Shown here: piece after piece, positions 1-64,000 of the stretch | Layout: every line of letters starts with the position of its first letter | How positions within the stretch are numbered: position 1 is the stretch's first letter | Origin: a virus | Taxonomy: Duplodnaviria > Caudoviricetes | DNA length: 64,000 bases | Virus record (IMG/VR): IMGVR_UViG_3300031965_000023 | Coordinates: 1,362 to 65,361 of that record | Strand: one strand, 5' to 3' | The notes under the pieces: model-generated | The model's input: the letters and a program-made list of their open reading frames with translations, nothing else | What the model was told of the DNA's origin: nothing | Database searches by the model: none | Translations under genes and position numbers: made by a program

Positions 1-470
1 AAGGCGGGAGGAAGAATTGCTTCGCCTCCCACACTAACCCATTTATATCGAGGATCACCTTTTATTCGTCCCGTCTTTTTACTCCCAGTTTTATACTCTC
101 CGATTTGTGTCCATTTTTGCTGGACAACGGGAAGAGTTTGGTCGCGTGGGATAAGGTATCCTCGTGTGTCTGCGATGTGTTCTTTAATGCCAGTAATATA
201 GTATGTCGCGAACCCCCCCATTGGAAGGATAACTACAGGAGAGGATTCTTCTATCTCTTTAGAGAATCGAGGGAGTGCGTCACGTAACTGCGTAACTGAT
301 GGACGTTTCCCGGTGTTCTTTGGAGGTTCTTCCAAGAGATACACTACTCGTACATCCGTCTTAAGAATCCCTGACTCATGAAGTTTCTGCCAAAACCAAG
401 CGACAACACCTTCATCATCCATGAACGGCAAAATAAATAAATAGGGTGCGTCTTTCCGTCCTTCTACCAT
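1..470 (-). CDS. 5' part of DNA polymerase gene: uracil-DNA-glycosylase (family 4)-like N-terminal domain, runs off the window edge
   Basis: Manually translated open frame from ATG at 470: MVEGRKDAPYLFILPF...QLRDALPRFSKEIEESSPVVILPMGGFATYYITGIKEHIADTRGY..., which resembles the UDG4 pattern (L..EI....P.VI..LG..A...G.I...RG). The polymerase C-terminus is at the other window end on the same strand. Confidence 0.55.
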   Translation of the reverse strand, partial: MVEGRKDAPYLFILPFMDDEGVVAWFWQKLHESGILKTDVRVVYLLEEPPKNTGKRPSVTQLRDALPRFSKEIEESSPVVILPMGGFATYYITGIKEHIADTRGYLIPRDQTLPVVQQKWTQIGEYKTGSKKTGRIKGDPRYKWVSVGGEAILPPA

Positions 471-1078
471 TCTCGCCCCCTCAAATCTTCAAGCCTAATT
501 TCTCGTAACTCACAAGTCTCATTTCGGTGCAATCTCCCCCCTTGTCCCGGCCGAGTGTTCAGCCACCAAAGAAGATGGACAGGGATCAACCATTGCCATT
601 TTCTGCGCATCCAGCGTAGCACTCGCATATCCGATTTTTCGCTCGGACCTCGGTAAATATTACAGGCGGCACAAAGAAGCCGAACATTTTCTAGTGTTGA
701 TAGACTACCAGCAATAATGTGGTCTATGTTTAACCTACGATTATTCTGTTTCGTTCCTAAAACAAATGGACCGCCCTGCGCATGAAAGAGCCAAATTAGC
801 CACGCCGGTATCCCGCAAATCCTGCAACGTTCTTTTGGGTCAACGAGGGATTCTGCCAATACCTGTGCTGCGTGATTATCAAAATTGTATCTATTTCTCA
901 TACGTCGAGCAAGTCCATTTATCCGACTACTCGTTCTTCGGTGGTACTCTCTTTGTGTACTTACGTTTCTTTCTTTCCATCGGTGCTTGCGTAGGTTCTC
1001 GCACGGAATGCACCGCTTCTGCTTGTCCCTTCTCGTTTGTTTGTGGCATCGGTTGCATATTCGTTTCTGTTGGACCAT
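464..1078 (-). CDS. HNH endonuclease with N-terminal Zn finger (free-standing, homing-type)
   Basis: CRICG...LNIDHII...LENVRLLCAACN motif; N-terminal CNRC/CIPC pairs; start taken at MVQQKR. Confidence 0.75.
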   Translation of the reverse strand: MVQQKRICNRCHKQTRRDKQKRCIPCENLRKHRWKERNVSTQREYHRRTSSRINGLARRMRNRYNFDNHAAQVLAESLVDPKERCRICGIPAWLIWLFHAQGGPFVLGTKQNNRRLNIDHIIAGSLSTLENVRLLCAACNIYRGPSEKSDMRVLRWMRRKWQWLIPVHLLWWLNTRPGQGGRLHRNETCELREIRLEDLRGREW

Positions 1079-1604
1079 TCCCTTCGTTCTCCTTCGACTC
1101 GCGCGCCAGACCAAAGGAGATCAAGGCGTTGGCTAATGCAGTAGAAATCGCATCTGTTGCGACTTGAACAACGTAGCCTTTCATGTCTGGAATATCTGCT
1201 TCGGGAATAGGGAATGTCATACCGTCGATGACAACAACACCATTCTCAAGGTCAATCCCTTGTACACGCTCAAACCGGGGGATACCTCTGGTCAAAGAAA
1301 CACGAGACTCGGGTGGAAGTAAATGTTGGTGTGGAGATTCTCGTATGTTTTCTTCTGGAACTCCCATATGTTCAGCCAGTAATTTATCTCGCCTTGCCTG
1401 TTCTTCTGGATCGAGTGCGCTTGGAATCGGAGGGGGTGCATTCATCGCGGCAGATCGAACCAGAGTCGGTGCTTCTGCTGCGATTACTGATTCTCCCCGG
1501 AATGTGGCTCGCCCCATTGGGCGACCTCTGTTGTGCTCTGCTACCTGATGCGCGAGGCGAGTGAAAGGATTATCCTTTTCAAACACTTCTCTTCCATCAC
1601 TCAT
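927..1604 (-). CDS. hypothetical protein
   Basis: 225-aa ORF coupled to the upstream gene; its C-terminal tail overlaps the HNH ORF. Confidence 0.55.
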   Translation of the reverse strand: MSDGREVFEKDNPFTRLAHQVAEHNRGRPMGRATFRGESVIAAEAPTLVRSAAMNAPPPIPSALDPEEQARRDKLLAEHMGVPEENIRESPHQHLLPPESRVSLTRGIPRFERVQGIDLENGVVVIDGMTFPIPEADIPDMKGYVVQVATDAISTALANALISFGLARESKENEGNGPTETNMQPMPQTNEKGQAEAVHSVREPTQAPMERKKRKYTKRVPPKNE

Positions 1605-2191
1605 TATGACTCCTGTGAAACTGGCAAGAACGACTCTGCTTGTGTTTGCCTATCGTACTTAACATTTTCTCCCTTGTTCGGAGAATTAACTAGATTCATA
1701 ACAACAACTTTGCCGACTAGCGGGCTAGGAGGCATCCCCCCAACAGGGAAAAGACTCTTCAATAGAGCAGCCTTCAGCCCGGGCTCCCTCGGGGCGTAGC
1801 CGGTCGCGCGCAAAAGTGTCTGTAATGTTCCGACAGACCTAAAATTCATTGCGGCAAGACCATCATCCTGGACTGCACCAGCTAGAACAGGAAAATTGAT
1901 ATAGACACGAGTCCAAACTTTTCGTCCAACATTCTTATTCTGTGGATCACCACTAGGACGAATTTTGGTTACAACTTGAAAACAAGTATGTCCTTTTGGT
2001 GAACGCGAGGATGCAGCTTCCTCGATCACTGCAATCTCTGACCACCGGAAATATTCATCACCAGTTTTCTTGTCAATCGCTACTTTCGCCCCCGCAGGTG
2101 GACGAACATTGGGGTCCATTGCCGCGTCAGCAGCAGCTTGGGCTTCGGGGGATACATCTAGAAACTCCGGTACTTTAATCTCTTCGCTCAT
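1604..2191 (-). CDS. putative single-stranded DNA-binding protein (DUF669-like)
   Basis: 195 aa directly after a Sak4-like ATPase, the usual SSB position; beta-rich pattern. Inferred mainly from synteny. Confidence 0.45.
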   Translation of the reverse strand: MSEEIKVPEFLDVSPEAQAAADAAMDPNVRPPAGAKVAIDKKTGDEYFRWSEIAVIEEAASSRSPKGHTCFQVVTKIRPSGDPQNKNVGRKVWTRVYINFPVLAGAVQDDGLAAMNFRSVGTLQTLLRATGYAPREPGLKAALLKSLFPVGGMPPSPLVGKVVVMNLVNSPNKGENVKYDRQTQAESFLPVSQES

Positions 2192-3075
2192 GCGCTCTCC
2201 TGTGTGAGTTTACTTCTCATTTGTACAAACTCTAAATACATGTTCCAGAAATTCACTGGATTCTTGTCAAGAGCAATTCTAGAAAGACCATTCCCCTTCT
2301 CATAATCACCTTCCCGCATCTTCGCAATGTATTGACCATCATGGTCTGTGACGGCGATCACTTTCATCGTGGGGACAGAATCACCCGGAATCAGAACTGG
2401 ATCACGAATCAAACGGATCACTGTGCTGAATTTTGCTGGAAGGTCTTGTGTCATTTTCCGGCCCGGGTGCGACGGCCCACCAACAACACCTACATTGCCA
2501 ACCTGTTTGCTATCTTCGTGACAAATAAAAATGATATGCATGTCCCGTTGCTTATCAAAAATCGTGTCGATAAATCCACGAGAAAGAGACTCAATCCCCT
2601 GATAATCACTCCGGTTCGGAATTGCTTGTCCACCGTCATTAGGGTCGCCAATTTTGTAATGCATTTCTCTGTCAATAGCACCCGTGTTCGCAGCATACTG
2701 AATACAATCCATCGCAACTTTTGTGTAAGTATCCACGACGATTGTTTTGACAGTAGGGAATACTTTCTTCCAATCTGTCATACAAAACTGTTGAAAGTTG
2801 GTGATCGGATCACCTTTCTTGATCTCTCCTGTTTCTGGGTCCGTCCATTCCGTCCGAGGCTTAATCACCTTGATCCTCCCCGACATTCGTTGCTCGGGGG
2901 AAATGGAGTGGAGGAATTCTGAATTCTCATCTGCTGCGTAAAGAAGAATGTCACCGAATGGCTCTTCTGGAACACAAAGACCAAATCGACTCTTCCCTAC
3001 ACCAGCACTTCCGTAAAGAATAATACGTTCTCTGTCACTCTCGTTAAGAGTAGGGTCGAAAACTTCTAGTGCCAC
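2188..3075 (-). CDS. AAA_24 / Sak4-like ATPase (single-strand annealing)
   Basis: Walker A GSAGVGKS, Walker B IVVDT, HIIFICHE; GTG start at 3075 behind GGAGG. Confidence 0.75.
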   Translation of the reverse strand: MALEVFDPTLNESDRERIILYGSAGVGKSRFGLCVPEEPFGDILLYAADENSEFLHSISPEQRMSGRIKVIKPRTEWTDPETGEIKKGDPITNFQQFCMTDWKKVFPTVKTIVVDTYTKVAMDCIQYAANTGAIDREMHYKIGDPNDGGQAIPNRSDYQGIESLSRGFIDTIFDKQRDMHIIFICHEDSKQVGNVGVVGGPSHPGRKMTQDLPAKFSTVIRLIRDPVLIPGDSVPTMKVIAVTDHDGQYIAKMREGDYEKGNGLSRIALDKNPVNFWNMYLEFVQMRSKLTQESA

Positions 3076-3107
3076 ATAACCTCCTATATGGTATGAACTT
3101 ACAGGGG

Positions 3108-3136
3108 AGTATAGCACGGCCCCTGGCCCCTGTCAA
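3108..3136 (-). promoter_or_regulatory. sigma70-type promoter
   Basis: TTGACA-17 nt-TATACT with extended -10 TG on the minus strand, upstream of the Sak4-like gene. Confidence 0.85.
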
Positions 3137-4095
3137 GGGCGAAAAGCTGAAGCAAGAGCGTGCTCTATGTCCCGGTCGGACAAAGGTTTAGGTCGGCACA
3201 TAACATTTCCATAACAAAGAGCTTCCCTTGCTTGGTCTTTGTTAATTCCTAGCTCGTATAATTTCCTCGCTGTGTGCCACATCGCGTCATGTCGTCCCGG
3301 TTCCTCCCATCCTTCTATCAGAAATTTCTTTGCCTTCAATGTTAAGTGGGGGAACGCTAGTGCCCAAGCTGCCCCCTCGGGGAGTGTCGAGGTCTCTGGT
3401 TGGGTGAATTCTTCGGGCGGTGTGCCGACAATGAGTAACTTTGTCAAACCTATGTGTGACTTTCCTTCTTGAAGAAGAGTCGTTTGCCGTCCAGTTTTTG
3501 TGTTGAGAGTTCCAGGGCATCGCATCAACCGAGGAAGATCACGAGTACTTGGGTCTATCCGGCATCCGAGTAGTTCACCAATTTTTTCATCTAGTCTACG
3601 GAGCCAATATCCATGAGTGCGCGAAACATCCGATCTAGTGTACAAGAACAGATTGTTCAACTTCTCGCCCACAAGTTGGTCTCCTTCTGTCATGAATGGA
3701 GTATCTTCGAGACGAACCCAAGCTTGTGCCCCTCTCCCCGAATCAATAATCAATGGTTCGAGGTTCCTTCCCATCCATTCTCCGAGTGAGATTAATACTT
3801 CTTCTAGGACTGGTTCGGGCCTGGGAAAATCAGCTACAGGATCAACGTCAATAAGAAACCACGACCAATGTGACACATCTTTGGCCGAGTGTCTTGTGCC
3901 AGGAGAGGGGAAGGCAGGGTTAGGTGCGATATAGAAATTGTAGTTAGGAAAGGTAGCGATTGCTAGCTCTAACTCTCGTGCTGTACTAGCATAATCTCCT
4001 ACCCGATGACTTCTATCGTGGTTCTGTGCCATCCAACGAATAACAGAGCCTTTAGGATGAGGGAGAAGGGACCAAAGTTTCTCGGTATCTGTCAT
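3133..4095 (-). CDS. primase-polymerase (RepB/AEP-type) with C-terminal PriCT-like helical domain
   Basis: FYIAPNP, WFLIDVD, IIDSGRGAQAW and DLPRLMRCPGTLN motifs; C-terminal GRHDAMW...ARKL. Confidence 0.72.
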   Translation of the reverse strand: MTDTEKLWSLLPHPKGSVIRWMAQNHDRSHRVGDYASTARELELAIATFPNYNFYIAPNPAFPSPGTRHSAKDVSHWSWFLIDVDPVADFPRPEPVLEEVLISLGEWMGRNLEPLIIDSGRGAQAWVRLEDTPFMTEGDQLVGEKLNNLFLYTRSDVSRTHGYWLRRLDEKIGELLGCRIDPSTRDLPRLMRCPGTLNTKTGRQTTLLQEGKSHIGLTKLLIVGTPPEEFTQPETSTLPEGAAWALAFPHLTLKAKKFLIEGWEEPGRHDAMWHTARKLYELGINKDQAREALCYGNVMCRPKPLSDRDIEHALASAFRP

Positions 4096-5042
4096 GTAAT
4101 TAGTACTTCCTCCCCAGGCTGGTACGTCTCTTCTCTGTCTTTGAAGTAGTTAGGATTATCTAGTTCAATCTCTCCATTGAGCACACGGAAGTAAGGGTCG
4201 ATGACGTTATGAAAATATCCGTCGTTCATGGATTCGTTGGGGAGTGGGATTCTTCCTTCTTCCTGATACCGTCGCTCAGTTTCTCTCATCTCCCAAGCGT
4301 AGAGACTTGCTTCCTCCATCATTTTTTCATTCTGCTCAGGAGAAATATTTACTACCCCCTGCCAGAAAATTTCATCTACGCCATGAAGGATCTTCCCTTC
4401 TGGGTTCTTCTTCGTTGGAACGCCACGATACTTTAGTTTACGAAGAAGGTTTAAGACCGTCCCACCGTAAGGAATCTCAGGATATTTCCTGCTCATCGCG
4501 TAAGCGTATACGTGTTCATGTAAATGCCGAGTAGCTAATTCGGCGTACATAGCAAAATTAACTCCTGCTGCAAGGCCTCGATTTTGAACGTGACATAACC
4601 TGCCCCAGAGAATAGCCATTCTATCTGGTCTACCACGAAAGAAAATATCATGATGAAGTGGCGATTGGATAAGGAATGGCTGCTCCACTTCGAGTGGAGG
4701 ATTTTCAATGGGGTAGTGGTCTTTCCATAAGCAGAGAGGTTCAGCATACGCGGCCAAATCTTCAAGTGCATCTGCCGCGTCTTGCCTATCTTTCATATTA
4801 TTGGCATCCGAGAGTGCGATACTCCACTTATCTGCGTATCTTTGGATCACTTCTTCCATGGGGATTTGTTCTATAAAATAGGATTCGAACAATTGATGAA
4901 GAAGTTTTCCGAACCTAAGTGGGCGACCCTCTTCAACTGGTACGCGGTTGAGAACCCATTTGGAAAGCCAACGATAGCGGCAGGTCATGAAGTCTTGGAC
5001 CGAAGAAACGTTGACAATATACTTATCCACAGTATTACTCAC
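4092..5042 (-). CDS. PD-(D/E)XK / Cas4-like exonuclease family protein (catalytic motif atypical)
   Basis: SSVQDFMTCRYRW, FGKLLHQLFE, EVEQPF, RGRPDR, VYAYA; GTG start at 5042. Confidence 0.62.
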   Translation of the reverse strand: MSNTVDKYIVNVSSVQDFMTCRYRWLSKWVLNRVPVEEGRPLRFGKLLHQLFESYFIEQIPMEEVIQRYADKWSIALSDANNMKDRQDAADALEDLAAYAEPLCLWKDHYPIENPPLEVEQPFLIQSPLHHDIFFRGRPDRMAILWGRLCHVQNRGLAAGVNFAMYAELATRHLHEHVYAYAMSRKYPEIPYGGTVLNLLRKLKYRGVPTKKNPEGKILHGVDEIFWQGVVNISPEQNEKMMEEASLYAWEMRETERRYQEEGRIPLPNESMNDGYFHNVIDPYFRVLNGEIELDNPNYFKDREETYQPGEEVLIT

Positions 5043-5601
5043 TGTCTGCTCCTTCCACCGCTCCCCCCTCATTCGCCCAAGCCATTGTTTCCTTCTCAAT
5101 CGCCGCAACTTCTTCATCTTGTGGTGGCGTGACTTTTGCTTCTGTTGCCAAAAGTGTCGGCTCGGGGAGGCCGACCATTGCAGTTCGGCGGAAGATGATT
5201 GCTCCTAGTCCAATTCCGTTTGGAAGAACGTTGAATACTTCCCACCCCTCAGGACCATTGACAATAGCTGTCATGTAATCACCAAGATTTTTTGGTGTTC
5301 CTGTTTTCTCGTCATACCCTGTCCCATTGTATGCTTTACTCACTGACCACCACTCAACCGGATTGATAACCCACTGCTCCTTCCCATCCACTTCTCGGCG
5401 GCGAGCACGTTTGTATAAGTGGACAAGGTGCTGGTCGATATCGTACTTTTCTACGTCGAGAGTTTTTTCAGGATTCTCTTTCAGTCCTTGGCTATCTTGT
5501 TGGGGAGCTTGTTCTTCCTCGATTTTTTTTGCTAGTCTCTTCTCTAATTCTGTAAGCTTCTCTGATGGAATCTGACTTTCTGGCATCGGACTTTCTGGCA
5601 T
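5035..5601 (-). CDS. hypothetical protein
   Basis: 188-aa ORF in the operon. Confidence 0.55.
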   Translation of the reverse strand: MPESPMPESQIPSEKLTELEKRLAKKIEEEQAPQQDSQGLKENPEKTLDVEKYDIDQHLVHLYKRARRREVDGKEQWVINPVEWWSVSKAYNGTGYDEKTGTPKNLGDYMTAIVNGPEGWEVFNVLPNGIGLGAIIFRRTAMVGLPEPTLLATEAKVTPPQDEEVAAIEKETMAWANEGGAVEGADSE

Positions 5602-5609
5602 CTTTCCTC

Positions 5610-6215
5610 CTAGAAGAATTTACCTTGGTTCATTGTTGGCAAAACACAAATAATCTCTGGATGATACTCGAACCCTTCAACTTCCCATTCCTTAATCACT
5701 TTAGAAATAAACACCCAATCGGAAAGTCCAAGAAGATGGGGTGGAAAATCCGCCATTCTTGGAATTCGGTTCTTGTTGTTAGGTACGACGATCTGTTGAC
5801 CACTTACCTCACAAGCTTGAACACTATTCGAAAGGATTCTTCCTGTGTGTTGCATGGCAAAGATGTGCGGCCTTGAGGAGTGTACCACCCTTTGCCGGAT
5901 CGAGTCAACTGCTCCTTCGGGGATACTATCGTCGTCCCCAATAAACCATAAAAAATCACCTTTTGCTTCTTTAATTCCTAGATCACACGGAGTACAACCA
6001 TAATCACCCACTCGGGTGGGTGTCTCTAAATACCGAACAGTAGGATATAATCCACAAAGTTTAGTGATATATGGGTCGAGTGGGCCATCCCCGACGACGA
6101 TAAATTCATCTTGTGGCTGTAATTGTTTAACGACATCGAGCAAAAGAACAGCCAGAGACGACCGCCCAATAGTGGGACAGATTAATGAAAGTGCTACGCC
6201 AGTGCGTTCAACCAT
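5610..6215 (-). CDS. glycosyltransferase family 2 (GT-A)
   Basis: LSLICPTIGR, EFIVVGDG and GIKEAKGDFLWFIGDDD (DxD) motifs. Confidence 0.82.
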   Translation of the reverse strand: MVERTGVALSLICPTIGRSSLAVLLLDVVKQLQPQDEFIVVGDGPLDPYITKLCGLYPTVRYLETPTRVGDYGCTPCDLGIKEAKGDFLWFIGDDDSIPEGAVDSIRQRVVHSSRPHIFAMQHTGRILSNSVQACEVSGQQIVVPNNKNRIPRMADFPPHLLGLSDWVFISKVIKEWEVEGFEYHPEIICVLPTMNQGKFF

Positions 6216-7276
6216 TTGATTACAGTGTCCTGTTCATGGTCAGTCATATCAGGGAACATCGGGATTGAGAATACTTGTCGTGCTAGTTTTTCTGCTACAG
6301 GCCAGGGTCCCTGCCCCTGTGACTCTTGAACAAAGACGGGTTGCATCGGGACGGGGACAGGATAATGGATAAGGGATGGGATTCCAGCCTCGTTCAATCC
6401 TCTGACGATGCGATCTCGTTGAGGATGTTGGAGCACGTAAAGATGATAGACATGGGTATTGTAAACTCCACACCGAGGCGTTGTGTACTTTCTGTCAAGT
6501 CCGACCCGATATCGTTCAGCGAGTTGTTGTCGCTTCTTGTTTGATTGGTCTAGATACTTTAGTTTTACTCGAAGAACAGCCGCTTGGATTTCATCGAGAC
6601 ACGAATTCAACCCATCATATTTGTGGAGATACCGATCAATCCGACCTCCATCGCGGAGAACACGAGTAAGACTGTCGATCACAGGGTACTTAGTAACTAT
6701 CCCCCCTGCTTCTCCAAACGCTCCAAGATTCTTTGTCGGATAAAAAGAGAAAGCCGCAGCATCACCCCAACATCCGGCAAAGACCCAATTATGGGTTGCA
6801 CCGTGAGCTTGTGCTGCATCTTCGATCACGATAAGTTTATATTTCTCTGCGATGTGCTTTATCTCTATCATGTCCGCTGTCTGCCCATAAAGATGGACAG
6901 GGATGATCGCCCTCGTTTTTCCTGTGATAGCAGATTCGATCTTTTCTGGATCAAGACAGTATATATCTGGGTCAACATCTACAAAAACATTCTTTGCCTT
7001 TGTCGCACGAACGGCAAGGGCTGTATACGCCACATTGTGCGCAGGAGAAATCACTTCATCTCCCTCTCCGATTGCAAAAGCTTTCAATGCAATTCTAATC
7101 GCGTCTGTCCCATTCCCTACACCAGCGCAGAAAGGCATACCTAGATATGCAGCAAATTCTCTCTCAAAAGCAAGACCATGATCACTAAGAATGTATTTCT
7201 TTCTTTGTACTACATCAAGGATCGCCTCGATAATTTCGCTTTCATAACTTTCACAAAAATCTAGATTAAAATTCAT
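6194..7276 (-). CDS. DegT/DnrJ/EryC1/StrS PLP-dependent sugar aminotransferase
   Basis: GNGTDAI, IIPVHLYGQ, IEDAAQAHG, FSFYPTKNLGAFGEAG (PLP lysine), LDEIQAAVL. Confidence 0.95.
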   Translation of the reverse strand: MNFNLDFCESYESEIIEAILDVVQRKKYILSDHGLAFEREFAAYLGMPFCAGVGNGTDAIRIALKAFAIGEGDEVISPAHNVAYTALAVRATKAKNVFVDVDPDIYCLDPEKIESAITGKTRAIIPVHLYGQTADMIEIKHIAEKYKLIVIEDAAQAHGATHNWVFAGCWGDAAAFSFYPTKNLGAFGEAGGIVTKYPVIDSLTRVLRDGGRIDRYLHKYDGLNSCLDEIQAAVLRVKLKYLDQSNKKRQQLAERYRVGLDRKYTTPRCGVYNTHVYHLYVLQHPQRDRIVRGLNEAGIPSLIHYPVPVPMQPVFVQESQGQGPWPVAEKLARQVFSIPMFPDMTDHEQDTVIKWLNALA

Positions 7277-7806
7277 TTTTTAACCCCATGATACCTGAGG
7301 ATTTCTTCATAGATTTCTTCTTGTCGAGGATCATTTTTAATAATACCCGAATGATAAAGCAATTCCGCTTCCTCTGTCTCCCCAACGATCTGCCATCCAA
7401 GTTCTTGATTCAAGTGGCGGATAGCGCCATTGTCTTTTCTCTGTGAGCCTGCAAGTGGGCCGTTCGCTACTTCTAGATAATGTTTAATTATCTCTCTCCC
7501 GTACCCTCTTCCGTGAGCAGCGGGCACAACACCAAACATAGGAGTAGTGAAATCACCCTTCTTTTGGACAACAGAAAATGCGACAAAATACCATGGTTCG
7601 TCTACGGGAGTGTAGAGGAAAGCTTTAACCTTTGAGTGGTCTAGACTCGTCCACCATATTTTTTGTTTCTGTTCACTGATTTCTGGGATGTAGGAAATCG
7701 TCTCCATATCAGAACGAATCGCATTGAAAATTTGTCGCATCAATTCGACTTGTATTGGTTCGCGAATTGGATGTGGTATCAATTTATCTGTGTTTTCTTT
7801 GGTCAT
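7273..7806 (-). CDS. GNAT-family N-acetyltransferase
   Basis: GVVPAAHGRGYG acetyl-CoA motif A, N..AI..LNQELGW; start at MTKENTDK. Confidence 0.68.
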   Translation of the reverse strand: MTKENTDKLIPHPIREPIQVELMRQIFNAIRSDMETISYIPEISEQKQKIWWTSLDHSKVKAFLYTPVDEPWYFVAFSVVQKKGDFTTPMFGVVPAAHGRGYGREIIKHYLEVANGPLAGSQRKDNGAIRHLNQELGWQIVGETEEAELLYHSGIIKNDPRQEEIYEEILRYHGVKK

Positions 7807-8021
7807 GGCTTCACCTCCTCGTCGTGAGCACGGAGAGCGGCCTTCACCGGAATACATGGGCACCAACCGTGCTTTGCTATCTCGCGCAGAGCATTCGCCA
7901 ATCGTTCTGCGTCCGCGCGAGCGTCGCGCAAGTCTAATGTGAGCGTAGAGATGAGCGCACCACAACCGCATGGCGTGTCTGCCCCGCTCACTCTTCTCAA
8001 CTGCTCATTCGTTATTCGCAC
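7803..8021 (-). CDS. hypothetical protein (GC-rich island)
   Basis: 72-aa ORF coupled to its neighbours. Confidence 0.4.
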   Translation of the reverse strand: MRITNEQLRRVSGADTPCGCGALISTLTLDLRDARADAERLANALREIAKHGWCPCIPVKAALRAHDEEVKP

Positions 8022-8475
8022 GCTGCCCTCCTTTCGCGCTCGCCACGATGTCCTCCGGGCGCAGGGCGCGGATGCTGTCGTAGATGTAGCTGGGGGTCGA
8101 GTGCAGCAACCCGGCGCAGTCTCGGCCCTTTTCGGCGGCGGCGATCAGCGCCAACCGTACGCCCTCGCGCAGCCCGCGTGCGTAGGCGGCATCGGCTCTG
8201 GCGATTTCCTTCTCCTGGCGTTCCTTGTGCATGTCCTTGGTCGCCTGCGCTTCGTCGCGCTTGGCGCATGCCGCATCGAAACAGCGTTGGCATGCCGCCC
8301 CGCCTTTGTGACCGCAGGCCCACTCCATTTCAACGAATGAGTTCGGCATCTTCTCAGCCGCGCGATTCTTTAGTGCGTTCACAGCGGCGTCGCGCTCGGC
8401 CTGTGCGGCGAGTAGGGCATCGAGGGCCTTGACCCATTCATCATATGGCACTTCATCCCGCGTCAGTTCTCTCAT
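8005..8475 (-). CDS. hypothetical coiled-coil protein (GC-rich island)
   Basis: 156-aa Ala-rich ORF; ATGA overlap with groES. Confidence 0.5.
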   Translation of the reverse strand: MRELTRDEVPYDEWVKALDALLAAQAERDAAVNALKNRAAEKMPNSFVEMEWACGHKGGAACQRCFDAACAKRDEAQATKDMHKERQEKEIARADAAYARGLREGVRLALIAAAEKGRDCAGLLHSTPSYIYDSIRALRPEDIVASAKGGQRANNE

Positions 8476-8759
8476 AGTCCCTCCACCACCGCGAGGGCAT
8501 CGTCCTCTGTGATGAAAAAGAAATCTTTATATGGTGTCCCGACGAATGGCTTTGTGACAATCCTATCCCCTACATTAACTTCTGGTGCGCGCCGTGTTCC
8601 GTCCTTCACTCTTCCACCATTCCCAACCGCGATCACTTCAGCGAACATGGATGGCTCATCCGTAAGATTCACAACCTCGATCATACTCGATGTCAAAGCT
8701 TGTGCCGCCAGACGTTTGATTAAAATTCGTGGTCCTGTTACTCGGATGGATTGTTCCAT
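8472..8759 (-). CDS. groES: GroES/Cpn10 co-chaperonin
   Basis: 95 aa; GPRILIKR, AEVIAVGNG, PEVNVGDRIV, FITEDDALAVV pattern. Confidence 0.82.
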   Translation of the reverse strand: MEQSIRVTGPRILIKRLAAQALTSSMIEVVNLTDEPSMFAEVIAVGNGGRVKDGTRRAPEVNVGDRIVTKPFVGTPYKDFFFITEDDALAVVEGL

Positions 8760-8986
8760 TGTTCAGTTACCTCCACTTTTGCTATCCCGCTAAATGTTAT
8801 CGGGAGATACACCCGAGCAGAATCATCTAAGCTGGCTCGGGTGTGCTCTAAGTAGCCAATATGAAACTCACATGCCCCCTGAGCGTACAGTTTTTCAATT
8901 TGACGTAACACTTCCACGCTGCCAGCAACATCTACTGGAACACTCAAAGGAATAGGAATTTCTGCAAACGATGTAAGAAGGATCAT
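8738..8986 (-). CDS. hypothetical protein
   Basis: 82-aa ORF in a tightly packed operon. Confidence 0.45.
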   Translation of the reverse strand: MILLTSFAEIPIPLSVPVDVAGSVEVLRQIEKLYAQGACEFHIGYLEHTRASLDDSARVYLPITFSGIAKVEVTEQWNNPSE

Positions 8987-9189
8987 CCCTCACTCCCCCC
9001 TTGTCTCTCAACACCATACAGTTTATTCGCAGCATCTCGCAACTCATTAATGTCTCTCCAAAATCCCCACGGCACTCCACTATGTGGATCAAAAGCTGGA
9101 TAATTCGCAATTCTGAAAGCGACCGTGAGCACTTCATCCTCTAAATGCGAGAGTTGACGAATGGCTTCAAGAAATCTCTGCTCGTTCAT
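8983..9189 (-). CDS. hypothetical protein
   Basis: Start at MNEQRFL; ATGA coupling. Confidence 0.45.
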   Translation of the reverse strand: MNEQRFLEAIRQLSHLEDEVLTVAFRIANYPAFDPHSGVPWGFWRDINELRDAANKLYGVERQGGSEG

Positions 9190-18024: not shown

Positions 18025-18746
18025 TTTGCCTCCAACGTTGGTTTGAGCCAGACATTTCCCATGTCGCGCTCGAATACGATCATTCTTACGTGTGGATATA
18101 GCTCAAGAACCTGTAACGTCTGTAGAGTATCATATTTGAAACATCGAAACAGTTCTTCTCGTATTCTTTCTTTTGGGATCACTTGAAGATGCACTGCTAG
18201 TTGTTTAATGGAGTCAGTCAGGCGGCTATCTGGTTTCAGATCCTTCGTGACGAAGAACCTTATCGCCCTCAAGATTCGGAGTGGATCTTCTATCAATCTT
18301 TCTTTGGGATCACCGACGGCTGAGAGGACACCAGTGGCGAGACTGAGACGACCATTGTATGGGTCGATTAAACTACCAGCTTCGTCTACAGCCATCGCGT
18401 TACATGTGAAGTCTCTCCTAGCTAAATCATTCTCTAGCCTCGTTGGAGTGACTAACGATGGGTGGCGCTGGTCGCGGTATGTTGTCTCTGCCCTACAAAG
18501 TGTAAAATCCGCCGGGCCTTCAAAATCTTTTTCGAATCCGAATGCTCCGGCCTTGATGGCCCAATGTCCTCGGACGGTTACAAACTCGGGGATTGTTATA
18601 TAGAATCGTACCCCCCGAGTGGACAGGGTTTCTAGCATTGACGCGAACGAGGGGGCTTCGACTGCAAAATCTATATCCTTCGTTTCGTGCCCTAAAAATC
18701 GGTCTCGGACAGCGCCTCCGACTAAGTAGATTTTCGGTTCGGTCAT
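18021..18746 (-). CDS. cca: tRNA nucleotidyltransferase (CCA-adding) / poly(A) polymerase family, short form
   Basis: YLVGGAVRD, DIDF, DLARRDFTCNAMA, EDPLRILRAIRF. Confidence 0.88.
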   Translation of the reverse strand: MTEPKIYLVGGAVRDRFLGHETKDIDFAVEAPSFASMLETLSTRGVRFYITIPEFVTVRGHWAIKAGAFGFEKDFEGPADFTLCRAETTYRDQRHPSLVTPTRLENDLARRDFTCNAMAVDEAGSLIDPYNGRLSLATGVLSAVGDPKERLIEDPLRILRAIRFFVTKDLKPDSRLTDSIKQLAVHLQVIPKERIREELFRCFKYDTLQTLQVLELYPHVRMIVFERDMGNVWLKPTLEAK

Positions 18747-18998
18747 ATAGCAATTACCATATAGTGAAAGAGTTTATCCTTTTTCTTACCCCCGGTTACG
18801 CGACGGTGTTGACGAATGAGTTTGGTTCCCGGAGGGCGGGCAATGGCTGCCCTCCTGGCCTCTGTCGCGGAGAGTCCCGCGTATAGGATTGTGTGCGGGG
18901 CAAATTGTATTGTAATTGTAGTTTGTTTTGTCATATTGCTCTCTTTCTGGATAAAGGAATATGGTGTTTCAGGGTGAAACTCTCTAAGTCACGAGGGA

Positions 18999-19027
18999 AG
19001 TATAGCATACCAGCACGGGTAAGTCAA
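18999..19027 (-). promoter_or_regulatory. sigma70-type promoter
   Basis: TTGACT-17 nt-TATACT with extended -10 TG. Confidence 0.8.
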
Positions 19028-19043
19028 ACTTTTGTGTGTCCTG

Positions 19044-19259
19044 TCATGTGATTTTCCCTTTTTGTACTGCTTCTCGCAGCTTCGCTGTTGGACAGAAGAA
19101 CTTTGGATCATACCCAAGGTTGATGAAAAAATTGAAAGCCATTGTGACCGTATAAAACGAGAATGAGGTCACAAACAAACTTTTCTCTGTTTCAGGGTCA
19201 AGCCCCCGGCAAATGATTTTTTCATCCTCTTCATCGAAGATGATAATCCCCTGATGCAT
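19044..19259 (-). CDS. hypothetical protein
   Basis: 71-aa ORF behind AGGAGG-like RBS. Confidence 0.45.
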   Translation of the reverse strand: MHQGIIIFDEEDEKIICRGLDPETEKSLFVTSFSFYTVTMAFNFFINLGYDPKFFCPTAKLREAVQKGKIT

Positions 19260-19631
19260 GAGTGCCTCCTAGAACTTCTTTAATCGAGTTTGGGTCATGT
19301 GAACACCCCCCCGAGGGATGGGCTAGTCTGTGCGGAAAAGTAAAACTTTGTCATCGAGGGGTTTGGTGGCGTAAAGATGGTTGAGTGTTTCTCTTACTGA
19401 CCGCCACGCTTCCCACTGGAGGCTGTGCTTTTTGCATGGGATGTTGTCAAGAATTCCGTATGCATTTTGAAGAGCGAGGACTACCATCTTGTGTTCAGCT
19501 TCAGTGTACTGGATCACTTGTTTTTCTCCTTTATTACGGCCTGACAAAGTGCGCGGATATAGCGGATTACAAGCGTGCATTTTTGATTAAACATTGCACG
19601 TTTTTGAGGGGGAGATGCTTGTTTGATCCAC

Positions 19632-20519
19632 TTATCTAGTGTCCTTAGGTTTCGCAAAATATGTCTTGCTCGTTTTTCTTTTTTGCTCCTGTGCCGGATT
19701 AAGGTTAAGGATTCCACTTTCATACAGGCGAGATATCCTTTCTGAGTGTTCGTACTCATGAACTAAATGGTCGGGCCATCCCGTGTTTACTCTCGTTAGA
19801 CAATGGGAGGAAAAATCATATGAGACTTTTTCGGAAAGTCTCTCTAGACTGGTTGGCGTTACTTTCAGAAGAACTCCTTCTTGTGTTCCTTCTATGTGCG
19901 GACGTTTGTTCAAGAGGAAACAGTAAAGAAGGGCATCGAGGAGAATTGTGTTAGTTGAGGCCCAGATCATGAGTTGTGTTTCGTCCGGGAGCTTGAGCTT
20001 TGTATAAAATGTAGGATTTCCGGAGCGCATTAGATAGATTTCATCATCATGAGCGATTGCTAACGCACTCGGTCCGTCTGTTGACGTAATGAACTTTGGT
20101 AGACTTGTGATGCCGTAGGAATGGATAAAGTTTGTTACGAGTTCAGAATCGACACCACTCTTTTTGCGTAGAGAAAATTCCTGTTTCAGTGAGTGTGTAT
20201 CGAAGAAAAATCCATTATGAACAGTGATTGTATTTCCTTGCCGGAATGGTTGCGCTTGCTTATCTCCAAGTCCGCCAGAGGTCGGTTGCCGGGTGTGAGC
20301 GAGCATGTATTTGGTGTCTCTGTCAAAGACGGAGAAAAAATCACTCGTGTCGATGAAGGAGCTTGGTTCCAGTGCTGATTTACACAAGTGATCATTCGCA
20401 TAGACACCTGCGCTTTGACCCCCTCGCTCTTGACCGTAAAAGAGTAAGCTCGTTGTGAGCCTCCTGGCGAGCGATCTTTCTAGCGGATTTGAGGCGAGAA
20501 ACCCACTGATACTACACAT
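19632..20519 (-). CDS. class II (Ntn) glutamine amidotransferase
   Basis: N-terminal Cys (MCSISG), RGGQSAG, AHTRQPTSG, VHNG, VDSE. Confidence 0.85.
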   Translation of the reverse strand: MCSISGFLASNPLERSLARRLTTSLLFYGQERGGQSAGVYANDHLCKSALEPSSFIDTSDFFSVFDRDTKYMLAHTRQPTSGGLGDKQAQPFRQGNTITVHNGFFFDTHSLKQEFSLRKKSGVDSELVTNFIHSYGITSLPKFITSTDGPSALAIAHDDEIYLMRSGNPTFYTKLKLPDETQLMIWASTNTILLDALLYCFLLNKRPHIEGTQEGVLLKVTPTSLERLSEKVSYDFSSHCLTRVNTGWPDHLVHEYEHSERISRLYESGILNLNPAQEQKRKTSKTYFAKPKDTR

Positions 20520-20533
20520 TCCAGTTCCTTTCG

Positions 20534-21760
20534 TTAGGCGGTTCGTTTGCTGGACTCCAGGGACTTTAATCCACGGCTGCCACGAGTTTGTTTGATCCTT
20601 CGGACAAGTTGTTTCTTAAAAGAAAGGTTGATGGGAAGTTGTTGGAAGAGAAAAATTAATTTCTCTCTCTCTCCCATCGAGAGCACTTCGTCTAAGTGGT
20701 CCGTTGAGATGTCGATCTGGGAAAAATACTCGAAGAAGGTTAAGAGGAAAAGTATCCAGTTTTTGATTTGGATGTAGTTGATTGTGCCTTCATGGATACG
20801 TACTTCATATGAACCATGCTTTTGACGGGCTGTGGCGTTTAACGAATTGTATCTATTTGTGCTCCATCGGATAGCGTTTGGGACGATTCCGGAGATGGGC
20901 TCACAGTATTGATTTTCTTCTCTCGACTTTTCTACAAAAAGAAATATGATCGGTTCTAAAGCAGACCACCAGCCTCGGATGTTGTGTAAGTGCTGTGCAT
21001 TGAATCCTCTGGTGCTGATGTGAATGTGAAGACCGCACGAATGGTTGACGTAACAATTACTATTGTCAAGGGTAGAACAGACAGATTTGATGATATTTAG
21101 GAGTCTATCACCGTTTGACGGGTGGATAGCTACTTCTTCACCAAAGTATCTATCCTCCGGGGGGTCGTCCTCGTCGTAATTCTCATACTGATGTTCGGCA
21201 TTTGGTTCTACGCTTCCATCTTCGTGGATATCCGCATCATTGAATGACATTCCCTCGCGTGTGAGATATTCAATCTCGACACCTACAAATCGCTTGAAAG
21301 GATTGTAAATAAAGTTTTTGGCGGGGAGAGCGGTAGGTGGAAGCCGACAACCCTGGCAGAGGTTTCTTGAGTTTTCCCATATTACACTATTGCACTCAAG
21401 ACAATGTGATGTGTACTGTTGACATTCTTTACATATCCTACCGTCTGGCCCTGGTTGTATTTGATGTGGGAAAAAAGGATTATCGCACCGGTAGCAGTAT
21501 CCAACGCATTCCCCACAAATAACTGCAAAACTACCTGCAAACACGATAGTCTGCAAGGAATGGAGGTTTGTCCCACAATTCCTACAAACGAGATCTGGGT
21601 CTATTTCTGTTGGTGGTTCCTCACAAGTGGTGTGTTCCGAGTCTACACTTCCCGGAGTTTCTTCTGGGGTTAGATTGTCTGCTATATGCGGAATGTGACG
21701 CCTAACTCTTGGCAATTTCTTCCTCCTTCGATTTGAACCAGGAGATGAACGCGTGGACAT
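20534..21760 (-). CDS. putative amidoligase (COOH-NH2 ligase type 2) with N-terminal Zn-finger repeats
   Basis: FVGVEIEY, EDGSV, VNHSCGLHIH, RYNSLN, HGSYEVRIHEGT; several CxxC pairs. Confidence 0.82.
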   Translation of the reverse strand: MSTRSSPGSNRRRKKLPRVRRHIPHIADNLTPEETPGSVDSEHTTCEEPPTEIDPDLVCRNCGTNLHSLQTIVFAGSFAVICGECVGYCYRCDNPFFPHQIQPGPDGRICKECQQYTSHCLECNSVIWENSRNLCQGCRLPPTALPAKNFIYNPFKRFVGVEIEYLTREGMSFNDADIHEDGSVEPNAEHQYENYDEDDPPEDRYFGEEVAIHPSNGDRLLNIIKSVCSTLDNSNCYVNHSCGLHIHISTRGFNAQHLHNIRGWWSALEPIIFLFVEKSREENQYCEPISGIVPNAIRWSTNRYNSLNATARQKHGSYEVRIHEGTINYIQIKNWILFLLTFFEYFSQIDISTDHLDEVLSMGEREKLIFLFQQLPINLSFKKQLVRRIKQTRGSRGLKSLESSKRTA

Positions 21761-21876
21761 CTTCTAGAAGGATTCTTGTTTTTTGTGTTGCTCGGTTTGG
21801 GTGTGTTCCTTCGCTCCTGTGGTGTGGGTGTTTTGGGTTTTTCCTGAACTTGTGGAGTTTTGTGAGTGGGCGCATA

Positions 21877-22113
21877 TTAATCCTTATAGTAATCTGTGAC
21901 CAGATGGACAAATGCGATAATTGCAATAAATAAACAGAGAAGCATCAGCGCAAAAATCCATCCCATTTTGAGCCCAAGAAGGGAGATAAATGCGATAGTC
22001 GCTCCAAGAAAAACCTGGGAATCTATTTGCCTCTTGGTCATTTCTTTCCTCTTTTTTGAGTCAGGGAAGGTCGGAGGGAAGATTAGTTGTTCTAGTGATT
22101 TTCCGTGCGGCAT
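21877..22113 (-). CDS. hypothetical membrane protein
   Basis: Two hydrophobic stretches. Confidence 0.4.
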   Translation of the reverse strand: MPHGKSLEQLIFPPTFPDSKKRKEMTKRQIDSQVFLGATIAFISLLGLKMGWIFALMLLCLFIAIIAFVHLVTDYYKD

Positions 22114-22246
22114 TGTTTTTCAATCCACCTTTCTGCATCCTCTCGGGTGTGGAAGGTTGTGTAGATTGCACCTGTTATCGCATTGGCGACGTGAAAGTGT
22201 GTTTTGTGTTCACCGTGCCAAGTGATAATTCGGTAGTGGCTTTTCA

Positions 22247-22438
22247 TCATGATTCATCCTTCTGACATCCTGGGCACAGTGGGTTGAGATTTCTTCCTAT
22301 CCACTCTCCCAACCGATGAATCTCCGGAAAATCTGTGGAGCGAGTAAATGCAAAGTAGAAGGAATACCACTCCCACGATGCCTGATCTTCCGTGGAAATG
22401 GTGGTTCCACAGTGGTTACATGTTATTGTGTGTTTCAT
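22247..22438 (-). CDS. small Zn-binding hypothetical protein
   Basis: MKHTITCNHCG...LCPGCQK (63 aa). Confidence 0.45.
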   Translation of the reverse strand: MKHTITCNHCGTTISTEDQASWEWYSFYFAFTRSTDFPEIHRLGEWIGRNLNPLCPGCQKDES

Positions 22439-22583
22439 CTTTGGTAGGCTCCATGCGATGCACAGTTTCCACAGGTTGAGCATCGTGCTTTTCCACACGA
22501 GCACCTTTGTGTTGTGGTCATCCAACCGCATGTGCATTTGACGTTTTTGTACCAGCGTCGCTTTTTGAGAATTTTCTTTCTGC

Positions 22584-23336
22584 TCATCTTTTGATCCCTT
22601 TCTCTGCGAAAAGTAAAAGGACAAGCTCAATCGCAGGCTTTGATGGCCCTGGGGACCACAATTCTCTTTTTTCTGTGAAATTTGCAGCACGTTGCCATCC
22701 TTTTACCATTGGACAGGCACCGTTGTTCGCCCAAGTATCAAATAGTTCGGGGTTAGGATGGTTGGCTGCATCATAACGCATCAATTCTTGACAGAGTTTA
22801 TCAGAGATTTCGCCCCACTGCGCGGTAAGAAGTGCAGGGGCGGATTGAAGGTCGGCGTATCGAAGGTCGGCGGATCGAAGGTCGGCGTCTTGAAGGTTGG
22901 CGTATCGAAGGTCGGTGGATTGAAGGTTGGCGGATTGAAGGTTGGCGGATTGAAGGTTGGCGTATCGAAGGTTGGCGGATCGAAGGTCGGCGTCTTGAAG
23001 GTTGACGTATCGAAGGTCGGTGGATTGAAGGTCGGCGTCTTGAAGGTTGGCGGATCGAAGGTTGGCGGATCGAAGGTCGGTGGATCGAAGGTCGGTGGAT
23101 CGAAGGTCGGCGTCTTGAAGGTTGGCGTATCGAAGGTCGGTGGATTGAAGGTTGGCGGATTGAAGGTTGGCGGATTGAAGGTTGGCGTATCGAAGGTCGG
23201 CGGATCGAAGGTCGGTGGATCGAAGGTCGGCGGATCGAAGGTCGGCGTCTTGAAGGTTGACGGGTTGTCCTTCACCATCTGATCTCAACCAGCCTATGTG
23301 GAGAGAGAGGATTCTTTGAATATCAGCCTCTTCCAT
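22584..23336 (-). CDS. pentapeptide repeat protein
   Basis: 28 tandem (A/T/V)(D/N)L(R/Q)x units; start at MEEADIQ behind GGAG. Confidence 0.9.
   Translation of the reverse strand: MEEADIQRILSLHIGWLRSDGEGQPVNLQDADLRSADLRSTDLRSADLRYANLQSANLQSANLQSTDLRYANLQDADLRSTDLRSTDLRSANLRSANLQDADLQSTDLRYVNLQDADLRSANLRYANLQSANLQSANLQSTDLRYANLQDADLRSADLRYADLQSAPALLTAQWGEISDKLCQELMRYDAANHPNPELFDTWANNGACPMVKGWQRAANFTEKRELWSPGPSKPAIELVLLLFAEKGIKR
22845..23265. repeat. 15-bp tandem repeat encoding the pentapeptide units, with a 225-bp higher-order duplication
   Basis: Units of GAAGGT(C/T)GG(C/T)N; the block ANLQS x3 TDLRY ANLQD ADLRS recurs 15 units apart. Confidence 0.9.
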
Positions 23337-23397
23337 ATTCCACTCCATTCTTTTGGAAACGCGAAAACGAACATATCGTGTGATATGCTCGTTCGCA

Positions 23398-23529
23398 TTA
23401 GTATCGCCACCACCAGAAAAGAAGGTCGATGTCTTTGACTCTCCAAAGCATGTAAATAAGGAAAAATAGCAAGAGAAACGTGGAGATGAGTCCCGTGGTT
23501 CCACTATCATCATCGTTGGAAGATTCCAC
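23398..23529 (-). CDS. small single-pass membrane protein (not in ORF track)
   Basis: AAGGAGG RBS, GTG start, MESSNDDDSGTTGLISTFLLLFFLIYMLWRVKDIDLLFWWWRY. Confidence 0.5.
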   Translation of the reverse strand: MESSNDDDSGTTGLISTFLLLFFLIYMLWRVKDIDLLFWWWRY

Positions 23530-23952
23530 TTTTCCTCCTTCACTATTTGTCACTCGAACCCTTCGAGTGTGCATCCCACGCCGCGTGCAGGCTAGTGAAT
23601 TGTGGGATTAGAACGTGCGAGAGTAGGCTATTGCCTCTAACCATAATTATAGCCGTTGCCACACTCGGCGTTAGTTTCCGAATGAGGGCGTTCACCTGTT
23701 TGGCCGTGAACTACTCTCGCACGTTCTACTGTTTTGTTTTCCTTTTTTACTCTTTGTGGGAGGAACGGATGATCTCGTTGAGAAGGTCAACGAGTTTAGA
23801 GATGTAATACTCTTTGTCTTTCCGCAGACACTTGAGCGGGACTTCGATAGAGCAGATGAGAGCTTCGATTGCTTGGCCGTTGTCCGAAAGCGCCTTGTTC
23901 CTTCGCGCTTCTCTGTCCATTTCTTTCGAGAGAGCTTCGAGTTGTGCGCGCG

Positions 23953-24156
23953 TCACTTGACGCGCTCCATTCTTTGTGCGGCTTGCTTGTAGATGCTCGC
24001 CGTTTCTTTCATCCCGCAGCGGCGTGCGTCCGCGGCAACGTTTCGCAGATCGGCGGGCGTGTATTGATTCTTCTCCGCCCACATGATTGTTTCGAGGATA
24101 CTGAACTCTTTTTCCATCATTTCCTCTGGGTGTTTGTGCCCCTTCGACGGATTCAC
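23953..24156 (-). CDS. hypothetical protein
   Basis: 67-aa ORF. Confidence 0.4.
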   Translation of the reverse strand: MNPSKGHKHPEEMMEKEFSILETIMWAEKNQYTPADLRNVAADARRCGMKETASIYKQAAQRMERVK

Positions 24157-24226
24157 GTTTTAGTCAGTGTGTTTTCTACACTGTGCGTCCTGCGCCGCGA
24201 GCAGGCAACGTGATAGCAGGACAGGC

Positions 24227-24253
24227 AAAAATGCGGCGCGTTTCCACGCCGCA
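24227..24253 (-). terminator. intrinsic terminator
   Basis: TGCGGCG-TGGAAACG-CGCCGCA followed by TTTTT. Confidence 0.65.
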
Positions 24254-24351
24254 CCTTTGCCTTTGACACGCGGGCGATTGTGCGCTCCCCGGCGCTGCGC
24301 GTTTGCGCGTTTGGGTGGAGCCGGGCGCACGTTTCCGCGTTTGCTGCGAAC

Positions 24352-24675
24352 CTAGATGGCCGCGATCGTGGAGCCGGGCCGCTCCTTCTCGAATCGCTCA
24401 CGCTGCGCGACCGTGAGACGCGCGACAAGCGCGAACTCCTTGCCGGTTTCGATTGCCGTACCATCGGACGTTGACGGCCAAACAGCGTACAGAGCCGCTT
24501 CGCCCGTTTCCGCAAGCGCGATTGCGACGCGCTTGCACGCTTGTTTGACTGCCGCCGCCGAGTACGGCACGACGCCCGATTCACCCGGCGCGAGCGACGC
24601 AATGTCGTCACTCAGCCCGGCCCGCCTTGTCTTGGGTGCCACGTCAGGCAATGGAACGTTTCGCTTCAGTAGCAT
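24352..24675 (-). CDS. hypothetical protein, first leftward gene
   Basis: 107 aa behind GGAGG. Confidence 0.55.
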   Translation of the reverse strand: MLLKRNVPLPDVAPKTRRAGLSDDIASLAPGESGVVPYSAAAVKQACKRVAIALAETGEAALYAVWPSTSDGTAIETGKEFALVARLTVAQRERFEKERPGSTIAAI

Positions 24676-24971
24676 TTGCCTTGCCTCCGCTTGTCTTTCG
24701 TTTTTTGTTTTGTGCCGCTCGGTGCGGCAATCTACTTGTCAGGGGAGCAAGGCGCGTGCCGGAAACTGGCGCGGCTGTAAGTTATTGCGCCGCAACGGGT
24801 TGACATGCCCCGGACCTTGTTAAATCATGCGAAACGCAACGAGTGAGCGGGCGGAATGCAAGCTGGTCGCGTAACGTATTGTGCCACAATGGGTTACGGG
24901 AGCGGGCGGATTCGCGTCTTGCATGGCGGCGAGCGGGGCCGAGAATGGCAGAGAATTGACAATTCCTTGAC

Positions 24972-25000
24972 TTGACTTGGCATGATCCTTGTGGTATAGT
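24972..25000 (+). promoter_or_regulatory. sigma70-type promoter facing the late operon
   Basis: TTGACT-17 nt-TATAGT with extended -10 TG. Confidence 0.75.
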
Positions 25001-25117
25001 GCCCAAATGTGCAGCGTCTCGGATTGAAACGGCTCACTCTACTGCCCAAATGTGCAGCGCAGGGCGTTGCAATCTGTGACATTGCATCGCGCATGGTCTA
25101 GTGCACGGATGTGCAGC
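25000..25117 (+). repeat. direct repeats TGCCCAAATGTGCAGCG (25000, 25043) plus partial ATGTGCAGC (25109)
   Basis: Seen directly, overlapping the promoter start site. Confidence 0.7.
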
Positions 25118-25230
25118 AAGGCTGGCGACCGCGTGCGCTGCGGACGGGCGACGCGACGGGTGGGGGACGACCCCCCAGGCGGGACTCCTAATTAAAAGGA
25201 GGGAGTTCGTTTATCACGCAGGAGGAAAAT

Positions 25231-25941
25231 TTGGTTCGCACTCGAAAAACTTATAAAAGAGCCCTCAGGGCACTGGCGAAAGAGTATATTTTACAGAATC
25301 CTTACGCATCTGTCGCACAAGCGGCAACAGCAGTAGGGGCCAGTGAGAAAACGATTAGCAATGCCCGGGCTGAATTAATTAAACTAGGACTTGTTGAGCG
25401 GCATCCAGACAACCACAGAACACAAGGGATAGGAACTATCAAAAGAGTCGGGCCAGTAATTCCTGACGAACCAGAAAAATTAGAAAAAGTTACTGCGCGA
25501 CAGTTAATGGATGAAGTTGAACGAGAAGTTTTAGTCGCGGGAACTTCGCTTGAACGAGATCTTGATCCAGTCGAGATGAAACAAATCCTCTCTCGTCTGG
25601 CACGAAACCCAATGATTGCCCCCCAGGTCAGAATTGCGGCAGTCACAGCTAAAACTAAACTCGATTTTGAGACTCAAGACCGACATACACTCGGGCCAGG
25701 AAAACCTATGACCCGGGCAGGGGCAGAAGACCGGATGAGTATGATGATGAAAGCACTGGGGCTAGAGATAACAGTATCAGCATTTGAGAAAACATTCAAT
25801 TGGAAGGGAGTTTCGAGTGACGAAACGACGGATGGGGAAAGCGCAATTCCTCCGGGAATTACGGAAACTCCTAGCGAGACCCGAAACGAGAGTAGTGAAG
25901 AGAAAGTTGAAAGTGTGTGGGGAGAGTCAATGGCAGTATGA
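25231..25941 (+). CDS. putative terminase small subunit (N-terminal HTH)
   Basis: First late gene; ASVAQAATAVGASEKTISNAR helix-turn-helix; synteny. Confidence 0.5.
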   Translation: MVRTRKTYKRALRALAKEYILQNPYASVAQAATAVGASEKTISNARAELIKLGLVERHPDNHRTQGIGTIKRVGPVIPDEPEKLEKVTARQLMDEVEREVLVAGTSLERDLDPVEMKQILSRLARNPMIAPQVRIAAVTAKTKLDFETQDRHTLGPGKPMTRAGAEDRMSMMMKALGLEITVSAFEKTFNWKGVSSDETTDGESAIPPGITETPSETRNESSEEKVESVWGESMAV

Positions 25942-26200
25942 AGAGACAGAAGACGGACCAAAGATATCTAACATTATTATTTACCTCGATGAACGTCGAG
26001 ATGGGCATGTCCGTCTGATTATTCATGAATTACTCCATATTTATAGTCGAGTTTACATGAATATCTATTCTCAAGTTGTAGATGATCTCGAAGAAGGAGT
26101 TATCCTTCAGTGGGAGGCACAACTTTATTCATACCTCCACGCTCCCCACCGAGAAAAATTACTAGAATCATGGTCTAAAGCTATTCAAAGAAAATTGTGA
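25817..26200 (+). CDS. HEXXH metallopeptidase-like protein
   Basis: IIHELLH; GTG start behind GGGAG; overlaps the previous ORF by 125 nt. Confidence 0.55.
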   Translation: MTKRRMGKAQFLRELRKLLARPETRVVKRKLKVCGESQWQYEETEDGPKISNIIIYLDERRDGHVRLIIHELLHIYSRVYMNIYSQVVDDLEEGVILQWEAQLYSYLHAPHREKLLESWSKAIQRKL

Positions 26201-26207
26201 GGGCCTT

Positions 26208-26561
26208 ATGGAACGCGCACATCTTAGTCGGTCAGACATGGGGCATCTAGGTGAGGTTGATTGTTGGTGTGAACCTACACCCCGAGTGTACAAATATCCG
26301 GATCACCGAAAAATTATGGTGGTTATCCATTACGATCTTGATCCAGCAATGTCAAGAGAGTCAATCCTCAACCTTCGTGAAATTCATCGAGATTCAATCA
26401 CGAAATTATTAGATCAGGTTGACACAGTAGTCAAACCTCCTACTTTTTTTGGTTTAATGCCGATAGACTCCGCACGAAAATCCGAAGGAAAAATCGATCC
26501 ACAGATACAACGACTCTTCGCAGAATTTAAACGCAAAAACTTCGATCAAGAAAGAGAGTAA
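26208..26561 (+). CDS. hypothetical protein
   Basis: 117-aa ORF; H....DCWCEP. Confidence 0.5.
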   Translation: MERAHLSRSDMGHLGEVDCWCEPTPRVYKYPDHRKIMVVIHYDLDPAMSRESILNLREIHRDSITKLLDQVDTVVKPPTFFGLMPIDSARKSEGKIDPQIQRLFAEFKRKNFDQERE

Positions 26562-26562
26562 T

Positions 26563-26862
26563 ATGCCATTAATGTCTAGATGTATGAATTGTACGAGTGA
26601 AAAAGACCCGGTAGACTATGACAAATACTACTGTAGTGGGTGTGAAACTGCTCGAAAAGAAGCACGAGAACATGCGACACGGGAGAAACAAGACGTGGGA
26701 ATGGCAGAAAAACGAGCACTTATGTCACGAATCCGTCGTCCTTTCGATGGGCGAGACCCTCGGATGCCATTCGACCGAGTATCCCGTGCAGGATTAGACG
26801 AGCGAATCGCGATTGAGCCAGGATCTCCTAATGATCCACGGTTAGGAGGTATTCGCGGATAA
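26563..26862 (+). CDS. hypothetical protein
   Basis: 99 aa; CxxC...CxxC. Confidence 0.5.
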   Translation: MPLMSRCMNCTSEKDPVDYDKYYCSGCETARKEAREHATREKQDVGMAEKRALMSRIRRPFDGRDPRMPFDRVSRAGLDERIAIEPGSPNDPRLGGIRG

Positions 26863-27098
26863 TGGCAAACCCTAGACAACACCCGATAGAGCGAGCAAAA
26901 CGGAGAGAAACTGGACGGAAATTACAAGAAAAGATCAATCGGGAAAGTCCTCTCCCTAAACTTCCCTCTAAATCAGTTTTTGAGTCTTTTACCGACCTTT
27001 TAGTCTCTAAACAGAAACAACGAAGAGAGAGGCGGAATCCTCCCCCAGAGATGAAAGGCGCGGCTCATATTGGATTCAAAGAAAGAAATGAGATATAA
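26862..27098 (+). CDS. basic hypothetical protein
   Basis: 78 aa, coupled. Confidence 0.45.
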   Translation: MANPRQHPIERAKRRETGRKLQEKINRESPLPKLPSKSVFESFTDLLVSKQKQRRERRNPPPEMKGAAHIGFKERNEI

Positions 27099-27112
27099 AG
27101 AAAGGAAAATGT

Positions 27113-27433
27113 ATGCGAAAATTTCTTCGCAAGTGGTTGGGGATTCAAGACATTGATGAGACCTTAAATTATTATTCAGCGAGGTTTGGGACGAGTGAAA
27201 CAAATTTGATAGATGATTTTAACCGGTTAAACACGATGGAGAGAGATCTTCAGATCCTTATCTCATACGCTAACGGCCAACAACCAAATTTTGGACCAAA
27301 AAATGGTGTGCGACGTGGGGTTGGTCCCTATAATCTTGCTCCCCGCGCTTTAGAAATCGCAGGAGAAGTAGAACAGGCAATGGCAAAAGCATTACGCCCC
27401 CGACGGAATAGAAAAAAGAAAAAGCGACGGTAA
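27113..27433 (+). CDS. hypothetical protein
   Basis: 106 aa with basic tail. Confidence 0.45.
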   Translation: MRKFLRKWLGIQDIDETLNYYSARFGTSETNLIDDFNRLNTMERDLQILISYANGQQPNFGPKNGVRRGVGPYNLAPRALEIAGEVEQAMAKALRPRRNRKKKKRR

Positions 27434-27436
27434 TTT

Positions 27437-29305
27437 ATGGAAATAGGATGGGATTTAGACGCAGAACAAGAGCTATGGTCAGCTATTTGTGCCCCTAACT
27501 CTTGGTTCGACGCAGAAAACAAGCCCTCAACCCATCCAAATTCACTCTGGTGGTTCGTTCACATCCCATGGGGAGCCGAATTTTACTTCCGTGGGGGAGT
27601 AGAACCGGGTCCTGATGTGAAAAGACGTTGGCTGACAGAGCGGGTCCACGGCCGATACCTTCGCTGGCTTCAGAAACAGATTTTAGACTGGAAAAGAGAT
27701 AGACGCCGGGGCAAGTGTGAAAGATATTGTGTTGCCGTGATTCTTCCTCGTAACTTCGGGAAAACCCTCACAGCTACAAAATGTTCTTCACTTTGGGCTC
27801 ATTTAGACGAACCCGATATGAGTTCTATCCTCGGTTCGGCTACTTCGCCCCTCTCAGTTGATATCCTTAAGTCGATTAGTGCTGTTATGTCAGGCGAGGA
27901 CACAGAATTATCATGGTTCTGTTGGCTCTATGGTAATTGGAAAAATCCTGAGCGTGAGTGGACAAAACAACATATAACTCATGGACACCGCCGAACAATC
28001 ACCCTATCTGAGCCATCTTTCGACACTACAGCAACAGATATTGGTATGACCGGGTATCACCCTTACTGGGCTGCATGGGACGATCCACTCTTTGCCAATA
28101 AAATTCGTGATGGCGGTAGTTACGTAGAAAATGCTCATACATCTTTCAATGCAACCTACCCCGCGCTTCAGACCGACGGATTCTTAATGATGGTTCTGAC
28201 CCGATATCTTGATGATGATATCGCTGGAAGACATTTCCGTGACGAAGGAATTCGTTCATGGGAAGGTATGCCACCAGTTGCCTCTACTATGTTCGAGAAA
28301 TTTCCTCTTGGGAAGGGTAGGTGGAGAGTTTATTTTCTCCAAGCCGAGGAAGAAGAGACAGGAATCCCGACCGCACCCGAAATTATGAGTGCAGAAGAGA
28401 TCGCTTACCAGAAAAGTCTCAATCGAGAAGATTTTGCTTGTCAGTATCAGAATAATCCAGGATCAGGTGAACACGCCCCCCTAACAATGAAACAAATCGA
28501 GGATACTTTCCTCGATTACGCCGAATTACGTCATACTATTCCAGTCGGAGACATAGTAATCTCGCTTGATACGGCATTTAAAAATGTAAAGAATGTCCGA
28601 TCTGGTGACGACACAGCAATTGTGCCTTGTTTCGATGATAAACGCCGGAATGGTGTCATATACATCGATACAGACAACATTAAGGCCACCAACGAGTGGA
28701 GAGTCGAGGATTTTCATACTGAATTGATCCGAATTATTCGTAATATGATTCGAAATGGGTTTCGTGTTCGGAAAATCACTGATGAAATAGAAATAGCAGG
28801 CAAAGAAGGATCATACAAACAACATCTTTCTGCCACTCTCCGGGGTGCAGGACTTCCAAATATTCCAATCCACCAATTAAAGAGGCAAGGGACAATTAAA
28901 CGAGAACGTATCCGAAAGGCTGCTGGTATGTGGGCAGATGGATATGTCCGAGTCCTCCTTCATAAAGATCAAGATGGAAAATGGATTGTATCACCTACTG
29001 TCTTAAAGTTCTTTAACCAGGTACTTCGCGTTGATGTTGCCCCGCATGATGATATCGGAGATGCTTTTTCTGATCATTTTGCAGATGGTGTTTGGCAGAA
29101 ACCGACTTTCGAAACATTTATTAATGCACGAGAAGAGGGAATGCCAGTACGACAGGCTGCCGATGAGGGACTCAAAGCTTTCTCACGCCCACTCACAAAT
29201 GACGAGTTAAAAGCCTTACTCGACGGACAAGATTTTATTGAGCAATTGGGGCCGGGAAGAGGGGATGACGAAGAGGATATGTATTTGATGCCCCAATATA
29301 GGTAG
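27437..29305 (+). CDS. terminase large subunit
   Basis: Walker A LPRNFGKT, Walker B AAWDDP, coupling motif TRY, RNase H nuclease SLDTAFK...DDTAI...HDDIGDA. Confidence 0.93.
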   Translation: MEIGWDLDAEQELWSAICAPNSWFDAENKPSTHPNSLWWFVHIPWGAEFYFRGGVEPGPDVKRRWLTERVHGRYLRWLQKQILDWKRDRRRGKCERYCVAVILPRNFGKTLTATKCSSLWAHLDEPDMSSILGSATSPLSVDILKSISAVMSGEDTELSWFCWLYGNWKNPEREWTKQHITHGHRRTITLSEPSFDTTATDIGMTGYHPYWAAWDDPLFANKIRDGGSYVENAHTSFNATYPALQTDGFLMMVLTRYLDDDIAGRHFRDEGIRSWEGMPPVASTMFEKFPLGKGRWRVYFLQAEEEETGIPTAPEIMSAEEIAYQKSLNREDFACQYQNNPGSGEHAPLTMKQIEDTFLDYAELRHTIPVGDIVISLDTAFKNVKNVRSGDDTAIVPCFDDKRRNGVIYIDTDNIKATNEWRVEDFHTELIRIIRNMIRNGFRVRKITDEIEIAGKEGSYKQHLSATLRGAGLPNIPIHQLKRQGTIKRERIRKAAGMWADGYVRVLLHKDQDGKWIVSPTVLKFFNQVLRVDVAPHDDIGDAFSDHFADGVWQKPTFETFINAREEGMPVRQAADEGLKAFSRPLTNDELKALLDGQDFIEQLGPGRGDDEEDMYLMPQYR

Positions 29306-29317
29306 AAAGGATGAGAT

Positions 29318-30199
29318 ATGTTCCCTCAGTATCCGTGGAAACCTCTCGGTCCACCGATAGAAGTCCCGAGGGATCTACCAAAAGAGTTTGATTGGAGCCA
29401 AAAGATGGCAATAGTAAGAATAGCGAAAGGAACAATTTATACAGCGACAACCCCGATTAATGATATTACTCTCTCTTCTGTCCCGTTAAGTGCAAATTCT
29501 ACACTACTTGTTTGTTTGCAGGTAGCAAAAGGGCCTGAATCCCCTCCGGTAGATATTTCTTCAGTCACTTGGGGAGAATCTCTTCTTTTAGACGAAAAAT
29601 TCTCCTACCCTTTAGTCAATACGAAACTTCATTTATTCACTCTTTCAGATGTTCCTGCACAAACTAATTTTGTTCGAGTAAATTTTGGCACGAACAAACC
29701 AATAAGAGCACTTTTAATCATAATAGAATTGCAGAATGTATCAGTCAGCCCGTTTGACGCATCTGGGGGGGCTATAGACACATCTACATTAGCGTCTGCT
29801 TCTACTTCTCTTCCTACTGTACAAGCAGAAGAAATTGCTATAGCTTTCTGTGGAATAGAGAGTGGAATACTCGATTTAGAGGGATCCTGGCAATTATCTT
29901 TTATCGAAGGACAGAAGGAAGGTTCACCTGATTTTTTTGGTATGGCGACAGTTGAAGGGTATAAATCACTGGCAGAAGTAGGAATAGTCACGGCAGAGTA
30001 TTCGCACTCATCTCCACAAACTTGGGTGATGATAATAGCTACGTTCAAAGAATTAATCTCAAGTATAACTACTATCACTGGTACCACTTCTTACACATAT
30101 GGTTTTCGCCCAGGGATTGGATTCAACCAAGAAGATATCCAGAAAAATATCCCACGAGAAGTCAAAATCCGTCCAAGACGACCAGTTAAAGTCAAGTAG
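29318..30199 (+). CDS. putative virion structural protein (beta-rich)
   Basis: Ser/Thr/Ala-rich beta pattern; alternative start at MAIVRIAK. Confidence 0.45.
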   Translation: MFPQYPWKPLGPPIEVPRDLPKEFDWSQKMAIVRIAKGTIYTATTPINDITLSSVPLSANSTLLVCLQVAKGPESPPVDISSVTWGESLLLDEKFSYPLVNTKLHLFTLSDVPAQTNFVRVNFGTNKPIRALLIIIELQNVSVSPFDASGGAIDTSTLASASTSLPTVQAEEIAIAFCGIESGILDLEGSWQLSFIEGQKEGSPDFFGMATVEGYKSLAEVGIVTAEYSHSSPQTWVMIIATFKELISSITTITGTTSYTYGFRPGIGFNQEDIQKNIPREVKIRPRRPVKVK

Positions 30200-30210
30200 A
30201 AAGGAATCTT

Positions 30211-30807
30211 ATGCTCCATACCATCGTTCTCGACCTCGAATGTCGGAAACACTGGCATGAATTAAGTCAAGATGAAGAAATAGGGTGGCAAAAATTACGC
30301 AATGGTGAGGGTGGAATTTCCGCTCTCGCTATCTGGGACTCTAAAGAGAATTGGGTCTATCTCTACGATGATAAAACACTAGAACAAGCAGCAGCACATA
30401 TAGAATCTGCCAATGTTGTCGTGACTTTTCGTGGTGATCAGTTCGACCTCCCCTGTATCGAGGGGCTCCTTAAGCGTAAATTAAAGATTAAAGAATCTGT
30501 TGACCTATACGCCTATACTGAAACAGCAATAGGTCAAGTTCGGCATGAGCGCCGTTACGGTGAATACACTCTTAGTGCTATCGCTCGCCGGACACTCGGG
30601 CGCGGAAAAACAGAGACAGGATCACACGCCCCAGACCTCGCCCGAGTGGGTGAGTGGGCAAAATTATTTCATTATTGCATGAATGACGTTCGTTTAACAC
30701 GAGACTTATACTACTATATTCTTGAAGAGAGTGGTATTATTAGTGCTCAATTGACACTTCTTCCCATAGAATTGCCTAAATACATTCGTGAGAGTGTGAG
30801 GATTTAA
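30211..30807 (+). CDS. RNase H-like DEDD 3'-5' exonuclease (YprB/RNase_H_2-like)
   Basis: IVLDLEC, FRGDQFDLP, YCMNDV. Confidence 0.75.
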   Translation: MLHTIVLDLECRKHWHELSQDEEIGWQKLRNGEGGISALAIWDSKENWVYLYDDKTLEQAAAHIESANVVVTFRGDQFDLPCIEGLLKRKLKIKESVDLYAYTETAIGQVRHERRYGEYTLSAIARRTLGRGKTETGSHAPDLARVGEWAKLFHYCMNDVRLTRDLYYYILEESGIISAQLTLLPIELPKYIRESVRI

Positions 30808-30809
30808 TT

Positions 30810-32744
30810 ATGGCGATGACTTACACGATAGAACGCCCAATCGGAGAAGTTGCGTGGCGGGACAAAATCGTAGATATTGTAACATCTAGAGCGCAATTTT
30901 CAGAAAGTTACTTCTCCGGCGTCCGCCATAGGCTCCCTCGTCTTTATGATCTCTGGCGGGGTGTTTGGACAGGACGATTCCATCCTCACAAGAATAATGT
31001 CCATATTCCACTTATCTATAGTGCAATCTGGGCTGACGCTGCCCGAAAAGGTTCTACATCGCTTTCGATGTGGCCCGCAGTCATGTTCCAGGGATACGGG
31101 CCAAGCGACAGACCAATCGCACAAAAATGGGAGTCTCTTATCAGTGCCCAGATGAAAGACAACGATACCTTCATGAAGGAGGTTGATACTTTCGTCACAG
31201 CGGATCTTTACGGTGTTGCTATCACCCAACTCGGATGGAAGCGATATGAGCCAATGCGGATTATCGAGGCAATTGATCGTCTGCCTCTTTCCGATAAAAT
31301 TGTTCGGACTATTCGTAAAGGCAAAGTTATTATGTTCGACGGACCCGAGAGTGAGTCTGTTGATAGGTTAGATGCATCTCCACAGCCTGGAATTCGTCGT
31401 CCATCCGATATGAAATGGTTCATTCGGCGGAAATTCGTAGATATTGATGATCTTTGGGCCCTTGCTGAAGCAGGAATGTTTGATAAGTCTGAATTAAAAC
31501 GCCTCCAAATGGAGGGCGGTGTTAATTCAGGATTAGCGACAGATATTGCTTCGATTAAACGATTCCAAGTTCGTACTGGTATGGATGATGAATCTGCCCG
31601 ATGGATGGATAGATACTCTCGTCCTGTTGAAATTCTTGAAATGTGGGGAGAGATTCCATCCGAATTAGCACAAGATGGAGTATTAAGCCGAGTGATTACA
31701 ATTGCTAATCGTCGGTACGTTCTTAGGAATAAACCAAACCCATTTTGGCACGGCCGACTTCCATTCTGTGTCTATACTCCTACGCCTGACCCACACTATT
31801 TTGACGCACCGGGTAAGGCTGAAATCATGGAGAAAATTCAAATTGTAGCGAATCGGTATATCAATCAGTCTCTTGATGCTTCTGATATCCAGATTGATCC
31901 AGCTTGGTTCTATGATAGAGCGGCGAATCTAAATACTCGAAACTTATTCCTCAAACCGGGTAGGTTTATTCCCGTGGATGGGAATCCAAATGATGTAGTT
32001 GCCTCCCTTCAGGGGAACATGCAAGGAATTACTATCGCTGATACGCGCGTAAATTTAATGCGTGATCTTGGTCAGATGGGTTCAGGTCTCGTGGAGGACG
32101 CTGTACAGGGGCTACAAGGTCCAGACAGACAGACCGCCCGAGAGTTCATCGGACGACGAGAAGCGGCGGGAACACGACTTGCTCTCGAATCAAGAATCTA
32201 TGAGGAAATGTATCTTGAAAAGTTTGCGAATATGATGGTCGCACTTGATAAACAATTTCTTGATATGCCCGCTGAGGTAATGATTCTTGGTGATAATGCA
32301 ATTATCAATTCAGACACAGGGGAACCAATCCCTGTTGCACGTGAAACATTGACTGAATACGATATGATGCCATCTTACTCTGCTCGGGCGATTGGAGCAA
32401 CAACTGCCCTGAGCAAGTCGATGAAACAGCAAAATCTTGTTCAACTTCTTACAGCAATGAGCGCAACACCAGAAGTTTTTGGTGCAATCAATTTAGTGAA
32501 CTTTTGGCGCGGAATCTTCCGTGAGTTTGAGATTCCGAATATCAATGAAATTTTCATCCAAAACTCTGCAATGGCTGCTCTCGTCCAACAAGCAACAATG
32601 GGTCAAGGTGGGATAGAGAATGTCCCGACGAGTGGACAGATTGCGGGTGGACAAATGCAAATGGGCCTACCATCAGCACCCGGCCTTCAAGGTGGGGGCG
32701 CTGGACTCGCGGGATCAATGATTCCTACGGGAGTAGGCGGATAA
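30810..32744 (+). CDS. portal protein
   Basis: 644 aa after terminase; NKPNPFW, TAREF...AAGTRL; typical P22/SU10-like portal position. Confidence 0.88.
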   Translation: MAMTYTIERPIGEVAWRDKIVDIVTSRAQFSESYFSGVRHRLPRLYDLWRGVWTGRFHPHKNNVHIPLIYSAIWADAARKGSTSLSMWPAVMFQGYGPSDRPIAQKWESLISAQMKDNDTFMKEVDTFVTADLYGVAITQLGWKRYEPMRIIEAIDRLPLSDKIVRTIRKGKVIMFDGPESESVDRLDASPQPGIRRPSDMKWFIRRKFVDIDDLWALAEAGMFDKSELKRLQMEGGVNSGLATDIASIKRFQVRTGMDDESARWMDRYSRPVEILEMWGEIPSELAQDGVLSRVITIANRRYVLRNKPNPFWHGRLPFCVYTPTPDPHYFDAPGKAEIMEKIQIVANRYINQSLDASDIQIDPAWFYDRAANLNTRNLFLKPGRFIPVDGNPNDVVASLQGNMQGITIADTRVNLMRDLGQMGSGLVEDAVQGLQGPDRQTAREFIGRREAAGTRLALESRIYEEMYLEKFANMMVALDKQFLDMPAEVMILGDNAIINSDTGEPIPVARETLTEYDMMPSYSARAIGATTALSKSMKQQNLVQLLTAMSATPEVFGAINLVNFWRGIFREFEIPNINEIFIQNSAMAALVQQATMGQGGIENVPTSGQIAGGQMQMGLPSAPGLQGGGAGLAGSMIPTGVGG

Positions 32745-32747
32745 GGA

Positions 32748-33155
32748 ATGAATATGACGTTCAAAGATATTTTTGACGTATCTAAGTTATCAGAGCATGA
32801 AATCGGTGCGATAGAATATGTTTTAAATTCTCCATGTTATGCTTCAGTCTTCCGACCCTTCCTCCTTCGCTCCCGAGAAAGTGCTATACGGTTAGTCCTT
32901 GATCCTCATGCTGAAAAGATGAAACAGTATGATGAGAAAGATATGAAGTGGAAGGCGAATGTAATTGAAGAATTAGTTACTTTTTTTGATCATATTATTG
33001 AAGAAACACAGCATGAGCGAGCAGTTCGTGCTGCACAGTATTGGCGTGGAGATACACAAGAAGAGCAGTATACTAAATTCCGTGAGGAAGGTAAAATCGG
33101 TCCTGCTGGTCAGACAGTGTTGATCGATGGATATCCCGCAGATGAGGAATTCTAA
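32748..33155 (+). CDS. hypothetical head-module protein
   Basis: 135 aa after the portal. Confidence 0.55.
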   Translation: MNMTFKDIFDVSKLSEHEIGAIEYVLNSPCYASVFRPFLLRSRESAIRLVLDPHAEKMKQYDEKDMKWKANVIEELVTFFDHIIEETQHERAVRAAQYWRGDTQEEQYTKFREEGKIGPAGQTVLIDGYPADEEF

Positions 33156-33397
33156 TGGCGAGTACAACTTATAATTATGGATCTCGCCCAAGTAAAGGGG
33201 TGAATCGAGAAGACATTGGAGGTTCGCGCAAACGAAAATCTCCACGAAAACGTCTCGCTGAACGATATAACCGAGATGCTGATATTGCTGAAGAGATGTC
33301 ATCTCTTGCCGAGATGAGTAAGTTCCCAAATGTTGCTCGGAACCTCAAAGCTCTTGCCGAGCGTAGACGCACATATGCGAAACGAGCAGGGGGTTAA
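33155..33397 (+). CDS. small basic protein
   Basis: 80 aa, Arg/Lys-rich. Confidence 0.5.
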   Translation: MASTTYNYGSRPSKGVNREDIGGSRKRKSPRKRLAERYNRDADIAEEMSSLAEMSKFPNVARNLKALAERRRTYAKRAGG

Positions 33398-33398
33398 G

Positions 33399-33569
33399 AT
33401 GGCTAAACGGCGAACTCCCACTTCCCAGGCAGAGGGACGTGGGAAAGTAGAGAAAGTAATGCATGAGTTTAAAGAAGGGACCCTCCGAAGTAGTGCTGGT
33501 CCAAAAGTTACAAATCGGAAACAAGCTATAGCTATTGCTCTTTCAGAGCAACGCAGAGCAAGAGGGTAA
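33399..33569 (+). CDS. DUF6496-like small basic protein
   Basis: KVEKVMHEFKEGTLRSS.GPKVTNRKQAIAIALSEQR. Confidence 0.65.
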   Translation: MAKRRTPTSQAEGRGKVEKVMHEFKEGTLRSSAGPKVTNRKQAIAIALSEQRRARG

Positions 33570-33574
33570 CAATA

Positions 33575-33778
33575 ATGGCGAGAAAAAATCCATTGACACG
33601 GGCGGCTGTTCGTGATAAAGTTAAAGTTGATAAATCTATCACAAAAGAATCGGCTCCATCTATGGGGCCAGAATATGAAGAAGAGCATCCCGGTGGAGCA
33701 AAATTTCCTAAAGGATCTTTAGCGAAAGCGCAAAGAACAGGGGAAAAGGCAGTAAAGAAGGGCACTCAATACAGATAG
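33575..33778 (+). CDS. small basic protein
   Basis: 67 aa. Confidence 0.45.
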   Translation: MARKNPLTRAAVRDKVKVDKSITKESAPSMGPEYEEEHPGGAKFPKGSLAKAQRTGEKAVKKGTQYR

Positions 33779-33817
33779 CCCCGGCAGCGAGGCCGACCCT
33801 CGTATAAGGGAGTAAAT

Positions 33818-34939
33818 ATGCCACAACCATTAAACCCGATTCGACCGGGCACACAAGCAGAATTAACTCGTCAATTAGCAGATACAATTGGCGAAGAAGT
33901 AGTACAGGCGATGGAGGGAGCCTCGTGGGAACACACGCAATCCCCTCCCGTAGCACCAGTAGCACCAGCACAACCGGCCAACCCGGCCGCTGTTCCAAGC
34001 ACTACAGAACAAACACCACAGGCAGCAAGTGAGGCCAACCCCACTCCTGCACCAACAAGTGATGTTCTACCGAATGCACCCGCCACAGATTTCGAACAGT
34101 ACAAAGACCCGACAACCGGGAAGTACTTAGGGAAGTATAATTCTCCCGATGAAATGCTAAAAGGTATGCATTCACTCATCCATTGGGGTAGAGAAGCACA
34201 CGCCCGAGCCGATGGGCTCAATCGCGAAGTTGCTGATCTGCGCCAAAAACTTTCGAGCCCGGTAGTGATGCCGGTTCCGGTACAGCAAGGACAGCCTTCT
34301 GTCTTTCAGACAGTAGATGTTCCGACTGTAAAACTCGATGCAGTGCTATCGAGAGTTAAAGAAAGTGGTGAATTCACACCGGAAGATTTGGGTACGCTGA
34401 AGGAAGGAATCCTTGAAGCAGCGGATCAGATCGCGACAAGAAAAGTAAACGCGAGCAAGTCAGCGGATAAACGCGAGCAGCAAGTGTGGCAAGACGTTGA
34501 TGCACATATGAGCAAGAATTATCCTGATTCTCTCAAATTTGCAGACGAAATGCAACTTTTCGTAGATAGTAACCCAGAAGTAGCTCGTGTCTTCAACAGA
34601 CTTTCGTCTGGTGATACTGCTCAAGATAAGATTGACGGTGTTGCATATGTTTGGAAGGAATTCCAGCGGACGATTGGCGCGGTCAACCCCGCAACTGTAA
34701 CAGAAGAACGTAAACTACTCGCTGCGGGACAAGTACGGCAAGAAGAGGTAGAAGCTGCGCGTGTTCAAGCGGGGCTTGCTCCATCTGCCGCAGGTGGTGT
34801 TCACGAAGCGTCACCGTCAACAGGTGCATCACAAGAACAGGTTCAGGAAGCTGTTCGATACATGAATGTATCTGGTGATGGAAGACTCTGGCGTGAATTA
34901 ACAATTGGAAAAGACCTCAAAGGACCATTCTTTGACTAA
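33818..34939 (+). CDS. putative capsid scaffolding protein
   Basis: Pro/Ala-rich N-terminus, YLGKYNSPDEM, coiled coil; directly before the capsid gene. Confidence 0.6.
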   Translation: MPQPLNPIRPGTQAELTRQLADTIGEEVVQAMEGASWEHTQSPPVAPVAPAQPANPAAVPSTTEQTPQAASEANPTPAPTSDVLPNAPATDFEQYKDPTTGKYLGKYNSPDEMLKGMHSLIHWGREAHARADGLNREVADLRQKLSSPVVMPVPVQQGQPSVFQTVDVPTVKLDAVLSRVKESGEFTPEDLGTLKEGILEAADQIATRKVNASKSADKREQQVWQDVDAHMSKNYPDSLKFADEMQLFVDSNPEVARVFNRLSSGDTAQDKIDGVAYVWKEFQRTIGAVNPATVTEERKLLAAGQVRQEEVEAARVQAGLAPSAAGGVHEASPSTGASQEQVQEAVRYMNVSGDGRLWRELTIGKDLKGPFFD

Positions 34940-34970
34940 TGGTTCGAGGAATAACACGGAGGAATAGCTA

Positions 34971-37194
34971 ATGGCTGCTCCTGGGAATTTTGGTGTTTAA
35001 GTTATTGGACACCTAAAAGTCAGTGGAATGCTGGAAACCTGAGAATGCTTCTCTACCAAATTGGTGACAATGAGAAAGACGCAGGCAATCAGCAGGAAAG
35101 GAAGTTATGAAACCCTCCTCAGAGACTAATGTACTGACCCCCCAAACACGAATTAATGTTCGTGACATTGCATATATAGCGGGATTCATCGACGGAGAAG
35201 GAACGATTAGTGGTACAATTGCGAGTAGTGGTCAACTAGATATTATTGTAACTGCCGCAAATACATGTAAAGAAACTTTAGTCTGGATTCAGAGTAAAGT
35301 TGGTGGAATGCTTTACAATCATAATCGTTCTAATGTAAAAATTCGATGGAAACCTGGGTATATTTGGCGGTGTAGTTCGATCAATAGAATTGAATTACTC
35401 AAGCGCCTTATCCCACACTTGAAGCAAAAACAAAAACAAGCACACAAAGCTCTAGCGATTCTTGGCATGATAAAAACAGGACAAGCAAAAGATCGAATAG
35501 AGCGAGCTATCCAACAACTTCAAGCGATGAATAAAAGGGGAAGATAGAGTCCACGCCAATAGCGATATTGGATTAACGTGATAAATTCGGTGTTACTCCG
35601 GGGGCTGGTGTAAATCGTGAAGATCTTTTAGATCAAATCACAAACGTGGATAAAACAAGGGTCCACGGAAATGTCCGATAAATAGCCTTGGGACACTCCC
35701 TCAATTACTCGGGGGAGAATAAAAACTGCTATATGCTGGAACCCTGTGAATCCAATCTTCCGAGTCGGAACGACCGGGAAAAGAGAAAGGTGCAGGTAAT
35801 CAGCAGGAAAGGCTTTCAAGAATGAAAGAATCCTCAGAGACTAGTACGCAGTTCTCTAAAAGACGTATCAACGTCAGAGATGCAGCTTATCTAGCAGCAA
35901 TGTTAGATGCAGAAGGTTACATTTCTGGCGCGGAAAGATCTAAACGAGAGAATCGTAGTGCAGATGCTCAACTTATGGTGAGAATTTGTAATACTTCTGT
36001 CGTATTGCTCAATTGGTTAAAATCTACATATGGTGGAAGAGAAAGATGGCGGGAACCTAGAATGTGGGGGAAAAAGAGGTTTTATGAATGGGAACCTCTC
36101 CCCGAAGATAGATACCACATTTTCAAAGCGATTCTTCCACATTTAAAGATTAAACGTGATCGAATGCTTTTAGCGATAGGATATCTCAATTCACAACGAT
36201 CAGGTTTACCTGTTGAACAACGAAGAAAATTTATCCGAACGATACAAAAGTTGAATAAGAGATGATACAGTCCATTCCTAGTTGCGAAATTAGGGGAGAT
36301 GGGGTAACGCAAGCGCCTAAAGTACAGGCGAACCACGTGTATCATGAGTGGCTAAAAGACACTCTTGGTACTGTAGACACATCTGGTGATATCGAAGGTG
36401 ATGATTACGCCTATGATCCAACAGACACACCAACCCGTGAGTTTAACATCACAATGATTCTCCGGCAGGACTTAGGAGTTTCTGAAACACAGCGGGCAGT
36501 AAACCCGGCTGGCTTCAAAGACGCCTATGCCTACGAGATTCAAAAGGCAACAAAACGACTAGCAATCAAGCTCGAAAAAGTTGTATTCGCTGCAACAACT
36601 AGCGCAACTGGCTTCACTGCCACCGCTCGTCAGATGAAGAGTTTCCAAGACTTCATCGTAACGAATACTGCGTTTGCAGGAGCAAAAACCGGGACAGTCC
36701 CGGGTACTGCTACCACTGACGGTGTGCTTGATTCGTCTGACTTCAATGGGCTTCTACAAACTATTTATACTAATGGTGGGAATCCCGAGCAGGTATATGT
36801 ATCTCCTGCTGTGAAGCGGCAAGTCAGTTCGTTCACAGTTACACAGCAAAATCGAAATATTGCTGCCATCGACAAGCGACTGGTTTCGGCCATCGACTTC
36901 TATGATAGCGATTTCGGTCTAATTCAGATTGTACTCGACCGTTGGGTACCGGAAAGCACAAATACCACAACTGCAACTGCTTCGGCAACTGCAACTGGTG
37001 GTCAAATGTTCTTCCTACAACGTTCGATCAATCGGCTGGCGTGGCTTCGACCGATGCAGCACTTCCTTGTTGGGAAGCGTGGTGACTCGGTGGCTGGTAT
37101 CGTTGTTGGCGAAGTAACGCTGGAAGTTCTCAACGAGAAGGCTAACGGTCGTATGCGCTCAGTAAACAACAAGAATACTGTCGCGGGTACGTAA
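34971..37194 (+). CDS. major capsid protein (DUF5309/SU10-type), spliced: join(34971-34998, 35581-35651, 35686-35701, 36302-37194), 335 aa
   Basis: Joined exons total 1008 nt and read MAAPGNFGVYKFGVTPGAGVNREDLLDQITNVDPWDTPWVTQAPKVQANHVYHEWLKDTL..., matching the family pattern NREDL.D.I.N..P.DTP....K.......HEW..D.L. Confidence 0.9.
34999..35580 (+). mobile_element. group I intron 1 of capsid gene
   Basis: P1 GGTGTTT/GGACACC with U.G at the splice site; P3 GTCAGT/ACTGAC; P4 TGCTG/CAGCA; P7 GAGACT/AGTCC; P9 CCAATA-GCGA-TATTGG; P9.0 ACG/CGT; ends in G. Confidence 0.93.
35107..35547 (+). CDS. intron-encoded single-motif LAGLIDADG homing endonuclease
   Basis: IAYIAGFIDGEG; lies in the P8 region of intron 1. 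Confidence 0.93.
   Translation: MKPSSETNVLTPQTRINVRDIAYIAGFIDGEGTISGTIASSGQLDIIVTAANTCKETLVWIQSKVGGMLYNHNRSNVKIRWKPGYIWRCSSINRIELLKRLIPHLKQKQKQAHKALAILGMIKTGQAKDRIERAIQQLQAMNKRGR
35652..35685 (+). mobile_element. 34-nt core-less group I-type mini-intron (intron 2)
   Basis: IGS CAAGG-GTCCACG is complementary to the ligated junction CGTGGAT|CCTTG with U.G at the 5' site; terminal G; in-frame TAA; removal restores NVD|PWDTP. Confidence 0.82.
35702..36301 (+). mobile_element. group I intron 3 of capsid gene
   Basis: P1 CTCCCT/GGGGAG with U.G; P10 TTACTC/GGGTAA; P3 ACTGC/GCAGT; P4 TGCTG/CAGCA; P7 GAGACT/AGTCC; P9 CCTAGTT-GCGA-AATTAGG; terminal G at 36301. Confidence 0.93.
35822..36265 (+). CDS. 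intron-encoded single-motif LAGLIDADG homing endonuclease
   Basis: AAYLAAMLDAEG; N-terminus paralogous to the intron 1 ORF. Confidence 0.92.
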   Translation: MKESSETSTQFSKRRINVRDAAYLAAMLDAEGYISGAERSKRENRSADAQLMVRICNTSVVLLNWLKSTYGGRERWREPRMWGKKRFYEWEPLPEDRYHIFKAILPHLKIKRDRMLLAIGYLNSQRSGLPVEQRRKFIRTIQKLNKR

Positions 37195-37213
37195 GATTCA
37201 AAGTAACCAATGG

Positions 37214-37247
37214 GAATGGGGGCTAGTTTGCTGGTCCCCATTCTTTT
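37214..37247 (+). terminator. intrinsic terminator after capsid gene
   Basis: GAATGGGGGCTAG-TTTG-CTGGTCCCCATTC then TTTT. Confidence 0.8.
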
Positions 37248-37259
37248 CATGGAGATAGT

Positions 37260-37505
37260 ATGACAAGAGCAGGTAGGATTAAAGATGGAAGCACACCCAC
37301 CCGAGTGGATGGAGTGAACCAAGAGAATCAAGGTGCTTTCCATGGGAATACTCTCAGTGAATTAGCAGCACAGGAAGTTTATCCGATCACTGAAGGTGTT
37401 TCTGTAGAGTCACAAGACGGTAATGATGGCAAGGAAAATGGAACTCAACCAACTTTTGCTATGCCACCGTTTGCCAATGGGCGCGATATGCGCTCAGGGA
37501 GATAA
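37260..37505 (+). CDS. small disordered head-module protein
   Basis: 81 aa with RBS. Confidence 0.5.
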   Translation: MTRAGRIKDGSTPTRVDGVNQENQGAFHGNTLSELAAQEVYPITEGVSVESQDGNDGKENGTQPTFAMPPFANGRDMRSGR

Positions 37506-37506
37506 T

Positions 37507-37725
37507 ATGGGTTACATGAATCCGTCCCACGATATTTTTCATAAGCCGGGAGATGAAGGATCATGCCCGCCTGAGACAACTGAATCTATTCAAGGAAAGT
37601 CGTACCCAAATGGTGATCAATCTGCTCCGATGGTAGGAGAAGTCACATTACCAGACCAAGGTGATCAACGTCATATGAGTGGTGGATCGAAATCTGATCC
37701 GACACCAGCAATGCCGGGAGCGTAA
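37507..37725 (+). CDS. small disordered head-module protein
   Basis: Start at MGYMNPSH. Confidence 0.5.
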   Translation: MGYMNPSHDIFHKPGDEGSCPPETTESIQGKSYPNGDQSAPMVGEVTLPDQGDQRHMSGGSKSDPTPAMPGA

Positions 37726-37726
37726 T

Positions 37727-37960
37727 ATGGCAAAACGGAAAAGTCCTACTGATATTGCAGTTGGACGAGCAGGAAATTATGCCGCTCCAATTGATTACTC
37801 TGGAGTGGACAAATCGATGGAACATGAATTAAAAGGATATCCTCAGCGGCCGGGAGAGTCTGATAGTTCTTACATGAAACGACAACGAACAAGAGTAAAT
37901 GTAGCCCGGCGAGTAAAGGGAGTTTCACCTTTGAAGAAACAAAAAGGAATGGCAGGATAG
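37727..37960 (+). CDS. small basic protein
   Basis: Start at MAKRKSPT. Confidence 0.45.
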   Translation: MAKRKSPTDIAVGRAGNYAAPIDYSGVDKSMEHELKGYPQRPGESDSSYMKRQRTRVNVARRVKGVSPLKKQKGMAG

Positions 37961-37962
37961 TT

Positions 37963-38403
37963 ATGGCTGATGCTGGTATCAAAATCAACCGGATCAAAGC
38001 AAAGAATAAACATCACATGCAAGTGCTTGGGGATGTTGTGAATCCTCAAGTCTTGCATGAACGTGTTCCTCGTCTTGCAGAAGTAGCAGAAGCGCGAGTC
38101 CAACATCGAAATCTTAGAAATGAAATCCAACAATGGGGAAAGTTTACTCGAAGTTCGGGATTTACACCTGATAGAAGCCTTCAGTATGTAGCTCAAATTG
38201 ATCAATCAATTTGGAGTGCAATTTTAGAAGTTTTTGCACGATATCATCCTGAAACTGGTGAATTAATGGATGATGGACTCCTTTATACTGCTGATACAAG
38301 AGGAAACATCGTTATAAACCGAGATTTCTTTTATGCCCTTATTGATCATTTAGAGAAATCGGGATACCCATGTGATATGCGCGGTAAAACTAAGCTAACC
38401 TAG
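37963..38403 (+). CDS. hypothetical virion-module protein
   Basis: 146 aa. Confidence 0.55.
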   Translation: MADAGIKINRIKAKNKHHMQVLGDVVNPQVLHERVPRLAEVAEARVQHRNLRNEIQQWGKFTRSSGFTPDRSLQYVAQIDQSIWSAILEVFARYHPETGELMDDGLLYTADTRGNIVINRDFFYALIDHLEKSGYPCDMRGKTKLT

Positions 38404-38414
38404 AAAGGGAAGCG

Positions 38415-39659
38415 ATGAAAACTAGAGATGATTTTTTCATTTATTCACCAAACATGGGAAGAGTTCAGAGCGCATGTAATTATTACCGGATTGAAGTCCC
38501 ACTCCGAGGACTTGAAAAACTTTATGGAGTAAAAACATTCGTTGATACAGGTGGATCGGTTGAAGATAGTATTAAGGGTGCGCTCTCTGCTGATATTGAT
38601 TTATTCTATTCAATGGTCGGGACAGACACGTTACACAAAGTAAATGTTATTCGAGAGATGAAACCTGGAATTATTGGTGATGGAACATTCCATTATCCAC
38701 CTTCTATTGTCTGGGACACAGATGATAATACTGACTTTGTTCATCCGATTAATACGTCATTCTGTTCTTTAGGTGTGCGGGCCTACCCTTCTCTAGAGAT
38801 ACTAAAGCCCCAAGAACAACTTGAGATTTTAGATGCTGAAGATAAAAAGATTAAGGTTTGGGAGGATATGGTTACATATCAAGATGGTGTAGTCTTTGAT
38901 ATCGCCCGGAATTTATTTAATATGAAAGTAAGACATGAAATTATCCGGGCAGTACACGGTGTTACAACTACAAATCCAGTTCTTGCAGATTACATAAAAA
39001 GAGTGATTAAACAAAAGAATGTCTATGTTTTCCCCAATACTGTTATTCCTGAGGATTATCCATCCTTCCCACTCATTCCTACAGATGAGATAAAAATCCT
39101 TTGGCAAGGCTCTATGTCACACTACATCGACTGGTACTCTCTCCGAGATGCAATTCGAGAAATCGCGACTAAATACCCGAAAGTTAAATGGGTTATGTAT
39201 GGAGAAAAATTTGATTGGGTAACAGATATCATCCCTCCCGAACAAATTGAACACATTCATTGGACACCATATCCAGCATATAAAATTCGTCGTGGGTTGA
39301 TCCAAGCGGCAATTAACCTCTGCCCTCTCGCAGACAATATTTTCAATAATTGTAAATCTGCGATCAAATGGTACGAGGGCTCGGTGTGGGAGAGACCAGA
39401 AGCAACGTTGGCTCAGAATGTCAAACCCTACAGCCTAGAAATGACGGACGGAGAAAATGGGTTACTCTTCTCTACACCACAAGAATTCGTAGAGAAACTT
39501 AGTCTCCTGATCGAAAATGAAGAACTACGAAAGAAACTTGGCACAAATGCAAAGAAGTGGGTTCTAGCGAATCGAACACCTGAAAAAACCATTCCCGGTC
39601 TTATGGAATTCTACGAAGAGTGCCGTGAGATTCGGAAGCGTGAGGCTGTATCAGCCTAG
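38415..39659 (+). CDS. GT-B fold glycosyltransferase (GT4-like)
   Basis: YYRIEVPL, VWDTDD, YVFPN, KILWQGS.SH, LCPLADNIFNNCKSAIKWYE, DGENGLL. Confidence 0.85.
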   Translation: MKTRDDFFIYSPNMGRVQSACNYYRIEVPLRGLEKLYGVKTFVDTGGSVEDSIKGALSADIDLFYSMVGTDTLHKVNVIREMKPGIIGDGTFHYPPSIVWDTDDNTDFVHPINTSFCSLGVRAYPSLEILKPQEQLEILDAEDKKIKVWEDMVTYQDGVVFDIARNLFNMKVRHEIIRAVHGVTTTNPVLADYIKRVIKQKNVYVFPNTVIPEDYPSFPLIPTDEIKILWQGSMSHYIDWYSLRDAIREIATKYPKVKWVMYGEKFDWVTDIIPPEQIEHIHWTPYPAYKIRRGLIQAAINLCPLADNIFNNCKSAIKWYEGSVWERPEATLAQNVKPYSLEMTDGENGLLFSTPQEFVEKLSLLIENEELRKKLGTNAKKWVLANRTPEKTIPGLMEFYEECREIRKREAVSA

Positions 39660-39667
39660 GAAAAATT

Positions 39668-40618
39668 ATGGCAATCACATTAAACGATATGGCTACCAGT
39701 GTTGCAAGAGCTATCGGTGGAGCAGACGATCCCCGAATTATCGTACTAGCAAAAGAAGCGATTAAAGCTTCTGTCCAAGACTGGAATACCGCTAAAAATT
39801 GGAATTTTTTACTGAGAGATACTTCTTTGGGTTTTCTTGTCACAGGAGTTGCATGGACAGGAAGTGTAACGACAATCATAGCCCCATCGAGTGGGGTATT
39901 CGACGGCGTAAATACTGGTGTATCTGTCACAGGAACCGGGATTCCCGCGAGTACTACAGTAGCAAGTTACACACGCGGAACGGACGGAACGATTACAAGT
40001 ATTGAACTCTCACAAGCAACAACTGGAACACAATCTAACGTAACTCTCACATTTGGTGCTAATATCCCGATCCAGTTAGACGTAGATGAGTATAATCTTC
40101 CAACCGATTTTAAATCGCCGTATGATGCAAGACTTTTAGGTGTCCATCGGACGCTTGTATACATTAAATACCGAGAATGGAATCTGAAAGTAGGGACACA
40201 GAGTACAAGAAGAGCAATTGAAGCATATACAGTATACAACCCGGTTAGCGCACTTACCCAAAATTATGGACAATACCGACTAAAAATATTTGGTGTTCCC
40301 GGGCAGACAGACACATTATTTCTTCAGTACTTCCGATCGATGAATCCAGACTCAACAAATGTTGATATCCCAATAGAGTACCAACGAAGACTTATTGACT
40401 ACGCGCAATGGCGACTTTTACGACTAAAGAATAGTGAAGATAGTCGTCTTCCCGAGTACCAGCAATTAGCCCGACAAGTTCTTTTAGAGGCTATGACTGA
40501 CGATGAAGAGATCGGAGACGCCGAAGACATCGGACTCAAGAGTCAGATGGAAACATGGGATGGTGATAAACCAGGGTGGTCAAATGGTGAATTCCATGCG
40601 ACACCATATACCTATTAG
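39668..40618 (+). CDS. putative head-tail adaptor / tail tubular protein A-like
   Basis: EAIKASVQDWN...WNFL, YNLPTDF; synteny. Confidence 0.55.
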   Translation: MAITLNDMATSVARAIGGADDPRIIVLAKEAIKASVQDWNTAKNWNFLLRDTSLGFLVTGVAWTGSVTTIIAPSSGVFDGVNTGVSVTGTGIPASTTVASYTRGTDGTITSIELSQATTGTQSNVTLTFGANIPIQLDVDEYNLPTDFKSPYDARLLGVHRTLVYIKYREWNLKVGTQSTRRAIEAYTVYNPVSALTQNYGQYRLKIFGVPGQTDTLFLQYFRSMNPDSTNVDIPIEYQRRLIDYAQWRLLRLKNSEDSRLPEYQQLARQVLLEAMTDDEEIGDAEDIGLKSQMETWDGDKPGWSNGEFHATPYTY

Positions 40619-40627
40619 GAGTGAGAC

Positions 40628-43624
40628 ATGCCTGCTGGTTTAATTCAAGAAACATTTGACGGGGGAGTTGTAACTAAACGCAATCCAACTATGCTTCGTC
40701 CTGGTGAGATACAGGAAGCGAGTGATTGCGTTTACCGAAAATTTGATCCCACGATCCATGGTGTCGCAGGTCGGACAGAATTTAATAGTTCTGCTATCTC
40801 TGGCACACCCGCGATAAAAGGACTAACACATTTAAGTTTTGATGAGGGAGACGATCTTCTAGTTGCTTATGCTGGTACTAACCTCTATGGTGCCTCGTTT
40901 ACCTCTTTATCTGGAAGCTTCACACAGATACAAGGAGTAGGAACATTAGAAAATGATGGGAGTGAAACTTTAGAAGTCGTGCATTTTAGTAATGCATATT
41001 ACCTTCTCCCAAGTAGAAATCGCCCCCGCCGAGTGTCGTACATTAACGCTCCGCGAACAACGAATACTAGTAGCACAATGGCGGGTGATGGTGTGACACT
41101 CACAACCACAACAGCCAATGGATTCGCAAATGTTATCGTAGGGCAATCAGTGACAGGGACAGGAATTATTGCTGGTGCAAAAGTACAAGTTAAAAATAGT
41201 ACAACATCTGTTACTCTCACTCCCGGGGGTTCAACTCCCGGTGCAATTGCTGACATTGTTTTCACAGAAGCCCTTATCACAGAGGCCAGAATCGCAGGGT
41301 TAGACCCTGTGAGTAAATTCATCTTAACACAAATTGTTGTAAACACGGGAACTGGTTCATGGAATTCTCAACTTGGTAATGGATTCTACTGGTTCCTCTT
41401 AACAGAGATGTATATTCCTGGAAAAATTGATGATATCAATACAGGATTTGTCGAGAGTGGGTTTACAGGAGAAATACAAAGAGCGCAAATCACAGATTAT
41501 ACGAATCAAAGTATCTCTATCACTTATGGGACAGCAACATTTCCATTTGTCAATTCTCTTGCGAATGATAGACTCCCTGCAACACACTGGCAAGTTTATA
41601 TGTCTGAAAAACAAGTTGACGGGACAGCAAAGCCGTCTCTTGCAACTTTTAAGCGAATTGGAGCACCGATTCCTGTCGCGACAACAACTGCCACACTTCG
41701 AGATGATGTCTCGAATGATGGTCCCAAGAATCCAACCGCACACGCTGACCTTAGTGGAGCAGGACGCTCAACGTTTGATAACCCACTTCTTGGTTATAAA
41801 CCACATGATAGCGGTGATTTCTTCGGGGGGATGTCGTCCACCGCAGCAGATGCGATCATTCTCCTGCGTGCATTTGGATTCGTGGGCACAGGAGCCGTGA
41901 CAGGTGTCACAGTCCGTGTTTATGGTCGAGCCGATCCTTCGGGGTCTGCAACTACTCGGGCTCACGGTTATGCTTATTTCCGCCGACAGGATCAAACAAA
42001 ACGAAGTCTCGCCCATCATTTTGAATTCACCCCGGATTGGACTACAGTAACATTTGGAGGACAATTCGATACATGGGGTGCTTCATGGACAGATGGAGAT
42101 TTTGCTGATGGTGCATTTGAATTAGTTATCGAGAAGGGAGCGTCTGCGGCTATCCAGCGATTAGTTGTCGATGGCGTAGACGTAACAATTCACTTCACTG
42201 GCACATCTGTTAACTTGAACGGCCTCCCCTTCCGAGTAATAACCTTTCGTTCGCAAGTTGGAATTACAGTATCGGATTCAGCAAATCTTCCAAACCCAGA
42301 GGCAACCACAGGAGATACATTCAACGGTTCGATTGTAACAAATTGGCGAGGGCACCCGAACGCTTTGCGTTACTCCCTCCCCGGCCTCCCCGAGTCATGG
42401 CCTTTGTCGTATGTGATGTATTTACAATCGAGAAAAAAAGATGAGGTCACATTTGTCCGAACTCTCTCTCAAGTTTTAATCGTCGGGCTTAGCTCTTCGA
42501 TCAAGCGAGTGAATTATCTCCCAACAGAAAATGATACTGATTTTACTTCAGGTCTTGCGCACGAGGACCTTGCGATTGATCATGGAATTGCAGGGCCACA
42601 CGCTGCTACACTTTTTGACATGGGCGGTGGTGGAGTCCTTCTTGCTTATGTTTCATATAAAGGGATTCACGTTACCGATGGTATCACAACGCGGTTCTTG
42701 AATATTGACTTGGACTGGGAGAATACAGTAGATGTGAATAATTTAGATACATGTATTCTACGAAATTATACAAAAGAAAATTGGCTTGTTTTATTTTACG
42801 CGCCTGCGGGCACATCACATGGTAAAAACACACGGGCTATAATTTTTTCATATAGTCCTGAAAAGATAAAAGATGGTGGGATGTTGCCCGCGATTGGACC
42901 AATGAAGGTCTCGGCTCGGTCAGCTGTTGAAGTCACATTAAATGGTGTCCCTTATTATTTGACGGGGCATCAAGCAACAGGAAAAGTATATGTAGAGGAT
43001 CAAGGGTTAACCCTCCCTGCTTCTTACACTGTTGCGAATTCGGCTGGCAGTGAAGCTGCAATCTCACTTACTCCACGAATTATTACTCGTAGGTTCTACC
43101 CTGCTGGTGTAGGACGACAAACACGGGAAGAAAGAACATACCTGCATTGTAATGCAGCAGGGGCATCGATTACTGCCGCGAGCAATACAACGATAGATTC
43201 TACAGCCGTTACCTCTAGTGCATTGTTTGGAAACGTTACTGTTGGGATGTTAGTCACGGGAACTGAAATTCTTCCAGGGACGATAGTCACAGCAAAAACA
43301 GATTCGAATAATATCACTATCTCGCAGGCTGCAATAGCTACGGGGACTGGTATTACGCTTACATTCACAAATGGAACGGTGTCCATCACAGTGCGTGGTC
43401 AAAATATTGGAGAAGTAATCACTCAACTGAACACTGGATATATTTCCACACAAATTGGTGGGTTAGTCAGGCTCCATCTTGATAATCTGAGACAAGCACT
43501 TGAACTTCAATTTGATAAGGTTCTGCTCCCGTCTGGTGCTCAACAATCGTTAAGTACAGGGATGCAGTTAAATTACTTCGCATATCTAGCAACAGATATG
43601 GGACAGGAGACAGATAGTGCGTAG
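40628..43624 (+). CDS. putative tail nozzle / tubular protein B-like structural protein
   Basis: 998 aa; TFDGG...NP.MLRPGE N-terminus; beta-propeller-like repeats; synteny. Confidence 0.6.
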   Translation: MPAGLIQETFDGGVVTKRNPTMLRPGEIQEASDCVYRKFDPTIHGVAGRTEFNSSAISGTPAIKGLTHLSFDEGDDLLVAYAGTNLYGASFTSLSGSFTQIQGVGTLENDGSETLEVVHFSNAYYLLPSRNRPRRVSYINAPRTTNTSSTMAGDGVTLTTTTANGFANVIVGQSVTGTGIIAGAKVQVKNSTTSVTLTPGGSTPGAIADIVFTEALITEARIAGLDPVSKFILTQIVVNTGTGSWNSQLGNGFYWFLLTEMYIPGKIDDINTGFVESGFTGEIQRAQITDYTNQSISITYGTATFPFVNSLANDRLPATHWQVYMSEKQVDGTAKPSLATFKRIGAPIPVATTTATLRDDVSNDGPKNPTAHADLSGAGRSTFDNPLLGYKPHDSGDFFGGMSSTAADAIILLRAFGFVGTGAVTGVTVRVYGRADPSGSATTRAHGYAYFRRQDQTKRSLAHHFEFTPDWTTVTFGGQFDTWGASWTDGDFADGAFELVIEKGASAAIQRLVVDGVDVTIHFTGTSVNLNGLPFRVITFRSQVGITVSDSANLPNPEATTGDTFNGSIVTNWRGHPNALRYSLPGLPESWPLSYVMYLQSRKKDEVTFVRTLSQVLIVGLSSSIKRVNYLPTENDTDFTSGLAHEDLAIDHGIAGPHAATLFDMGGGGVLLAYVSYKGIHVTDGITTRFLNIDLDWENTVDVNNLDTCILRNYTKENWLVLFYAPAGTSHGKNTRAIIFSYSPEKIKDGGMLPAIGPMKVSARSAVEVTLNGVPYYLTGHQATGKVYVEDQGLTLPASYTVANSAGSEAAISLTPRIITRRFYPAGVGRQTREERTYLHCNAAGASITAASNTTIDSTAVTSSALFGNVTVGMLVTGTEILPGTIVTAKTDSNNITISQAAIATGTGITLTFTNGTVSITVRGQNIGEVITQLNTGYISTQIGGLVRLHLDNLRQALELQFDKVLLPSGAQQSLSTGMQLNYFAYLATDMGQETDSA

Positions 43625-45971
43625 AGTTTCTCAAATAGTACCATCAAAAGAAGCACCGCGCTGGTTATATGAGATTCTACGAAAACTAGAAACTCTGACT
43701 GACCAGACACAGGCGAGCTTTGGAGCAATTTCACGGGGGGAAATACCAGATGGAACTGGTACTCCTATCGTGAGGGATGATATCTATCTCAAACTTCGCG
43801 GTCGTCCAGATGGGCAGACAGCCCATGGTGCGATAGAAAGTGCGGGAAAGTTAACTTTAGTCTCCACAACACATGATGTAAAAGGAAAAATCTACTTCGG
43901 TACCGCTGAGACCAGCACCTTCGACGAAGCGTTGGTTCGTCTAGGCGTCGGGACTGCATCGCCGCAGTCTACGCTCCAGGTGGTCGGTGGGCAGGGCGTG
44001 GGGACCATCCTACCATCTTCCGACGGTCCTGCAGAGTCCTTCACTTGGGGCAAGTATGATCTCGGTGGCGGGCCGACGCCAGGGACGTTCACCGAGTGCG
44101 TGCTGTCGAACGACCAAAAGGTAGCAGCGCGGCACGAGGCTGGTTCGGGCGGTGCCTACGGGTTCAAAGTTGTGCTCGACAGCCCGATTAGCAGGGCCGG
44201 GACCTATACGCTCTGGTATTCGGTGTCGCGACTCTACGGAGCACTGCCGGCAAACACGACGATCATCATCGACCTTTTTGCCTCAGACGGGTACAGTTTC
44301 CCGAGCCCGCTAATAATCGACGCGACGGCGCTCGCCCAGGATGTCTACACCCGTGGGTCTGTTACTTTCTCGGGCGCGCAGGCTAGCAGCGGGACGGCAA
44401 ACTCGATCAGAGTTAGCACTTCGATCCCACTGTTCTCAAACAACCACTACGTCGCCGTGAACTTCCTGGCCGTGACCGAAGGTGCCGCTGCCCTCGGTAG
44501 TGCCCCGGTTGCGCTATTCGACGGTGCGGCTGGCACCGCCACGCTGAGTGAGTGGAGACAATACGGCGAAACGACCAGGTCGTTTGTAGACGCCGCAGGT
44601 AGATTCGGGATCGGTACGTCGGCGAGTCTCAGTCGGATGTTGACCGTAGTTGCAGAGGCCGCTGCCGCGGTGCCGGTGGCGGTGATCGGTGCGGCAGCGC
44701 AGACCGCCAATCTGCAGGACTGGCTGTCCAGTACGCCCACCGTACTCGCGAGCGTCACGAAGGACGGCTATTTCTCTACGCGCCAACTGCTCTTGGTTGG
44801 ATCGACCTCAGGGACGCTGACGGTCAAACCAGCAGCGGCGACGATCAGCCACACGCTGACCTTGCCGAGCGCCCAGGGCCTAGTCGGCACGTTTCTCAAG
44901 AACGATGGCGCGGGCGTTCTATCATGGGCTGCGGCGACCAATACGCTGTTAGATAACGCGAACCACACCGATACCGTGGCTGCGGCAGCAGTCCAGGGCG
45001 CTTTGATCCTCGGAAATGCGATTCCCAAGTGGGATCGTTTGACGATCGGTGCTGCCGGTTCGGTATTAGCGAGCAACGGCACCACGGCAGCATGGACCGC
45101 GACGAGCGGTCTGGCGATCCCGGAGAGCGCGATCACCGATGGCGCGATTTTGGCGCGCAGAGAAGCAGATGAAACGATCAGCGGTATCTACACGTTCAAC
45201 ATGGCCAACGCCGATGGAGATGGTCGAAGCGTAGTATTTGGCATCCCGAACGCGGGAATGCTCACGTTTCAAGCAGAAACATCGACCGGTTATTGGGGAC
45301 AGATTGAATGGGGTACGACGGGTCTCTTCACGTACCTGACAACAGCTACCCCCGCCTTTGGGGTTCTCGTCTTCCCGTCGAACGGCGAACTGATGGCTAC
45401 CGATACGGCACAGACCGTTCAAGCAAAGACATTCCAGAACCAATGCAAGTTCGATTTCCACTCCACGCTTTCGGTATCTGGCTGCATATTCCGCGACAAA
45501 GTAGACCCTACAAAGATTACACGTCTCGATCTGACCGGGATCGCGACCGGGACGACGCGAACACAAAAATTTCAGAACTTGAATCTAACCTTCGTCGGGG
45601 TCGGCAACGATCCGCCTGCGGTGGCGGCGGGCTCGCTCGGCAAGGTCGATCTCACAGCACAAGGGGCTGACATCAGCACAACTAACCTTTCGAATACTCC
45701 ACCTGTTGGTGTGTACGAAATTGAAGTAATTGTTGTTTGTACAGCAGTAGATGCTGGTGCAGGGACATTAACTGTTACAGTTGGATGGACGGATGTAGGT
45801 GGAGCACGGACAGATACATCAGTTACTCGTGACCTTACTGCCACAGGACAAAATTCAGGTAGAGTACTAATGCAAGTTAATAGTGGTAATATCACTTATG
45901 CTACAGCAGCGAGCGGAATATACGGACCAGCTCGATATGCGATTTATATCCGAGTAGTAGCACTTGGATAG
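43617..45971 (+). CDS. tail fibre / receptor-binding protein
   Basis: 784 aa, Ala/Gly/Thr-rich; RLGVGTASPQSTL, AAQTANLQDW and TLTLPSAQG motifs. Confidence 0.7.
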   Translation: MRRVSQIVPSKEAPRWLYEILRKLETLTDQTQASFGAISRGEIPDGTGTPIVRDDIYLKLRGRPDGQTAHGAIESAGKLTLVSTTHDVKGKIYFGTAETSTFDEALVRLGVGTASPQSTLQVVGGQGVGTILPSSDGPAESFTWGKYDLGGGPTPGTFTECVLSNDQKVAARHEAGSGGAYGFKVVLDSPISRAGTYTLWYSVSRLYGALPANTTIIIDLFASDGYSFPSPLIIDATALAQDVYTRGSVTFSGAQASSGTANSIRVSTSIPLFSNNHYVAVNFLAVTEGAAALGSAPVALFDGAAGTATLSEWRQYGETTRSFVDAAGRFGIGTSASLSRMLTVVAEAAAAVPVAVIGAAAQTANLQDWLSSTPTVLASVTKDGYFSTRQLLLVGSTSGTLTVKPAAATISHTLTLPSAQGLVGTFLKNDGAGVLSWAAATNTLLDNANHTDTVAAAAVQGALILGNAIPKWDRLTIGAAGSVLASNGTTAAWTATSGLAIPESAITDGAILARREADETISGIYTFNMANADGDGRSVVFGIPNAGMLTFQAETSTGYWGQIEWGTTGLFTYLTTATPAFGVLVFPSNGELMATDTAQTVQAKTFQNQCKFDFHSTLSVSGCIFRDKVDPTKITRLDLTGIATGTTRTQKFQNLNLTFVGVGNDPPAVAAGSLGKVDLTAQGADISTTNLSNTPPVGVYEIEVIVVCTAVDAGAGTLTVTVGWTDVGGARTDTSVTRDLTATGQNSGRVLMQVNSGNITYATAASGIYGPARYAIYIRVVALG

Positions 45972-45979
45972 GAGATAAA

Positions 45980-46711
45980 ATGGATCCAGTTACACTAACA
46001 CTCATGGCCGCTGTTGCAGGTGGTGGTATTCTTTCTGCTTTTGGTGGAAGAAAAACTATTAGCCCAGAATGGCTCAAAGAGCACTTTGGCGCTTCTGCTG
46101 TGAACCAAGAGATGCTTGACTTATTTAACTCTGTGATCAATTCCCCGCAAGGGCAGCAACTCATGACCCAAGCGGCCGAACAGGGACAACAATTCGAACG
46201 AGACGTGGCCTCTCGGGCGGCTGCGGCAGGCTTTGGCGGGGGCGGGGGCGCTGAATCCGGCGCTAGTATATTCTCGCAGGCTGCTTCTGGTGGAGCGGTA
46301 GGCTCCCTCCAACGAGGGGTGAAATCTAACATTATGACGGCAGCCCTCCCTATCGCACAAGATATTGTATCACAACGAATGAACGCTGTAGTCGGATCGA
46401 AAATGTTGGAACAGCAAACGCCTTCTCCCTGGCAAACATTAGGCAGTGGGATTTCTCAGGCGGCAGGAATGGCTTTAATGGCGGGGGCGGGGGAGACGAC
46501 AAACTTAGAGAAAAAGACGACAACACCAGAAAAACTACTGCCCCCAAGCCGGGGGACGCTCCCAGGTGGGGGTTCGTTAGCAATTAGCGGTCAAGTTCCA
46601 GTACCACAGTTACAGATGGCACCACAACGAGGATATTGGAGCAATCTTGGGAACAGACTCTCTAGGTTCGGAGGGTTGTACCGGCGTCAAACAATTGGAG
46701 CACAACGATAA
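45980..46711 (+). CDS. putative DNA ejection/pilot protein
   Basis: Gly/Ala/Gln-rich with hydrophobic N-terminus; podovirus synteny. Confidence 0.5.
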   Translation: MDPVTLTLMAAVAGGGILSAFGGRKTISPEWLKEHFGASAVNQEMLDLFNSVINSPQGQQLMTQAAEQGQQFERDVASRAAAAGFGGGGGAESGASIFSQAASGGAVGSLQRGVKSNIMTAALPIAQDIVSQRMNAVVGSKMLEQQTPSPWQTLGSGISQAAGMALMAGAGETTNLEKKTTTPEKLLPPSRGTLPGGGSLAISGQVPVPQLQMAPQRGYWSNLGNRLSRFGGLYRRQTIGAQR

Positions 46712-47604
46712 TGGCTACTTTCGGTGAAAAAATGGCGAGTCTACAAGGTACAGTGAGTCAAGATAAACTTACTCCACCAGCAGGACCAGACACAGTTGCA
46801 CACGAAGCTATTACAACTGAGTACGATAAACTTCGTGCTCTTTTAGGTGGGATGAAGGGTATTGATTTCGAAGCAAAATTCGGTCCAATGGTTCAGCAAG
46901 TAAAAGATCGTCCGGCTACTAAATTACCGGGGCGTGGAACTACTTTCTTTGCTGCATTAGGGGCTCCTGAATTCACACAAAGATCTTTAATGCAAAAGAT
47001 GGAACAAGTAGGTAGAGAGAAAGAACAAAAAGACCGAGACCTTCTGAGCCTACAAGAAACAATTACACAAGGTCAAATCGGGGAAGAATTAAACAAAGGA
47101 AATTTCAAAAAAGCACTCGCTCATAGTGAAACTCTCGCTAAGTTACAGTCTACGTTAGATCGAGTAAAACGAGAAACTGCACTGACAGATTATAAAACAA
47201 GAATCCAGGCGCTCTTCGAAGAGAAGAAAGGACTAGAAGGCGTTCGGGCATCGAATGCAAAAGATCTTGTTCAGGAACGAGCAAAAGCGATTGCTAAACA
47301 AATGGGGTTTGATGAGAGATTATCTCTAAAACTTTTCGATCTAGCTGTACAACCAGCTTTAATGCAACTTCGTTCGCTTCTATCAAGAAATCCACTCACT
47401 GGTGAAATGGAAATCTCACCAGAAGAGATAGATGCTGCCATGTCTCAAGTTGGCTTGTCCATTATGAGTGCGGCACAAAAGATTAGAGAAGAAGAAGGTA
47501 AGCGGCAAGGGGAACCAGTAGATGAAGAAGTTGATGCAGATACTCCTGCGGTAGAAGATCCGATCCGAGCAGCCCACCAAAAACTATATGGTGGTAAGAG
47601 GTAA
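46711..47604 (+). CDS. putative internal virion protein
   Basis: Helical, 297 aa. Confidence 0.5.
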   Translation: MATFGEKMASLQGTVSQDKLTPPAGPDTVAHEAITTEYDKLRALLGGMKGIDFEAKFGPMVQQVKDRPATKLPGRGTTFFAALGAPEFTQRSLMQKMEQVGREKEQKDRDLLSLQETITQGQIGEELNKGNFKKALAHSETLAKLQSTLDRVKRETALTDYKTRIQALFEEKKGLEGVRASNAKDLVQERAKAIAKQMGFDERLSLKLFDLAVQPALMQLRSLLSRNPLTGEMEISPEEIDAAMSQVGLSIMSAAQKIREEEGKRQGEPVDEEVDADTPAVEDPIRAAHQKLYGGKR

Positions 47605-47606
47605 CT

Positions 47607-49517
47607 ATGGCAGACCAAAAGAGTCCTATTATTCTAGGATTACGGAAAGAATATCCAGGATATGATGATATCCCAGACGAAGAATTTGTTTCTTCGATCC
47701 GTGAAGCACACTATTCAGACCTCCCCGAGCATGAATTCTTTGAGTCCATGGAGTCCGCTTTTGGTGCTCCTACTCTTCCTTCTAAACCAGGATTAGGACA
47801 AGTACTGAGACAAACAGGGAAGACGATGGTTTCTGAGTTAGAAAAAGACGTTAAAGGATTCAGCCGGGGGATGGGGAAGGGTCTTGCCATCGGAGGACTT
47901 GAAAAAGCCCAACTCCCAGATATAACATATAATGATCTTTTAGCCCGAGGTTATCCGCCAGATATTGCACATAATATTATGCAACAGCGTGTCTCTACTC
48001 AATCTGAAATGTCCAATGAACTAACTGAGCAAGCAGGACAAGCACGAGAAGAAACGGCTCGTGGTGCAGCATTTTTAACGAGCGCAGTCCTCGCTGGTAG
48101 TGTTGAGGCAGGTGTTGCGAAGAGACTTGGAAAGACAGGACTTGGTTGGCTAACTCGACACGCCGCTGCCGGAGGGGTTGGGTTTGGGGCCTATGAGGCA
48201 ATCCGCACTGGCGCTAAAGGTGGATCTGCATCTGACATCCTAGACGCTACATGGAAAGGTGCCGCAATTGGAACTGTTGCTGGACCACCACTAGCTGGAC
48301 TTCTTGGGCGATTTGGGAAGACTATCGCTACCGTTGGGAATATCCCTCGGTATGTACAAGAAGGAATGAGCATCGCAGCGGGGAGACAACGACAAGCATT
48401 AGAAACAGCCGCCGTTCAATTCGCAGAGAAATTTCAATCAGGATGGATTACTACACGATTTCGCGATATGGCAACTGTTTTTGATCCTACAACCGGACTT
48501 CCTACTAAATTAGATCCTAGACAAATCGCGAATTCTATTGTTCAAAGAGTTCTAGGGACGGATGCAGCAGATCTCGCTCCACCTGAAGCAATAGAAACTA
48601 TCGCTACTAAAATTGAACAAGCCTTCCGCTCCAGTGGACTCGACCCTTCCCTCTCCCCTCGGGCGGCTATGCCTGTAACAGATGTACCACTCATGAGCGG
48701 GCTCACACCAACACAACCGTTTGTCCCGCAAGCCGCAAGAACACCAGCCGAAGCAATTACTGGTGCGATTGAGGCAGGACGGCTAAGACAAGCAGTAGGC
48801 CAGCCGCCGATTGAAGCAGGATTGGGGGGACTCGCACCAGAGCCAAATGTGGCGTTCCCAGGACCAATCAGTGAGCAGGTTCCTGTGATTACTCCACCGA
48901 CAGGGAAACCTTCTGTACCTGGGCTAGAAACTCCTGTTCCTTCTCAAGCTGAATTACCATTGGGGATTGAAGGAGCTACAATCCCTCCGGCGACTCCTGA
49001 AATGCAGTTTCCAGTGGGGACTGCTCCCTCAACGGGTTCTGTTGGAGCCGGGTTACGGACACCTTTGGGTGCAACACCGCAGGCGGTCCCTGAGGCGGCG
49101 CTAGAGCCCGCTGGCCGGGCCTTGCCTCCAAGTCCGGGTGCGCCACCCCGAACACCGGGTGAAGATATCTTGAACCGCCAGCTAAACGCCCCGAGTGGGC
49201 CGGAAGAAATATTCCAAGAACGAAAACTGCCGGGCGAGGTTAAGGCCCAAGCACAGGAATTTGTAACTGCTGCGGCAGAGTCTAAGATTCAAGAATTGAA
49301 AAAGAGTATTCTTGCTCGAAGAAATGGTGTAAAGTCCCTCAAGAGTCGGCAAGACTTAGAACAGATAGCAGACTGGGTGTTTCTAAAGGGGGCGAACACG
49401 TTCAAGACTTTTTCAAAAGAAATGAAAGATTTATTTGGATTCGACATTAAAACACATCTAGAGAGATTGTATCGGGTCACGAAAAACAAAGCTATACAAG
49501 CCGGAGGAAAGAAATGA
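47607..49517 (+). CDS. putative internal virion protein
   Basis: 636 aa; LRKEYPGYDDIPDEE N-terminus; Pro-rich linker. Confidence 0.55.
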   Translation: MADQKSPIILGLRKEYPGYDDIPDEEFVSSIREAHYSDLPEHEFFESMESAFGAPTLPSKPGLGQVLRQTGKTMVSELEKDVKGFSRGMGKGLAIGGLEKAQLPDITYNDLLARGYPPDIAHNIMQQRVSTQSEMSNELTEQAGQAREETARGAAFLTSAVLAGSVEAGVAKRLGKTGLGWLTRHAAAGGVGFGAYEAIRTGAKGGSASDILDATWKGAAIGTVAGPPLAGLLGRFGKTIATVGNIPRYVQEGMSIAAGRQRQALETAAVQFAEKFQSGWITTRFRDMATVFDPTTGLPTKLDPRQIANSIVQRVLGTDAADLAPPEAIETIATKIEQAFRSSGLDPSLSPRAAMPVTDVPLMSGLTPTQPFVPQAARTPAEAITGAIEAGRLRQAVGQPPIEAGLGGLAPEPNVAFPGPISEQVPVITPPTGKPSVPGLETPVPSQAELPLGIEGATIPPATPEMQFPVGTAPSTGSVGAGLRTPLGATPQAVPEAALEPAGRALPPSPGAPPRTPGEDILNRQLNAPSGPEEIFQERKLPGEVKAQAQEFVTAAAESKIQELKKSILARRNGVKSLKSRQDLEQIADWVFLKGANTFKTFSKEMKDLFGFDIKTHLERLYRVTKNKAIQAGGKK

Positions 49518-52033
49518 GTCTAGGTCCAGTAATCCGAGCAGGAGCAGAACCTATCCTTAAGCGGGTATTTTCTGCCCTCCGCTCTCCTGCCGTCCCAGAA
49601 GCTATCGCACGAGGCACGGCTGAAGCACCAGCAGTACTAGAAAAGGCACTCTCTTCTCCTGAAGCCATTGGGCAACGAGGAAAGGGTATCCCGTTCACGG
49701 GTGTACCTGAATTAGAAACAGCAACCCGTGCGACAGAGGTTGGAGTTAAGACACTTGAAGATAGAATTCAAGATATGAAAACTATCTTTGGGTCGTTCTT
49801 CCGGGCTGATCCTAACCTCCCGAAAGACGTACAACGAACATTTCTTCGTGGTCGGACGAGGGGCGAAGCTGCACGAGTAAGTGCGGAATTAGAATTACAA
49901 AAAGTCTATGAGCCGCTTCAGACAGATGCACCGACACAAGCCGCTAAAATGTATGATTTTCTTGTAACTTCTGACGAAGTTGCTCAAGCATTCAGGGGGG
50001 GGAAACCTAGTATCCACGGCCAACCAACTGAGAAATGGGTGCAGCAACTAGATCTACTTGAACCACAAGTAAAAAATGACCCAGAGATCGCTACCGCGCT
50101 AGAGCGCAGACAAAATCTCTGGGACCGTGTATTCGGAGATATGTTAGCCCGAGGATGGATTGTCCCTGAGCACTATCTTGAGGATTATACGCCTATTCGA
50201 AAACTTCATGCTGTGGCGCAGGGACTTGCTTCTGAGGCGGGAGAAGAGTTACGGAGTAAAGTATTGAATATGATGCAACACCGGACTAATGCTCCTGGTC
50301 TTCGCGAAACAAATCTAGTAATTCTTGAGAAAGAAATTCTCGGTGAGTATATGAAGAAGGTTGCAGAGCATGAAGCTTTCATCGACCTTCTTGCTGATAA
50401 AACTATCAATTTTACAGATCAGTTTAAAATCGGAGATACGGTCCCTCACGGATTGAGCATGTATCGTCCGGGCCCGGGGATGATCGGTTATAGCCGGAAG
50501 ACTTCTGAGGGGTATTTAATTGACGGGCTATTATCTCAAGTTAAACCTGACACGAATGAATTACTCCCTGGCACGTATGTAGTGCCTTCTCCTATCGCAC
50601 TAGCTCTTGAGACATTTTATCCCAAGCGGAGTAAAGGAACGGAACACGCGTTATATCGGGCTGGACAAACTATGGCTCGGTGGCTGACAGTGTATAACCC
50701 ATCAAATACCAATCTTAACTTAATGTCTGACCTCCCAATGGCTATGTTCGTCGGATTGCCTGGAGAGAAAGCACAACCACTTGGAGTCTTTAAATGGTGG
50801 ATGAAGGCTGGACTTCCTATCGCAACTAAAGGTGCTTTTGGCAAGAAAGGTGGGACGCTTGTTGAGATCAATGGACAGATTATTGATGCGTGGGATTTAG
50901 CTCAACGAGAAGGAGTGACTGAAGGAACTATTCACTATGATGTAGGAGCCCGAGGTAAACTTTCTGAAGAATTATCCCGACTCATGCCTCAAGGTGAGCG
51001 ACCAACACCAAATCCAGTACTCGACGTACTCTCACGCTCTCGTCTTGCGATTGAAGCCGCTCCACGAATCGCAGCAGGACTTGAGGCATTCGAGCGAACG
51101 GGAGACATTTCGCAATTTGGGAGAGTAGGACGAGAGATTACATTAACGTATGGTGCGGGAGCACCCAAAGCTGCACGACTCCCCGCTATTCGAATGATTT
51201 CTCCATTCTTACAGTTTATTGGTCTTGCTAGTTCTCGGGTAATGGATAATCTTCGTACACCAGGATCGCGAGCGAGAACAATCGCTGGAATTGTTGGTGT
51301 GCCTGTCCTCACATATTTGTGGAATAGTCAGAATGAAGAGTATAAGCAAGTTGAGAATTCATTAGCAGAGTGGGAACGGTCACAAGCGCATATAATCGTG
51401 CCTGATCCGAAAGACCCACTAAAGGTGAGACGAGATATCAACGGGAAACCTGTAGTATTCCGATTCCGCTACTCTGTTCCCGAAGAAGTAATGAAGGCCG
51501 TCGGGCTAGGAAATATCGCGGCTCGGGTTGGACGGGTGATCACAAAAAGAGACACACCACTTGAGTTCATCCAATCTATCCCAGGGGAAGCTGCGGAAAA
51601 TATTGCTGATCTCCTTACCATGCCCGGTCTTGTCCGAGATGTAGCAACAGGCAAAACTCGAACTGGAAAGGAAATGAAGTGGCCGGAGGTTGCGACAAGG
51701 ATGTTCCCAATTGCTCGACCATTTTTCTCAGCTAAAGAGGCTCTTGAAAGTTATGGGCCGAAAGAGGCTGTAAAAACATTTGCCTCTGAGACGGCCGGTG
51801 TACGATTTGCAACAGTAGGACGGAGAGGAAAGCATGTCAGTGATGCTGACCTAATGGCTGCAAAAGGTGAGTTAGCTCAAACACGAAGTCGTTGGAGGAC
51901 AGCTATGATCAATGGCCCGCCATCCAAGGCGAAAGAAGCTAAAGAAGATTTTTATAAAGCTAAAGAAAAACTTGAACGAATTATAGAAGTGTATAAGGAG
52001 TCACGCAAAGCCTTAAAGGAGGACTCAAAATGA
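49514..52033 (+). CDS. large internal virion protein (possible LPD38-like domain)
   Basis: 839 aa, helical; EYKQVENSLAEWERS...IIVP region. Confidence 0.5.
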   Translation: MSLGPVIRAGAEPILKRVFSALRSPAVPEAIARGTAEAPAVLEKALSSPEAIGQRGKGIPFTGVPELETATRATEVGVKTLEDRIQDMKTIFGSFFRADPNLPKDVQRTFLRGRTRGEAARVSAELELQKVYEPLQTDAPTQAAKMYDFLVTSDEVAQAFRGGKPSIHGQPTEKWVQQLDLLEPQVKNDPEIATALERRQNLWDRVFGDMLARGWIVPEHYLEDYTPIRKLHAVAQGLASEAGEELRSKVLNMMQHRTNAPGLRETNLVILEKEILGEYMKKVAEHEAFIDLLADKTINFTDQFKIGDTVPHGLSMYRPGPGMIGYSRKTSEGYLIDGLLSQVKPDTNELLPGTYVVPSPIALALETFYPKRSKGTEHALYRAGQTMARWLTVYNPSNTNLNLMSDLPMAMFVGLPGEKAQPLGVFKWWMKAGLPIATKGAFGKKGGTLVEINGQIIDAWDLAQREGVTEGTIHYDVGARGKLSEELSRLMPQGERPTPNPVLDVLSRSRLAIEAAPRIAAGLEAFERTGDISQFGRVGREITLTYGAGAPKAARLPAIRMISPFLQFIGLASSRVMDNLRTPGSRARTIAGIVGVPVLTYLWNSQNEEYKQVENSLAEWERSQAHIIVPDPKDPLKVRRDINGKPVVFRFRYSVPEEVMKAVGLGNIAARVGRVITKRDTPLEFIQSIPGEAAENIADLLTMPGLVRDVATGKTRTGKEMKWPEVATRMFPIARPFFSAKEALESYGPKEAVKTFASETAGVRFATVGRRGKHVSDADLMAAKGELAQTRSRWRTAMINGPPSKAKEAKEDFYKAKEKLERIIEVYKESRKALKEDSK

Positions 52034-52251
52034 TAATAACCCCTGATCAAATTCTGACTCTCTTTGGTGCCTTTGCGGTTGCCTTGGCCCCAACAATCGC
52101 TATCCTCGTCTCTAATCATCATAGAGTAAAAGAGAGTAAAGCGACCGCAACAAAACTTGATACAATTCATATCTTAGTGAATAGTCGGCTAACCGAGGCT
52201 CTTGCTGAGATTAAAGAATTAAAATCACGACTCGGTGATCCGGAGGATTAA
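52030..52251 (+). CDS. small membrane protein (holin/antiholin-like)
   Basis: One TM helix plus coiled coil. Confidence 0.5.
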   Translation: MIITPDQILTLFGAFAVALAPTIAILVSNHHRVKESKATATKLDTIHILVNSRLTEALAEIKELKSRLGDPED

Positions 52252-52679
52252 TGGCTTTTGATCCAGTAAGTGCGGTATTCGACATTGGTGGTAAACTCAT
52301 CGACCGACTCTGGCCGAATCCGGTAGAGAGGGATGCAGCTAAACTCAAGTTATTTGAGTTACAACAAACAGGAGAATTAGCCAAATTAGCAGCAGAAACA
52401 GAATTAGCGAAAGGACAATTAGAAATCAACAAAGTTGAAGCAGCGAGTCCACTCACTTTCATTTCTGGTTGGCGGCCTGCTGTTGGATGGGTGTGTGTCG
52501 CTGGCCTTTTTATGCAATACATCTTTTCCCCGTTTTTCTCGTGGGGCTCTCGTCTCGTTGGGCACCCCGTCGATCTACCTGAGTTAGATTTATCCACAAT
52601 GACACCACTACTGTTCGGAATGCTTGGTCTCGGTGCAATGCGGACAGTAGAAAAGGTTAACCAAGTCGCATCTAAATAG
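52251..52679 (+). CDS. holin of 3TM family (GTA holin / DUF3154-like)
   Basis: IGGKLIDRLWP, INKVEAAS...SGWRPAVGWVC, LLFGMLGLGAMRTVEK. Confidence 0.85.
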   Translation: MAFDPVSAVFDIGGKLIDRLWPNPVERDAAKLKLFELQQTGELAKLAAETELAKGQLEINKVEAASPLTFISGWRPAVGWVCVAGLFMQYIFSPFFSWGSRLVGHPVDLPELDLSTMTPLLFGMLGLGAMRTVEKVNQVASK

Positions 52680-52690
52680 GGGGTGATATA

Positions 52691-52900
52691 ATGGGAGCAG
52701 TAATCGTATCGTTTCTAAAGAAAGGACTATACGCGCTTGTTGCAAATGTAGTCGCTTTACTGATGTTTGCTTTAGCTGGCTATCAGCCAGGAGGGGACTC
52801 TTTCAACCTTCAAGTCTATGCACTCGTCGTGACTCTCTTAACTGGCCTAGTCGCGGCACTGAAACGTCTCATGGACAAACTTCAACCACCTACTCCATAG
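52691..52900 (+). CDS. small 2-TM membrane protein
   Basis: Two hydrophobic helices. Confidence 0.5.
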   Translation: MGAVIVSFLKKGLYALVANVVALLMFALAGYQPGGDSFNLQVYALVVTLLTGLVAALKRLMDKLQPPTP

Positions 52901-52917
52901 TAGGTCATACTAAACAG

Positions 52918-52957
52918 AAACCCCCCGCAAGTTCGCGCTTGCGGGGGGTTTTTTATT
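52918..52957. terminator. bidirectional intrinsic terminator at convergent junction
   Basis: AAACCCCCCGCAAG-TTCGCG-CTTGCGGGGGGTTTTTT. Confidence 0.9.
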
Positions 52958-53014
52958 ACCGCCTGATCCACCACAATAGATCAAGCAGCATCGGTACTAG
53001 GGCAATGAGTCTGA

Positions 53015-53494
53015 TCATTTCTTGCCCTCCTTGTCCCCTATGACATTATTGGAGTCGGGGACATTGGCTCCAATAATATGATAGAATGTTTTCTTTCCTA
53101 GTTTCCTTGCTTCTTTCGCTGTCCAACACGCACCGGATTTCACATGAGATGTCGTATGGCAGTGGTAACACATATCGAATTGAACACCTTGGTATCCTGG
53201 TGGATAATCCGGGACAAGGATAACATGGACCTCATCACTCAGAGCAGCGATTCTTAAGTTTCTATCCTTGTATCCACCATGCCAACTTCGTTCTTTCGGA
53301 CAAAAAACAACCAAGTCTCTCCCTGAATTTAGTGCTTCCTCTTCGGCCCAAATATCCACCCCCCCGAGATGGCAGCCTCCACTGACTACTACACAATCGT
53401 CAGCGATTATATCTTTAATGATTTCTCGTGCTTGTTTCTCTTGCTCGGGAGTAAATTTTGTGGCTTCGTGCCCGATAATACCTATATATTTCAT
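53015..53494 (-). CDS. SLOG-superfamily (DprA/YspA-like) protein
   Basis: IGIIGH, VVSGGC..GVD.WAE, RNLRI...SD, SGA..T...A. Confidence 0.65.
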   Translation of the reverse strand: MKYIGIIGHEATKFTPEQEKQAREIIKDIIADDCVVVSGGCHLGGVDIWAEEEALNSGRDLVVFCPKERSWHGGYKDRNLRIAALSDEVHVILVPDYPPGYQGVQFDMCYHCHTTSHVKSGACWTAKEARKLGKKTFYHIIGANVPDSNNVIGDKEGKK

Positions 53495-53505
53495 GCCTTT
53501 CCTTT

Positions 53506-53582
53506 TGGTGCGGGCGGTGGGAGTCGAACCCACAACACATGGATTTTAAGTCCACTCCCTCTGCCAATTGGGGTACGCCCGC
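53506..53582 (-). tRNA. tRNA-Leu(TAA), short variable loop, CCA encoded
   Basis: GTGGA-CTTAAAA-TCCAT; GCGGGCG/CGCCCGC. Confidence 0.9.
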
Positions 53583-54068
53583 TTAAAATCCTACACCAAC
53601 TTTCAATGCGACATGTGTCTCGTCACCAACAAGGACACGACCTTCGACAAAAGGACGAGTTCCTGGGTTACGGAGTCCGATGAATAGAACCGTACTTGTG
53701 CGAGTAAGAATTTGATCACTGAGAGTCCGGCCGATTGTAGTGACAGTCTCTTCCTCTAGATCAAAAACTGGCATCCAGACATGCTGTGTAGGCCCTACAT
53801 CGTGGGCAAACCCGGCCCCGAAATACCATGTGAGTTGACGGGCATAGATTCCTACTTCTTGACGGAATACGTCATCTCCCATCGCTAAAGCGACGTACCC
53901 GCCCGCAGGCCCATTATCCGAGTGAAGGGACACGCCTGCCATTTGCCCTGTCCATTCGGCGTTGCCAATCTCCGCATAAACAGATGCGAGAGAACCAGGA
54001 TGAGCGATCTTGGGGAGAAACAAGAGAGCAGAAAAGACTAGAAAAACAGATTGAATAAATTTATACAT
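53583..54068 (-). CDS. hypothetical secreted/outer-membrane protein
   Basis: Signal-peptide-like N-terminus; beta strands ending in Phe. Confidence 0.5.
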   Translation of the reverse strand: MYKFIQSVFLVFSALLFLPKIAHPGSLASVYAEIGNAEWTGQMAGVSLHSDNGPAGGYVALAMGDDVFRQEVGIYARQLTWYFGAGFAHDVGPTQHVWMPVFDLEEETVTTIGRTLSDQILTRTSTVLFIGLRNPGTRPFVEGRVLVGDETHVALKVGVGF

Positions 54069-54083
54069 GATTCCTCCTGATTG

Positions 54084-54151
54084 TAGCTCCACCGGGAGTC
54101 GAACCCGGCTAGGAAAGGTTATGAGCCTTCCGGATCCCGGATCATGGAGCG
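54084..54151 (-). tRNA. tRNA-Met(CAT)-like with truncated D-arm
   Basis: GAAGG-CTCATAA-CCTTT; canonical T-arm; C1/U72 mismatch; 68 nt. Confidence 0.65.
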
Positions 54152-54514
54152 AATAGTTAGAAGTAATTCTCTTTTTGTATCTAGTTCGTCGGGGAAAGCA
54201 TTCACGGAAGACTCAAATTCCGGGAAGGTAGAAGGGACAATCTCATCAAAATTTGTAGAAATTACATTCTCATCCTCCTCATCAATCGAGACGAAATACT
54301 CTTCAAAAGGATTAGGGCAAGAACAACCAGCACTCGTTCCCCAAAAAATTTGACCCGAAGGAAGGTACTGGAATACTATTAAGGTATGAAACTCATGATC
54401 AAGACTTGATTCATCTAATCCACCAAGCATCTTGAATCGACCCATGAGTTTCTTTTTTTCTTCGTTATACTGGTATATGTAACCAATCTCATCCCCACTG
54501 AATGTAATTTTCAT
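54119..54514 (-). CDS. hypothetical protein
   Basis: 131 aa with RBS; 3' end overlaps the tRNA-Met. Confidence 0.6.
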   Translation of the reverse strand: MKITFSGDEIGYIYQYNEEKKKLMGRFKMLGGLDESSLDHEFHTLIVFQYLPSGQIFWGTSAGCSCPNPFEEYFVSIDEEDENVISTNFDEIVPSTFPEFESSVNAFPDELDTKRELLLTIRSMIRDPEGS

Positions 54515-54526
54515 TTTTCCTCCTGA

Positions 54527-54602
54527 TGGTTGGACCTTAGCGAATCGAACGCTATTCTCACGCTCTTCAGGCGTGCGCTATCACCAGACTAGCTCAGGTC
54601 CA
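54527..54602 (-). tRNA. tRNA-Phe(GAA)
   Basis: CACGC-CTGAAGA-GCGTG; CCA. Confidence 0.92.
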
Positions 54603-54605
54603 ATA

Positions 54606-54680
54606 TGGTAGCCCCTGCCGGACTTGAACCGGCATCTGCAATGGTTAAAAGCCACGCGCTTTGCATTAAGCTAAGGGGCA
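54606..54680 (-). tRNA. tRNA-Lys(TTT)
   Basis: CGTGG-CTTTTAA-CCATT; U1/U72 mismatch; CCA. Confidence 0.88.
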
Positions 54681-54793
54681 AGATTATCTAAATCCAGGGT
54701 TCTGATCATCATGCGTGCCAGTACCCGGTGGGGGAAGGAAGATACAACCTAGAATAAAAAGAAAAACTATAATACCTATAATCCAAGTCCAAG

Positions 54794-55036
54794 TCATACT
54801 CCCACCTTTATCTCTTTATGATACACCCATCTTTCTGGGATAACCATATCTGATGGAAAATTAATGTGTTGTGGAACAAAAATCCACTCATCGGGATGGT
54901 CGCGTCTCTCGCACTTTAATTTTGTGATTGTCTCGGGAAAGTGAGGGAGACCACTGTAAATATCATATTTTGTGGGCGGAGTAGTCACTCTCAATTGAAG
55001 TGGCAGCCCACACGTCGCACAAAATTTTGGTCTCAT
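54794..55036 (-). CDS. hypothetical protein
   Basis: 80 aa; CATCG. Confidence 0.45.
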   Translation of the reverse strand: MRPKFCATCGLPLQLRVTTPPTKYDIYSGLPHFPETITKLKCERRDHPDEWIFVPQHINFPSDMVIPERWVYHKEIKVGV

Positions 55037-55452
55037 ATGTCTCCTAGCTCTTTAAATAATCCTACTTCATCAATAAATACTTTTGTTGCAAATTTGTACA
55101 TTACGTCCCACCTTTCAGGTTCAGTAGGAATAAGAATATATCCAGGCTTACCCTGTCCAATCATGTAACCAAACTCAAGATGACCCGACTTTCCAGCGGG
55201 CAAAAGCATAACGGCGGCGTCGCAACGATCAAGGTGGAAACGGTCATACTGGAAAACGTGCCCCGCAGCATAACCGACGAGTCCTTCCGTGTAGTTGTGC
55301 CCTCTATCCTGTTCGTATCGTTGCCAGTAGTCATCGGCTTCTGGTCCGGCTGCGACCCAATCATCAAATACCTCGTGTCCTAATGCACGAATTTTTTGTG
55401 CGAGGATTGGAACTTGTGGATTCCGCAAAGAACCAATCAAGTAAAACTTCAT
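55033..55452 (-). CDS. nucleoside 2-deoxyribosyltransferase-like protein
   Basis: FYLIGS, DRFHLDRCDAAV, GKSGHLEFGY...GKP. Confidence 0.7.
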   Translation of the reverse strand: MKFYLIGSLRNPQVPILAQKIRALGHEVFDDWVAAGPEADDYWQRYEQDRGHNYTEGLVGYAAGHVFQYDRFHLDRCDAAVMLLPAGKSGHLEFGYMIGQGKPGYILIPTEPERWDVMYKFATKVFIDEVGLFKELGDI

Positions 55453-55466
55453 TATTACTCCTAAGT

Positions 55467-55542
55467 TGGTACGCCCGGAGGGATTCGAACCCCCACCGCA
55501 TAGGTTCTAAGCCTATCGCCTCTGCCGTTGGGCTACGGGCGC
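55467..55542 (-). tRNA. tRNA-Leu(TAG), short variable loop
   Basis: ATAGG-CTTAGAA-CCTAT; CCA. Confidence 0.92.
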
Positions 55543-55543
55543 T

Positions 55544-56308
55544 CTATACCTCTTCATATCTAGTCTCCACGATTTCAACCCCATCTTGTTCTACAATTTG
55601 ATAATCTCCAAAAATATGCGGAGATGCATCTTTCAGTATCCGACACACTTCAACTGCAACGGTGCGGATTTCAGCATCGGCAAAAACAGACCCGCGTACT
55701 TCAATGAAATGTCGCCACGCCCGAGCGTTTCCTGTTACAAAGATTTTAGTTCGTGTCGCATTGGGGAGGACGGCTCGGGCGGCTTGCCTCGCCATCTTAC
55801 GCCGTTGAGTTGCATTTTCAATATGTTTGAATCGTAATTCCAAGTTACTGACAAGGACAGCATACGCTGTTCGAGCCGATTGTGTTGCCCGCATAAACGT
55901 GCCATGCATACTCTCATCTGCTGCAATATCTGGTGGCTCGATCACGCCAGCATCAGACTCATCTACATATCGTTGCGAAAGTTGAGAGAAGGATAAATGT
56001 CGGTGCCGGACAAGTTCGTGTGTAAAAGATCGAGAGACGTTTGTGAAAATAAAGCCGAAAACTGCGTGCTCCAACACCGAGCCGTGGCCAACGTCAAGAA
56101 TATGCTTGATAAATTCTTGATTAGATTTGCGGCCCTTTCCATAAGACATATAGCAAAGTCGTCCTGCGATTTCTACGATTCCATCGGTATCCGCTAATTT
56201 AGCGTCCGGCCCCATGAGAGAAGGAAGATCCTCATCTATTCTAAAATCTGCAAGACGATCTAAGTCGAAATGCATTTGACTGACAAGATAAATCTTAGGT
56301 GTGTACAC
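55544..56308 (-). CDS. thyX: flavin-dependent thymidylate synthase
   Basis: GHGSVLEH, HELVRHRHLSFSQLSQRY, GNARAWRHF, AEIR. Confidence 0.96.
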   Translation of the reverse strand: MYTPKIYLVSQMHFDLDRLADFRIDEDLPSLMGPDAKLADTDGIVEIAGRLCYMSYGKGRKSNQEFIKHILDVGHGSVLEHAVFGFIFTNVSRSFTHELVRHRHLSFSQLSQRYVDESDAGVIEPPDIAADESMHGTFMRATQSARTAYAVLVSNLELRFKHIENATQRRKMARQAARAVLPNATRTKIFVTGNARAWRHFIEVRGSVFADAEIRTVAVEVCRILKDASPHIFGDYQIVEQDGVEIVETRYEEV

Positions 56309-56432
56309 TGTGTTTTATCCTTTTGGCACATTTTTCAATTGCTTCTGCAACGAGTTTAATGTCCCACTCTTCATCAACCCGCAAAGAAATATCTTGTCTA
56401 TATATCTGCTCTGTGGCGGAAAACAGTGTTTT

Positions 56433-56666
56433 TCATTCTGTCCCCATCACAGGAGAATCAGCAAGATCAAAATACTTTTCGATACATTTTCTGATTTCAC
56501 CTGCACTTGCTGGCCCCGACATCAATGAAGAGAGATCTATCACTGCATTCATATTTTTTTGTTGTTTTAATCTTTTGATAGCCTCAGTCCCTAGATCTTT
56601 CATTGTGCGTCGCCCTACCCTTGCAAAAATTCTATTTCGTAAAATAATCTCCCTCTTACTCATCAT
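56433..56666 (-). CDS. hypothetical protein
   Basis: 77 aa. Confidence 0.4.
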   Translation of the reverse strand: MMSKREIILRNRIFARVGRRTMKDLGTEAIKRLKQQKNMNAVIDLSSLMSGPASAGEIRKCIEKYFDLADSPVMGTE

Positions 56667-56700
56667 CTACCACATAATCTGCCCATCCAGCCCACTGAAG

Positions 56701-56904
56701 TCATTCAACTAACTGTTCTGCAAGAGATCGTATATCACTTCGTATTTCCTTAGATATATTCATTCCTTTTTGTAAGCTAGCAATTTTTTTATCGCGCGTT
56801 GCTAGTTTTCTCTCTAGTGCAGCAACTTCTTTTTGGAGGGCAGTAATGGCAGCATCGTTTATTGCGGTCAATTGTTCTTTTGTTAGATTTACCTTCAAGT
56901 CCAT
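56701..56904 (-). CDS. hypothetical coiled-coil protein
   Basis: 67 aa. Confidence 0.45.
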   Translation of the reverse strand: MDLKVNLTKEQLTAINDAAITALQKEVAALERKLATRDKKIASLQKGMNISKEIRSDIRSLAEQLVE

Positions 56905-56916
56905 ACTATTCCTTTC

Positions 56917-56993
56917 TGGTAGCCCCCGTGGGGCTCGAACCCACGACCCCCACCTTGTAAGGGTGATGCTCTCCCAATCTGAGCTAGAGGGCT
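56917..56993 (-). tRNA. tRNA-Val(TAC)
   Basis: TCACC-CTTACAA-GGTGG; CCA. Confidence 0.93.
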
Positions 56994-56998
56994 ATATC

Positions 56999-57196
56999 TT
57001 AAGATTTTGCTTTGAAGAATCCACCAACAGCGCTCAGGATTAAACTTGCAGCAAGACCCTGCCAAAAATTAATGATCGGCAGATTAAAAATGCCATGCAA
57101 TAGCATATTCCATGCCCACATGATAATCACACCAGAGAGCGCGTATAGTCCCAAGACAAGGAGAATCCCGCCTGCTAACACAAAAATATGAATCAT
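56999..57196 (-). CDS. small membrane protein
   Basis: Two TM helices. Confidence 0.5.
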   Translation of the reverse strand: MIHIFVLAGGILLVLGLYALSGVIIMWAWNMLLHGIFNLPIINFWQGLAASLILSAVGGFFKAKS

Positions 57197-57209
57197 TTCT
57201 TTCCTTTCA

Positions 57210-57284
57210 TGGAGCCGAACCGGGGTCTCGAACCCCGAATTGCTGATTACAAGTCAGCGGGTATGCCGGTTTACCTAGATCGGC
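57210..57284 (-). tRNA. tRNA-Thr(TGT)
   Basis: GCTGA-CTTGTAA-TCAGC; CCA. Confidence 0.9.
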
Positions 57285-57290
57285 AAGTAC

Positions 57291-57431
57291 GTGCGATGTT
57301 ATATCTTGTGCTAGGTGATTCTCTTGAGGCCCAAAGAAGAGCACCGCGAGTCAGCGTTTTCCTCTTATAACTCTGATTATTCGCGCCAGCTACGGCAGAT
57401 ATCAACAGAGGATATATCGTTCTCATCGCAC
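57291..57431 (-). ncRNA. unassigned structured RNA, copy B
   Basis: Closing helix GTGCGATG/CATCGCAC, then AGAACGA, helix TATAT/ATATA; shares motifs with 58574-58690. Confidence 0.72.
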
Positions 57432-57435
57432 TTAT

Positions 57436-57512
57436 TGGTAGCGCCTATGGGGCTTGAACCCACTAAGACGGGATTGAAAGTCCCGGTGCTCGACCACTTT
57501 GCATTAGGCGCT
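57436..57512 (-). tRNA. tRNA-Glu(TTC)
   Basis: CGGGA-CTTTCAA-TCCCG; CCA. Confidence 0.9.
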
Positions 57513-57519
57513 ATTTGTA

Positions 57520-57792
57520 TCACGACTTTTTTGTTTCTTTCTTAACCCGCACAAATTTATAACTGTTACTGTCATACACAAACCCAAGAGCAGATGCCAA
57601 CTGATGAAGCATCTGACGTAGTTCCCAGGAATTATCAACCAGCACCGGGGAAGGATTCATGGGGAGAAGGACTTCTACTTTTTGTGCAGTAAAGTGGCCG
57701 TCATACACGTACCCTAGTGCGCGGTATAATGCTTCTACTTTATTCACTGCGCTTACTGCCCTCTGTAAATCTGTTTTTTCATACCTGTTCAT
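57520..57792 (-). CDS. hypothetical protein
   Basis: 90 aa with RBS. Confidence 0.5.
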   Translation of the reverse strand: MNRYEKTDLQRAVSAVNKVEALYRALGYVYDGHFTAQKVEVLLPMNPSPVLVDNSWELRQMLHQLASALGFVYDSNSYKFVRVKKETKKS

Positions 57793-57811
57793 CTCTTTTC
57801 CTTTCTTTATA

Positions 57812-57886
57812 TTGCCCTACCGGGCCTCGAACCCGGAACCTCTCCATTATAAGTGAAGTGCTCTTTCCAAGTTGAGCTATAGGGCG
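57812..57886 (-). tRNA. tRNA-Ile(TAT), C1/A72 mismatch, no CCA
   Basis: CTTCA-CTTATAA-TGGAG; CGCCCTA/TAGGGCA. Confidence 0.85.
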
Positions 57887-57889
57887 GGG

Positions 57890-58117
57890 CTATCTTTCAC
57901 TCTCGGGAGTGAGCAAAAGTTCATTTAGAAATTCTCTAATCTCTGGTTCCAATGGCAAATCTAAACAATACTGTATATGATTGTCTTCGATATTACAGTC
58001 TGCTAATACAATGTGTGCATTACTAAATTGTGCTTCTGGGAATTTATCGTTGAAGTCTTCAATCTTATCATATGTAGACTGTTTTAATACACCACCATCT
58101 ACACACCCTTGACACAT
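57890..58117 (-). CDS. hypothetical protein
   Basis: 75 aa; MCQGC. Confidence 0.5.
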   Translation of the reverse strand: MCQGCVDGGVLKQSTYDKIEDFNDKFPEAQFSNAHIVLADCNIEDNHIQYCLDLPLEPEIREFLNELLLTPESER

Positions 58118-58138
58118 AGTTCCTCCATTATATTTCTG

Positions 58139-58210
58139 CTCCGGGGCTAGGATTCGAACCTAAATTCACGGGGTCAAGGCCCGTTTTCCTGCCTATTAGA
58201 AGACCCCGGA
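58139..58210 (-). tRNA. tRNA-Gln(TTG), C33, no CCA
   Basis: ACGGG-CCTTGAC-CCCGT; TCCGGGG/CCCCGGA. Confidence 0.85.
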
Positions 58211-58211
58211 A

Positions 58212-58286
58212 TGGCACAGACCGTAGGAATCGAACCCACCCACAAACGTTTGGAGCGTCTATCGCCACCTTGGGACATGGGCCTGC
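58212..58286 (-). tRNA. tRNA-Trp(CCA)
   Basis: AGACG-CTCCAAA-CGTTT; CCA end. Confidence 0.85.
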
Positions 58287-58475
58287 TTAAGCCATTAACG
58301 GTTGAGTTTTATCAGGCACTACAATAGTATACTTTCCCCACTCTAGTTCTAGAATCGAATCATTTTCTAAATGAAATTCAATTTTATCCCCAGACTGGAT
58401 TAGTGTGCATTCGCCTTTTATAACTTTCGTCCCCTCGGTGTGGGAAGGGTGGATGCTAACAATTACTTCTGTCAT
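58287..58475 (-). CDS. hypothetical protein
   Basis: Start at MTEVIVS. Confidence 0.4.
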   Translation of the reverse strand: MTEVIVSIHPSHTEGTKVIKGECTLIQSGDKIEFHLENDSILELEWGKYTIVVPDKTQPLMA

Positions 58476-58489
58476 TCTTTCCTTTCTTT

Positions 58490-58562
58490 TGGACCGGATG
58501 GGAATCGAACCCACCGCAGATTACTTGCAAGGCATTCTCGCCTCCTTGGTACATGCCAGCCC
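58490..58562 (-). tRNA. tRNA-Ala(TGC), no CCA
   Basis: G3.U70 identity pair; loop CTTGCAA. Confidence 0.85.
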
Positions 58563-58573
58563 AGAATATAAGA

Positions 58574-58690
58574 TGGAGTGTTATGGTTTGAGCCAGATGA
58601 TTAAATAGGATTCCTGGCGCTCCGTTTCCCCTGCTATGCCTATTTCAGACCGGACGGACGAGCTTCAGAGGCCATATCGTTCTCACTCCA
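58574..58690 (-). ncRNA. unassigned structured RNA, copy A
   Basis: Closing helix TGGAGTG/CACTCCA, then AGAACGA, helix TATGG/CCATA, internal helix AAATAGG/CCTATTT. Confidence 0.72.
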
Positions 58691-58693
58691 ATT

Positions 58694-58778
58694 TGGTGCC
58701 AGCGGCAGGATTCGAACCTACTCACCCGAAAGACCTGTTTTACAGACAGGCGCAACTCTCCCGCGTTACCGCGCTGGC
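58694..58778 (-). tRNA. tRNA-Tyr(GTA)
   Basis: CCTGT-CTGTAAA-ACAGG; long variable arm; CCA. Confidence 0.92.
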
Positions 58779-58781
58779 GTG

Positions 58782-58871
58782 CGGAGGGTGTAGGATTCGA
58801 ACCCACATAGCGTGGTATTAGCACGCTCTCCCGTTTTCGAGACGTTGAGCTACGCCGGTAGCAGACCCTCC
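58782..58871 (-). tRNA. tRNA-Ser(CGA), no CCA
   Basis: GGAGGGT/ACCCTCC, G73, long variable arm; anticodon stem has two A.G mismatches. Confidence 0.8.
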
Positions 58872-58881
58872 ATACGATATG

Positions 58882-58952
58882 AGCGGATAGAAGGAATCGA
58901 ACCTTCGTCGCTAGTTTGGAAGACTAGAGCATAGCCATTCTGCCATACCCGC
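58882..58952 (-). tRNA. tRNA-Gly(TCC), no CCA
   Basis: CTAGT-CTTCCAA-ACTAG; U73. Confidence 0.9.
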
Positions 58953-58975
58953 TTTGGGTACGATCATACCCACTT

Positions 58976-59054
58976 TGGGGTGACAGGTCGGGATCGAACC
59001 GACTAGACCGTGCCTTCACAGGGCAGGGGCTCACCCATTTTGCCTTCTGTCACC
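58976..59054 (-). tRNA. tRNA-His(GTG) with encoded G-1
   Basis: G-1:C73; loop CTGTGAA; CCA. Confidence 0.9.
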
Positions 59055-59060
59055 ATTAAT

Positions 59061-59138
59061 TGGTGGGGAAGGCAGGATTCGAACCTGCGACCGCCTGCTT
59101 CCAAGGCAGGCACGCTGTCCTGGCTGCGCTACTTCCCC
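59061..59138 (-). tRNA. tRNA-Pro(TGG)
   Basis: CCTGC-CTTGGAA-GCAGG; CCA. Confidence 0.93.
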
Positions 59139-59930
59139 TCATAGTCCTCGGCATTTATATCCGTAGAGCAGGATTTGTTCTACTAGATGTTCTGGTGGAC
59201 GCTCTTGAAGTGTTGAATGTTTGAAACTATCTTCCGCAGCCTTTATTAACTGATTGGCCTCCTGATGGACCTGTTCGAGTGTCCATTCCCCCCGCTTGAT
59301 GGCTTTAAGTCGTTCAGCATCATATCGGTACACAATACAAACATTCGTGTTCAGAAACTCAATTGCCATTCTCATGAGACGGATAAGATGGGCTGCGTTT
59401 TTCGTGTCATACCCAAATTGCTCTACAAGTGCTTTCCGCTTGGCCCCCATATATCCTTGATGGGCGTTATGTGTCATTTTGTACAGTTGACCTTTGGCAT
59501 AACCCATGAATGAATGATATACTTGTTTGGAGATAAATACATCCCTCTGCGCAATTAAACTCCGCATAGGTTCTGCGTCTGAGAGATACATATCTTCAGG
59601 ACGCAAGTATAGGGTTCCAATTACATTAGGGTTCGACTTCATCAGAAGCCGGATATATTTATTCCACGAATACACGACACAATCAATCTCTTCTACCTTC
59701 ATTGTCCCATGGTCGAATTGACGAAGCCCAAGAATACGTTCACGGGGTGGGATGACGATTGCCATGAAATCAACATCATCAATCCCAGTCGGGTCAACAG
59801 GAGGGATATACGTTCCATGACTATGACTTCCGACACGGAAAAGAGCGGCAAGGTGAGGGGTTAATGAAAAGTTTTCCTGTTTTCTCCAAAGAAGGTCAAG
59901 GCGTGGAAGGTAGTCTTGCACTTGTCTCAT
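59139..59930 (-). CDS. Pol-beta superfamily nucleotidyltransferase (PF10127 RlaP/YcgL-like)
   Basis: RVGSHSHG, DDVDF, KSNPNVI..L, YDTKNAAHLIRL, IKRGEW. Confidence 0.8.
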   Translation of the reverse strand: MRQVQDYLPRLDLLWRKQENFSLTPHLAALFRVGSHSHGTYIPPVDPTGIDDVDFMAIVIPPRERILGLRQFDHGTMKVEEIDCVVYSWNKYIRLLMKSNPNVIGTLYLRPEDMYLSDAEPMRSLIAQRDVFISKQVYHSFMGYAKGQLYKMTHNAHQGYMGAKRKALVEQFGYDTKNAAHLIRLMRMAIEFLNTNVCIVYRYDAERLKAIKRGEWTLEQVHQEANQLIKAAEDSFKHSTLQERPPEHLVEQILLYGYKCRGL

Positions 59931-59931
59931 C

Positions 59932-60327
59932 TTACCTCCATCGATCTCTCGGGTGCATCAAAAATTCAAAATGTGGATACTTATCTTCTGGATAAGGAAT
60001 TTCAAGATGAGGACAGATATGAATAAATTTCGTTTCTAGAGTGATAGTTTCATACCGAATTGGAAACTTTTGAACAAACCATTGAGGCATGCATTCACTC
60101 TTGAACATCTGCCACCAATCACGAGGCCGAAGAATAGTTTGGTGCTCAGAATGAATCTTGTTCCCCGCAAAATATCCTGTTACTTGCAGAATAAATTCAT
60201 CCACCATATCTTTCATTTCAAATTTAAGTTGCCGAGAAAATGTACCCCGAAGATAAAATGGGATTTTTTCTGCACGAAAAGATGCTAAGTTACTGAATAA
60301 CATTTCCGTCTTTGTCTCGATTCCCAC
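59932..60327 (-). CDS. hypothetical protein
   Basis: 131 aa. Confidence 0.5.
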   Translation of the reverse strand: MGIETKTEMLFSNLASFRAEKIPFYLRGTFSRQLKFEMKDMVDEFILQVTGYFAGNKIHSEHQTILRPRDWWQMFKSECMPQWFVQKFPIRYETITLETKFIHICPHLEIPYPEDKYPHFEFLMHPRDRWR

Positions 60328-60982
60328 CCTTGTACTCCTTGTCTCCCTCCACCGTCGCCTTAAATAGTGCTTGGCTGGCTTTGTGGTAAATCACGATGCC
60401 TTCAGGGTTCATATAGCCAGGAACAGCAGCAGACCCTCGTTCTCTCAAATCATTGAGGACTAGCGGAGGCATAAAATTTCCCGCCGCCTCATTGATCCAT
60501 GGTCCTTCGTACAGGACAGGAACAGCATCTACATTATGAAGTTGACCGAGAATCCATGCAGTCTCTAGGCCATTCTCTTTTCCTCCCCTCCCCCACCGAG
60601 CCGTATTGAAAAGTGAAAACCGCCGCTCTGCAAGTCCATATCCTCGATTGATCCCTACCCCCCACCATTCACCAAAATGAAGACCGGGACCAAGAGCTTC
60701 AGCAAGTTTCTCTCTATTCTGCTCTACCCACGCAGCGAATCCATAATTATCATCGTGTGGACTGATCACTCGGGTGCGGCTCTGGGCATAGACTCGTCCA
60801 TCTTCTGTAACGCCAATCGCTGCATTTGTTCCATCAATTTTCTCGGTGATCACGATGTCTCGATTAAAACGAGAGATTTTGCCGAATTCACTAAAGGGAG
60901 GGGATCCAGCAATATACTGCCGGTGTGTTTGTTCCATCGCTTCTCTAGCTACTCGTTTCGCTTCTTTCCGGTTGGGGTCCAT
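60290..60982 (-). CDS. ATP-dependent RNA ligase (Rnl2-like nucleotidyltransferase domain)
   Basis: Motif I TEKIDGTN, SRTR, FGEW, FSLF, PVLYEG, PEGIV, FKA. Confidence 0.88.
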   Translation of the reverse strand: MDPNRKEAKRVAREAMEQTHRQYIAGSPPFSEFGKISRFNRDIVITEKIDGTNAAIGVTEDGRVYAQSRTRVISPHDDNYGFAAWVEQNREKLAEALGPGLHFGEWWGVGINRGYGLAERRFSLFNTARWGRGGKENGLETAWILGQLHNVDAVPVLYEGPWINEAAGNFMPPLVLNDLRERGSAAVPGYMNPEGIVIYHKASQALFKATVEGDKEYKGGNRDKDGNVIQ

Positions 60983-61544
60983 ACGCTTCCTTTCTTATTG
61001 TTTGAATCATTTTTGTGAATGCTAGTGCCGATGCTCGCGCATCTCCGAGTGCTTCATGAGTACCGTTCTCTCGGGTAGGTGCAACCTTATAGTATCCAAA
61101 AACTAAATCACCGCTCACACCTTTTAGATTCAAGAGACCGGCATACCGGAGAGCGACGGCGAGCCCTTGTGTACAAACAACGCGGTGAGAGAAGTGGTAC
61201 TTGGCGTTAGCGAGCCGGTATAATCTCTGGAGGAAGGCAACATCGAATTGTACGTTGTGACCGCCTAGCTCGACTTGTCCGCGCATGTCGTTATTGAGAA
61301 GGAAGTTCTCTAGAGCCTGTACAGCAGCAACAGGGTTGACTCCTGCAAGTTCATGTTCTTTAATGTTGATCCCGTTCACTTTAAGTGCTTGTTCTTCTGC
61401 AACAATTGTTGGTTCTGTGATTTTAATCTCGATCTCATCAACCACAAATCCATCTGCCCAGACAACTGCACCGAGCGAGAGGATACTGTGTTTGGTCGGG
61501 TCGAGCCCTCCCGTTTCGCAATCGATAAAAAGAATTTTATTCAC
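60945..61544 (-). CDS. DEDDh 3'-5' exonuclease (DnaQ/RNase T-like)
   Basis: FIDCETGGLD, GHNVQFDVAFL, HEALGDA; GTG start behind GGAGG. Confidence 0.85.
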   Translation of the reverse strand: MNKILFIDCETGGLDPTKHSILSLGAVVWADGFVVDEIEIKITEPTIVAEEQALKVNGINIKEHELAGVNPVAAVQALENFLLNNDMRGQVELGGHNVQFDVAFLQRLYRLANAKYHFSHRVVCTQGLAVALRYAGLLNLKGVSGDLVFGYYKVAPTRENGTHEALGDARASALAFTKMIQTIRKEAYGPQPERSETSS

Positions 61545-61987
61545 TAAACCTCCCCCGTTTCTATCATCTTTCGAAGTCGTGTAGCGCGTGGGCCAACCTG
61601 TGTTGCCCACTTTGAGTCCATCATCTCAATCCCTGCTTTGCTCCAAGCCTCTTGATTTACCGCTGCAATAAACTTTTTGAATCCAGCGAGACGATTACCG
61701 AGGTTGAAAGCCATATTTACTAGCGCACGTATGCGCGTTTCTTGGCCTGGATAATTCTTCATTTCGAGAAAAAGTCGGGAAACAATGTCTTCTGCAACAT
61801 TTATATCTGATTCAAGAAGGGCCATTGCTTCACTCTGAGTAATTTTTGTCATTCGCTCTTCCGCGCCAAGAAGATGACCCACCCCAATCGTCCAGAGTCC
61901 GACGGTATCTTTATAAGGTACTAGACAAATACCTTCATCACGTATTAATTCTTCTTTCAATTTACTCCGATTTATCACTATTCTCAT
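61544..61987 (-). CDS. phage lysozyme (GH24, T4-like)
   Basis: ELIRDEG...YKDTVG.WTIGVGH (E-x8-D-x5-T triad), LVNMAFNLG. Confidence 0.92.
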   Translation of the reverse strand: MRIVINRSKLKEELIRDEGICLVPYKDTVGLWTIGVGHLLGAEERMTKITQSEAMALLESDINVAEDIVSRLFLEMKNYPGQETRIRALVNMAFNLGNRLAGFKKFIAAVNQEAWSKAGIEMMDSKWATQVGPRATRLRKMIETGEV

Positions 61988-62189
61988 CGGACTCTACCGT
62001 TACGTTGAACATAAATGTTACATCTTTCCGGTCGGTTAAATCATGAATTACATCTATGATTCGTGCAAGAGCTTCATCAATGCTTTCTTCTGCTAAGGAT
62101 CGCATAAATCGACCATCAACAATAAGCGCACCCTCGAAAAAACTACCAACATACCTAACTGGCATCTGTACTTGTCTCACTACCTTCAT
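61962..62189 (-). CDS. hypothetical protein
   Basis: Start at MKVVRQ. Confidence 0.45.
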   Translation of the reverse strand: MKVVRQVQMPVRYVGSFFEGALIVDGRFMRSLAEESIDEALARIIDVIHDLTDRKDVTFMFNVTVESDENSDKSE

Positions 62190-62452
62190 TTCTATCCTCC
62201 ATCGCACATTTGTCAATAACGAGTGCAATCTCAATCACCGACTGGATCACGCTTTCCGCTTTTACTCGTACTCTTGCTAACTCTTCTATCAGATTATTCA
62301 TCGGTGGCGAGATGCCCTCTGTCTTCACGGCAATATACCTACCGATAAAGTGGGCCAGAAGGACAGGTTCGCTATCCCGCCACCATTTATGTTTTCTTAG
62401 CCCTCGTCGTTCAACAAACCGCCGGATATAATGCTTGAAGCATCTAGATGGT

Positions 62453-62827
62453 CTAAACGCCGGGGAGGCGCATTTGGAACATTTCATCCGCGTCCTCCGT
62501 TACAATTTTCATTTGGGCTTCTACAAGTTTTTCTCGCTCAAGCTGTTTTCTCCGCAGATATACCATCCAAAGTGTTTCAGGATACCCTGCCATGTCCACA
62601 ACAGAATCCCGACTCGGCTTGTTCATGAACCGGCTAACCTTTACACAGATCATAAAGATGGCTATATCTTCTTGGGTCAGAGGTTCTTTCAATTTATGCT
62701 TGAATGCCTCACTCACCATCCCTGCTGTCCGACCGAAGTCATCGTAGGGATGGCCGTAGGCGACGCCTCTCTCTCCGTGAACAAGGTGGTAAGCTTCTGC
62801 CAAAATACTCTCCTTATCATTTTCCAT
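62453..62827 (-). CDS. DUF6378-like phage protein
   Basis: SILAEA..LV.GER...YGHP...F, MICVKVSR, DS.VD.AGY. Confidence 0.75.
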   Translation of the reverse strand: MENDKESILAEAYHLVHGERGVAYGHPYDDFGRTAGMVSEAFKHKLKEPLTQEDIAIFMICVKVSRFMNKPSRDSVVDMAGYPETLWMVYLRRKQLEREKLVEAQMKIVTEDADEMFQMRLPGV

Positions 62828-63125
62828 ATTTTTCGTATAACTCCTGGCGCAAATATTTACATAAATCAATCGCCTCTTGATAAGCATCAATTAAAGGGTC
62901 TCGTCCGTTCATGGGTTGGAGCGGAACACCATACTTTTCCTTACCAGCAATCCCGCGAGATCTCATGTCATCGATAACTAACCTTGTAACATCTGGTTTC
63001 GTGTTTTTTCTCGGTGGTAATTGAACTCTTGTTGCAAAATCTGGCCACTCGGAATCAGGTTCATTCATAAGTTGTTCATGGAATCTTCGTTCTGGATCAT
63101 ATCTCGGATCAGGCATAGGTATCAA
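62817..63125 (-). CDS. conserved phage hypothetical protein
   Basis: GKEKYGVPLQPMNGRDPLIDAYQEAIDLCKYLRQ. Confidence 0.6.
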   Translation of the reverse strand: MIPMPDPRYDPERRFHEQLMNEPDSEWPDFATRVQLPPRKNTKPDVTRLVIDDMRSRGIAGKEKYGVPLQPMNGRDPLIDAYQEAIDLCKYLRQELYEKYGK

Positions 63126-63270
63126 GATTCCCGCTAATAATCACGTCCCCATTATCTGTAAATACATAGTCTATCTCATACTCCATATCATCAAGACAAA
63201 GATAAACTTTACTATTTAATTTTTCTTTATCAAATCTTTCTAGTTCTTTAAGCAACTCTCGCACTGTCAT
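63109..63270 (-). CDS. hypothetical protein
   Basis: MTVRELLKELE... Confidence 0.5.
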   Translation of the reverse strand: MTVRELLKELERFDKEKLNSKVYLCLDDMEYEIDYVFTDNGDVIISGNLDTYA

Positions 63271-64000
63271 CGTATTTCTCCAATTCTCCCCATGAGGCAC
63301 CGGGGGCACCAACTTCACACTCTGTCGGGAGGAAGAACCCAGGAGCGACACAATCAAATGGTCTCTCCATGATTTGTTTCATCCCCGCCGCACATTCAGC
63401 AACTTTATCCTGTGGCACTTGTGCCAATACAGAATCATGTACAGTCGTAGTTAACCGACCACCAAGACTCTTTACAAAGATATGTAGATCAAGAAGCACA
63501 CACCAAAGAATATCAGCGACGATAGACTGCGGGATAAAATCAACCGCTGCTGCGGCTCGTCTATCGTAGAAGAATCTCACACGACCGAATGGGTTACGAA
63601 TCCACCCTTTTGTTTTACACTGTAATGCAAGCCATCTCTTATACGCCGTAACTCGCGTATATCGTTCTTTAATCCCATCGAGCACTTCTTTACATATCTT
63701 TGGTGATACGTAAATGTGTTGCTGTGACAAGATCATATCACTAACTTTGGGGGCACCTGCAAGATATTGTCCCGCAAGAAGAACGTTTTTTCCTGTATCC
63801 CTATCTGTTCCTACTGCATTAGCAAGACGACGATATGGGTCGCCCGAAGCCAAATCTGCGATCATCACTTCATCTTGTGCTGAGTATGCCATCGCATACA
63901 ATTCTGCACGTGAATAGTCCCGCTGGACAAAACACCAATGATCAAAATCAGGGAGGTATAGCCATCTTGCTATCTCAGGTTGATTCTGAAGATTAGGACG
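63248..64000 (-). CDS. DNA polymerase family A, C-terminal part (5' end beyond the window)
   Basis: Frame open to the edge: PNLQNQP, motif A RDYSRAELY, motif B RDTGKNVLLAGQY, motif C TTVHDSV. Confidence 0.93.
   Translation of the reverse strand, partial: RPNLQNQPEIARWLYLPDFDHWCFVQRDYSRAELYAMAYSAQDEVMIADLASGDPYRRLANAVGTDRDTGKNVLLAGQYLAGAPKVSDMILSQQHIYVSPKICKEVLDGIKERYTRVTAYKRWLALQCKTKGWIRNPFGRVRFFYDRRAAAAVDFIPQSIVADILWCVLLDLHIFVKSLGGRLTTTVHDSVLAQVPQDKVAECAAGMKQIMERPFDCVAPGFFLPTECEVGAPGASWGELEKYDDSARVA

What the first reader, a model, noticed from the sequence alone, without database searches (positions are those of the whole stretch)
35652..35685. Core-less 34-nt group I-type mini-intron in the major capsid gene (candidate non-autonomous intron)
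Seen in sequence: AAAACAAGGGTCCACGGAAATGTCCGATAAATAG interrupts the capsid frame exactly between NVD and PWDTP. It is 34 nt long, so not a multiple of 3, and carries an in-frame TAA at 35679; retention would give a 42-aa stub. It obeys the group I splice-site rules. GTCCACG (35661-67) pairs with the exon end CGTGGAT with U.G at the 5' splice site (P1). The adjacent CAAGG (35656-60) pairs perfectly with the next exon start CCTTG (P10). The intron ends in G. The 12-nt guide is therefore the complement of the spliced junction. P3-P9, the ribozyme core present in both flanking introns, is absent. Established knowledge: group I cores can act on P1 helices supplied in trans. Inference: this is a parasitic guide-only intron spliced by the core of neighbouring intron 1 or 3 (in cis, or as excised RNA), and it could make capsid synthesis depend on accumulated intron RNA. 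I do not know of a described phage system like this.
Basis: partly seen in the sequence, partly recalled or inferred. Interest (0 to 1): 0.95.

Follow-up and report, generated by a model that had tools for sequence, protein, structure and literature searches.

The report
Core-less mini-intron in phage capsid gene
A 34-base insert that breaks this soil phage's only capsid gene has the splice-site pairings of a self-splicing group I intron but no catalytic part. It most likely has to borrow the ribozyme of the full intron 16 bases downstream, and I found a second such case in a related phage.

Summary
Bases 35652-35685 interrupt the SU10-type capsid gene exactly between NVD and PWDTP. All three frames are closed, and exact removal restores a 335-aa protein that matches about 60 uninterrupted relatives.

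- **Splice-site signals:** the insert carries a contiguous 12-nt guide, P1 of 7 bp with U.G at the 5' splice site plus P10 of 5 bp (shuffle p about 3e-4). It ends in G and has no P3-P9 core.
- **Tether:** its tail pairs (TGTCC/GGACA) with the 16-nt micro-exon, directly beside P1 of full intron 3. All 16 exon bases are therefore paired.
- **Second case:** related phage contig L010 has a 41-nt mini-intron at the site where our phage has full intron 1. It has a 13-nt guide and an 8-bp tail helix ending 1 nt from P1 of the next full intron downstream (p about 8e-4).
- **Distribution:** minis were seen only in capsid genes that also hold a full intron.
- **Genome state:** the genome is otherwise intact and has a single capsid gene.

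Best reading (about 0.6): a non-autonomous group I intron spliced by the downstream intron's ribozyme. No RNA or read data could be obtained, so splicing itself is not shown. Earlier notes of this scan report similar minis on other DNA in at least 9 genomes. I found no published description.

The parts
34971..34998 (+). Capsid exon 1 (MAAPGNFGV plus the first base of the Tyr codon)
   Evidence: Matches homologue N-termini such as MAAPGNFGVYKFG
34999..35580 (+). Full group I intron 1 (582 nt). The guide GGACACC pairs with exon GGTGTTT. It carries a LAGLIDADG ORF at 35107-35547.
   Evidence: RF00028 28.3 bits; PF00961 LAGLIDADG_1; boundaries set by homology
35581..35651 (+). Capsid exon 2 (71 nt, YKFGVTPGAGVNREDLLDQITNVD). 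Its last 7 nt, CGTGGAT 35645-51, are the exon strand of the mini-intron's P1.
35652..35685 (+). Core-less 34-nt mini-intron. In order: linker AAAA 35652-55, P10 guide CAAGG 35656-60, P1 guide GTCCACG 35661-67, an 18-nt tail 35668-85 and terminal G 35685.
   Evidence: (p about 3e-4); no ribozyme core
35672..35676 (+). Tether strand TGTCC in the mini-intron tail. It pairs with GGACA 35691-95 of exon 3.
   Evidence: It is part of the minimum-free-energy fold. It occurs at this exact place in 0.1% of shuffles.
35686..35701 (+). Capsid exon 3 (16 nt, PWDTP plus the first base of Trp). Bases 35686-90 pair in the mini's P10, 35691-95 in the tether and 35696-701 in P1 of intron 3.
35702..36301 (+). 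Full group I intron 3 (600 nt), the proposed helper ribozyme. Its guide TTACTC-GGGGGAG is at 35705-35717, and it carries an endonuclease-like ORF at 35822-36265.
   Evidence: RF00028 30.7 bits over the whole model. The ORF aligns with LAGLIDADG ORFs of related introns.
36302..37194 (+). Capsid exon 4 (the rest of the SU10-type major capsid protein)
   Evidence: PF17236 E 2.4e-58; 336 homologues

Best explanation
The 34 nt are a non-autonomous group I intron. It keeps only what a substrate needs: a 5' splice site U paired to G in P1, a guide that also aligns the 3' exon (P10), and a terminal G. It has lost the ribozyme.

It most likely descends from a full intron of the same LAGLIDADG-bearing family by loss of the core.

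Proposed mechanism:
- In the pre-mRNA, P1 and P10 form a 12-bp pseudoknotted splint across the junction.
- The tail pairs with the micro-exon (tether) directly next to P1 of intron 3.
- The mini's splice sites are thereby held at the substrate cleft of intron 3's core.
- That core, with GTP in its P7 site, performs the two transesterifications on the mini-intron. It does so before, or alternating with, its own splicing.
- Intron 1 splices on its own.

Shown: the sequence anatomy, its statistics, and its recurrence in a second phage. Inferred: every catalytic step, the choice of helper, and the deletion origin.
For: 1. Exact removal restores a peptide that differs from relatives at 13-17 synonymous but only 1-4 non-synonymous codons of 26. 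That peptide is uninterrupted in about 60 relatives.
2. The 12-bp guide with U.G, plus the terminal G, has p about 3e-4. The contiguous P10-P1 guide has the same layout as in intron 3 and intron 1.
3. The genome is 88% coding, its structural module is intact and it has one capsid gene. The mRNA therefore has to be mended.
4. A second case, L010, has a 41-nt insert between GGT GTC T and AC AAG. Its removal gives MPGTPIGNAGVYKWGL..., as in homologue P0008. It has P1 of 7 bp with U.G, P10 of 6 bp and a terminal G. It sits at the very site where our phage has full intron 1, and its 7-nt guide is the same.
5. The tether prediction was replicated. L010's tail GGTCAACG pairs 8 bp with exon CGTTGACC, 1 nt upstream of P1 of the next full intron (p 8e-4). 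In the window the 5-bp tether abuts P1 of intron 3 (p 1.2e-3).
6. In a blind screen for guide-bearing inserts near intron cores in all loci held, only these two restored a reading frame. Fifteen other hits were ordinary coding sequence.
7. Minis were seen only in capsid genes that also have a full intron.
8. Published work shows that a downstream group I ribozyme can use the distal 5' splice site of an upstream tandem intron (PMC10136302). It also shows that group I ribozymes can excise an internal segment of a separate RNA (PMC2532722).
Against: - There are no RNA data and no read-level check for this locus.
- No other copy of this particular mini-intron exists in IMG/VR, JGI metagenomes or GTDB genomes, and no full-length intron was found at its site. 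There is therefore no covariation test for it.
- A very recent core deletion would leave the same intact guide.
- The bases before the mini's terminal G do not copy those of intron 3 or intron 1, so there is no P9.0 match.
- The minis' sequence similarity to the ends of full introns is not above chance, p about 0.17-0.19.
- The window's tether is only 5 bp, and I noticed it after reading earlier notes.
- No natural case of one group I core splicing a second, core-less intron has been demonstrated.
Confidence: 0.6

Rival explanations
1. It is a dead or minority allele. A recent internal deletion removed the core of a third intron, the capsid gene of this molecule is broken, and the assembly captured a defective or complemented variant.
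For: - A fresh deletion would leave P1, P10 and the terminal G intact without any selection.
- No second sample shows this mini.
- Reads could not be inspected.
Against: - The rest of the 65-kb genome is intact, with one capsid gene.
- A capsid-less lytic phage should not reach consensus frequency.
- An independent mini in a 72%-identical phage has the same anatomy.
- The tail-to-exon helices beside the downstream P1 in both cases are not expected from a random deletion.
Confidence: 0.15
2. The mini-intron is spliced by group I chemistry, but in trans. The catalyst is accumulated excised intron 1 or intron 3 RNA, not the tethered downstream intron.
For: - Excised group I introns stay catalytic, and cores recognise P1 by backbone contacts (established knowledge).
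- Multi-piece trans systems work in vitro (PMC2588497, PMC2532722).
Against: - The tether beside the downstream P1 in two phages argues for delivery in cis.
- Docking of a free P1 hairpin in trans is weak (established knowledge).
Confidence: 0.1
3. Removal depends on proteins. A nuclease cuts at both borders and the phage's RtcB (or its Rnl2-type ligase) joins the exons, as in tRNA or XBP1/HAC1-type splicing.
For: The phage encodes RtcB (PF01139, E 5e-110) and other RNA-repair genes (earlier same-genome notes).
Against: - There is no bulge-helix-bulge. The 5' exon has no partner in the 3' exon for the outer helix.
- The features that are statistically non-random are the group I-specific ones.
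- The RNA-repair genes sit with the tRNA arrays, their usual context.
Confidence: 0.06
4. The insert is handled during translation (gene 60-type bypass or frameshifting) and stays in the mRNA.
For: It is a short, stop-containing gap in an essential late gene. A stable structure surrounds the gap.
Against: - No GAT or GAC codon lies directly before CCT, so there is no matched landing codon.
- The codon after the take-off point is AAA, not a stop.
- All three frames are closed, and TAG immediately precedes CCT.
- None of the 18 phage tRNAs is a suppressor.
- L010's mini shows no matched codons either.
Confidence: 0.03

Closest known systems
Tandem group I introns with short exons: Staphylococcus phage Twort orf142 (three introns, 23-nt exon) and the Coxiella 23S rRNA intron pair; engineered tandem Tetrahymena introns (PMC10136302)
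   Same: Several group I introns are packed into one gene and separated by micro-exons. There is evidence that one intron's ribozyme can use another intron's splice site (exon skipping, use of a distal 5' splice site).
   Different: In those cases every intron has its own complete core, and the cross-use gives an aberrant exon-skipped product. Here one 'intron' has no core at all, so cross-use would be obligatory and productive.
Degenerate group I introns of lichen-fungus nuclear rDNA (PMC8527467; from my own knowledge, very small ones of about 55-80 nt in Arthonia, Porpidia and Phialophora)
   Same: They are group I-derived introns that have lost catalytic parts and cannot self-splice, yet are absent from the mature RNA.
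   Different: They are eukaryotic, sit in rRNA genes and average 233 nt. The removal machinery is unknown and presumed to be host proteins. No neighbouring helper intron or tether has been described. The present case is in a phage mRNA, is 34 nt long and lies 16 nt from a full intron.
Trans-excision-splicing ribozymes engineered from Pneumocystis, Tetrahymena and Candida introns (PMC2532722)
   Same: A group I core removes a short internal segment ending in G from an RNA and ligates the flanks.
   Different: They are engineered. The guide sits on the ribozyme, not in the excised segment, and the ribozyme is a separate molecule.
Deletion derivatives of the group I intron in the Streptococcus thermophilus phage lysin gene (Foley et al. 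2000, listed in the references of PMC11878797; content from my own knowledge)
   Same: Natural phage group I introns occur as internally deleted variants.
   Different: As far as I recall, those deletions remove ORF sequence and leave a ribozyme. I did not read the paper.

Membership tests
Group I intron (RF00028), autonomous self-splicing | 5' splice site after U, paired as U.G in P1 with an internal guide | tested here: met
   CGTGGAT/GTCCACG, 7 bp, U35651.G35661, -9.2 kcal/mol
Group I intron (RF00028), autonomous self-splicing | The guide also pairs with the start of the 3' exon (P10), and the intron ends in G | tested here: met
   CAAGG/CCTTG is contiguous with P1; G35685 is the last base; joint guide p about 3e-4
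Group I intron (RF00028), autonomous self-splicing | Catalytic core P3-P9 with the G-binding site in P7 | tested here: not met
   Only 18 nt follow the guide. cmscan at E<=1 matches introns 1 and 3 but nothing in 35652-35685.
Group I intron (RF00028), autonomous self-splicing | Self-splicing with GTP/Mg2+ | not testable with these tools
   No RNA run was listed. A wet experiment is needed.
Non-autonomous (core-less) mini group I intron beside a full intron (class noted by this scan, unpublished) | Frame-breaking insert of tens of nt whose exact removal restores a conserved protein, with a full group I intron close downstream in the same gene | tested here: met
   Window: 34 nt, intron 3 lies 16 nt downstream. 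L010: 41 nt, full intron 80 nt downstream.
Non-autonomous (core-less) mini group I intron beside a full intron (class noted by this scan, unpublished) | The tail of the mini pairs with the exon next to P1 of the downstream intron | tested here: met
   5 bp with gap 0 (p 1.2e-3) in the window; 8 bp with gap 1 (p 8e-4) in L010
Non-autonomous (core-less) mini group I intron beside a full intron (class noted by this scan, unpublished) | The bases before the terminal G match those of the helper (shared P9.0) | tested here: not met
   Mini ..AATAG versus intron 3 ..AGATG and intron 1 ..ACGTG. L010 mini ..ATAAG versus its helper ..AGCTG.
Translational bypass element (T4 gene 60 type) | Matched take-off and landing codons, and a stop right after take-off | tested here: not met
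   TAG precedes CCT, the codon after GAT is AAA, and the only downstream in-frame Asp codon would delete the conserved PW
Bulge-helix-bulge / endonuclease plus RtcB intron | Two 3-nt bulges around a 4-bp helix, with an exon-exon outer helix | tested here: not met
   No complement of the 5' exon end lies downstream of CCTTG in exon 3. RtcB itself is present.
Degenerate group I introns of lichen rDNA | Located in nuclear rRNA genes of fungi and removed by host machinery | tested here: not met
   The host gene is a phage capsid mRNA

The most novel reading that the evidence does not exclude
Phage structural genes harbour a class of guide-only, ribozyme-less group I introns. These dock by a short tether helix beside P1 of the next full intron and are spliced by that intron's core. 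This would be a natural 'one ribozyme, two introns' system and an RNA-level counterpart of non-autonomous transposons. They arise repeatedly by core loss wherever two introns lie close together.
Probability: 0.5. Interest if true: 0.9.

Novelty: new variant of a known kind. Interest (0 to 1): 0.78.

Why it matters
Group I introns are defined by carrying their own ribozyme. A 34-nt intron that supplies only the substrate helices, and depends on a neighbour's core, would differ from that definition in several ways.

- It would be the smallest group I-type intron by far, and the first natural case of obligatory ribozyme sharing.
- It would show how selfish introns decay under complementation.
- It would explain gene calls that look broken in metagenomic phage genomes. 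This capsid was called as a 310-aa ORF starting inside intron 3.
- It gives a compact, directly testable system of about 1.4 kb of RNA for how a group I core selects among competing P1 helices.

Practically, annotation pipelines miss such genes altogether.

Tried and rejected
**Reads and RNA**
- No RNA holder was listed.
- Read laying on the likely source run X1 and on a second soil run X2 gave no cover over 35600-35720.

The contigs of the N-terminally truncated homologues P0004, P0048, P0058 and P0109 could not be fetched.

**Searches that found nothing relevant**
- blastn of the region against cultured phages gave no match.
- A pattern for any 10-45-nt insert at NVD|PWDT gave only chance hits in IMG/VR and none in JGI metagenomes.
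- A pattern for an intron at the intron 3 site in JGI metagenomes gave 29 chance hits.
- The exact mini-intron was absent from IMG/VR and GTDB genomes.
- A pattern for minis at the intron 1 site found only L010 and one chance hairpin.
- The one relative in GTDB genomes (L166) is uninterrupted.
- Endonuclease-based searches gave distant or no relatives. The 5-protein alignment was too diverged to scan with.

**Tests that were not met**
- Single-deletion alignment of either mini to the ends of full introns was not above shuffles. The deletion origin therefore rests on the shared site and architecture, not on sequence similarity. My earlier impression that GTCCACG...GATAAAT copies the 3' end of intron 1 is not established.
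- No P9.0 match to either helper.

**Readings rejected**
- Assembly collapse. Introns 1 and 3 share at most 14 identical bases, and the 34 nt hold no repeat long enough for a k-mer join. This is inference.
- Frameshift or readthrough. All frames are closed and no suppressor tRNA is present.
- Bypass and BHB (see Membership tests).

**Literature**
- A search for 'mini-intron' with 'group I', 'ribozyme' and 'phage' gave 0 papers.
Full report
**What is there**

The window is nearly all of a 65,361-bp single-contig phage genome. It has an SU10-type portal and capsid, RtcB and 18 tRNA genes.

The capsid gene (PF17236, E 2.4e-58) has hundreds of homologues of about 340 aa. Their N-termini read, for example, MAAPGNFGVYKFGFLAGSGANREDLLDLITNVDPWDTPWVTQAPKV. 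In the window this stretch is encoded in four pieces:
- exon 1, 34971-34998
- exon 2, 35581-35651
- exon 3, 35686-35701
- exon 4, 36302-37194

Joined, they give a clean 335-aa protein.

The long interruptions are genuine group I introns of one family:
- Intron 1 is 34999-35580 (582 nt). Intron 3 is 35702-36301 (600 nt).
- cmscan aligns both to the whole RF00028 model, at 28.3 and 30.7 bits. This is below the gathering score, largely because an ORF is inserted.
- Each carries a roughly 146-aa ORF. One reaches the Pfam threshold for LAGLIDADG_1. The other aligns with it and with the ORFs of related introns.

**The 34 nt**

Bases 35652-35685 lie exactly between GAT (D) and CCT (P) of the invariant NVDPWDTP.
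- All three frames are closed, and retention gives a 42-aa stub.
- The insert contains a contiguous 12-nt guide. GTCCACG pairs with the exon end CGTGGAT, with U.G at the splice site. The adjoining CAAGG pairs with the next exon's CCTTG. The insert ends in G.
- A junction-spanning guide this long arose in 61 of 200,000 shuffles.
- The layout (splice site, short linker, P10 guide, P1 guide, A-rich tail) is that of introns 1 and 3. Their P1 hairpins have similar energies of -9.6, -10.3 and -11.8 kcal/mol.
- Only 18 nt follow the guide, so there is no P3-P9 core.

**Is it an artefact or a dead gene?**

I could not check reads. The likely source run and a second soil run gave no cover at the site. 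The second run, from another study and year, does hold identical 151-nt unitigs over 34900-35158.

An assembly collapse is unlikely on principle, because there is no repeat long enough to join across (inference).

The genome is 88% coding. Its structural module is tightly packed and intact, and there is only one capsid gene.

The exon peptide around the insert differs from relatives at 13-17 synonymous but only 1-4 non-synonymous codons of 26 (L010 is left out because its window runs into an intron). The gene therefore looks maintained, and its mRNA has to be repaired.

**Relatives**

Of 62 close capsid loci from IMG/VR, all but three are uninterrupted through this region.
- L010 and L052 have a full intron of the same family at PWD|TP.
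- L038 has one a few bases after our site.

More family members sit at other capsid positions (L109, L121, L131). Together with our two full introns, the first ~40 codons are an intron hot spot.

No other copy of this 34-nt element was found in IMG/VR, JGI metagenomes or GTDB genomes. Nor was a full intron found at its site or at the intron 3 site.

**A second, independent mini-intron**

I screened every locus held for short inserts near intron-core motifs that begin after T, end in G, and carry a contiguous P1 (6 bp or more, U.G) plus P10 (4 bp or more) guide. A coding check followed.

Only two candidates restore a reading frame: the window's 34 nt and a 41-nt insert in L010 (3297-3337). The other 15 distinct hits were ordinary coding sequence.

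L010 is a contig from another sample, and its capsid is 72% identical to ours.
- The insert lies between ATG CCC ... GGT GTC T and AC AAG TGG. Removing it gives MPGTPIGNAGVYKWGLVAGAGVNREDLL, as in homologue P0008.
- Its guide ACTTGT-GGACACC gives P10 of 6 bp and P1 of 7 bp with U.G. It ends in G and has no core.
- It occupies the very position, inside the Tyr codon after GV, where our phage has full intron 1. It also has that intron's 7-nt guide.

This is the best evidence that minis are core-less counterparts of full introns. Sequence similarity of either mini to full-intron ends is not above chance, so the deletion origin remains an inference.

**The tether**

Earlier notes of this scan on other genomes suggested that mini-intron tails pair with the exon beside P1 of the next full intron. 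I tested this here.
- In the window, TGTCC (35672-76) pairs with GGACA (35691-95). This helix is part of the minimum-free-energy fold.
- It fills the gap between the mini's P10 partner (35686-90) and the exon strand of intron 3's P1 (35696-701). All 16 exon bases are therefore paired.
- In L010, the tail's GGTCAACG pairs 8 bp with CGTTGACC at exon positions 65-72 of 80. That is 1 nt before the 7-nt P1 strand of the downstream full intron, and 58 nt of exon loop out.
- A helix at least this long within 2 nt of the downstream P1 arose in 0.12% (window) and 0.08% (L010) of tail shuffles.

The L010 result is an independent test of a prior prediction.

**Mechanism proposed**

The P1/P10 splint holds the two exon ends together. 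The tether stacks this substrate next to P1 of intron 3. Intron 3's core then performs GTP attack at U35651 and exon ligation at G35685|C35686, and also splices itself.

Two lines of published work make this chemically reasonable:
- A downstream ribozyme can use a distal upstream 5' splice site in tandem introns (PMC10136302).
- Group I ribozymes can excise internal segments ending in G (PMC2532722).

All catalytic steps are inferred. Points against are the lack of a P9.0 match, the short tether in the window, and the absence of any RNA evidence.

**Rivals**

The rivals are a dead allele, trans action by free intron RNA, nuclease plus RtcB, and ribosomal bypass. They are set out in their own section. 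None explains the group I-specific, statistically non-random features and their recurrence as well.

**Comparison and novelty**

The closest published situations are:
- Twort orf142 and Coxiella tandem introns, where every intron has a core and cross-use causes exon skipping (PMC10136302)
- degenerate lichen rDNA introns, which cannot self-splice and are removed by unknown host machinery (PMC8527467)

I found no paper describing a core-less group I intron in a phage.

This scan has noted similar minis on other DNA in at least 9 genomes. Those notes are unchecked by me, except for the tether idea, which held here. I rate this a new variant of a known kind, of high interest, with splicing still to be shown.

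Noticed in passing
L010:3297-3337 (IMG/VR contig 3300037484_000442): A 41-nt core-less mini-intron in a related phage's capsid gene. It sits at the site of our intron 1 and has an 8-bp tail helix next to P1 of the full intron 80 nt downstream.
   Followed up: yes
window 34971-35701; L010, L038, L052, L109, L121, L131: The first ~40 codons of this capsid family are an intron hot spot. At least five insertion sites lie within about 35 codons (GV-Y, D|P, P-W, D|T, P-W), and further sites lie near codons 55 and 114. All are used by one LAGLIDADG-bearing intron family.
   Followed up: partly
window 35107-35125 and 35822-35840: The endonuclease ORFs start inside the ribozyme. The conserved SSET motif at their N-termini is encoded by the P7 strand CCTCAGAGACT, so protein and ribozyme core share sequence.
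   Followed up: partly
L132 (IMG/VR 3300032053_000045), L115, L125: These contigs hold three to seven closely spaced copies of the P7' motif GATATAGTCC, or two core motifs about 480 nt apart. This suggests arrays of small tandem group I introns in single genes. The host genes were not identified.
   Followed up: no
window 34900-35158: A 2025 soil metagenome from a different study (run X2) holds 151-nt unitigs identical to exon 1 and the start of intron 1. The same or a very close phage therefore recurs six years later, but the mini-intron site was not covered.
   Followed up: partly
proteins P0004, P0048, P0058, P0109: These capsid homologues are called with truncated N-termini, starting at DPWDTP, LLDQ, NVDPW or after QAPKV. 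They may hide further introns or minis.
   Followed up: no
window 36262-37194: The gene caller's capsid product (P0001, 310 aa) starts at an ATG inside intron 3. It misses the first 39 residues that the exons encode and carries intron-derived residues in their place, which is how such split genes are mis-annotated.
   Followed up: yes
protein P0077: This homologue's N-terminus is read in another frame up to LLDQ. A single extra base just before the LLDQ codons would fit, and is probably a sequencing error rather than an intron.
   Followed up: partly

Follow-up and report, generated by a model that had tools for sequence, protein, structure and literature searches.

A candidate family of two paralogous structured RNAs within a phage tRNA array

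Two junctions in the tRNA array of an uncultured phage are occupied by segments of 117 and 141 nucleotides (copies A and B, respectively) that raise a simple question: are these segments related RNAs in their own right and, if so, of what kind? A first-pass annotation, which drew on the sequence by itself, had described them as paralogous structured RNAs of no recognised family, comparable to the stable RNAs C and D of phage T4, and had offered a nuclease decoy, a protein-binding RNA or a ribozyme as possible roles. Those roles are guesses. The features from which the RNAs were proposed can be examined directly, and we describe them first.

The tRNA array and its two inserts

The window that we analysed (64,000 nucleotides) corresponds to bases 1362–65361 of a 65,361-bp IMG/VR virus record that is rated complete by CheckV. 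All of the tRNAs and ORFs found between ~53 and 64 kb of the window lie on its minus strand, and include the following:

~53–64 kb region, minus strand: lysozyme gene
~53–64 kb region, minus strand: RNase T-like exonuclease gene (PF00929)
~53–64 kb region, minus strand: RNA ligase gene (PF09414)
~53–64 kb region, minus strand: ORF without assignment, listed between the RNA ligase and RlaP
~53–64 kb region, minus strand: RlaP nucleotidyltransferase gene (PF10127), beside the tRNA array
~53–64 kb region, minus strand: the array itself, an alternation of tRNAs and small ORFs, the latter bearing AAAGGAA-type ribosome-binding sites

The genes for the RNase T-like exonuclease, RNA ligase and RlaP are positioned directly upstream of the array, while RtcB and a CCA-adding enzyme are encoded elsewhere in the phage. 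The array also contains further aberrant tRNA-like genes. A scan for promoters and terminators returned no signal above background.

Both copies are found on the strand of the tRNAs, and they occupy only two of the tRNA junctions; the others consist of spacers of 1–23 nt or of small ORFs. Reading of the minus strand reproduced the coordinates, strand and sequence features in the first-pass annotation letter for letter. In order of transcription, the two inserts and their neighbors are:

58694..58778, minus strand: tRNA-Tyr(GUA), ending in CCA, 3 nt upstream of copy A (ARAGORN)
58574..58690, minus strand: copy A RNA, 117 nt (read from the sequence; matched by covariance model R1, described below)
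58490..58562, minus strand: tRNA-Ala(UGC)-like gene, non-canonical, 11 nt downstream of copy A (ARAGORN, relaxed threshold only)
57436..57512, minus strand: tRNA-Glu(UUC), ending in CCA, 4 nt upstream of copy B (ARAGORN)
57291..57431, minus strand: copy B RNA, 141 nt (read from the sequence; source of model R1)
57210..57284, minus strand: tRNA-Thr(UGU), 6 nt downstream of copy B (ARAGORN and Rfam)

Each copy had been described as starting shortly after a CCA-ending tRNA and ending just before another. ARAGORN bore this out for the tRNA-Tyr and tRNA-Glu genes on the upstream side and for tRNA-Thr downstream of copy B. The supposed tRNA-Ala at 58490–58562, in contrast, was called neither by ARAGORN at its default settings nor by the Rfam tRNA model; since ARAGORN had to be run with a relaxed threshold to find it, we class it as a non-canonical tRNA-like gene. 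The position of both copies is compatible with their release by tRNA processing.

Paralogy and a shared fold

The helices and conserved segments of the two copies, numbered from the outermost helix inward, are as follows.

Copy A:
58684..58690, minus strand: P1 5' strand UGGAGUG, pairing with CACUCCA at 58574–58580 (7 Watson-Crick pairs)
58677..58683, minus strand: J1/2 AGAACGA, opposite a lone A at 58581 (identical in copy B)
58672..58676, minus strand: P2 5' strand UAUGG, pairing with CCAUA at 58582–58586
58666..58671, minus strand: P3 5' strand CCUCUG, pairing with CAGGGG at 58628–58633
58623–58627, minus strand: J3/4 AAACG, directly after the P3 3' strand
58587..58602, minus strand: 3' conserved block AAUCAUCUGGCUCAAA (pattern match)
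58590–58593, minus strand: P4 strand GCUC (inside AAUCAUCUGGCUCAAA), pairing with GAGC at 58619–58622

Copy B:
57424..57431, minus strand: P1 5' strand GUGCGAUG, pairing with CAUCGCAC at 57291–57298 (8 Watson-Crick pairs)
57417..57423, minus strand: J1/2 AGAACGA, opposite a lone A at 57299 (identical in copy A)
57412..57416, minus strand: P2 5' strand UAUAU, pairing with AUAUA at 57300–57304
57407..57411, minus strand: P3 5' strand CCUCU, pairing with AGAGG at 57361–57365
57355–57360, minus strand: AAAACG, directly after the P3 3' strand
57305..57320, minus strand: 3' conserved block AAUCACCUAGCACAAG (pattern match)
57308–57312, minus strand: P4 strand AGCAC (inside AAUCACCUAGCACAAG), pairing with GUGCU at 57340–57344

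P1 joins the two termini in both copies. As had been claimed, it comprises 7 and 8 base pairs of differing sequence and is followed in each copy by the asymmetric loop of AGAACGA against a single A. That loop belongs to a 12-nt run, UGAGAACGAUAU, that is identical in copies A and B, and CCUCUG comes directly after the P2 5' strand in each. The three conserved blocks that had been named (CCUCUG, GG(G/A)AAACG and AAUCAYCURGCWCAAR) were recovered by pattern matching in both copies and nowhere else in the window; the 5' block GAGAACGAUAU and the 3' block AAUCAYCURGCWCAAR likewise have exact matches only at copies A and B across the 64 kb.

Model R1, a covariance model derived solely from copy B and containing its four helices P1–P4, matched copy A with a score of 39.6 bits (E 4.5e-8) when searched against the window, and gave no other match in the 64 kb at E<=10. 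In a structure-guided alignment of the two copies, comprising 23 shared pairs, 95.7% of the pair cells correspond to standard pairs. Six of those 23 pairs are altered on both sides yet are still paired: three are found in P1, two in P2 (GC to AU and GC to UA, from copy A to copy B) and one in P4 (an A-U to U-A). When the 3' partners were slid by 1–3 columns as a control, 0–1 double-changed pairs remained and pairing amounted to 31–52%. Shuffled spacers seldom formed a perfect terminal helix as long as that observed (1.1% for copy A and 0.26% for copy B). RNAalifold also recovered P1–P4, an agreement that is not independent because the alignment was fitted to the structure.

The divergence between the copies is patchy. 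Across 91 alignable columns 65% are identical, with the identities clustered in blocks beside stretches that cannot be aligned, and this block-wise arrangement is a pattern of selection rather than of uniform decay. The 5' block is identical at 18 of 20 nucleotides, the exceptions being two compensated positions in P2.

The individual helices differ in how firmly they can be drawn. P1 and P2 are solid. Five pairs of P3 are common to both copies, one of which is U-G in copy A and U-A in copy B; because the helix displays no double changes, it is plausible but not proven. That same U-G to U-A difference, the sole wobble change in the alignment, agrees with the strand of the tRNAs. The region of P4 is ambiguous because an alternative hairpin (GCCAGG/UCUGGC in copy A, UUGGG/CCUAG in copy B) employs the same conserved bases, and with two sequences the inner architecture (P4/P5) is likewise ambiguous. 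Folding energies are unremarkable when compared to those of shuffled sequences (z of −0.06 for copy A and −1.38 for copy B), and the shared fold, which is the minimum-energy fold of neither copy, lies 3–5 kcal/mol above each copy's own minimum. A search for pseudoknots between the invariant loops and other regions gave no pairing common to both copies.

The R1 match and the double-changed pairs thus uphold the description of these segments as a paralogous pair of structured RNAs, distinct from tRNAs, in which P1 and P2 display compensatory changes. The stronger statement in the first-pass annotation, that covariation combined with conserved loops constitutes the signature of a functional non-coding RNA, is not supported to the same degree, given its dependence on two sequences and the ambiguity of the inner helices.

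Known RNAs and the search for relatives

An Rfam cmscan search returned only tRNAs, both at the gathering score across the whole window and at E<=10 across positions 57150–58800, in agreement with the proposal that the copies belong to no recognised family. That they are not tRNA cloverleaves was similarly borne out: ARAGORN made no call on either copy, and the tRNA family and clan (RF00005 / CL00001) gave no match to them at E<=10. The known self-cleaving ribozymes (hammerhead, HDV-like, twister, twister-sister, pistol, hatchet and hairpin) produced no Rfam match at E<=10 over 57150–58800, nor did the copies match Rfam motifs associated with phages or tRNAs (GOLLD, ROOL, Drum, the RAGATH motifs and others). 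Within the 3' block of copy B, AUCACCU equals the 3'-end heptamer of 16S rRNA, from which copy A departs by one mismatch; an identity over 7 nucleotides is within chance.

The closest known counterparts by position are rnaC and rnaD of phage T4. Like copies A and B, they are small non-tRNA RNAs encoded within a phage tRNA cluster, on the strand of the tRNAs, and are without an assigned function. Their sizes are similar (119 nt for rnaD, or species 2, and 139 nt for rnaC, or species 1, against 117 and 141 nt for copies A and B), as is their spacing: rnaD begins one base after tRNA-Arg and rnaC six bases further on, while copies A and B begin 3 and 4 nt after their tRNAs. Placement in a tRNA cluster, on the tRNA strand and beside tRNAs is one mark of stable RNAs of the T4 type, and both copies show it; the other mark, accumulation as a discrete stable RNA once the tRNA precursor has been processed, would be expected of them.

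The resemblance does not extend to the RNAs themselves. T4 rnaC has a tRNA-like 3' domain, a T-arm of the GGUUCGAAUCC type and a long 5' hairpin; neither copy A nor copy B contains a T-arm, neither matches the tRNA clan, and a covariance model built from both copies (model R2) gave no match at E<=10 in the T4 tRNA region that holds rnaC (L013). We therefore rejected membership in the rnaC family. The rnaD homologues, present in 735 T-even-type records, conserve AAGAAAC, an invariant CCGGGUCGCUACCGG hairpin, GUCGUCGGACUGA and CACAGCAGAAACGGCGCAC, and the 3' end of the RNA is closed on an internal strand; the CCGGGUCGCUACCGG hairpin is absent from copies A and B. Membership in that family was rejected because a model built from seven rnaD sequences (T4, VR20, RB14, p000v, ECO4, SP1 and JS98, with identities down to 77%; model R3) left both copies unmatched at E<=10 even when filters were switched off. 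Short resemblances to the T4 RNAs (UGAGAA near the 5' end and CAG..GAAACGG.GC.CC) are set within differing topologies, and we regard them as coincidence. The likeness to T4 RNAs C and D that had been proposed consequently stands for place and size and falls for homology, with no match by R2 or R3 in either direction; the relation is one of analogy, not membership.

Two further systems invite comparison. Bacterial and phage Y RNA (YrlA), the partner of Ro60/Rsr, is often encoded beside rtcB and comprises a stem formed by its 5' and 3' ends joined to a structured module, an organization seen also in copies A and B; the phage, for its part, carries RtcB and other RNA-repair genes. Y RNA systems differ in possessing a Ro partner and a T-arm-like module, neither of which was found here, and the identity was rejected for lack of a Ro60 (TROVE) gene, an Rfam match and such a module. 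PF05731 (TROVE/Ro60) was absent from the phage and detected in control genomes; PF11443 (DUF2828) also gave no match in the phage, but that half of the test for a Ro partner is weak because its control gave no signal either. The second system is that of the HDV-like 'theta' ribozymes, which are found directly 3' of some phage tRNAs and free the neighboring tRNAs. Copies A and B share with them the placement of a structured RNA directly 3' of a phage tRNA, and differ in that they exhibit no HDV-like fold or Rfam match and that their closing helix joins the termini.

Homologues with covariation, which the first-pass annotation had proposed to seek with a covariance model, did not emerge from GenBank phages, IMG/VR, JGI metagenomes, GTDB genomes or loci containing RlaP. 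Searches of 50,697 GenBank phage records with each copy (blastn, word size 11), and of GenBank phages with the surrounding 1.65-kb region (megablast), produced no match. Four exact patterns combining the conserved blocks, scanned against IMG/VR, yielded no homologue (the matches were chance, in coding DNA, or there were none), and the 42 loci returned by a single pattern scan of JGI metagenomes and another of GTDB genomes could all be put down to chance, most of them lying in coding sequence. Among 80 IMG/VR loci containing an RlaP gene, which were searched with a helix-plus-motif descriptor, a fuzzy motif and model R2, only the copies in the window were found. A single weak R2 match (L110:11192-11294; 14.3 bits, E 2.6) was rejected, as it has no P1 and its start falls within the 3' end of an ORF. 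Model R2 also gave no match in ten whole viral records of ~60 kb.

A 90-residue ORF adjoining copy B has no relative in IMG/VR, and the best non-self match to RlaP among 5.8 billion protein clusters is 57% identical. The phage lineage is scarcely sampled, and the missing homologues are therefore weak evidence against function; they do limit what can be claimed for copies A and B. That the RNA is missing from each of the 80 RlaP loci does speak against RlaP and the RNA being dedicated partners. Because only two sequences are at hand and no homologue was found, covariation statistics of the R-scape type are impossible.

The copies are thus paralogous, share conserved helices with compensatory changes, and are absent from known families. 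Judged from their sequences, they look to be genuine paralogous non-coding RNAs of an uncatalogued family that is so far an orphan.

Candidate roles in the array

We believe the best explanation (to which we assign a probability of roughly 0.55) is that copies A and B are small stable RNAs that the usual enzymes of tRNA processing excise from the precursor, and that they have ends protected by P1 and present a specific fold or protein-binding surface. Both would belong to a polycistronic minus-strand transcript of tRNAs and small ORFs, and would be freed by the tRNA-processing machinery: RNase P would cut the downstream tRNA at its 5' end, and on the upstream side an endonuclease cut followed by trimming would take place in the 3–4-nt A/U linker, AAU or AUAA, after the CCA. 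The predicted products, ~120–150 nt in length, would have both ends sealed in the 7–8-bp P1, inward of which would lie the 7-nt/1-nt asymmetric loop, the 5-bp P2 and a junction of several helices. AGAACGA, AAACG and AAUCAYCU, the blocks that are invariant and unpaired, may then form a specific tertiary fold or a binding surface, and both RNAs would most likely work in trans, binding protein as small stable RNAs of the general kind represented by rnaC and rnaD. Transcription, processing, stability and protein binding are all steps that we infer for the two copies. We counted in favor of this explanation the R1 match, the double changes, the patchy divergence, the rarity of the terminal helices, the one-strand array and the T4 precedent; counted against it were the limitation to two sequences, the lack of homologues, the unexceptional folding energy, the non-covarying P3, the alternative to P4 and the absence from RlaP loci.

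Of the other explanations, the one that fares best, though it is unlikely, is that the copies are structured spacers acting in cis, as insulators or nuclease landing sites in the precursor that assist maturation of the flanking tRNAs and are then degraded. Their tight placement (3–4 nt after a CCA and 6–11 nt before the next tRNA) and modest thermodynamic stability would suit such elements, as would the presence of a non-canonical tRNA as one neighbor, which might need help. Only two tRNA junctions in the array bear such an element, however, and a mere insulator hairpin would not need conserved unpaired blocks of 12 and 16 nt.

It is quite unlikely that the copies are decaying, functionless relics, with residual similarity left from an old duplicated spacer or a segment derived from a pseudo-tRNA. 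The orphan status of the family, its unexceptional stability and the occurrence of other aberrant tRNA-like genes in the array are what one might expect of relics; under neutral decay, on the other hand, P1 and P2 would not have stayed fully paired despite five double substitutions, nor would 18 of 20 positions be fixed beside unalignable stretches, and a tRNA signal is absent at E<=10.

We also regard as improbable a new class of phage RNA engaged in conflict over tRNAs, whether as a decoy or sponge for a defence nuclease, as a guide or cofactor for RNA repair, or as a ribozyme. A decoy or sponge might have as its target a host defence nuclease directed against tRNAs. A guide or cofactor might serve the phage's own enzymes, namely the RNase T-like exonuclease, RNA ligase and RlaP encoded next to the array and the RtcB and CCA-adding enzyme encoded elsewhere.

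Self-cleaving ribozymes of a new class, which would cut themselves at the termini or close by and thereby free the neighboring tRNAs, are very unlikely. The copies do lie immediately after tRNA 3' ends and exhibit invariant junction nucleotides round a multi-helix core, as is typical of small ribozymes, but they match no Rfam ribozyme at E<=10, their 5' and 3' ends pair together (unlike the double pseudoknot of HDV), and inspection of the UGAGAA stretch indicated that it departs from the hammerhead core at two positions that are essential.

Least probable is a feature of the DNA or of a peptide: terminal inverted repeats might suggest a miniature mobile element or recombination site, the AUG/GUG of (A/G)UGAGAACG is a candidate start for a short peptide gene and copy B has a 51-codon frame (57426–57271), but the terminal repeats are unlike between the copies, a target-site duplication is absent, there is no AAAGGAA ribosome-binding site, the frame of copy A ends after 13 codons while that of copy B enters tRNA-Thr, and the copies do not have their 3' conserved block in a common frame.

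That phage tRNA clusters encode small stable RNAs has been recognised since the work on T4, and we know of none with an assigned function. By their sequences, copies A and B appear to be a new family of this long-known kind, and they extend an existing pattern rather than opening a question. The case is weak by itself, comprising two copies in one uncultured phage without a known host and without homologues. What it adds is a further independent sequence family with T4-like placement in a tRNA cluster. This lends weight to the idea that the tRNA arrays of phages generally harbor structured RNAs, perhaps with a link to RNA repair and to defence directed at tRNAs.

RNA-repair and tRNA genes around the array

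The following features lie in or beside the tRNA array.

59139-61610, minus strand: genes for an RNase T-like exonuclease (PF00929), an RNA ligase (PF09414) and RlaP (PF10127)
58490-58562, minus strand: non-canonical tRNA-Ala(UGC)-like gene, downstream of copy A
54085-54150, minus strand: tRNA-Met called by ARAGORN

The three RNA-repair genes are positioned immediately upstream of the array and on the same strand, and they bear out a separate proposal of the first-pass annotation that the window carries a second RNA-repair cluster. ARAGORN reported the tRNA-Ala(UGC)-like gene only when its threshold was relaxed, and a search with the Rfam tRNA model gave no match to it; the gene's acceptor stem and T-arm are good, while its D-arm is aberrant and its anticodon stem weak. 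The tRNA-Met is unusually short (66 nt, with its anticodon at position 28) and was unreported by the same model at gathering score.

Other elements compared with copies A and B

14636-14763, minus strand: third non-tRNA RNA (~128 nt), between tRNA-Arg and tRNA-Asp and near rtcB
L086:16974-17102: inter-tRNA spacer with closing helix UCGCGAG/CUCGCGA and a T-arm-like CCAGG-AUUUGAA-CCUGG
L137:1720-1853: inter-tRNA spacer with closing helix GAUGUUUG/CAAACAUC

The third RNA, a long irregular helix flanked by an acceptor-like stem and a T-like arm, resembles T4 rnaC in this design. It was rejected as a further member of the copy A/B family because neither the covariance model built from copy B alone nor the two-copy model matches it. 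In other RlaP-carrying phages (L086, L137, L074, L125 and L128), tRNA genes are likewise separated by spacers that are 85-270 nt long and closed by strong helices, and these spacers have no sequence relation to the family. In an unrelated phage, an ORF located downstream of an RlaP gene has, at its 3' end, a 13-nt identity to the conserved 5' block (AUGAGAACGAUAU; L110:11197-11209); this was judged to be a chance match, since both P1 (the helix joining the RNA termini) and the conserved 3' block are absent.

Conservation of T4 rnaD

L013:2054-2172: T4 rnaD, in the T4 tRNA region

Rfam reported no family for this stretch in counterpart searches. In an alignment of T-even rnaD sequences that includes it, the two ends show no variation, nor does a T-arm-like hairpin (CCGGGUCGCUACCGG), and the central hairpin is wholly replaced in some phages (ECO4, SP1, JS98). 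Homologues are present in 735 GenBank T-even-type records, where they are frequently labelled 'hypothetical protein'.
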